DNA from: Savitreella phatthalungensis
Lineage: Eukaryota
NCBI GenBank assembly: GCA_051599415.1
Contig: AP039704.1
Location: 248,001 to 289,385, forward strand
Length of the DNA: 41,385 nt
Reading direction: 5' to 3'
Part shown: positions 1-41,385 of the stretch, piece by piece
How positions within the stretch are numbered: position 1 is the first letter of the stretch
Layout: each line of letters starts with the position of its first letter
Position numbers and translations under genes: made by a program
Notes under the pieces: generated by a model
What the model saw: the letters and a program-made list of their open reading frames with translations, nothing else
Databases searched by the model: none
Told to the model about the DNA's origin: nothing

Positions 1-1265
1 TGACCAAGTGAAGCAACAAACGAACACGTGACACCTGACATCCAGCTGCCTTCCAATTCACAAATGGCCGCTTCATTCAGCGATTATAAAGTAGACATAG
101 CATCGTATTCGCGCAGCTGATCTTTCGAGATCAGGACAAAGGGTATCAAAGCATCTCTGCAACGGTGCCCTTGGCAGCAGCGCATTACTGGGTCTGTAAA
201 ATCATCATGGTGTGTGCCCGTGCCCGGCCGAGCCTCGACCTTTACTAGTCGAAACACTGGACACCTGCGGGCGCCCGACCAATCAAAATTCGCAGATCAG
301 AAAGCCACTCGCACGACTTCCCCACCTGTCTCATAATGCAGCGATCCTTTTGACAGCTCTGTTGAGCGTCTCGTCTCAAGTCGCGAAGCTGCTTGTACGA
401 GCTCGCGGGATATGCGCCAATGGAATAGAACAATTTCTGATTCGATGCAAGCGAAAATGTGGACAGGCTTCAGCGCGACTCTGCGCGGCAGACCTAGTGA
501 CTCTTGCTCGTCTCGCTCATCCACAGGCACTGCGACCTGTTGCTATCGCGTCCCTTTGCATTGGCTGCCTTTCAGCATGTGCGCTTTGACGATCAAGATT
601 GTTCGCGACTGCAAAATAAGCGAAGATCACCACAATCAGCGATCCTCTTCTCATGGAAGACCCCGGACTTATAAGTGAGGAACACAATTGTTGTATGCTT
701 GCACTTGTCGTGCGTCGCACTGCAAGATGATTCATCTGCGCGACACTAGCGACCGAAAAACAAGTACCAAAGAGCAGTGCTCCAAAGGAACCAAGGAGTT
801 GCGTGAGCCATGTCTATCGGAAGACCTAGTTAGCAGTTCGTCAAGGAGTAAGCGGCAGCGGGAGATTGAAGATGAGACGCCAAAACAGAAACCAGTGAAT
901 CGACGCCCAAACGAGGACGCGCTTCCATTTCCCAAGCCGGAGGTCAGTAAGGTCTGGTCATATATGAGGCTGCCTGCTGTGTCTTCTGCTGACCTGATCT
1001 CCCTATCACAGCCAGCGCCGGGGCCTCAACGGGCAGAGAGGCTGGATGAGGGTCCGCCAGAGCCATACATGCCACGCATAGAGTCGATCGACCGCTTCGG
1101 TCGCGATATGCATTCCTTCTAAGTGTACACACTCTGACACGTGGTGGCCAAACATTCTTACATACGCACCACGTTCTCTTCGTCGCTGATGAAAGCAAGC
1201 GCATCATCGCTACTATGCGCTTATGAATGGCTGATTTCCCGCGGCTCAACGACGTTGCAAGAGGC

Positions 1266-2850
1266 ATGTTGTCGTCGAGATTGCTTGTCCTCCCTCTCGT
1301 CAGTATCGCAGATGCCATTCGGGGCCTGACTGCCTCCGATTTAATGACGGTCGGCCCTACGACAGGGATCGAGCACAAACAAGAGTTGAGAGTGTGTGAT
1401 GTCCGCGATTATGGTGCGAGAGTTGACGATCCTGGCGCCGATCTAGCTTTGCCGCTTCTGAGGGCGTGGAAGGCGTGTACGACTGGGGGGATTGTCCACA
1501 TCGGCCCAGGGAACTGGACCTTGAGAGAAAATGTCACACTTAAAGGCGGTGCAGGGATCGCCGTGCGACTCGACGGTATCATAGATGTCCGAATGGAGTC
1601 AGCCGATACCGCACTCGTTTTCGTCGATTGTGACGATCTCGAGTTCTTCTCTCCCATGGGCGCCGGTGGAATTCAAGGCAACGGCTATAGCCGCAGGCAG
1701 CAATCCAACACGGACCCGGCTCGAGGTCAGCGCATTCTGCGCTTGATCAATTCCTCGAACATATCTATCCACGACTTGCGCTTCGCAGACGCCGAAGCGT
1801 TTGTCATTGTCGTGCAGACGAGCTGCAATGTCGAACTCTATAATCTGGCAATCAGCCAGCCAGACATCGGGGGCACGGATGCAATTGATGTGAGTGGCCA
1901 GAATATCTGGATACACGACGTGATGGCCCAGGGAAAGGATGAGTGTATCACAATAAAGTCTCCATCTGATCGCATCCTGGTCGAGCAAATTCACTGCAAT
2001 AGATCCGGTGGCTGCGCCATAGGCAGCCTTCGAGCTGGAACAGCTGTGAGCAATGTAACCTATCGCCATATTTACGCATGGTCAGTCGATAATTGTCCGA
2101 TCGGCAAAGCCAGCTGACGCAAACAGGAGCTGTAACCAGATGTTCATGATAAAAACCAACGGAGGAGATGGTCATGTGAACGACATTCTTCTCGAGGTAG
2201 GTTCACACGCTCTTGGATACGAGCTGCAAGCTGACATCAAGGACTTCCGCGGTGTCAACAATCAGTATGCACTCAAATTAGACATGGCATGGGGAAAAAT
2301 CCCCCGAGCTCCGGGACCAGGTCCGAGTATCGAACGACTATCTGTCTATGCAAGTCTCCATCGTCAGCTCTCTCGGACATTGCTGACCACCACATTCAGG
2401 ACTGGACTGCACGCATCAAAGGAAGCAATCCGAGACGTATGCTTTGCCATTCAGCAAGCCACGCTAAAACTGACACCTTCAGCTGCCATCATGCTAGATT
2501 GCGATGTCGCTCAGCCGTGCAGGCAGATCGACATGCAGAATATTGAGTTCATTCGAGATGACGGCACAGCATGGAAAGCCTACTGCAACGCTGCGGAGGG
2601 TACAGGAATTCCTTGCCTTGCACACACTACTGCAGCAGGACCCAGTACTGCTGCTGTGAGTCCGAGCATGGCGTTCGATGCCGCGTCTCTGAGACAGATG
2701 GACGCAGACGCAGTGGAGGGCTATGATCAATACCAGCCCATACCTTTGCCAGATCTGCCGACAAGCTATTTCCCAGGCAGATCGCCGATCAAACCTCAAG
2801 CATCCCCATTCATGAAGCGGAGGCTCGACAAAAAGGCACAATTTTGGTAG
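1266..2850 (+). CDS. Secreted GH28 rhamnogalacturonase (RhgA-like, pectin-lyase beta-helix), 5 exons
   Basis: GH28 motifs GTDAIDV, KDECITIKS and SGGCAIGSL. Removing introns 2081-2126, 2197-2241, 2350-2399 (GC-AG) and 2437-2482, each with a CTGAC branch site, gives YAWSCNQMFMIKTNGG...DWTARIKGSNPRPAIMLDC, which resembles RhgA. A hydrophobic N-terminus follows ATG 1266; the alternative start is ATG 1227. Confidence 0.85.
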
Positions 2851-3251
2851 AGATCTGGCGACAACGGCAATCAGATATTGCATGGCAACCCACGTTAGCA
2901 CTTTTCAGAAGCAGATCACGTGGCTGATATTCTCTAGCTTTCCACAATCTATGACTACGGCGATGAATTGGTTGTGTGCAGATTTTTTGCATTCAGAAAG
3001 TCGCGTGTGCGTGATCTTCCACTGCAGTGGGTTTTCGTGTCGCTTGCTGCGGACTGCTTGCCAAGTCGGCCGCTTATTGATTTCAGGAAGTGACGACACC
3101 GAGATACCACAATCATTTGTCGAGGCTTGCCTGCAGCATCGTCCCGGGACGAAGGAGGGGCGTCCTGTGGGCGTCAGACACGAGCGTCGCAATCCCAGTC
3201 AGCACTAGTACGAGACTGGGAGCTATCATAGAGATATCGTTTATGTTCGCC

Positions 3252-4972
3252 ATGCGAATCGAAGAAGTCCGGCACAAGGTAATGCACAATTTACAAGGCC
3301 TACATGGAGCTATTCCCAGTCATGACTAACAATGCAGCTTCACTTTGCCGAGCTCTGTCAGTTCATCATATTGTTCTCAGACGTCTTGAATGTGCACGAT
3401 TTCTCGGTCGAACGGTTGGAGAAGGACCTGGCCAACGACGCAACCGATGGGGAATATGCGAGAGAAATACGGTTGGCGTTGATTCAGTCGCTGAGTTCCA
3501 ACAGGAACGTTACGGCAGACAATATGGATGACTTCATCAGGAGGCAGTACACCTGGCGAAGACAGGAGAATCCTCTACTACATGTTCAAAGAGTGTGGAG
3601 GTCTCTGTCGCCGAGTCGTGATTCTCGCGCCGGAGATGAATCTGACTCAGATAGCAGCCTACATGACATCGCTGAGGTAGAGGAGAAGCAAGCGATCGGC
3701 TGGCTCGAGGTTGATATCGATTGCAGACTATCCGTATTGCGGGATCTCTGCGAATGGCATCTGCAAAGCGAAAAATTTCGCGAGAGGGCAAATGTCGCGT
3801 CCGATCGCGAGATGGTGGAGTGGCGCATCCAGCCTATTGGCCGCGACGCCTGCAATCTACTCTACTATTACTTAGACGACGATCGATTGTATCGCGGGAT
3901 CGATCCTTTTTCCCCCAAGCGACGGCCGCCATCGACTGCGAAAACCTCAGTGAAGAAGCGCAAGCGTGCATCCTCGACTCATTCAGCGAAGGAGGTGAAC
4001 GCTGCCCTTGAGAAGGCATTCGATGCGCTCGTCGGCCATGACAATGACGGAGATTGGACGTGCCTGGCGACCTGTTTTACAGAATTCTCTGATCTGGTAC
4101 AGCGTCTCCCAAAGCCGCGCTCCGATGACGAGGCGGAACTATTTTCCTATCTGCGCGATGGGCTTCTCCCGCCGATGGAAGAAGCTGAAATTGAGAAACA
4201 GGCCCTTGCGCAGAAGAAGGAAATCGAGCGCTTGAAAGAGCTGCAACGCTTGGAAGCCATGGCAAATCGCAAGCGCAGCAGTCGCATACAGGCCAAGGAC
4301 CAGCAGCGCGCCGAGGAAGAGGCGCGCGATCTTGAGCGACGTCGCGTCGCTGAGCTTGAGATGCAGGCAGAGAAGGCACGACTTGAGAAGATCAGACGAG
4401 AACAAGCGTATCAGGCACAGGTCGTGTCACCGGCTCCGCCGCGCGTGACACGAGAGGCACGACTACGCGAACGCGCTCTGCGTGAGTTTTTGCGGCAACA
4501 AGGCGAAGGTGATTCCGCGGGTCTAAAGAATGTCGAACAACGCTGCCTTGACGACGCAATCAGTGACCACACGTTGCAAGACTCAGGAATGACGACACCC
4601 CAAATGCATGAGGCCGAGCAGAAAATTGTCGTTCCATTAGCTGTAGCGAAGTCTGACGAACAGTCCGGCAATGATTGGCCACCGAAGCATGCGTCGAAGA
4701 CCGATGGCACCTACAAGCAGGATCTCGCGGCGGCAGATCCAGTGACGACAGACCGAGTGCAACAGCTTTTGAGGTCAGCTGAGGAAATAGCTCCTGCTGT
4801 CAATGGAACTCAGGACCTCAAGACTCCAGAAGAAATTGAGCATGACGAAGCAGCCTCAGAGATCCAGAGCCGTGATCCCACACAGCTCAGCTCTCCCAAG
4901 GCTGCTGATAAATCGATCTACCGAAATTGTGACGCGACAAGCGACGTGGCACATGATATAGCTCGAGAATGA
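3252..4972 (+). CDS. DDT/WHIM1-type chromatin-associated protein (ISWI-partner-like), with one 5' intron
   Basis: Long ORF with VLRDLCEW and WRIQPIGRD..YYYLDDDRLYR (WHIM-like), a basic NLS (KKRKR) and an E/R/K coiled coil. Intron 3279-3337 (GTAATG...ACTAAC...CAG) joins MRIEEVRHK to LHFAELCQF. The alternative start is ATG 3243. Confidence 0.65.
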
Positions 4973-6376
4973 ATCGCTCCGTTGAGCTGCGCTCTCTATC
5001 TCCCGCGCGACATCATTAGGATGCCAGTTCAGAGCGCCAGACGCTGGCTTGGACTCGTGCCCTGCGTACTGGGGATACGAGTAAATGCTCAGATTCACAA
5101 GGATGGGCCAAGAGATCAATAACAGCCGCGGAGGAATACGTCAGCTATTAAGCTTAAAAACCCTTCCGCGCTGATTTGCTGACATGCATGCGTGGCCGAT
5201 CAGGATACAAGGATGGTCCCTCCACATCCGCTTTCCGCGCGGAGAATACGATGAAAATGCGTCTCATCCGCATTTACCGGATTGCACGTCACTGTACGGG
5301 GCGGTCACGCGATTCGACGCGAAGGATACGATTCTGGAGCAGGTCGAATTAAACCTTGCCAATTCAGAGCCTCGAATCCTACACGAGCTTCGCGGGTGCA
5401 TCGACTCGTTTGGAGACTGCCATACCAACAAAAGTCTTGCTCGTTTGTCTCGAGTGCCCGCACATTGTTTGATTTGCTGCTCGCGTATTTAATTGACATT
5501 GGCCACAACCGCCCTCAGAAACAAATATGAATCCGCATTGACCAACCATTCATCCTGAAGCTCTGGATACCGACGTTTTTCAGCGCGACTGGAATCCAGC
5601 CCTGCCAATCCATGCACTGATTTGAACATCTGAAAGCGAGGTTTTTCCAACCCTCTGTTGGTCTAAAGCGCTCAAACTGGAATTTGACATGGCTGAGGCT
5701 AAATGATGGATCAATCTGCAGCGTGGTCAAAATTCGGAAACCTGAATCGAAATCACTTCATTGCTTGACAGTACTGGGCTCCTATTCCTGGCAGCGAAGT
5801 CCCGAGCTAGAGCATGAGCGTGTACGCCGTGGGCCTAGACTATTGGCTCGAGGTATAGACAATCTCTCGCAAGTCTGGACCAAATGACGAATTATCCTTG
5901 AGCATCGATAGACGCCAGCTTAGCTGATGTTTTCTGGGCCACAAACTATGGAGGGGAAGTCGGGACAGAAAGAGGTCAATAGGCAGCTCGATATGTTTCA
6001 GGATAGTCATGAAGCCTCTAGGTTGTGTGGTAAACGCACTCGACCCCATGATCTGATCCATCACCCCACTGCTGTCAGTCGACGAGCAGCAGTCCGACCA
6101 CTGACCCGGCTCGATAAGAGAGGTCGCTCAGGCAACACTTTGGTACAGATTCCAGCACTACCGCTTGCGCGCTGTGACGCTACTCAGAAAAGCGAAGACT
6201 GAATCGTCATCAGGCTCTGTCGGTCTTTGTGACACGAGTCGAAACTCGAGAGGTCAGAGTGTATCGACGTGCTAACCTGCGAGGATATAGCCTTAGGCGA
6301 CAGTCTCCGCTACTATTTGATTCCACAAGCGCGTAGAGCGAGCGAGCAGGACACTCTTCTGATCAAAGACCCCGAC

Positions 6377-7474
6377 ATGAAGCCTCTCGAGCATGGAGAG
6401 CGCCGCGGCACCCTTTATGCTTACGCATATGTTATCATTGTCAACTACATCATCGCTCTGTGGTTTCTGACAAGATACCTCTTCGAGCGCGTTGTCATGC
6501 CAAAGCTGCTCGGTCCATCATTCCGAAGAATGGACGAAGGCAATCAGCGTACCATGGTCAACCATTTCGTCAATATATTTTGGAAGACCTCCACACTTTT
6601 TGGGCTCTACCCCTTCATCATGACAGTCGTGCTCGGCCATTCGGAGCGCACTTATTTACAGTACGGCAAAGTCACATACGGCGACCTGTTAGCCCTGGAC
6701 TACATGCTGTTCACAGCTGGGTTCCTGTTTGAGATCATATACCGATCACGCATTTCTCTGGTCACCGCCATCCATCACATCGTCGCTCTGTTTTTGTCGA
6801 CGCTGGTTGCAGTTATCATCGTCAATAACCCACGCAATCTCGAGGCTCAGGCCGAACTAAAGCTCATCTTTACTTACGGCTTCTTTGAGGTCTTCTTTGA
6901 GACTGGACCCCATGTCATGATGATTTTGTACAGGCGCAACCGGCACGATACCAAGATGCTGGCTCGCGGATTCCGCATCATTGCCGTAATGTCCTTCACT
7001 GGGACATTTCTGGAGCAGTTCGCCATCATGTATCTGTTCGCTAAACACTGGCCAATCTGGGACTACGCCTTCAAGGTGCTTACACCCATCCTGCACCTTT
7101 GCTTTGCTGCCGCTCAACTACACGGCGGCCGTATCTTTCTGTCACTGTCCCGTAAGATGGCAAAGGAGGAGCGTGAGAAGCAACAGCACAGCAGTGACCC
7201 TGAGTCGGTGACTGGGCTCTCCCTTTGCAGCTCTGCGATCAAGGGAAAAAGCCCGGTACTCGAAGCGATGACGGCCACAGGTTCCGAGGCAGGTACCACG
7301 ATCGTCACGGCCGCCTCGGGACACTCGGTCGGCTCGTCCAGCAAAAGCGGCGCCGTTCTGGAGTACGCCGAGCGTACGAGGACAGTCGAGTCCGACGCTG
7401 TCTCTATTGATGAACAAGAACGGCGGGCCAAAATGAACTTCAGGGAAAAGGTCAAAGACTATTTCGCCCAGTGA
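6377..7474 (+). CDS. Multi-pass membrane protein, fungal TLC-domain-like family
   Basis: About 7 hydrophobic segments, the motif FLFEIIYR..IS.V..IHH, and a Ser-rich tail. The first in-frame ATG is 6377. A branch/acceptor (GCTAAC...TAG 6290) suggests possible extra upstream exons, so the start is uncertain. Confidence 0.6.
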   Translation: MKPLEHGERRGTLYAYAYVIIVNYIIALWFLTRYLFERVVMPKLLGPSFRRMDEGNQRTMVNHFVNIFWKTSTLFGLYPFIMTVVLGHSERTYLQYGKVTYGDLLALDYMLFTAGFLFEIIYRSRISLVTAIHHIVALFLSTLVAVIIVNNPRNLEAQAELKLIFTYGFFEVFFETGPHVMMILYRRNRHDTKMLARGFRIIAVMSFTGTFLEQFAIMYLFAKHWPIWDYAFKVLTPILHLCFAAAQLHGGRIFLSLSRKMAKEEREKQQHSSDPESVTGLSLCSSAIKGKSPVLEAMTATGSEAGTTIVTAASGHSVGSSSKSGAVLEYAERTRTVESDAVSIDEQERRAKMNFREKVKDYFAQ

Positions 7475-7540
7475 GACATCTCAACGGCAATGGTCGCGTT
7501 TGTTTGCATAGTTGTCTATATATATTGCATTGCCAAAATA

Positions 7541-8812
7541 TCATGAAATAGCGTTCAAACGCTGTGCTTTGCTCGGTCCAAACACGATGGAGAACGCACT
7601 CTGGAGATCTGCAATGAGATCATCCACGTCCTCGCATCCGCATGAGATGCGCACCAAGTCTTCGTAAATACCCATACGCTCCCGCTCATCTTTTGGCAGG
7701 GCTCTATGAGTGAGTGACGATCCTGGCACCTCTACCAAGGATTCGACAGATCCGAGGCTGACAGCCCATCTGAAGATATTGAGTTTACCGCAGAAGGACT
7801 CTGCAATTGCAGTGGTCGCACCGCGCAGACGGAATGAAATCATGCCTCCACCGAGGCCATTGAGATTTTGTTTGCGCGCAATGTCGAATTGACGTTGCGA
7901 GTGCGCGAGGTCTGTCTCGTCGGTAGTAAGAAAAGTTCGGAGGTCGAGTGAAAGTAACGCATAGTTGACATGGGAGACATTTTCGGACTGCGACTTGCAC
8001 AGATAGGCCGCGATGGCGGCAGCAGTCGCCGAAGCTTCACGTACTCGCAGATGTAGCGTTTTCAGACCGCGCGAGCACAGATAACAGTCAAAAGGAGACG
8101 GCACTGCACCGGTTATGTTCCGACGAAAACGCAGGCGCGTCGCGAGCTCGTCGGAATTTAGAACGAGCACGCCCATTGTCACATCTGCATGTCCATTCAG
8201 ATATTTCGTTGCGGAGTGCAGCACAAGGTCGGCACCGAGATCGAGTGGCCGTGTGACTATCGGAGACGCAAACGTACCGTCGACACAAAGCAGCGCGCCT
8301 GTCTCATGGCAGAGCTCAGCCAGGACAGATAAATCAGTAACCTGGCAAGTGGGATTGGTTGGGGATTCAACGTAAACGAGCTTGGCTCCCTGGATTGTCT
8401 TCTGCACAGTGGCTCGGGACGCAGCTGTCGAAGTCTCAAAATCGTCGACATAGTCGACAGTGATGCCATATTCCGGTAACAAATGCTGGAGATACGCTGC
8501 TGTGCCTCCGTAGAGTGCGCGGATTGCCACCGAGCGATCGCCCGACTGTAAAATGCCGGACGTAAAAACGGCCGTGATTGCCGCCATACCAGATGAGTAG
8601 GTCAAACAGTGCTTGCCGCCTTCCAGCACTGCTAATGTCGCCTCAAGGCGGGACCGATTTGGATTGCTGCTGCGTGCATAGATATTCTCGGCGCCGCGCT
8701 CGAATGTTGTACTGAGACTCACAGCCGGTACTACTGCGCCCGTCCCAGCTTCGGCTTCATTGCCAATATGTATGGCGACTGTGCCAGGCGCGAGAGCACT
8801 ATGCTCTAGCAT
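7541..8812 (-). CDS. CYS3: Cystathionine gamma-lyase (Cys/Met metabolism PLP enzyme)
   Basis: Motifs YARSSNPNR, SSGMAAI, ESPTNP, HSATKYLNGHAD (PLP lysine), SPFDCYL..RGLKTL and SLGSVESL. First ATG is 8812. Confidence 0.85.
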   Translation of the reverse strand: MLEHSALAPGTVAIHIGNEAEAGTGAVVPAVSLSTTFERGAENIYARSSNPNRSRLEATLAVLEGGKHCLTYSSGMAAITAVFTSGILQSGDRSVAIRALYGGTAAYLQHLLPEYGITVDYVDDFETSTAASRATVQKTIQGAKLVYVESPTNPTCQVTDLSVLAELCHETGALLCVDGTFASPIVTRPLDLGADLVLHSATKYLNGHADVTMGVLVLNSDELATRLRFRRNITGAVPSPFDCYLCSRGLKTLHLRVREASATAAAIAAYLCKSQSENVSHVNYALLSLDLRTFLTTDETDLAHSQRQFDIARKQNLNGLGGGMISFRLRGATTAIAESFCGKLNIFRWAVSLGSVESLVEVPGSSLTHRALPKDERERMGIYEDLVRISCGCEDVDDLIADLQSAFSIVFGPSKAQRLNAIS

Positions 8813-9317
8813 GTCTGCGATCGTGTCGTGGGTCACGATTTTTTACGTTGCGCTTTCATAACTCGACACGCCAGCAGCGCATACTTCGTCTCATCTCGGT
8901 AAGCACGCCATCAGATGGACGCCGTGCCGCACTGTTCCACATAGATATTCACAGCTCCTACAATCTCGGAAATCCCGAGGTGGGGCCGCAAGCTGAGATT
9001 TTCCGGGGCTCCCGGTATTCCGGCAAGTCCCCGAGGCTTCGGCGCATACCTCCATATCCGGTTCGAGTCACACGGCGTGCAGCTTAATATATGTTCGTGG
9101 ATTCCCAGGTAAGCAAGCAAATCTTTTGCAGCAGATAATCTCGCGTTTCGGCGAGCTTGTTTTGGGAGCCCGTGAACCATATAGATTCCTGGCTGGGCAT
9201 GCATACCACCACGTGATCAAACCTCGAAGCTCGCCGATCAATCTCATTGCGTCAAATATTGCTTGATCTTGTGCAAGAGTTGATTAGGCTGATCTTGATC
9301 AGGCACATCTCTTCTGG

Positions 9318-10070
9318 ATGTCATCGCCTTTTATTAAGCGCTTAGCGGCGAACGATCGCCCAACGCGCGATGCTGCGGTGGCTTCACTGAAGCAATATCT
9401 CGGTTCAAAACGCGTGTTTGGAGAGATGGACTTACTAAAGCTTTGGAAAGGACTTTTCTACTGTTTTTGGCACTCCGATAGAGCACAGGTGCAGCACAAG
9501 CTCGCACAAGATCTCGCCGATCTCACGCTGATCTTGACGGATGAAAATTCGTTGACATGGTTATCGGCCTTCTGGCAAACGATGGGCAGGCAATGGAACA
9601 GCATAGATCGCTGGCGATTGGACAAATTCTACACATTACTGCGTCGCTTCGTCAACACGGCGTTCAAACGCCTCGGCCAACACGGTTGGCGCAGAGTGGA
9701 AGTAGATGCGTATGTTCAGCTTCTCGAAAGCACGACGCTGGACGCGAAAGACATACGTCAGCCGCTCGGAGTGCGCTACCATATTGCAGACATCTGGATT
9801 GAAGAGCTCGTTAATGTTCTGCGATCGCAACGCACACCAGATTCTGGCAAGCTCACACTCCTAGAACTAGCTGAAGACGTGCCGATTGATTTGCTCGTAC
9901 GGCCGTTCGAGATCATCTGCGCAACGTGTCCGACGAAGTCATTCAGAGATCGTTGTAAAGTGGAAGTTCTGAATAACAACTTACTAGCAGGTTTACGCGG
10001 TCACGAGTCTAAACGTGATCACGAGGCTAAGCTAGATTCAGATGAAGAGTCCTTTGTAGGCTTCGATTGA
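9318..10070 (+). CDS. RRP1: Ribosome biogenesis protein Rrp1/Nop52
   Basis: Motifs FIKRLAANDR.TRD.A, LLKLWKGLFYCFWHSD and W..IDRWRLDKFY.LLRR. Confidence 0.92.
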   Translation: MSSPFIKRLAANDRPTRDAAVASLKQYLGSKRVFGEMDLLKLWKGLFYCFWHSDRAQVQHKLAQDLADLTLILTDENSLTWLSAFWQTMGRQWNSIDRWRLDKFYTLLRRFVNTAFKRLGQHGWRRVEVDAYVQLLESTTLDAKDIRQPLGVRYHIADIWIEELVNVLRSQRTPDSGKLTLLELAEDVPIDLLVRPFEIICATCPTKSFRDRCKVEVLNNNLLAGLRGHESKRDHEAKLDSDEESFVGFD

Positions 10071-10072
10071 TG

Positions 10073-12955
10073 CTACCTCGAAGATTTTGTGACGAGCTCA
10101 CCGACACTGAGCGCGATGCCCTGGGTCTTAGAACGAACGCGTACATGTCCAGAAACGCTGCCGTCGGTCTGCTGCTCCAAGCTGACATTGGCTAGCGCAT
10201 GCTCACCAAAGATGCTTTTCGCGTATAGGTTCGCGGATAAAAATGCGCAATCTCCGGACAAGCCCGAGACCGGTGTCAGACAGGCCATGTTGGTCTTGCT
10301 CATTAGTGATTCCAGACATCGCCTGACGGGAGAGTCTACTGATGTTTCAGGCCCAGTGAACCCGTCCGCGGCCGCTGACTCTAGTACTGCAACCTTGTTC
10401 TCCCATTCAAACTCCGTCCACATTGATCTGAACGCTGCCTCCGTGCAGATTGCGGGTTGAATGTAGTCTGTGATATTAATGCGCAGCTCTGATAGAATAA
10501 CGATCTTAGAGTCCTTAGTCTTTGGATCGTCGTAGACTGCATTGCCGAAAACGACCCCTGTGTCTGTCGACGATACCTTAACGACGCACTGGGTCGAGGC
10601 GAAGGCATGTGCAGATAAATTGACAGGCGTCGGACGTTCCACAATCTTCATGTTGCCGATCGTGGCGAATTCGAGGGACAAGTTTTGCAGAGTCTCCTCA
10701 GTCTGGTTGACCATGAGAATGTCGAGGACGATGTCAAATTGATTGACTGTGACATACGCTTCCACGTAAATCGGATCGGAGAAGCCGGTGAGCTGACGGA
10801 CCTTGGAGAGCTTTGATGCTGTGTCCAATACCACGGAATCGTCCCCGACAGCTTGCCGAACGTCGTGGTCGACCTCGCTCACGCCGGACTGCTCCTTTTG
10901 GCATAATTGCCTTATTGAAAGCAAGTCATCGACCTGCACAGCGTCACGCTGACGTGCTTGTTGATCCTGTTCTGTCCGCTTTCGCTCGACTGCGCCCACG
11001 AGGTCTGTGAATGCCTGCTTCGTGTCCTCCAGAAACACGTCGGCAAGCGCCCGCTCTGTCTGGAAGTCTGCTAACGATTTCAAACACGACATGATCCGGT
11101 CGAGTGAGTCCTCATCGATTGACTGTTTGGAGAACGCTGACTGTCCCGCTCGCACGATACTTGTCATAATCAGCATCGCCTCAGCACGAAGCGCATTCAC
11201 GCGTGTTCCATCCTCTGTTAGGCTCGCATATCGCATGACGAGCTTGGTAAGCGTCGCCGACAACACTGTGGCCAGATAGAAATCACCGTCAAGTATCAAG
11301 GACCGCAGCGGCGGTCTGTTTGTGGCCAGTGGGGCCAGCCCGCGTTGCTTCTTGTTCGCGTCTTCTTGACCGACTGCCGACTCGGTCGCGTATGTTCCAT
11401 CGGCGAGGACGCGAGTACGGATGCTGCTCGGCGTGATAAGATCGACAGATTGGTGTGCCTCGGACTCATGTTGCGCGTCGTTAGCCTGGTCGGCGTGCCG
11501 TTGCTCGGCTGCGATGATCGGAACCTCACCAATACTGGCGCGGATCTGTTTCCACGCTGCGCGCACGTCTGCATCTGTATCGCAGTACTCGCCGATGACC
11601 CACAAGGCTCCTCGGTAAACGCGTCCAGCCTTCGTCTCAGCGAGCGTAAGAAGCAGACGCTCGATAATACTCTGCCGCAGCTGCGGAAAGCGCTCGACCA
11701 CTTCCTTAACGAAATTGATGATGTCGGCTGCGCTTGCGGTGTTCATCTCGGCAATGAAGTCCATGAGCAGGTAGACCACATTTGACGCTACCTGTGGGAA
11801 GCGCATAGCACACTTGTGGACAGTTCCGATGAGTAGCTGGCGGTATTCGTTAGTCTTGTCGTAATCACGTTCCATTGATTTTGTCAGCTCCTTCTTCAGC
11901 AGGTTGACGAACTCTTCGACAGTTCTGCTCGAGATCATCTCTAGGGCGATGGTCAGGGCCTTACGGCGTACATCGAGGTCTGGCGAGCTAAGAACGTTAA
12001 GACACTGCAACACGAAGTCCTCGAGCAGGCCTACGTGTGTTTTGCGAAGTTCGTCGATGCGATCAAGCATGATCAGTTTGGCGTTATTGTCAGGCTCTTT
12101 GACAATGAGCTCGACGATTTTTGAAGCGGCGGCCTGAACTGCTGCAGGATTAGTGGAGATGAGTGTCAACGCGGAAGCAGCCTCAAATGCAACAGTATTG
12201 ATTGGCGTATCAAGCAGATCGAAGATGAGCTTTAAATACTGTGCTTTGTTCTGAGGGTTCAGAAGCACGTCTTTTCGGATGAAGTCGATGATGGAGAGCT
12301 GCATGAGCTCATCCATACTCGTGATGGAGCTGAAGTTGTTGACCAGAAATGTGGCAGCCTTGACATGATCAAGGATGGTGAGAACGACGAATGCGTTTCG
12401 ACGGCAGGTAGCGTCGGTCTCAGCGACCAAAAAGCTGTTGATCAAGTCCGGGGCATCCGGAATGAGGTGTTCGGACTGCTGATAAATCGAGTAGACTGCA
12501 AGCACTGCGCTTTTCCGGACGTACGCTTGTCGATGTTCCAGATTTTGTCGGCATGTGGGGACAAGGGGTTCGAGCAATTCGACATCCTTTAGCTTTGTAA
12601 GGAAACGAAGCGTGTATCCGCGAATGTACTCGTTTGGATGCTGCAGGTCGTTTCGAATCGCATTGCAGACGAGAATCATTTCCTGCTTGAGCTTGCCATC
12701 GGATCCGTGCTTAGGACAGACTTCCCAGTAGAAATAAAGTAGCTTCTTGAGAGCCTTACTGCGAGACGGCATGACGAAGCGAATGACATGCATGAGGACG
12801 CCAGGTAGAGGGTCGCCGTTGTACATGAGCGTGAGGATTAGCCTCATTGTCTCTATCTTGACAGCATCACTCTTACTCTCCAGCGCCGTTTTAAGCTGAT
12901 CGACAGCAGGTACATCAGTGCTGGGCGCCTGAGCTACCAACGTCCACGACGACAT
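10073..12955 (-). CDS. SEC26: Coatomer subunit beta (beta-COP)
   Basis: 960 aa; motifs KLKQEMILVCNAIRNDLQHPNEYIRG, QLTGFSDPIYVEAYV, FRSMWTEFEWENKV and RVRSKTQGIALS. Confidence 0.97.
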   Translation of the reverse strand: MSSWTLVAQAPSTDVPAVDQLKTALESKSDAVKIETMRLILTLMYNGDPLPGVLMHVIRFVMPSRSKALKKLLYFYWEVCPKHGSDGKLKQEMILVCNAIRNDLQHPNEYIRGYTLRFLTKLKDVELLEPLVPTCRQNLEHRQAYVRKSAVLAVYSIYQQSEHLIPDAPDLINSFLVAETDATCRRNAFVVLTILDHVKAATFLVNNFSSITSMDELMQLSIIDFIRKDVLLNPQNKAQYLKLIFDLLDTPINTVAFEAASALTLISTNPAAVQAAASKIVELIVKEPDNNAKLIMLDRIDELRKTHVGLLEDFVLQCLNVLSSPDLDVRRKALTIALEMISSRTVEEFVNLLKKELTKSMERDYDKTNEYRQLLIGTVHKCAMRFPQVASNVVYLLMDFIAEMNTASAADIINFVKEVVERFPQLRQSIIERLLLTLAETKAGRVYRGALWVIGEYCDTDADVRAAWKQIRASIGEVPIIAAEQRHADQANDAQHESEAHQSVDLITPSSIRTRVLADGTYATESAVGQEDANKKQRGLAPLATNRPPLRSLILDGDFYLATVLSATLTKLVMRYASLTEDGTRVNALRAEAMLIMTSIVRAGQSAFSKQSIDEDSLDRIMSCLKSLADFQTERALADVFLEDTKQAFTDLVGAVERKRTEQDQQARQRDAVQVDDLLSIRQLCQKEQSGVSEVDHDVRQAVGDDSVVLDTASKLSKVRQLTGFSDPIYVEAYVTVNQFDIVLDILMVNQTEETLQNLSLEFATIGNMKIVERPTPVNLSAHAFASTQCVVKVSSTDTGVVFGNAVYDDPKTKDSKIVILSELRINITDYIQPAICTEAAFRSMWTEFEWENKVAVLESAAADGFTGPETSVDSPVRRCLESLMSKTNMACLTPVSGLSGDCAFLSANLYAKSIFGEHALANVSLEQQTDGSVSGHVRVRSKTQGIALSVGELVTKSSR

Positions 12956-13478
12956 CGTGCGATGCTCTCGTAGATTCTCAGATGTGGCTAATCTCGTAGA
13001 TATTGAGATGTAGCTATTCTCAACTTCGACAAAGTTGTCTGCGACGTGTCAGCGCGTTTTGGCAGAAATTAGCCAATATCACCAGATCGGACGGCAGGAT
13101 TCACGTACGGCTCTACTAAGGTTTCTGAACCCGGTTGTTCTGTCGGAGTTTGATCGAGTATGCATAAACCAGATCGCTCAGGTGAGCCTCCCGCACGTCC
13201 CGGTAAACATAAAGATCGCACGTGTCGGGTTGATATGCGAAGGGCGACGCCACATGAGGCGCAATTCGAGGAATACGTACGAGGTATGAAAGCTCGGACT
13301 GCGGTCTACATTGCTGGCCATTTGACCTCCGATTTCGTGCATCTCGCTATTGAGATCCAGAATGAAAGGCAAGACATGCCGACATGTGGAGGCCGAGTAA
13401 AGCTGGCCGCTAAATGCATGTGGTGGACAAAGATTGATACATCATTGATGTGCGCAAGGACGACATAGCGCACGCCAG

Positions 13479-13967
13479 ATGGCTGACGACAATGCGCGGC
13501 CAGAGCCCAATTTGAACGGCCATCAGCGTGAATCATTCTACCTGCGCTATTATTCCGGCCACAACGGTCGCTTTGGCCACGAATTCCTCGAGTTTGACTT
13601 CCTGGATGATGGCACGGCGCGCTATGCAAACAATAGCAACTACCGTGACGACACGCTGATACAGAAGGAGTTTTGCGTTGGCCCATTGGTTATCGAAGCG
13701 CTCAAGCAAATCGTGCGAGAGAGTGAGATCCTCAAGGAGGATGACTCCCGCTGGCCTCCTCGATCGCGCGAGGGTCGACAAGAGCTCGAAGTCCGGCTCG
13801 GGCAGGAACACATCAACTTCGAACTGGACAAAATCGGAAGTCTGACAGATATCCAAGAGAGTGACGATCCTGAAGGACTAAGGGTGTTCTACTACACGGT
13901 ACAAGACATAAAGGCGTTATGCTTTAGTCTTATCTCGCTACACTTTAAAATTCGACCAATCAGGTGA
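13479..13967 (+). CDS. mago: Mago nashi, exon-junction complex core protein
   Basis: Motifs [30 protein letters not shown] and [27 protein letters not shown]. Confidence 0.97.
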
Positions 13968-15513
13968 GGTTGCCTTTCCGCCATTCGCTAAAATACAGAC
14001 CGTCAACCGTGATGATGCGACCGAGTCCTTTGTGGACTTCAACCTGAACCGGCCCGTGAGGAATTGGTTCGCCGTCAATTGCCCAATTCTCGCGCTTCTT
14101 GTGCGGGACCACGCGGAAAGCGTGCCATTTGCCATAATTGCATAGTTCGGCATCGTAATGCGCTGCTTTATCAACGGCAGAAAAGGCGGATAGTCCAGCC
14201 ACCAGACCATTGTCACTGCGCATCCACATGACGTCGATAGCGCCGGTATTTGGCCTCGCGGCAGGAAAGACACACGGCTTGGCGGCCATGTACGGCATAA
14301 GGCCTGCCCAGAGAGTTCCCATCTTGCGCTCTTCCCGGGTCACCCAACGTGAATCAAGTGCATCTTCCACCGACCCGTACTTTAAGGGCGGCAGTCCTTC
14401 TTCTGAAATAACATCCGCGACTCGTGCAATTGGAAGTTCCGCGACTTGCGCTCTCGGCGTGCCTACATGCGTGTCGAATTCGGCCCGCATGGCTGCTTTA
14501 TCTCCCTGAAGGCGGCCCACTACCGAGAGCGTGCATGGGTATGCCCTCGCTTGTAGAACCCGCTGAATAACGCGGACGTCGAACCGCACCGGGCCCATCC
14601 ATCTGAGATTGTCCGTACCAACATCACAGTCCGCGATGACTCCATATGATATCGAGAAGTAGGCGAGCAAACGCGGTTGACCGGGCTGCGTCACACTCAT
14701 GATGTCAATGGGTGTCTCAATACCCTTGAGCAGCGAAAGTGTGCACTCGACGGGATCGTGCGTGTTGTAGATCGAACGTGCCGCGCCGTTGCCGGATCCA
14801 GCCGGAATAAATCCTATTGGGAGATTGGCAAGCGCGTATCTGGCGTCTTTCCGACGTCCGAGCCCATTGAAGACCTCATGCGGCAGGCCGTCGCCAGAAA
14901 CACAGATAATTGCGTCGTATCTTCCAACGTCAATCTGTTCCGCGATATCTCGAGCATGAAAGCGATATCGTGTCTCCTCTATATGTACAACGCACTCTGC
15001 TGCCTCCAGCATCGGCGCAACGATCTGATGAAATATTGTCTTTGCTTTACCTGTACCACCAAAGGGATTGAGCAATACTTTAAAAAGCTTTCTGGGCTTC
15101 ACAGGCCCGTAGGCTGCAGCCCACAAGCCACGCACCAGCTCTTGCGTGCGCTGATCGTCAATTATACCACCAAAGTCGAGACGATCGAGCCGTGTCTTCC
15201 CGTTATCCCTGCGAATAAAGCGTACTGTCAGAAGTACTCTATCGTACGAGCAGCCGACAATATCGTGCAGCGGGATGAGCAGCGCAGCGTCGCGCGGACG
15301 TGCAGAACCACAACATGTAGCCATAACGGCGTGCAAGTGGACCTCAGGGTGATTCAAATAATCGCGAGCGTTCAGGATGCGCAGGCCCGTGGCCTCGATG
15401 ACGAGGCGTAAAGGCTCTTCTGATCCGCTGAGCAACATCGCACGGGCAGTCTGACGGGAAATGCGCCGGTCACCTTCTGAGCGCCGACTGAGTGCATACT
15501 CAGGAATTGACAT
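13960..15513 (-). CDS. LCB4: Sphingoid long-chain base kinase (DAGKc family)
   Basis: Motifs [48 protein letters not shown] and IDGE. Confidence 0.9.
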
Positions 15514-15799
15514 CGGCGAGTTGCAGGACGAGCCGGTTGACCGATGCCAAGGAGATAAAGATCACGATCGATCAATCGCGCGTACATGAATATCATGCAT
15601 TAAAGGTAAACTTGCGGCGCTGGTCTAGCTATAAATAGCTCTGTGATTTGCCTGTCCAATTCAATTCTGCACGGGTTCAAATTCGTCGGCAGTTAAAGCA
15701 AGGTTGTCTACATGCCGGTGGCAAAACAGGGATCTCCGCGCATCGGCTTGGAAGGTCATGTCACATTCCATTCCGGAGGGAAGCCATGGCCTCGCCAAC

Positions 15800-18700
15800 T
15801 CATCGCGAAACTCCATCCCTAGGACTCACTGTCACACTTTCTCGAGCAGCGGAGACCCAGCCATCGACCTGTTGCTCGATGGCTTGAGTCGGCAAGTAGC
15901 CCGCCGGCCCATACAAGCTCAGAATGACGGGCAGGAACACGAGCCCATGAGCTGCCGCCACGAAGATCAGCGAAAGCCACATGCGAAAGTAGAAGACCTC
16001 AAAGATCTTGGAGTGTGTGAAAGCAAGAACAGCGACGCCGACGAACTTGCACATGGTGATACCACTGATCACCGATGCACCGACGCGATTGAGAGCATTG
16101 GCAGCCTGATGATCGCGGTACGTTCGGTAAGCCATGGAATACGAGTCGTGCGAGGTCGCGATCGGCATGACATATGCTCGCGCCAGGTGCGAGCAGAATT
16201 CAACGCCGATACCGACACAAATGACAAGGTTGACAACGCTGAGAGCATTCAAGCTGACGTCGAGCAAGACCATTAGCCCCGCTACATCAAGAACAATCAT
16301 AGCTGTGGTGATCGCGACAATGATTGCAGTCTGTGGCGAACCGAGCAAAATTGTACTGATAATCCAGACAGCCAAAATTGAGGAGCCCAGTAGGACCGTG
16401 GTGAGCCGCAAGATAGAGCTGTACTGGTCGAAGAAGACATAGTGAACACTGTAGGGGAAAACGTCCAATCCAGTTCTTTCCCGAATCTCTGCAGCCACGC
16501 GTCGACTAGCCGCATACGAATTGATCAAGTCGCCTTGCGTCCGGAGCGGAACGTGGAAGCTGCGCGCGGCGCTTCCAGCTATCGTCGTATGCATGCGGTC
16601 GAGCACCAAGGCGCTGCTGTAAGCAGCTTTGCCTGCGACTGGGCAGTCCTCGTTTGTGGGTGAGTCGAGCCAGTGCTGCAAGTAGCGCAAGAATTCTGTA
16701 CCTTGTGGCATTCCTGCGAGGCTGATGTTCCAGGCAGGATGCTTGCCTGCGAAACATGGTACACATAGGGACTCTGCATCCTCGGGCCCGCAGAATCGAT
16801 CTCTATCAGTCTTGCGCACCCTGCAACACATCTCGAACTCAGGTTTCAGCCAGTAGAAAAAGTCGTCGAGCCATGAATCAGCAGGTTCTGCCAGGTACGA
16901 GATCTCCGGACGCTTTCTTTCTTGCTCTATCACGTTTGCCAAGGAAAAGTCCTGGCAGGACGTGAATCGTCCGCATTCAGCCTGTTGAATGGTTCGGTCG
17001 GTAGCGTTCGCATCACGCACAATGAAGTAGACCGGTGGGCCAACGTTGAAAAGCCCGGCGAGATCTTGGAAGTAGTCCACGAGATATGAATCAGAAGGAA
17101 CAGCTAGCTTCTGATCAAGACCCATTTGCATCGATGGTAGAAGAGACAAGGCAAGCGCCGCCAAGCTGAAGAAGATCACAAGGACAGAGCCCTTGACGTA
17201 GGGTCTCATTAAATATGGAGCGTATCGTGAACGGATAAAGTGTGTCAACCAATCGTCGATTTCTTCTTCTGGTTGGCCATAACCTCCGATTGTGATGCAC
17301 GGCGCGCAGTCTACGCGGCCTTCCTGCACACGCCTCGCATCCAGACACATCAACGCAGGGAAGGCTGTTACCTGCAGGACGGCATTGATGACGACAGCGC
17401 CCGTGGCGTAGATGGCGAAGTTGCGTACCGCGGGCATGCCCACAAAAGTGCCTGCTGCAAAAGCGATCGCTTCGCAAGAAGTGCTCATCAGTATCGACGG
17501 GCCGACAGTCGACAGCGTTCGAGCGACGCGGGTTTCAACCGTGAGGCCACGGTCCATCACTTCGAACTCGTGCGTCAGCAAAAAGATATTGTCGACACCG
17601 ATGGCCAGAACGAGGAACGGTATGACCTCAGCAATGATGAGCGTCACGGATACGCCGAAGAAGGAGAACAGGCCGACAGCGGATGACACTGAGAGCAGAA
17701 CAATGATGATGCCTGCAAGCCCGAGCGAAAATTTCGACTCGATCAATGCTGCTCGAACACTCTGCCTCGCAGAGCCTAACGCGAGAGAGGCGTAGAGGAA
17801 CATGGCCAGATAAGAAGCAATCACAATTTTCGCGTCGGTGTTGGACGATTTGCTCAACTCCGCCTCAAGCGACGATTCGGTCGAGAACGACAATCTCAGG
17901 CCGTAATCCTGTGCATCGTGGCGGGCACGAAGAAGCAGCTCCTGGAGAGCTTGCTCCCAATCTAGTGCTGCGCTGTTCCCTTCCTCAGCGTTGTGATTCC
18001 TCAAGACAAGGGTCGAAACAAGTGCTTCTGCATTCAGGGCTCCTCGGCGGAGATCACCCCCTAAGACGAAGGCAGGTTTGAGTGGCTGCCCAAACTCGGG
18101 CAAGCAGCTGATGGGTTCACCCGCGCAGGCCTCTAGGTCATCGCGCCAGGTCTCTTCATCGACATTGGACCAGCGGGCCTGCCAATATCCCGTCACACTT
18201 TGGACGACGCAGCCCTCATCGGTGGGCTTGAAACAAACGTCTTCGATGCTTACTCCGCTGTCGGTTCGAATGGAACGAATTTGTTCTTCCAGGTTAAACC
18301 ACCAGCGCAGATTGTCGAAAGTGACTACTGAAGATGAGGCGTCCGTAGCATTACTCAAAAATATTTGCTCGGCGCGATAGAACGGTCCGAAATTCTCATC
18401 GAAGAAGATCTTCTCACCAGCTGCAGCGGACGAAGGTGCCACCCACAGCTTCACGGGATCTGTCTCAATGTGAAACCTGAGCCAGCCACCAGAGAGGGCG
18501 GCAGAGAGAAGCAGGCATGCACCGACCGTCGCGTACGGAAACTCTGCGCAGAAACTTCCAAGCTGGTGAAAGCGGTCAGAGAGCATGCTGTTGAGCCGAT
18601 ATGTGCCGCGAGATTCGTCCTCGGGAACGTGAGTGATGCTTGACTCATCGACCATGGTATCATCACGAAGCGTCAAGCTCCATGGGCGGCCATCTCGCCA

Positions 18701-19558
18701 AATCGCAGCAGCCTGCTTCCGCACCCGTGTGCGCAAATACAGGACGATAAAGAAGATCGTTCCAAGGCTGTAAGCCAGCGCAACAGCGAATGAGAGACAA
18801 TGCATAGAGCCGACGAGGCACGTAGTTCCCGGTGCAGACGTCTCCGGGAGCTTCGGACATCTTCCGGAGCAGTCAATGCAGGCACATCCGTAGACAGCAT
18901 CATCACATGCCACAGTGTCGATGTGTGCCGATTGCATCGTAGTTGGCACTTCTGTCGGGAAGTCAATCTGTATTGGGGATCCGACAGGAGACTTGCGACC
19001 GAGGAACCGCGCAAGACCGCGACCATCCGTTGCGCCACCGCCGAGGAGGTCCATCGCGTATCCATTGGTCGCCGAGAACTTTACCTCTCGACAACTATTG
19101 TAGAAACCGGCCAGCGACTCATCATCGATATAGTAGCTGAGATGACTGACAACATCTTTTCCGTCGTTGCTCTTGCTGATCTCCTCGATCCGTAGGAATG
19201 ACGCCTGCTCGGGCGAGCAGGTAAAGGCGCAGAAGAATTCGACAAAGTTGCGCTGACATGCTGGACAGGACGAGATCAGTGGATCGGCCTTTTTGAGATT
19301 GTCTCGCAGCGATTCCACCTGAGCAATATCACAGCAGAGATCCTTTTTGGCGTAGCTGTCGCCACAAACCTCGACCACGAGCGAGCGCAGCGCCTTGTCG
19401 GGCGAACTGGCCGGCCCGTCGTAGGGACATGGTAGTTCACTGCCGAAGAATGACTCCTTGCCACATTGACCGCGCATCGCGCAGTGGCCTTCGTAGCGCC
19501 GGGAAGCTATCACCGAGCCGAATAGCGCCAGCATTGGCGCAAGCCAGAGCGGCGTCAT
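15800..19558 (-). CDS. NCR1: Niemann-Pick type C1-related sterol transporter
   Basis: Signal peptide from ATG 19558 (MTPLWLAPMLAL), Cys-rich NPC1 N-terminal domain (CPACQRNF..FFC.FTCSP), sterol-sensing domain (EVIPFLVLAIGVDNIFLL) and GIGVEFCSH. Confidence 0.95.
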   Translation of the reverse strand: MTPLWLAPMLALFGSVIASRRYEGHCAMRGQCGKESFFGSELPCPYDGPASSPDKALRSLVVEVCGDSYAKKDLCCDIAQVESLRDNLKKADPLISSCPACQRNFVEFFCAFTCSPEQASFLRIEEISKSNDGKDVVSHLSYYIDDESLAGFYNSCREVKFSATNGYAMDLLGGGATDGRGLARFLGRKSPVGSPIQIDFPTEVPTTMQSAHIDTVACDDAVYGCACIDCSGRCPKLPETSAPGTTCLVGSMHCLSFAVALAYSLGTIFFIVLYLRTRVRKQAAAIWRDGRPWSLTLRDDTMVDESSITHVPEDESRGTYRLNSMLSDRFHQLGSFCAEFPYATVGACLLLSAALSGGWLRFHIETDPVKLWVAPSSAAAGEKIFFDENFGPFYRAEQIFLSNATDASSSVVTFDNLRWWFNLEEQIRSIRTDSGVSIEDVCFKPTDEGCVVQSVTGYWQARWSNVDEETWRDDLEACAGEPISCLPEFGQPLKPAFVLGGDLRRGALNAEALVSTLVLRNHNAEEGNSAALDWEQALQELLLRARHDAQDYGLRLSFSTESSLEAELSKSSNTDAKIVIASYLAMFLYASLALGSARQSVRAALIESKFSLGLAGIIIVLLSVSSAVGLFSFFGVSVTLIIAEVIPFLVLAIGVDNIFLLTHEFEVMDRGLTVETRVARTLSTVGPSILMSTSCEAIAFAAGTFVGMPAVRNFAIYATGAVVINAVLQVTAFPALMCLDARRVQEGRVDCAPCITIGGYGQPEEEIDDWLTHFIRSRYAPYLMRPYVKGSVLVIFFSLAALALSLLPSMQMGLDQKLAVPSDSYLVDYFQDLAGLFNVGPPVYFIVRDANATDRTIQQAECGRFTSCQDFSLANVIEQERKRPEISYLAEPADSWLDDFFYWLKPEFEMCCRVRKTDRDRFCGPEDAESLCVPCFAGKHPAWNISLAGMPQGTEFLRYLQHWLDSPTNEDCPVAGKAAYSSALVLDRMHTTIAGSAARSFHVPLRTQGDLINSYAASRRVAAEIRERTGLDVFPYSVHYVFFDQYSSILRLTTVLLGSSILAVWIISTILLGSPQTAIIVAITTAMIVLDVAGLMVLLDVSLNALSVVNLVICVGIGVEFCSHLARAYVMPIATSHDSYSMAYRTYRDHQAANALNRVGASVISGITMCKFVGVAVLAFTHSKIFEVFYFRMWLSLIFVAAAHGLVFLPVILSLYGPAGYLPTQAIEQQVDGWVSAARESVTVSPRDGVSR

Positions 19559-19900
19559 CGTCCAGTCCCTATCACATACGTCGAATTGCCCCACAAATAT
19601 TAGGGTCTCGATCAAACGATCGCCCCGGCGATAAATATGGTCAAAATCTCGATGCATGGCGTAGGTGCATATGAACATGGCGTACATGTGCACGTGCGTG
19701 CATGATGCTCGGGCGCGCACGCAGTAGTTAACATTATATTTTTGATGTTGCGGAAAGGAAAGCTCGAAACCCGGCTCAACTCACGCTAAAGATGCACGCG
19801 CATTGACACCCGAAAAGAATAACGTATGCGGAGGTGCGTACTATCGTGGTTCCCCGGTTGAGCGAATATATTGGCAGCGAGATAGCTTATTCGTGACAGT

Positions 19901-20685
19901 ATGTCATTGAGAGCACTTGTCACAGGCGCTTCGGGTTGGTAGATTTGGTCGTTGACAATCGTAGGGACTGATTGACTGACTCGCTGACAGGAGGCATTGG
20001 TCAGGCGATCTGCATCGCCTTCGCGTCGCGCGGATATGAGTTGGTTTTACAGTATTCTAGCCATGACCCCACATTGTTGCGGGAGACGCTGGCGAAAGAG
20101 TATGCCCACATCAGGGTCTTGTTTGTCCAGGTAGATCTGTCCGAGCAGATCGGCTGTGAGACTCTAGCTAAAGAAGCTCTCGACTTCTTCGACGGACGAT
20201 GCGACATCTTCGTGTCAAATGCGGGAGCCGCTTTGATGAAAGCTGAGATTTGGGACATTGGTGTCTCGGACCTCGATAGCCTGCACGCCATCAACGTACG
20301 GCCTTCCTTCATGTTATGTAAAGCTGTGGTGCCCGGTATGAAGGAGCGTGGATTCGGCAGACTTATCTTCATCTCGAGTATTTCTGCGCTTGGCGGCGGA
20401 GTCAATGGTTGTCACTACGCCGCCTCGAAGGGCGCAATGACTTCTATGATGCGCAACCTCTCAGCTCATCTGGCTAAGTTCGGCATCACGGCGAACGACG
20501 TGTCACCTGCGTTGATTGAGGACACCGGAATGATTCCAAGCGATCGTGATATCCCAATCAAGCGCGATATGATTCCTGTCGGTCGCCTGGGCAAACCGAA
20601 TGAGGTTGCTCGTGTGGTCGAGATGCTTGTCGACGTAGGTTACATGACTGGTCAATCACTGCTATTGAGTGGTGGCCTCAAATAA
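19901..20685 (+). CDS. Short-chain dehydrogenase/reductase (FabG-like), 2 exons
   Basis: Intron 19935-19990 (GTTGGT...CTGACAG) restores MSLRALVTGASGGIG (TGxxxGIG Rossmann motif). Also SNAG and the catalytic YAASK. Confidence 0.9.
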
Positions 20686-20702
20686 AGACTTGCGTGGCAG
20701 CC

Positions 20703-22412
20703 TCAAGTGGACACTTGCGCCAGAGCGTCACGCGCCGCGGCAAGGCGAATTGCTTGCAGGTCCGCAAAGTCGTGATCACCGCACTTCTCTGTACGCTGTA
20801 GCCACAAACGCGCCTCGTCCAGATCGCCATCGCGCCACGCATAGCATGCCATCTCGTAGAAAATTGCTGGGACCACCCAGCTCTCCGCATCGATCACGTC
20901 ACTGAGGATTCTCGTGTGAAGCGTCGATGCCACTTTGAGTGTGCGCCGTGCTTCATCACGGTCAGTGAATGCTTGCACATGGCCTTTGAGCAAAGATCGT
21001 ACTAGAGCAACGTCCGGATCATCCGATACTTTCCCGGGTCTCTCTATGAGCGCCTCTGAGCTTCGCCGTGTGATCATGCTCTGCCCTTGGAAGCCGTTGA
21101 ACAGCAAGATCAGCTCGAGGACAGGCGTAACAGTTGCCCTCTCAGGTCTGACAAGCTTTCGAAGTTTGCGGCCAATGTAAGTCTCAATGGGGACTGCTCG
21201 ACCAAAGAGTTTCTTTTGTCCAAGTGTTCTTCGTGCGTCTGCTAGTCGATCCTCTGCTGCCCCAAGTGCAGAGGTCTCGCCACGGAAGTATAGCTCCAGG
21301 AGACAGACGCCAATAGTGTAGTTGTAAACGCATTTATTCCAGTTGTTGTCTCGTTCGAGCTGAGCCATGACATCTGCAGCCTTGCGGAACTCCAGCGCAT
21401 TCATCAAGGCAATCGCGTACTCCCATAGATAATTGACTCTTAGCTGCGCCATATAGCCTGTGGTATCGACTCGTTCAAAGCGCTCAAGAGCAGCCTGCTC
21501 TCCATATTGGCGCTGCGCTATGTGAATTTCTTGCAGGCGCCACAGGATCGAATGAGGGTAGCGCTCGGCTGCCGCAAGGGCAGGTTCGAATAAGGAGTGG
21601 TATGCAGCCTCTGCACGTGGAGGGACAATCGGACACATAGAATTGATCGCGTGATAGAAGAGCATGAGTGCCACTAATGCCATATCAGCATAGGGCGTGC
21701 CGCTATGCCTGCTTGCTGCCCGCAATTCTGCCAGAGCATCACTGCGACTGCCCGAGAATCCAATAATGGACAGTATACGACCTATCCCGGGAGGTATACT
21801 CGAGATGGCAAGCGATGTTAGACCGTGGCTGAACAAAATGCCGGCAACGGCATTCTTCTCTACGAGAGAAAGTGCATAAAAGTGTTTGTTCGGTTCCTCG
21901 GCATCATTGTCGAGATCGCAAGTCGCCAAGTGCTTTTTTAGCTTGGCCACGAGGCCATAAGCACGTTTGAAGCGCCAGGCAGCGGTCAACGCTTCCTGCA
22001 TCGAAGCCGAGACAAATCCCAGAATGCTTGAAAGTTGAAGAGCACTGGCCAATTGAAGCTCATAGAATGTCTCCGGTGGGAGCCTCATGCGGTCTTGGTC
22101 AGTCCAGCGTCTGCTCTCGGCGATGGCATCCCCAGTCAGGTCAATGGCATGGGATAGCGCGGATTTCGCCACAGTCGTCTCCTTTTCATCCAATGACAAC
22201 ACAGCTTTGAAGAAGAGCAAGGTTGCTTGGCAAGTCTGGTGCACAGCATCCTCACGCTCCATGAATATTCGATTTGCAGCTTCGTAGTCATCATCCAGCA
22301 AACGATCCAGGCCAACCCCAGCGTGCTCGACACTTTCCTCTCGAGCCGTGATGGCCGAGACTACTTGCTCGTTGGTCAAAGACGGCCCGCCAAGGCCTAA
22401 ATATCCGAGCAT
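20703..22412 (-). CDS. Iml2/TTC39 family TPR-like protein
   Basis: Helical ~570 aa protein with GLDRLLDDD...A, AAWRFKRAY, SSIPP..GRILSIIGFSGSR, W.K..Y.Y and PIE.Y..RK features of the IML2/TTC39 family. First ATG is 22412. Confidence 0.75.
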   Translation of the reverse strand: MLGYLGLGGPSLTNEQVVSAITAREESVEHAGVGLDRLLDDDYEAANRIFMEREDAVHQTCQATLLFFKAVLSLDEKETTVAKSALSHAIDLTGDAIAESRRWTDQDRMRLPPETFYELQLASALQLSSILGFVSASMQEALTAAWRFKRAYGLVAKLKKHLATCDLDNDAEEPNKHFYALSLVEKNAVAGILFSHGLTSLAISSIPPGIGRILSIIGFSGSRSDALAELRAASRHSGTPYADMALVALMLFYHAINSMCPIVPPRAEAAYHSLFEPALAAAERYPHSILWRLQEIHIAQRQYGEQAALERFERVDTTGYMAQLRVNYLWEYAIALMNALEFRKAADVMAQLERDNNWNKCVYNYTIGVCLLELYFRGETSALGAAEDRLADARRTLGQKKLFGRAVPIETYIGRKLRKLVRPERATVTPVLELILLFNGFQGQSMITRRSSEALIERPGKVSDDPDVALVRSLLKGHVQAFTDRDEARRTLKVASTLHTRILSDVIDAESWVVPAIFYEMACYAWRDGDLDEARLWLQRTEKCGDHDFADLQAIRLAAARDALAQVST

Positions 22413-22673
22413 GGCCACGTCAATCGCAATGGATAGTTAGAGACTCATCATTTATGCGACAAGTGAATCCTCAACCATGCTCCCATATGTGCCACAAGCT
22501 ACCGATATAATTTGTATCAACAGGACATAACCTGATCAATTGTTCAATGCATGAACGCAATGGAAATCATGATCAAACGTCATTTGTCTCGGCAAAAACG
22601 CTACACACACTCTGAGGCGTCCGCGCAGTGCTGAAGCTCGTGTGAGAGCGCAGTCTGGCGCGCTCCTGCGACC

Positions 22674-24206
22674 ATGGCGGATGAATGTGAGGAGCGCGCG
22701 CTCAACATCGCCGCAAAGCTCGATTCTGTTGTGGGTGCGTTCTTCTGCAAGGCGGCCAATATCATTGTGCAGTCGCGCCAGAATGCAGCTCTTGGCAGAA
22801 AGCTCAACATGTGGTTCAACGTGGACTCGCACGACTCGGAGGCCTTTCGCGAAGAACTCGAGGGTTGGAGGCGCGTGAACTGTATAGCTGCCATTAAGCC
22901 GCTGGTGATTGAGGTCTACGCACTCATTCGAGACCTCACTCCAAATCAAACGCTCGTGGTTGTCGACACAGACGGCCGGCGGCATGACCTGGGGATTACA
23001 CAGGGAGAGCTTGCGCTCGAGCGATGGCAAATTGATTGGGTGCCGCACGGACAACTACGTGATCGCCCGGATCCATCAGCTTCATACAAGAAGGCTGTTG
23101 TCGTGTTCCGGTCCCTTTATTCCATAGCGAGATTGCTTCCGGCCTGGAAGCTGAAACAGCGCTTGTCAAAATCGCGAACGCCTGGTCTCAAGATTGGCCT
23201 TCGCCTCAGATCAGGCTCTGGTCTCCATGAAGCGATCAAGCTTGATGAGGCTGTCCCGACACTAGCCGAAATCTCCCGGTACGAGCTGCACACGGTCGAC
23301 ACGGCGGCTGGAGGTCTCCGCCTGCGTGTACAATACAGGGCGGAATGCGATTTACGTATCGACGATGCTGAAGCCTTGTTGTCTTCTCATTTTCTGCGGC
23401 ATGACGGCGTCATGCCGCGTAAGGGCTCCCTACCCACGGAACTGCGTGCCCACGCGAAGGCCGAGGACCAGCCCCGATACGCATCAGTCCGGACCTCATC
23501 ATCCATCAAGCGTCGAACATCGGTGATACAACCGTTCAAGACCCCGTCGCTCTCCGCATCGCCTGCTCCGCAAATCTCAAGGACGCCTTCGTCGGCCTCG
23601 ATCGAGCGTGTCGCAGCTATACGTGGGGCTATACGGAGTGCGACCCCGGTCAGCGCTGCTGAACGACCAGGACCATCTGCACTACGTCGCTATTCCTCGT
23701 CTTTCGGACAACGGAGCGGCAGCTTCAGTAGTCGACGCAGACCCAGCAGCAACGCTCCTGAGATATCTCTTAGCCGTGAGGCAAGTAGCACAAGCCTCGA
23801 GCGGCACTTCCGACCTCCTCCGGAGGACGACGAAGAGTTGAGCGCATTCGTGAGCATGCTTGACGAGCGGCCGGTGCTCGGAGGGCGACAGGCCCAACGC
23901 ACCGTGGACGAGCTGCGCAAGTATCAGCAGTTGCGAGACTCTCATGAAACTTTGGCAGATTCTATAAGCCAATCTAGCAACACGAGGAAGCTAGCCGAGG
24001 ATCGGAAGACGCTCACACAATCATTCTCGCCGGCCAAATCCGCTTCTCCGCATGCGCCTATCGTGCCATCAAGATTGTCTGGCAGTCATCCGGTTACGTC
24101 TGCACGCCCGGTCTCGCGCCTTAGCCTGACTGCGGATGCTCAGCGCGGCCCGGCTGACGACGACGATCTCTTCTTCGCCATGAGCGACCTCCACATGAAA
24201 CCTTAG
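22674..24206 (+). CDS. ATG13: Autophagy protein Atg13 (HORMA domain plus disordered Ser/Arg-rich tail)
   Basis: Motifs FF.KAANIIVQSR, N.WFN, PLVIEVY, LERW and YKK.VV.FRSLYS.ARLLPAWKL; C-terminal DDDLFFAMS. Confidence 0.9.
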   Translation: MADECEERALNIAAKLDSVVGAFFCKAANIIVQSRQNAALGRKLNMWFNVDSHDSEAFREELEGWRRVNCIAAIKPLVIEVYALIRDLTPNQTLVVVDTDGRRHDLGITQGELALERWQIDWVPHGQLRDRPDPSASYKKAVVVFRSLYSIARLLPAWKLKQRLSKSRTPGLKIGLRLRSGSGLHEAIKLDEAVPTLAEISRYELHTVDTAAGGLRLRVQYRAECDLRIDDAEALLSSHFLRHDGVMPRKGSLPTELRAHAKAEDQPRYASVRTSSSIKRRTSVIQPFKTPSLSASPAPQISRTPSSASIERVAAIRGAIRSATPVSAAERPGPSALRRYSSSFGQRSGSFSSRRRPSSNAPEISLSREASSTSLERHFRPPPEDDEELSAFVSMLDERPVLGGRQAQRTVDELRKYQQLRDSHETLADSISQSSNTRKLAEDRKTLTQSFSPAKSASPHAPIVPSRLSGSHPVTSARPVSRLSLTADAQRGPADDDDLFFAMSDLHMKP

Positions 24207-24211
24207 AAGCG

Positions 24212-27200
24212 CTACAAGAAAGAGGCAAGGCCAAAATCGCCACGTTGCGCCTGGAGCTCCCGGCATACCTCTGTCAGCTCTGACCGTGCCTCACCTGTGA
24301 GCTGTTCGGGCTGAGCTGACAGGACGGACGCGAAAACCGGTAGCAATGCATCGATATGCGCAAGTGCAGTCGCGTCGCCGGCTTTCAGAAGAGCGCAGAG
24401 CATCTTGTAAACCGGAGTATTCTCCGCAAAGTCTTCCGTGAGAGGCAGATTGGCCACCACGACTGGAAGCACCTGTGCCATGGGTACCGCCTCCCTCCTC
24501 GCGAGAATCATACGTGCTGTACAGCCAATCGCATTGTCCTTTGCAAACCGATGGTTGTCACCAGCGAAAAGCGGCTGCAGCTTCTGCAGAATAGATAGAT
24601 ACTGTGGGGTGAGGTCCTGCGAGCTGAACTGGCAGAGGAGGCCAACAGCATACGCCGAGTTTGATCGCACCTCCCGGTCGTTGTCCCCGAGGCCATTCAT
24701 CAGGCAGGAGAATATTCTGTCTGTGTATACCGACACATGTTGGCCGAGACCGGCAGCGACCTCGCCAAGAGTGGCCACCGCCGTTGCGCGTTCTGAAGAA
24801 TTTTGCGACCTGGCTAGTCTTTCCACCAAGGGAAGGAAAATGCCAAAGGGCGTTTCAAAACTTGCTTTGAGTGTGCTGGCGAGCGCGATGACGACATCTG
24901 CCGCGGCGTCAAGCAGCATTGCCTCGTACTCTGATGACTCATCCGCTTCCACGAAGACGTCGTCTTCATCCTCATCTGCAGGCCCTGCGTCGTTGCCGAA
25001 CGCAAATGCCGCGTCGTCTTCTTGACACGCGTGCTCACCCTTAAGCACAGCGACAAGATTGTTGCACAAGGCCTCTAGCTCGTCGGAAGAACCGAGAAGT
25101 GCCGGTCCGCACAGGCGCAAAGTTTCCGCCAGATTGCGGAACACCTCCATTACGACAATCTTCTCGTCCTCAATTTGCAGCAAGTCAAGCACGGTCGCAC
25201 GAACTGTGTCCGTCAGCGGCGCAACGTCGGCAGGCAGCGAGCTCTCCGAAGAGAATCCCGGACGCCATTGCGCCGGATTCGACATGCTGTAAAGCGTCGC
25301 GACAAACCTGTAGAGCGATGAAACAGCACTTTTGCGGACCCCTTCGTAGAAGTGATTGACTGCTTCGTTGAGTTTCGCGGTGGAGCCCTCAATATACGGT
25401 AAGAAGGCTTTTCGACTGTGTACGAAGATCTCGCCAAGCGCTTCGGCCGCTGCTTCCTTCTCAATCGCTATAGCGGAAGAAAACCCTAGCGATTTGATAA
25501 CGTCATCATCGTCCCCATCTCCAACCTCAAGCCCTTCTTCAATGTTGAGGTCCTCGATTGCTGTGCTATCTTCGTCTCCCAACTCACCTTGATCAAGCGA
25601 CGCGAACAGTGCGGCGACGACGGCTTGCAAGTATGGCGCAACGTCCTGGCCAAGCACGCGAGCGAGAAGGGCAAAGAAGCTGAACGCACACTCTCGTAAC
25701 CGGGAATGCTCCGTCTGCATGGCATCGCCAGCGATTGACGCTGTCTTGTCGATGTAGGCGGAGAAAGCTTCTCTCCCGACTGCCGCCATGACCGCTCCTG
25801 CACAGTCTACGGCTGCACTCCGGAGATCGACGTCCTCATTCTCGGCAATGAGACTCAGCACCACATGCATCGCCGATTCCACGAACGGCCTGAATGCATC
25901 TTCTGAAGAGTGAGCTGCCGATCCGAGGGCGTTGAGCACCGTAGCCTTGATCTCGAGCTCGATCGGGCTGCGAAGCATGACGAGGAATGCTGGCACGAGA
26001 TCCGCGAGGTATTTCAACATGTGATCCTTGTCGAGCGATTCGAGCATGGCATCAAGTGCATTCATCGCAGACTTTGCGACCTCTTCTCCATGTGACTGCA
26101 CAAGAGCGAACACGAGTGGCAGGAGCTGTTCGTGACGTGCACCGATGTCTTCCGGCAGCTCATCTGCGATCTGACCGAGCGCGAGTAGCGCTGCGCGCTG
26201 GACTTCTCGATCTTCGTCGCCCAGTCCAGCAAGGACAAACTGCATGATGGTATCAAGGTTCTGCGAGACGTACTCGACTGCACCCTCCACAGCGACACCA
26301 AGGCAGATCAGGCTAGATTTGCGAGAAGGTGCGTCCGTCTTGAAATTTTGACCGGCCATCGCGAGGAGGGGTTCGTATACGTGGCTTGTGGGCAAGCCGG
26401 TGGACAGCGCATCTACGACACGATAGGCCATACGTGCAGGATTGTCCTCCTCGTCGGCAGGGTCACCGGTGTCCTCGCGTCCAATTTGCAGCATCGTTCG
26501 GACGAGGTCCGGCGCACATCTCAGGCTTTTGACTTTCTTCTTGCGGTAGCGCGTGCAGGTCAGGATCCACGAGAGCGCGAGCACGCGATACTCGTCGTCT
26601 GCTGCCGACTCGCTGCCAAGAGCCACCATAAATCTGAGCAGATCCTCAAGATGCTTACTGATGAGTTGCGGTTCAAGAATTAGGAGTGTCTGGAACACCT
26701 CAAACGCTGGTCGGGCGAGCTCTTGGTTTCCCGCCTCCACAGTCTGCTGCAAAATCGCGGTCATCGACGGTAGCAGGGCCCTGAATTGCTGAATTGAGGC
26801 TCGGTCGTCGACTGCGATAATCTCTGCCATTCGCCCCACCGCCAACAGTGTTGTCGCCCGCACCTCGAGGGACTCTCCATCGTTGATCGTTGTGGTAAAG
26901 AGATTGAAGAGGTCGCCCATCCGATCGCCGAGAAGCTCTTCCATCGTGTCGAATAGTGTATAGAGGACGTATACACCGACTTCACGGGCGTGGACGTCTG
27001 ATGATGTTGCTGCAGCGACCAGGAACCCTGGCAGGTCCGGCCACGCGTTCTGCGGCAGATCGATCTTGGCGATCGCAGCAACGATGCGTGCCTCACTATG
27101 GCGAACAAGTTTGGATGCCTCATTCAAAGTCTTCTGCAATAAAGTCGATCGAAGCCGGGTCTTCACCGTTTCCTCTTGCGCATTCCAGTGAGGCACGACT

Positions 27201-27391
27201 TGCTTGCGAGCCTCCACAGCGGCGAGCTGGCGAATCTGCTCAAGCTGATGCTCCTCCACTATTGCAATCAGCGCCGGCAGGCATTCTGCGTGTACGTAGT
27301 AATCGTCCTTCAGTCTCCTGGTGGCAGCTGCAATGCGCTCGCTGTCCGGAACGAGCGTCTCCGACAGAGCCTGTGCAATCCCCTGCTCCAT
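24212..27391 (-). CDS. KAP123: Importin beta family karyopherin (importin-4/Kap123)
   Basis: 1059 aa HEAT-repeat protein with an IBN_N-like N-terminus (IRQLAAVEARK, WPDL), acidic loops and DNA.GC.ARMI. Confidence 0.85.
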   Translation of the reverse strand: MEQGIAQALSETLVPDSERIAAATRRLKDDYYVHAECLPALIAIVEEHQLEQIRQLAAVEARKQVVPHWNAQEETVKTRLRSTLLQKTLNEASKLVRHSEARIVAAIAKIDLPQNAWPDLPGFLVAAATSSDVHAREVGVYVLYTLFDTMEELLGDRMGDLFNLFTTTINDGESLEVRATTLLAVGRMAEIIAVDDRASIQQFRALLPSMTAILQQTVEAGNQELARPAFEVFQTLLILEPQLISKHLEDLLRFMVALGSESAADDEYRVLALSWILTCTRYRKKKVKSLRCAPDLVRTMLQIGREDTGDPADEEDNPARMAYRVVDALSTGLPTSHVYEPLLAMAGQNFKTDAPSRKSSLICLGVAVEGAVEYVSQNLDTIMQFVLAGLGDEDREVQRAALLALGQIADELPEDIGARHEQLLPLVFALVQSHGEEVAKSAMNALDAMLESLDKDHMLKYLADLVPAFLVMLRSPIELEIKATVLNALGSAAHSSEDAFRPFVESAMHVVLSLIAENEDVDLRSAAVDCAGAVMAAVGREAFSAYIDKTASIAGDAMQTEHSRLRECAFSFFALLARVLGQDVAPYLQAVVAALFASLDQGELGDEDSTAIEDLNIEEGLEVGDGDDDDVIKSLGFSSAIAIEKEAAAEALGEIFVHSRKAFLPYIEGSTAKLNEAVNHFYEGVRKSAVSSLYRFVATLYSMSNPAQWRPGFSSESSLPADVAPLTDTVRATVLDLLQIEDEKIVVMEVFRNLAETLRLCGPALLGSSDELEALCNNLVAVLKGEHACQEDDAAFAFGNDAGPADEDEDDVFVEADESSEYEAMLLDAAADVVIALASTLKASFETPFGIFLPLVERLARSQNSSERATAVATLGEVAAGLGQHVSVYTDRIFSCLMNGLGDNDREVRSNSAYAVGLLCQFSSQDLTPQYLSILQKLQPLFAGDNHRFAKDNAIGCTARMILARREAVPMAQVLPVVVANLPLTEDFAENTPVYKMLCALLKAGDATALAHIDALLPVFASVLSAQPEQLTGEARSELTEVCRELQAQRGDFGLASFL

Positions 27392-27453
27392 ACAAATGTT
27401 GTGACGGGTGTCTTGAGGGTCACGTACCTGAATTTATTATTTACATTCCCCTT

Positions 27454-28707
27454 ATGTCCGTCTCGCGTCTCGGGCTTGGTCTCGGCGTCCGGTCGGCCGA
27501 GGTGATCCGTATCGTGCTTTGGGGGGCTTGTCTGACAGCGGCTCAGAGAGTCTTTGACGCCGCCATATCAGCTCTCGACAGGCTGCTTGTCTCCAGGGCT
27601 GTGATCGATTCTCGTGACGAAGCCTTTAAGTGGGTCCAGGCTCGGCTCATCGACCTCGTCGGGCGCGAGAGCCGACAATTCTCGGTCGCCGAGAGCAGTT
27701 TTCAGGACGATCCCATATTCGCGCCTGCTCATGGCTCGCATCTTGTATGGTGGAGGGGTCGACCGTTTCTTGTTTGTAGAACCGCTTCGGGCATCGGTGC
27801 GACCACAGGCAATCTGCTGAAGAGCGAGCGGCTTGAATCGATCTCGATTTCTACGCCTGCTTTGAGTCCGCATATCCTTCATGGCTTCATTACAGAAGCC
27901 CGGGATCACTACTCGCGGATCGATAGTTCGCGCACAGTTGTGTACTCAGGAAATCAGTACGGCAATTGGAACAGGTTGCATTCTCGGCCCTCTCGCTCAC
28001 TCGATTCCGTCATTATGGACGCCAAAGTCCTGAGAGACCTCGTCGCGGACATTTCCTCGTATCTGGCAGATGATACAGAGCGATGGTACGCCGAGCGTGG
28101 CATTCCCTACCGCAGAGGCTATCTCCTGTACGGACCACCTGGCACAGGCAAAAGCTCGCTTACGCTGGCGTTGGCCGGACAATACAGATTGCCGGTATAC
28201 CTGATCAGTCTTACTATCAAAGGTATGAATGATGAAGGCTTACTGGAGCTTCTTGGCAATATGCCGCGTCGGGCGATTTTGCTGCTGGAAGATGTCGACG
28301 TGGCCTTCCCCTCGCGCAGCGGCATGCTAGAAGGCTCTTCCAGCATCACGCCGTCCGGCTTGCTCAATGCTCTCGATGGCGCGGCCGCGCAGGAGGGACG
28401 AATCGTGATCATGACCACCAATCACAGAGATCACCTGGATCCCGCGCTCGTCCGTCCTGGACGTGTCGATCTCGAAATTCCGTTCCGGCTCGCCACCAAG
28501 ACTCATTTGCACCAACTGTTTGTGAAATTTTATGGCTCAGAAGCCGAGCATGACGCACAGGCATTTGCGTCACCCTGGCCAGAGAACGAATACAGTATTG
28601 CTCAAGCACAGGGCTATTTGATGCAATGGCGACGTGACCCTAAAGGAGCACTCCGTGGGCTGCCCGCATGGCTTTCGGAAAGTTCGGAGCGTCGAATCAG
28701 TTTATGA
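27454..28707 (+). CDS. BCS1-family mitochondrial AAA ATPase (possibly a BCS1-like paralog)
   Basis: WYAERGIPYRRGYLLYGPPGTGKSS (Walker A), LLLEDVD (Walker B), SGLLNALDG and MTTNH...LDPALVRPGRVD, plus a BCS1_N-like region. First plausible ATG is 27454. Confidence 0.88.
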   Translation: MSVSRLGLGLGVRSAEVIRIVLWGACLTAAQRVFDAAISALDRLLVSRAVIDSRDEAFKWVQARLIDLVGRESRQFSVAESSFQDDPIFAPAHGSHLVWWRGRPFLVCRTASGIGATTGNLLKSERLESISISTPALSPHILHGFITEARDHYSRIDSSRTVVYSGNQYGNWNRLHSRPSRSLDSVIMDAKVLRDLVADISSYLADDTERWYAERGIPYRRGYLLYGPPGTGKSSLTLALAGQYRLPVYLISLTIKGMNDEGLLELLGNMPRRAILLLEDVDVAFPSRSGMLEGSSSITPSGLLNALDGAAAQEGRIVIMTTNHRDHLDPALVRPGRVDLEIPFRLATKTHLHQLFVKFYGSEAEHDAQAFASPWPENEYSIAQAQGYLMQWRRDPKGALRGLPAWLSESSERRISL

Positions 28708-28709
28708 GC

Positions 28710-29447
28710 CTATTGGCTCCCTCTGGTCTCCGACCGCGCCAGGTAGTCGCCAATCGCACTTAGACGACCTCCCTCCTCTTCCTTAATCAGTGCAAATTTA
28801 CCCTTTGATGTATCTGCGCGCTTGTAATGACGCAGATCGTCTTTGGTCGCAGAGATCTTCCGCCCACCGAACCAGCGGCCATTCATCACCTTGATGCACG
28901 CTTCAACGGCATTCTGATCGCGGAAGATCACAGCAGCTATCCCGTTCGGCTCGAGATCAAATATCACGACCTTGATGACCACTCCGAAGCGAGTGCATTC
29001 CAGCCGGATATCTTCCTGTATATGATCCCGGAGACATTTGTCCTCCTCGAGCTCAGACAGCGAGAACATTCCCTTTAGAATGACCATACACGGATTTCCT
29101 TGGTCTTCGGACCAGTCCGTCAATCGGGATGTCAGGTGACCCATGTCCGTTCGAGCACGCTTCGATTGTCGCTCAGGTTTCTCCTTGAACTCCGCCTCCA
29201 TTACCCGCAGTCTGTGTCCTCGCAGGTCGACCTCATCCAGCAAAGTTATGGAGAGGGCGACAGACTCTTCGCGGAAAAAGTGAATCAGCGCACCGTCCGA
29301 ATATACTTTCACGCGATCGTTTCCTTCAGAATCCTGAGCGAGGATGCCGCAGCGGGCGAAATGTCTTGCGACCTCGATCTCATCCGTGTCGGGCGGCAGG
29401 CCTTCCACCCACACAGCGCGCATTGAAGAAAGGTTTTTGTGGTGCAT
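28710..29447 (-). CDS. U2 snRNP-associated splicing factor Tat-SF1/Cus2/Uap2 (RRM plus UHM)
   Basis: AVWVEGLP.D...F.RCGI, AL..F.REESV.L...LLD, and a second RRM ILKGMF...EDIR.EC..FG...MNGRWFGGR. Confidence 0.85.
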   Translation of the reverse strand: MHHKNLSSMRAVWVEGLPPDTDEIEVARHFARCGILAQDSEGNDRVKVYSDGALIHFFREESVALSITLLDEVDLRGHRLRVMEAEFKEKPERQSKRARTDMGHLTSRLTDWSEDQGNPCMVILKGMFSLSELEEDKCLRDHIQEDIRLECTRFGVVIKVVIFDLEPNGIAAVIFRDQNAVEACIKVMNGRWFGGRKISATKDDLRHYKRADTSKGKFALIKEEEGGRLSAIGDYLARSETRGSQ

Positions 29448-29459
29448 TGCTATAAATTA

Positions 29460-30287
29460 CTACGGCTCCGCGTTTGTCGCGTCTTGGCTGCATCCCACCT
29501 GCAGCACACTGCTGATCACAAATGATGTGTCCTTCGATACCACTGGCAATCGTAGGAGTACTTGTTCAAGCACGCCTTCGAATGTAGTCTGGCAGAAGTT
29601 GTTGATGCGCAAATCACGGGATTCGAATGTAAGCGTCAGCGACGGTGTTTGTAAGACGTCTGCCGAATCGTAGAGGGAGATGTGCAGGGTTTCAGGAAGC
29701 GTGTACGCTTGCTTATACGTTCGGCACTGCACGCCAGCACGCCCGTCGCAGGCCGTGTCGCACACCAGGGATGATTTCGGTCCGCACGCAGCGTCAGGCC
29801 GCAGGAAGGGGCTGTTGCCGATCGAATCCAAGCCCTCGCAGTCGGAATATACGTCCCAGTGGAGCTTCGCCTTTCGAGCTAGGAAGTTGAGCGTCTCCCA
29901 CAGTGCTTCGAACAGCGCTGTTCGGATATCCCAGCCGCTCAGTGGCGACAAGGATCCCCAGGTACCTTCTAGCTGTACGTTGACCTCGTAACGCGGAGGT
30001 GTCTCCCGGCTAATACAGTTGTCTGTCAAAGTGCGATACAGTGCATCGGATGACACACCTCGATCGTCACTCAAATTCCAGTAGCTCTGCCAAACGGACT
30101 CGAACAGGTCCAGATTACCGATGTTGACGCCGTAATCTGACCAGCGAGCCTCAAAGTGGTATTTGTCCACGGATCCGTCTCGATGGCCGCCTTCCACAGG
30201 TGACGGCGTTGTGCGTGGCAGATACGCCGCCATCGCGACAGAAATGACGCACAGACCGAACATTGCTTTCCACTTGACTCGACGCAT
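29460..30287 (-). CDS. Secreted cysteine-containing protein of unknown function (candidate effector)
   Basis: 275 aa intronless ORF with a basic-then-hydrophobic signal peptide (MRRVKWKAMFGLCVISVAMA) and about 8 Cys in the mature part. No family recognised. Confidence 0.65.
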   Translation of the reverse strand: MRRVKWKAMFGLCVISVAMAAYLPRTTPSPVEGGHRDGSVDKYHFEARWSDYGVNIGNLDLFESVWQSYWNLSDDRGVSSDALYRTLTDNCISRETPPRYEVNVQLEGTWGSLSPLSGWDIRTALFEALWETLNFLARKAKLHWDVYSDCEGLDSIGNSPFLRPDAACGPKSSLVCDTACDGRAGVQCRTYKQAYTLPETLHISLYDSADVLQTPSLTLTFESRDLRINNFCQTTFEGVLEQVLLRLPVVSKDTSFVISSVLQVGCSQDATNAEP

Positions 30288-32690
30288 TGGCCTTAAATCT
30301 TAGCCGCCGGGAAGACCCCTGTCCAATAAGCGTGCACGTCAAGCGCACGCAGAGGTCACGCGGCCGTGGCTCGGGTGAAGAAGCGACGCATTACAAAGGT
30401 CCTTCATCCATGGCCACGACGTCGATATTCGTGGCTGCGATGTCGAAGCTTGTCTTTGTGGAACATCCTCGTCCCGCGACTGTCGCAACGCCAGCCATAC
30501 CCGAAGCATCGTCGTCATGGTGGACGCGTCTATCTGTGACATGGAAAATGGTTATAGACACTTGGAGAAGGTAGACGGGGCTCAGCATAGTCAAAGGAAG
30601 CTATACAAGAAGCGCAGACACAAGCAGACATGACCATGCATCTTTCGCAGGGCCTCGGGCAGGAGCAAACGAAGCGGCCACAGGGCCTATCAATATGGCC
30701 GCTTTGAATCATTGTCCATTGTGCCACAGAGATAATGCCATGCTTGTCGTCGTGCTCGACCATGCGACAGATGAGTGATCTGGCAGATGAAATGATCGTG
30801 AACAGTCTCAGCAACATGAAGGTTGCATCATGATTGGATATAGCTACAAGCCATTGCGGAGAATAGTCACGCGATTGCTGAAGCAATTACTCAAGCAATA
30901 CGCACACAAATGGCATATGGGATCGGTATGAGAACAATGAGGACAGGAAGGATGATGGCGTGTTTCACAATTTACAGCCCAATTCAGGTATACTGCCTGA
31001 AATTGCGCCAATTGTCGAGGATAGGCTGACTCAGTCAAATGACCCTAGACAAAGTGCATTGTCGGTGAAATTGGTCAGCAGAATGATAATATTGCTGTTG
31101 CTCCATGGAGCATGATCTCATCTCCAATTATTTCGGCGCAAATGCCACCAAATTGCGTATCCACAGACATGATTTTGCTGAAGCAATTGAATATCATCAC
31201 GGCCGTGATTGATCCAGTGCGACGTCGATCGAGATCGTCGCACGAAAGATGGGGTCATCGGTAAGTTGAAGCAGTTGACCCAGAAGATCACAATGTACGG
31301 TGATATCGACAGGACGTAGACGTGTCGCAGATGCCAGTTGCTGTATCGGGAATCGACGTAGCACACAGCAGAGAGGACGCAAGGAGACGAAGCGTCGCCT
31401 ATTGTATGAGAACGGCCTGCCATGTACCAAAATTATCAAGCACCCGGAACAATATCGTGCCTCAGGCTCTTTCCACGAAGCTACGGGCTCCGAATCTGTA
31501 TGCACGATCAACGATTGATCAACAGGGGTGTATATATTGTAGGCGCTGGGCAATTGCAAGTAGATTGATCATGAGATGTTCAAAGACAAATTATCAAGAG
31601 ACCGTGGCGTCCATTGTACAATTGCTCGGGCCTTCTATGATTCAATGTAAGGTGCGTAATTGTGCAACGCATAATGCCTGAAAGTCTTTGTAATCTTCTC
31701 ATCAGACCTACGGCTATCGAAGTTTGTTGCGAAGGCAGAGTGACATATGCACAATCACAAATCTGAGTGGTCTTCTGTGCCCATATATCAAAATATGAGA
31801 CAATGCTGTTCATACAAGCTTCGACTTCTTGCCATGAGCCAGGCTGAAGCGACATGTCGAAAAACGAATCAAGGTCTGATCGTGCTTTTGCCAAGATATT
31901 CGAGATGTGCAAATTGCATTTGACAGTTGCAACAAGTATGCCTATTCTCGCTGAACATGCCCCGAACTCAAAATTCAGAACGATAACATGGTTTCCCTGC
32001 CACGAAAGTTCACCAGTACAACGAAAAGTTGACGCGCGCATTGATTCAGCTAAGCAGATTGTGCGCTCGAAAGCGAGTTTTAGCAGCTGCATCAGTCATA
32101 AGTCGCAATATATTGCACACATTGACAGACTTCAACAGCGACAATTTGATAAGCCTCGAAAACCATCACTGTTTTGTTATACAGAGCTCAATGTCACTGA
32201 GTTGTCACTCGACCACGTAGTCAACCAGGTCACGCTTTTCAGTCGCGCCTTGGAACTGAAATCTATTTCGATTGCATCAAGTACTTGATCAAGTTGCAAA
32301 CGCCGCTTCTGCAAGCCGTTGCAGCCGACATGGATGACGACCATCTGAACTCACCTTTTGCGCTGCAAACAGAAAGCAGGTGAAGACCAAAATCCGGAAA
32401 TACAGTACACAGGAAGTCCTGGACTTCCAATAACGACGCGCATGCAGGCTAGAGCGGGTTCTATGCTGCCTCAATTGAGGACCAAAGCAAGCGTTTCACA
32501 CAGAAGCGAGGTTCAGGAGACAGTCTTGCTCCAGGCTGCTTTGCAGTCTTGGGAGGGCTAAGCCAAGACTAAAACGTGGTGCAGCATGTCAGCAGACAAT
32601 CTGGGCCTAGCTGCTGTGTCTAGGTGTTTTCAACCTAGCTATATCTGGGCTCAAGGAGATGTCCGGGCTAACTAGATTTGTGCTTACCTG

Positions 32691-33093
32691 TGTCACGGCC
32701 GGTTGATGGCCCAGGTCGATCGTATATGGTTTGTACACAACGCCGTGTATATATGACACAATACTAGCCCCGTATGGAGCTATCAAATAGTATTGTTCTG
32801 TGCTAGGTCCCGGTGTTGGTGATACCTGGCATGCTGTCTCTGTATGGCGTGTCGCATCCTCTTGTACCCCCCTACCAACCTGCCACGTCAGCAGAGTTGT
32901 GGTATGTATCAGTTATAGCATGGTCAGTGTCACCGCCTAGACCGTCTCTTGTAGTCCCTCCATGTCTGTTTGTGCTTGTTTGTGTCTCTCTGTGTTCCTC
33001 GGTGGATTCCGTCTGTGTTGTCCTGTGTTGTCTGTCTTGTGTGCGTGTCGCTTTGTCCGTCGCCTTCGGGTCCTGCGGCCGTCCTCCGCGACA
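32691..33093. mobile_element. Solo-LTR-like relic (~403 bp)
   Basis: Imperfect inverted termini TGTCACGG...CCGCGACA (TG...CA, as in Ty3/gypsy LTRs). Homologous to the adjacent inverted copy. No 5-bp TSD is evident. Confidence 0.5.
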
Positions 33094-33116
33094 CTGTTGA
33101 ATAGTATCATTATGGA

Positions 33117-33342
33117 CGCCGCGGAGGACGATTGCAGGACCCAAGACTGACGGACAAAGTGACACGGACACGAGACAGACGACACAGGAGAACCCAGACG
33201 GAGTTCAACGAGGGACACAAACGGATACAGACAAGTACAAACAGACACCAGGGACTACAAGAGAGGCTGATCTAGTTGGTGTTGCTGACCCATGCTATAA
33301 ATGATACATACCACAACTCTGCTGATTTGGCAGGTCGTGACA
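33117..33342. mobile_element. Second, shorter LTR-like relic in inverted orientation
   Basis: Ends in CGTGACA. 33117-33335 is a ~80% identical reverse complement of 32878-33093, and it contains CTATAAAT. Confidence 0.45.
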
Positions 33343-34439
33343 CTACAGGCTCTTTCTGGCTGTCTCATGCACTCCAACTCCTTCTCACGTCCATGCGCCT
33401 GACTCTTTCTTCGCTGAGTCGGGTATGAAGATGATAAGGAGAACACCCGTGCGTCACCTGGCGTGCCGCGTTTCGCTGACAATTCGATACACTGATGTCA
33501 AGTCCCTTGGACTACGAAAGATACACTTGCACACGACAAGTTGCAAGTCTGGATTTCAGCAATTTCCAACAATCTCCTGTGTCGGCGCTTGTCCAATTTC
33601 ACTTGCAGGTCTATGTGAAGCTTGTCCTGACCATTTGACCTTCATTTCAACCTTCCTTTGCAGCCTTGATCGGCGTCACCTTGTCTGTCCGTGCTTCTGT
33701 CGCTATTGCAGACGATATTAGCACTGACCAGTCTAATTATAGGCTACAAACTCGTGGTTGGTCCAGTTCCATGGAGATCTGTTAGGGACAGCGATACAGA
33801 TGATCATTGGCTGGCTGTGCGTCGTGCATGGCTTCAGTCTCTTGCGAAACGACGCCGAGGGACTTCTAATCTGAGCGTGGTTTCGTCATGCGCTCTATGC
33901 ATCGGGAAGTTACACTTCGCTGAGATCATTTTGCTGGTTTAGTGTTGCGTTATTTGGGCAGCTTGTGTGAATCAAGAATGTGAAGGCACCGGGGACTCCC
34001 AAATTTTATGTGCTATCCTGCAGGGAATTCATCACATAGGCACTGGATACGCCTCCAGAATGAGGAAGCTGGCCGTCCCCGATCTTTCAAGATTGATCTG
34101 CAACGTTTGATCACCAGCCGGAATATCCTTTCCCTTGCAGATAGCACAGGCGCAATGCAGGGGCAAGCCGAAATTTGCACATGCATGATAATGTGCACAC
34201 ACTACATGGAATGCGCCCTTGATGACTACGCGTATCCTCGCACACCGATCACGAATTACCAGGGCTATCTCAAAGGCATTCAAAACGGCGCGCCTCTTTC
34301 AAGGACCTCTTCAACCAGTTGCGCTTACAGTCGACCGGACTCCAAGATTGCATCCAGGGTCAGATTCCTGCTGTGGAATTCACTGATATCGAGCAGCAAG
34401 CATACCCTGCTGCGAGCGATCTGGTGACGTTGCGCTCTG

Positions 34440-36086
34440 ATGCCGCTGAGCATGTCAGTCCGCAATGACTCTTGCTTTGCGGCAACCGGCTTTGCTGGCT
34501 ACCAAGGCGAAGACCCAACATCCGCGCAATTGCTGCAACCTGCGCAAGTGACAGAAACTGAAGTTGAAGGCGCGAGGTTGCGGCCCACAGACGACCAGAC
34601 ACGCAAGTGCATGTCGCAATCGCCCCCGCAGTTGTTGTCTGGCGAGCTGGCAGATGACGAGTCTGAGGTGTCCATCGAGTCGCTCACTGACAGCGATTCT
34701 GACAGGTATTCATGCGGGTGTCACCGACACCCCGAGACACGCGTCCGTCCGGCAATTCTCTTCGAGCCAGGCGAGCTGAGTGGTCAGGGTTTGCTTGAGC
34801 TCGACTGTACTCGTGCCTGGTTTGCGAAGCATGAGCCTGAGACAGGCACCGAGCGCACTGCGCCAAATCGCGCAACTCCTCAAACTATTGCTGCTCTCAA
34901 TGTACGCTTCGGAAGCTTCGTCGTAGGTGGAGCGTGCTCTCTGACGTCGACAGAGATGTCATCTCGGCCTGACGTGACTGTCAATTGCCTCGACATCCTG
35001 AGGACCTGTGCTTTACATTTCGCTGTGCGGCGGTTTCGTCGACTGGCGGGCGTCTTGGAAGAAAGGGACATTGCTGCAGGGATGAAAGATGTTTTCGATG
35101 ATGTCATTGAGCAGCTTGTTCAAGCTGGAGATTCCGGCCTGCTGGCAGGTGGATCGCTACCGATCCCCCAAATAGAAGCTTGGGTCCAGTCGCCCAATTC
35201 GGATCAGCGGCGTGGTGACGAAATGCGGCAGCGCGCCTTGGGACGAGTTGACCTTTGTCTACTGCTTTCGCCTCACTCGGACTCCAGGCCCCCATCATCA
35301 GAATTTGTCATGATTATGGAGCTGAAACGCTCAGTACGCTCCGCCCACGAAGTGCTGCCGCAGCTGACTTGCTATCTGGCTGCTCTGAACGATAGCCCGT
35401 CAAGCGCCATGCACAGGCCGGCTGCAACACTGGACGGGTTCCCGATCACGGGTGTCTTGCCGGCAGTCCTTCAGACCGGCTTAGATGCTACCTTGTGCGT
35501 CGCATGGCGCGATCAGAGGCTTCCCGCAGCAGCTGCGTCTTATGGCGAACTCCCATTGCACGTCCTCGTGGGCAAGACCTACAATCTGACAGATCGCGAT
35601 GAAGCTGTCGAGTTCATGGCCAGCCTCATCAATCTACTCAGCGGGACTGCCCAATTGAGGACACGACAAATGCTTCCGTCTCACGCGGATCAAGGCTACT
35701 CCATGAGTCTCGATGGCTACGGTGGCGAATTAGTCGGTCAGGCGCTAAATCCATGCTCGCTGCCGCCGTCGTTCACGCGCAGATTTTTCGCAGACAGTCT
35801 CACCTCGGACTCCGAATCTCCCGACTCATGCTACGACGATGACGACGACGATAGCGACAATATGGTCGCGGACCCGAATGTGCGATCATCTGATCTCGAC
35901 TCATCGAGCGATGACAACAAAGGGAAACCAATGAAAAGGCGACCCGCGCCTGCTCGCAATGCCTCGATGACTAAACGACAAAAGCGCAGGCTGCGGAAAG
36001 CGGAGTCGGCCCTTGACCTGATGAAGAGAGCATTCACGAACAGCCGACGAATGGCCACGTTAAGCGCCGGGAAACCGGGAAAGTAA
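34440..36086 (+). CDS. Orphan subtelomeric protein with a PD-(D/E)XK restriction-endonuclease-like motif, acidic tract and C-terminal basic NLS
   Basis: 548 aa uninterrupted ORF in otherwise decayed sequence. Motif GRVDLCLLL...VMIMELKRS...LPQLTCYL (D...ExK...Q..Y), then DDDDDDSD and KRRP..../KRQKRRLRK. Confidence 0.6.
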   Translation: MPLSMSVRNDSCFAATGFAGYQGEDPTSAQLLQPAQVTETEVEGARLRPTDDQTRKCMSQSPPQLLSGELADDESEVSIESLTDSDSDRYSCGCHRHPETRVRPAILFEPGELSGQGLLELDCTRAWFAKHEPETGTERTAPNRATPQTIAALNVRFGSFVVGGACSLTSTEMSSRPDVTVNCLDILRTCALHFAVRRFRRLAGVLEERDIAAGMKDVFDDVIEQLVQAGDSGLLAGGSLPIPQIEAWVQSPNSDQRRGDEMRQRALGRVDLCLLLSPHSDSRPPSSEFVMIMELKRSVRSAHEVLPQLTCYLAALNDSPSSAMHRPAATLDGFPITGVLPAVLQTGLDATLCVAWRDQRLPAAAASYGELPLHVLVGKTYNLTDRDEAVEFMASLINLLSGTAQLRTRQMLPSHADQGYSMSLDGYGGELVGQALNPCSLPPSFTRRFFADSLTSDSESPDSCYDDDDDDSDNMVADPNVRSSDLDSSSDDNKGKPMKRRPAPARNASMTKRQKRRLRKAESALDLMKRAFTNSRRMATLSAGKPGK

Positions 36087-36868
36087 TGCAAGTAGAGCAC
36101 ATCATTGTGCACTTACGAACGAGAAATGAATTAATGGAAATGTGCAAAAGAGGCGCACTCGACGTGCTGTAGAATGGGTGATGCAAAGCACAACTGGTCG
36201 GAGACAGTGTCGCCAAAGCAATACGGATCCAGACATGACCGAGAATTGCACAATCTCAGGTGCGCGCCAAGGGCTCGTCGCTCGACATCTTGATGCACCT
36301 TCCAACGTGCTCTTCAAACCCGTGTATCGACAGCCAAACGTGCGCGTCCGGGTCATTGCACTATCTCTGGCTTGAACTAGATCGTCCTAGTGTCGGGTTG
36401 TAAAAGCAATAGGACGACCAGATTGAACCAGGCCGTACTACAGTGTCATTCCTAGCACTAGTTTGTACTAGGTAACTGTAGTACCAATTTGTCCCAAATT
36501 ATCCTAGGTCATACACCTGCACGGCGCCGTTCAGCTCTAATTAAAGTCGCTACACCTAGAATTGATCACCTTTAAGATTAATCAATTTCACACACTCTTT
36601 TTTTGTCGCCTCCTCGAAGGCACCTTCTCCGTAGATTGCTCGCTATTCGATGGAATCACCAGCGCTAGCTCTGAAAGTAAGGTAGCTTGGTCCTGTGCCT
36701 CTATCCATGCTCTAGGCTCGATTTTAGCAGCCCTCGCCTTCGCTGCGATCCAGTGCCACCTCATATCTGTGTAGTCTAGATATATTCCACGCGTTTGACC
36801 CCGTTGGTTTGACCTGCGTTAGATAGGGGCAATTTTTTTGCTTGACGAACGGCGCAATGCACAAAAAT

Positions 36869-38040
36869 TTGGCGCCGTTGGTCGTGCATCTGACGCCATT
36901 TTGGCGCCGTTTGTCAGCGGGGCCGGCAAGACAAAATTTGCTCCTATCTGGAGGCCCTCAGTCAAATAATTTGATCACCAAAAAAGTATCAATTTTGGCG
37001 CCGTCGGTCAAAAATAGGTCACGTTTGGCGCCGTCGGTTCTATTTGATCAGCAAAAAATATCGAAATCGGCGCCGTCGGGAGAAAATAGATTACTTGGCG
37101 CCGTTGGTTCTGTGCATCCACACAGAATTGGCGCCGTCGGTCGACCACATAGCAGTGAAATGGCGCCGTCGGTCAAGCACCTGACCAAAATTGGCGCCGT
37201 TTGTTCTGTGCATCCACACAGAATTGGCGCCGTCGGTCGACCACATAGCAGTGAAATGGCGCCGTTGGTCAAGCACCTGACCAAAATTGGCGCCGTTTGT
37301 TCTGTGCATCCACACAGAATTGGCGCCGTCGGTCGACCACATAGCAGTGAAATGGCGCCGTCGGTCAAGCACCTGACCAAAATTGGCGCCGTTGGTTCTG
37401 TGCATCCACACAGAATTGGCGCCGTCGGTCAAGCATCCTAGCACAAAATTGGCGCCGTCGGTCAATCACATAGCACAAATTTGGCGCCGTCGGTCAATCA
37501 CATAGTAATGATTTGGCGCCGTTGGTCAACCACATAGCAGCAAATTTGGCGCCGTCGGTCAATCACATAGCACTGAATTGGCGCCGTTGGTCAACCACAT
37601 AGCACTGAATTGGCGCCGTTTGTTTTGTGCATCCACACAGAATTGGCGCCGTTGGTCGAGCATCCTAGCACAAATTTGGCGCCGTCGGTCAATCACATAG
37701 CACAAATTTGGCGCCGTCGGTCAATCACATAGTAATGATTTGGCGCCGTCGGTCAAGCACCTGACCAAAATTGGCGCCGTCGGTTTTGTGCATCCACACA
37801 GAATTGGCGCCGTTGGTCAAGCATTCCAGTGGAAAATTGGCGCCGTCGGTCAATCACATAGCACTGAATTGGCGCCATTTGTCAATCACATAGTAATGAT
37901 TTGGCGCCGTTGGTTCTGTGCATCCACACAGAATTGGCGCCGTTGGTCAAGCATTCCAGGGCAAAATTGGCGCCGTTGGTCAATCACATAGCACTGAATT
38001 GGCGCTGTCGGTCAACCACATAGCACTGAATTGGCGCTGT
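36869..38040 (+). repeat. Subtelomeric minisatellite with core (A/T)TTGGCGCCGT(C/T)GGT every 31-33 bp and a 96-bp higher-order unit
   Basis: I count 33 GGCGCC cores plus 2 degenerate GGCGCT copies at the distal end. Cores at 37097, 37130, 37162, 37193 and 37226 give spacings of 33/32/31/33. The three-monomer block is repeated about 3 times at 37095-37415. Confidence 0.95.
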
Positions 38041-38428
38041 TGTTCTTTGTACCTACTAGATCACACTAGTAATAGATTGTACTAGTAGTAGGTGCTACTA
38101 GATTGTAGTAGTACTAGGAGGTAGTACTAGGTTGTAGTAGTGCCAGGTCGGCCTCGGTCGCAGTCAGTGCTAGGTAGCGCCAGGTGGCAGTACTCGTGGC
38201 AGTACTCTGCAGTACGAGGTCGTAGTAGCCGCAGGTGGTACTAGTAGTAGGTTGTCGTGGTGCCAGGTGGTAGTACTAGGTGGTGGTGCCAGGTCGTCGC
38301 CGAGTCGACCATTTTTCGCACCTACTAGGTGGTAGTAGGTTGTACTAGTACTAGGTCGTAGTAGTACTAGGTGGTGGTGCTAGGTCGTAGTAGTACTAGG
38401 TTGTAGTGCCAGGTCGCACTAGGTCAAA

Positions 38429-38520
38429 CACGTGTGGGTGCCATTTGGCTCGTTGACCTGAATGGCACCCACACGTGCAGGTGCCATTTGGCTCGTCGAC
38501 CTGAATGGCACCCACACGTG
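38429..38520. repeat. Two tandem 43-bp-period hairpin units (CACGTG..GGTGCCATT / AATGGCACCCACACGTG)
   Basis: Perfect 17-bp inverted arms in the first unit; adjacent units share a CACGTG. Confidence 0.9.
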
Positions 38521-38900
38521 ATTTGTGCCGTCACGTGACCAGGTCCAGGTCGGCCTCGGTCGCTGTCGGTGCTAGGTAGTGCCAGGTGGCAGTACTCTGC
38601 AGTGCCAGGTCGTACTAGTAGGTGGTGGTACTAGTAGTAGGTCGTAGTGTTGGCAGGTGGTGGTACTAGTAATAGGCCGTGCCAGGTCGCGCTAGGTAGT
38701 ACTAGGTGGTGGTGCTAGGTCGTCGCCGAGTCGGTCCGTTTTTCGCACCTACTAGGTGCTAGTCCTAGGTGGTAGTAGTAGCTGGTAGTAGTACTAGGTG
38801 GTAGTACTAGGTGGTAGTAGTAGTTGGTAGTAGTACTAGGTGGTGGTGCTAGGTCGTAGTAGTACTAGGTTGTAGTAGTGCCAGGTCGCACTAGGCCAAA

Positions 38901-39035
38901 CACGTGTGGGTGCCATTTGGCTCGTTGACCTGAATGGCACCCACACGTGCAGGTGCCATTTGGCTCGTTGACCTGAATGGCACCCACACGTGCAGGTGCC
39001 ATTTGGGTCGTTGAGCTAAATGGCACCCACACGTG
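38901..39035. repeat. Three tandem 43-bp-period hairpin units of the same family
   Basis: Same inverted arms as 38429-38520; the third unit has a variant inner stem. Confidence 0.9.
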
Positions 39036-39672
39036 TTCTTCGCAGTCACGTGACCAGGTACAGGTCGGCCGCGGTCGCAGTCAGTGCTGGGTAGTGCCAG
39101 GTCGTACTAGCAGCAGGTGGTACTAGTAGTAGGTCGTAGTGGTGGCAGGTGGTGGTACTAGTAATAGGCCGTGCCAGGTCGCGCTAGGTAGTACTAGGTG
39201 GTGGTGCTAGGTCGCCGCCGAGTCGATTCATTTTTCGCACCTACTAGGTGGTACTAGTAGTAGGTTGTACTAGTACTAGGTCGTAGTAGTACTAGGTGGT
39301 AGTAGTACTTGGTGGTGGTGGTAGGTGGCAGTACTAGGCAGTAGTGGTACTAGGTCGTCGCCGAGTCGATCATTTTTCGCACCTACTAGGTTGTACTAGC
39401 AGTAGGTTGTAGTGGTACTAGGTGGTGGCACTAGTAACAGGCCGTAGTAGTACTAGGAGGTAGTAGTACCAGGAGGTAGTAGTACCAGGAGGTAGTAGTA
39501 CTAGGAGGTAGTGGTACTAGGCATTCGTCAAGAACCTGTCTTCTGAAGGTTGTAGGATGTTGCCGACACAATCGCACGGTTCTGTGGCGCAGCATGTGGC
39601 TGGTGAAATTTCGGCCCCGGAACCGGCACCGCAATCAGGCAAGCGCCAGCTAGGCGCTACACTGGTGGCCGC

Positions 39673-39766
39673 CAGCAGCAGCAGCAGCAGCACAGCAGCG
39701 GCAGCACAGCACCAGCAGCACAGCAGCGGCAGCACAGCACCAGCAGCACAGCACAGCAGCAGAGCC

Positions 39767-39841
<75 letters not shown>

Positions 39842-40020
39842 GCAGAAGCAGAAGCAGTGGTTCAGGTAATAGCAGCAGCAGCAGTGGCAGCAGCAGTATC
39901 AGCAGCAGTGGCAGCAGCAGTGGCAGCAGGAAGAACAGCAGTAGAAACAGCAGGAGTAATGAATGCAGCAGTAGTAACGGCAGCAGCATTTAATGCAGCA
40001 GTAGCTGTAGTAGTGGCAGT
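39673..40020 (+). repeat. CAG/GCA microsatellite region with a perfect (CAG)24 at 39768-39839
   Basis: Read directly from the sequence; degenerate CAG, GCAGTG and GCAGTA triplets flank the perfect tract. Confidence 0.95.
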
Positions 40021-40399
40021 ATTAGAAGGAGTGAAGGGAATGTCAGAAGTAGTCAGTGTGGTAGCAGAAGCAGCCATCACAGTCAATAAAGCACAGACTA
40101 GATAATTGAATGAGGCATACAAGGAGCACAGACAGGCACAGACACAACATAGTGGACAGATTACAGTGCATGACAGTTGCAAGTACATGCGACAGTGCAC
40201 AAGACAGTCAAGAGGAGCAAGTGAGAGTGAATTAGAGTGCATTGTGGAGGAAAGGGCACAGCACAGCGCCAGCAATGGATTGAACAAGCAACAGTGGAGG
40301 AAACAGTGCATGCCATGTGACATTGCAGTCAATTGCAGTCAATTGATGTTGCACAACAGGCGTCAGCATGAGACCAGGGCCAAGTAGATGATGTTCACA

Positions 40400-41150
40400 A
40401 CAAGCAGAGACAGAGTCAGTGGCAGGGGCAGGTGTTCAAACAACAAGTGACAGTGCAGGAATGATATATATCAAGTGATGTTGCAGTGTTTAACAGATGA
40501 CAGCATTTGACAGATGGGAGTGAAGTGATGAAACAGGGTACAGTGCAGGCAACAGTGAGTGACAGAAACAGAAAACAGTAGATGACAGGTGAACAGCAAT
40601 TGGCAGACCAAGGGTTTGACAAATGCCAGGCCACAGAGCAGGGCAATGAGGCAAGTAGTAGCGCAGGTAATGGTATTTGAGAGATGATGACACAAGTGAC
40701 AGTGCAGATAACACCGGGTGACAGATGATGGTGCAGGCAACAGCACATGGCAGACAACGGTGCAGATAACAGCATTTGAAGGAGACCAGGCAGGTAACGC
40801 GACATTTGACAGAGACAGGGACAGGGCAGGTGACAGCATGTGAGGGTTACAGGGTGTGTAATGGCAATTGAGAGATGGCAGTAGAGGTGTTGGGATTGAT
40901 GAGTGATTTTGACAGTTGATGGCATTTGGCAGGTGATGGCATTTGCCAGGCAGCAGGGCGGATAACAGTATTGGACGAGTGGCACAGTTCAGGTAACAGC
41001 ATTTGACAGGCGACATGGAGGTAACAGCATGTGACAGGTGACAGGTGATATGCAGATGACAGCATTTGGCATTTGGCAGGTGACGGTGCAGTTGCAGATG
41101 AAACAGATGGCAGGTTGGGTAACAGTTGGAATGTGGAGAGCAAATGACAT
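40400..41150 (+). repeat. Telomere-adjacent degenerate purine-rich repeats (ACAGCATTTGACAG, GGTGACAG, GGCATTTGGCAGG)
   Basis: Recurrent short motifs, a strong G+A bias on the + strand and few CpG. Confidence 0.6.
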
Positions 41151-41252
41151 GGGTTAGGGTTAGGGTTAGGGTTAGGGTTAGGGTTAGGGTTAGGGTTAGG
41201 GTTAGGGTTAGGGTTAGGGTTAGGGTTAGGGTTAGGGTTAGGGTTAGGGTTA
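41151..41252 (+). repeat. Telomere repeat (GGGTTA)17, i.e. TTAGGG type, G-strand running toward the window end
   Basis: 102 bp perfect hexamer array in the orientation expected for a right chromosome end. Confidence 0.98.
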
Positions 41253-41315
41253 CACAAATCTACGGACCTGTTAGTATGTCAATCATCCATATAGTATAGC
41301 AGTCCTGTAGGGTTA

Positions 41316-41374
41316 GCTGTTCTCGCAAAGGCAGAAAGTAGTCTTAACCTTAGCAATACGTAACTGAACGAAGT
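41316..41374 (+). other. Untrimmed Oxford Nanopore native barcode (BC06/NB06 as I recall it) plus ligation adapter
   Basis: GCTG-TTCTCGCAAAGGCAGAAAGTAGTC-TTAACCT is the barcode with its native flanks. It is followed by AGCAATACGTAACTGAACGAAGT, the reverse complement of the ONT adapter ACTTCGTTCAGTTACGTATTGCT. Confidence 0.93.
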
Positions 41375-41385
41375 AGAGGCCACAC

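What the first reader, a model, noticed from the sequence alone, without database searches (positions are those of the whole stretch)
34440..36086. Intact subtelomeric orphan with a restriction-endonuclease-like (PD-(D/E)XK) signature and NLS
Seen: this is the only long open frame in the ~11 kb of decayed and repetitive subtelomere, and the last gene before the telomere. It has GRVD followed by a hydrophobic strand, then hydrophobic-ELK, then PQLTCYL, followed by an acidic stretch and a bipartite-like basic tail. Known: D...ExK plus a downstream Q..Y helix is the catalytic signature of PD-(D/E)XK nucleases. In eukaryotes this fold occurs in Crinkler/CR-type REase effectors and selfish elements, which are often subtelomeric. 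Inference: a nuclear-targeted nuclease acting as a selfish element, killer/drive factor or subtelomere-recombination factor, without a recognisable Crinkler header or transposase partner.
Basis: partly seen in the sequence, partly recalled or inferred. Interest (0 to 1): 0.72.

Follow-up and report, generated by a model that had tools for sequence, protein, structure and literature searches.

The report
Chromosome-end restriction-enzyme-like yeast gene family
A leaf-surface yeast keeps three very diverged but intact copies of a gene for a protein shaped like a bacterial restriction enzyme, each near a chromosome tip, which points to a DNA-cutting protein of a general kind known in fungi whose job here is untested.

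Summary
The 548-codon ORF and its motifs are real. It is not a singleton. The telomere-to-telomere genome holds two more intact paralogs at 32-37% identity, each 5-8 kb from a telomere, plus three fragments. A moderate-confidence model of one paralog's core has the restriction-endonuclease topology and matches BpuSI (Z 10.3), DrdV and SgrAI; 18 of the top 23 rows are titled nucleases or restriction-like proteins. No sequence relative was found outside this genome. There is no Crinkler header motif, kinase, NTPase, reverse transcriptase or shared neighbour gene. Best reading: a stand-alone nuclear PD-(D/E)XK/QxxxY DNase family, turning over at chromosome ends, probably a genetic-conflict nuclease; activity, expression and role are unshown. 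One correction: the proximal 'decayed subtelomere' holds a likely centromere element found once on each of the 27 chromosomes, 1.1 kb from the gene.

The parts
34440..36086 (+). ORF, 548 aa, stand-alone PD-(D/E)XK-fold protein
   Evidence: paralogs
34713..35039 (+). Conserved N-terminal block (residues 92-200, begins CGC), no known family, fold not resolved
   Evidence: conserved in three paralogs; pLDDT about 22-35; no Pfam hit
35040..35660 (+). Nuclease-fold core (residues 201-407)
   Evidence: paralog-led model and fold searches
35250..35252 (+). D271, motif II aspartate on the second core strand
   Evidence: invariant; strand in model
35319..35327 (+). E294-x-K296, motif III on the third core strand
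   Evidence: invariant; strand in model; kept as E-V-K in run X3
35361..35375 (+). Q308-xxx-Y312 helix (RecB/HsdR-type QxxxY motif)
   Evidence: invariant; helix in both models
35784..35912 (+). Acidic Ser/Asp-rich tract with a short conserved DP-x-x-x-x-SDLD block
35934..35996 (+). Bipartite-like basic motif, candidate NLS
   Evidence: a basic cluster follows the acidic tract in all three paralogs, but the bipartite pattern matches only 2 of 3
32690..33335 (.). Imperfect inverted-repeat element, one cluster per chromosome; likely centromere marker 1.1 kb proximal to the gene (context)
36776..38050 (.). Subtelomeric tandem array (32-bp unit, 33 GGCGCC sites), also at several other ends (context)
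41151..41252 (+). TTAGGG telomere array, 5.1 kb from the stop codon (context)

Best explanation
The gene encodes a stand-alone nuclease of the PD-(D/E)XK (restriction-endonuclease-like) superfamily with a RecB/HsdR-type QxxxY helix. It is one of a small, old family that duplicates and decays mainly at chromosome ends. Proposed working: the basic tail takes the protein to the nucleus (inferred); D271 and E294 bind divalent metal and K296 with the QxxxY helix completes phosphodiester hydrolysis (inferred from fold and conservation); the uncharacterised N-terminal block or the acidic tract sets specificity or restrains activity (speculative). The most likely role is genetic conflict: a DNA-damaging toxin or drive-type factor, or a defence against invading DNA, tolerated because subtelomeric genes can be silenced or expressed only at some stages (inferred). 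Shown: intact frames, paralogy, location, motif conservation, predicted fold. My odds: fold about 0.9, catalytically active about 0.75, conflict role about 0.5.
For: Three intact paralogs at 32-37% identity keep D, E-x-K and Q-xxx-Y. 64 of 301 gapless core columns are invariant, so five pre-named positions all invariant has a naive chance of 4e-4 (columns are not independent). The core model (pLDDT 60, pTM 0.64) puts D on strand 2, ExK on strand 3 and QxxxY on the next helix. Best structural matches: BpuSI Z 10.3, rmsd 3.4, 145 aligned; DrdV Z 9.0, 3.6, 120; SgrAI Z 8.3, 4.4, 165; also HsdR, NucC and McrBC. Language-model neighbours include PDDEXK_12 and HSDR_N clusters, as leads under 0.9. 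All three intact copies lie within 10 kb of a telomere, a zone that is 4.2% of the genome (0.002 for the two new copies). Fragments on C19 and C1 show turnover. Precedent: Spok3 kills through a PD-(D/E)XK domain with a QxxxY motif whose best match was the same Vibrio HsdR, and K240A abolishes killing (PMC6660238, passages).
Against: No activity or expression data. The window protein's own model had mean pLDDT 39 and no strands at D271 or E294, and its fold search gave only helical hairpins. Foldseek gave no match at E<=0.001. Non-catalytic uses of the fold score almost as well (mitoribosomal chains, Z 8.8-9.5). No antidote domain or shared partner gene was found, which a killer needs. The species named by the paralogs' labels has no observed ascospores (PMC8877625, passages), which weakens meiotic drive. 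Subtelomeres collect many kinds of fast-evolving genes, so location does not fix a role.
Confidence: 0.5

Rival explanations
1. A domesticated nuclease that serves the host at chromosome ends or centromeres, for example by starting subtelomeric recombination or processing stalled structures.
For: Long retention of catalytic residues; all intact copies near telomeres; subtelomeric repeats are shuffled between ends; RecQ-like telomere-linked helicase ORFs occur at some ends.
Against: A trans-acting maintenance enzyme need not be encoded at ends. No relatives were found in other fungi, whereas housekeeping nucleases are usually conserved. Only 3 of 54 ends carry a copy. The copies lie beside different repeat classes.
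Confidence: 0.15
2. The endonuclease of a mobile element whose other parts are lost or act in trans.
For: A remnant lies between core genes 207 kb inside C1, so copies have reached internal sites. Copies point both towards and away from telomeres.
Against: No shared termini: among 1.5-kb flanks only one 112-bp match, between the C15 and C22 upstream regions. No reverse transcriptase or transposase hit among the neighbours scanned, no CCHC knuckle, and no recent near-identical full copies.
Confidence: 0.12
3. The fold is right but the protein acts on RNA or another phosphoester, or is a non-catalytic nucleic-acid binder.
For: Mitoribosomal chains rank 2, 4 and 16 in the fold search and Can2 ranks 15. 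PD-(D/E)XK members that act on RNA caps are known (recalled).
Against: The full D, ExK, QxxxY set is kept across three diverged copies, unlike a dead fold; most matches are DNases.
Confidence: 0.13
4. A Crinkler-type effector exported to plant cells or to competing microbes on the leaf.
For: REase domains with an NLS are common Crinkler C-termini (PMC5289972 and PMC6131194, passages). The N-terminal block could be an unrecognised header, since headers are diverse.
Against: No LxLFLAK-like or HVLxxP motif and no hydrophobic N-terminus in any paralog; no Pfam hit. The species caused no symptoms on its host leaves (PMC8877625).
Confidence: 0.07
5. A silent relic whose frame is open by chance.
For: No RNA evidence was obtained. 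Of four differences seen in independent runs, three change an amino acid.
Against: Three frames of 548-674 codons stayed open while diverging to about 35% identity; shuffles give at most 305 aa; the 617 bases covered by independent runs show no stop or frameshift.
Confidence: 0.03

Closest known systems
Spok meiotic drivers (Podospora Spok3), nuclease domain
   Same: Fungal PD-(D/E)XK domain with QxxxY and HsdR-like matches (PMC6660238; the same HsdR entry is rank 12); duplicates and diversifies within lineages.
   Different: No kinase motifs, Spok cysteine cluster or Pfam kinase hit here; QxxxY lies 12 residues after the lysine, against 54 in Spok3; no sequence match; drive untested.
Crinkler/CR REase toxin domains (Zhang et al. 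2016, seen only through PMC5289972 and PMC6131194)
   Same: Eukaryotic REase domain plus NLS-like tail; proposed conflict role.
   Different: No header motif, signal peptide, NTPase or kinase; three copies only; the CR-REase family alignments could not be compared.
Fungal PDDEXK_12 (PF20516) and DUF6826 (PF20713) proteins, and unnamed basidiomycete clusters
   Same: Nearest clusters by language-model features, scores 0.84-0.90.
   Different: No HMM match to these families; the scores are at lead level and share only 107-137 of 256 features.
Endonuclease domains of Type IIG (BpuSI, DrdV) and Type I (HsdR) restriction enzymes
   Same: Best structural matches, covering most of the core.
   Different: 7-13% identity; no methyltransferase or helicase motor; eukaryotic gene with a basic tail.
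Telomere-targeted non-LTR retrotransposons (MoTeR, FoTeR) with a restriction-like endonuclease
   Same: REase-fold nuclease at fungal chromosome ends (search listing and start of abstracts).
   Different: No reverse transcriptase, no CCHC knuckle, not inserted in telomere repeats.

Membership tests
PD-(D/E)XK nuclease superfamily | alpha-beta-beta-beta-alpha-beta core | tested here: met
   Seen in the model led by the C15 paralog, pLDDT 60; Z 10.3, rmsd 3.4, 145 aligned to BpuSI. Not resolved in the window protein's own model.
PD-(D/E)XK nuclease superfamily | Asp on strand 2 and (D/E)xK on strand 3, conserved | tested here: met
   Invariant in 3 of 3 intact paralogs; positions fall on strands 72-80 and 89-96 of the model.
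PD-(D/E)XK nuclease superfamily | Motif I acidic residue on the first helix | tested here: inconclusive
   E208 is invariant in alignment A2 but not in A1.
PD-(D/E)XK nuclease superfamily | Catalytic side chains cluster in space | not testable with these tools
   Model coordinates and residue-level superpositions were not returned.
PD-(D/E)XK nuclease superfamily | Metal-dependent nucleic-acid cleavage | not testable with these tools
   Needs biochemistry.
RecB/HsdR-type subset | QxxxY motif on the helix after ExK | tested here: met
   Invariant; helix in both models; motif described in PMC6660238.
Crinkler/CR effectors | Ubl header with LxLFLAK-like and HVLxxP motifs, or signal peptide | tested here: not met
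   Patterns absent in 3 of 3; no hydrophobic N-terminus. HVLV at 374 lies in a core strand and is not conserved.
Crinkler/CR effectors | Some other CR header fold | tested here: inconclusive
   The N-terminal block has no Pfam hit and no usable model.
Crinkler/CR effectors | REase paired with NTPase or kinase | tested here: not met
   No Walker A or kinase motif; no Pfam hit; no longer fused relative found, which is weak evidence.
Crinkler/CR effectors | Belongs to a named CR-REase family | not testable with these tools
   The defining paper and its alignments were not available.
Spok spore killers | PD-(D/E)XK domain with QxxxY | tested here: met
Spok spore killers | C-terminal kinase (resistance) domain and cysteine cluster | tested here: not met
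   the C-terminus is an acidic and basic low-complexity tail
Spok spore killers | Spore killing in crosses | not testable with these tools
   No sexual stage observed in the species description.
RLE non-LTR retrotransposons (MoTeR/FoTeR/CRE) | Reverse transcriptase and CCHC knuckle with the endonuclease | tested here: not met
PDDEXK_12 (PF20516) / DUF6826 (PF20713) | HMM score above the family cut-off | tested here: not met
   No hit for full proteins or cores.

The most novel reading that the evidence does not exclude
A kinase-free, header-free family of restriction-like toxins in an early-diverging ascomycete that acts as a one-gene killer or addiction factor at chromosome ends. It would either keep its small chromosomes from being lost or make the breaks behind this karyotype, in which 12 of 27 chromosomes have the centromere-like element within 11 kb of an end and the window's copy sits alone between that element and the telomere. 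All three intact copies are on chromosomes of 401 kb or less. Against: the C15 and C22 copies are at the ends far from their centromere-like clusters.
Probability: 0.12. Interest if true: 0.85.

Novelty: new variant of a known kind. Interest (0 to 1): 0.46.

Why it matters
Restriction-like nucleases in fungi are known as spore killers (Spok) and Crinkler toxin domains, there with a resistance, regulatory or delivery domain attached. Here the catalytic core is kept in three old copies with none of those domains recognisable, in a compact genome and always at chromosome tips. That gives a small, cloneable test of what a stand-alone fungal REase does and how its host survives it. The likely centromere element found beside it is a separate resource for an order of fungi where my one literature search found no centromere description.

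Tried and rejected
Family scans gave nothing useful: Pfam on full proteins and cores, PHROGs, PADLOC, NCBIfam, solved-structure sequences (30; best E 0.0084, unrelated). Homolog searches returned only this genome's copies: word-based searches of 5.8 billion proteins (10, 37, 84; 8000 candidates scored each) and a profile search of 1.84 billion representatives (28; 3 hits). Metagenome contigs, viral contigs and phages gave none. PF20516 and PF20713 were not found in the genome, but the control did not ring either. No RNA holder was listed; run X4 is only guessed to be RNA and covers 226 bases, so it shows nothing on expression. Run X8 laid nothing, which is no proof of absence. A conserved antidote neighbour was sought among frames of 60 aa or more around the copies: only repeats and the family itself matched. 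The GGCGCC array as a target was set aside because the other two copies lie beside a different repeat. A sensitive profile scan of all 54 terminal 10-kb stretches found no further copy; internal regions were searched only with single proteins. Literature: no paper on this family in searches; Zhang et al. 2016 could not be read, nor its supplements, which hold the CR-REase alignments. No complex prediction was run. Earlier scan notes held nothing on this locus.

Full report
Observation. The window is the right end of contig C16 of a 12.7-Mb, 27-contig fungal genome. All 54 contig ends carry TTAGGG arrays. Two paralogs of the gene are labelled Savitreella phatthalungensis by their source, a Taphrinales yeast from leaves, with no ascospores observed and no symptoms on tested leaves (PMC8877625, passages). 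The ORF at 34440-36086 is 548 aa and carries GRVD (268), ELK (294), PQLTCYL (307), an acidic tract and a basic tail. It is the only ORF over 200 aa in the last 11 kb. Shuffles give at most 305 aa (300 runs).

It belongs to a small family. Searches of the genome found intact paralogs at C22:235175-237100 (641 aa) and C15:8235-10259 (674 aa), and fragments at C19:12948-13202, C19:13686-13787 and C1:207296-207421. The intact copies lie 5.1, 5.7 and 8.1 kb from telomere arrays. Terminal 10-kb zones are 4.2% of the genome. A profile scan of all 54 ends found 3 with a copy. The C19 pieces are 13 kb from an end; the C1 piece is internal, between core genes. The C16 copy points towards its telomere, the other two away. 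Full copies share no DNA-level match at E<=1e-8, while the larger C19 fragment is 86% identical to the C22 copy over 250 bases. So the full copies are old and turnover has continued.

The motif prediction passed a blind test. The paralogs are 37% and 32% identical to the window protein, yet D271, E294, K296, Q308 and Y312 are invariant. The baseline is 64 invariant of 301 gapless core columns, giving 4e-4 if columns were independent, which they are not. An independent run (X3) holds 362 bases over the active site with three differences: S280P, L295V and one silent, so the motif reads E-V-K. Two other runs share K499N in the basic tail. None of the 617 bases covered shows a stop or frameshift.

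Fold. A model of the window protein (residues 91-447, three sequences) was poor: mean pLDDT 39, no strands at the catalytic positions, and only helical-hairpin matches. A core-only model led by the C15 paralog reached pLDDT 60 and pTM 0.64. It shows helix, three strands, the QxxxY helix, further strands and a closing helix, with D on strand 2 and ExK on strand 3. Against 48,161 solved chains the best matches were BpuSI (Z 10.3, rmsd 3.4, 145 aligned), a mitoribosomal chain (9.5), DrdV (9.0), a second mitoribosomal chain (8.8) and SgrAI (8.3). By title, 18 of the top 23 rows are restriction enzymes, nucleases or restriction-like proteins, 3 are mitoribosomal chains and 2 are unnamed. That those mitoribosomal proteins have a non-catalytic version of this fold is recalled, not from a call. 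Foldseek gave no match at E<=0.001 but ranked the same proteins high. Language-model neighbours were mostly unnamed basidiomycete proteins plus PDDEXK_12, DUF6826 and HSDR_N clusters, at lead-level scores of 0.83-0.90. I could not inspect side-chain geometry.

What is missing. No relative outside this genome was found. The proteins lack Crinkler header motifs, a hydrophobic N-terminus, Walker A, kinase motifs, the Spok cysteine cluster and a CCHC knuckle. No neighbour gene is shared between loci, and flanks share only 112 bases upstream of the C15 and C22 copies. The conserved block at residues 92-200 has no family and no usable model.

Context correction. The proximal half of the 'subtelomere' contains an imperfect inverted repeat at 32690-33335. 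In the 150 of 161 matches listed, it hits exactly one cluster on each of the 27 contigs. In four internal clusters that I fetched, GC dips to 0.45-0.46 against about 0.50-0.56 nearby, and three of four have no ORF of 200 aa or more inside the span. This is what a centromere marker would look like (inference). Twelve clusters are within 11 kb of an end. The gene would then be the only long ORF on the short arm of C16. The C15 and C22 copies are at the ends far from their clusters, so telomere proximity, not centromere linkage, is the shared trait.

Mechanism. The best-supported reading is a nuclear, metal-dependent DNase. The nearest tested precedent is Spok3, whose PD-(D/E)XK and QxxxY domain matched the Vibrio HsdR that is also rank 12 here, and whose catalytic lysine is needed for killing while a separate kinase gives resistance (PMC6660238, passages). 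SPOK1 is reported to kill by targeting DNA in E. coli and yeast (PMC9972908, abstract). Crinkler REases are usually paired with a header and an NTPase or kinase (PMC5289972 and PMC6131194, passages). Lineage restriction, rapid divergence with a kept active site, and turnover at chromosome ends fit a conflict gene better than a housekeeping one. The lack of a visible antidote and of a known sexual stage keeps this at 0.5. Rivals are a domesticated end-maintenance nuclease (0.15), a non-DNase use of the fold (0.13), a stranded mobile-element endonuclease (0.12), an exported effector (0.07) and a silent relic (0.03).

Verdict. It works, most likely, like the nuclease half of Spok or a CR toxin domain, but it is not a member of either family by the features tested. 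New variant of a known kind; interest 0.46.

Noticed in passing
window 32690-33335 and one cluster on each of C1-C27: Imperfect inverted-repeat element present as one cluster per chromosome, in GC-poor and mostly gene-free gaps: a likely centromere marker. 12 of 27 clusters lie within 11 kb of a chromosome end, and several of those are a single short copy, as centric fission might leave. One paper search found no description of it.
   Followed up: partly
window 36542-36777: Young 236-bp dispersed repeat, 96-99% identical at 14 other sites and 82-87% at three more, lying at the start of the subtelomeric repeat.
   Followed up: no
window 41253-41385: Non-telomeric tail beyond the TTAGGG array, with near-identical sequence at the C15, C19 and C22 ends; it looks like an untrimmed nanopore adapter and barcode (recalled), so an assembly artefact.
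   Followed up: partly
window 34008-34427: A 139-codon ORF in the same frame as the gene, separated from it by one TGA and four codons; no match to the paralogs' N-termini.
   Followed up: partly
L010:4800-7691 (C22:239800-242691); related ORFs at the C1 left, C8 right and C10 right ends: 963-aa ORF with weak OrsD, C2H2, integrase-like and DEAD-box hits running up to the telomere; a telomere-linked RecQ-like helicase family.
   Followed up: partly
window 29460-30287 (-): 275-aa ORF with a hydrophobic N-terminus and several cysteines, no Pfam hit; a candidate secreted protein and the last gene before the centromere-like gap.
   Followed up: no
L007 and L008 (C19:5662-12742): Four ORFs of 229-426 aa without a significant Pfam hit around the family's fragments at the C19 left end.
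   Followed up: no
window 36776-38050: 32-bp tandem array with 33 GGCGCC palindromes, against 7 in the first 30.3 kb; related arrays at the C1, C8, C10, C18 and C26 ends and one internal site on C2.
   Followed up: partly
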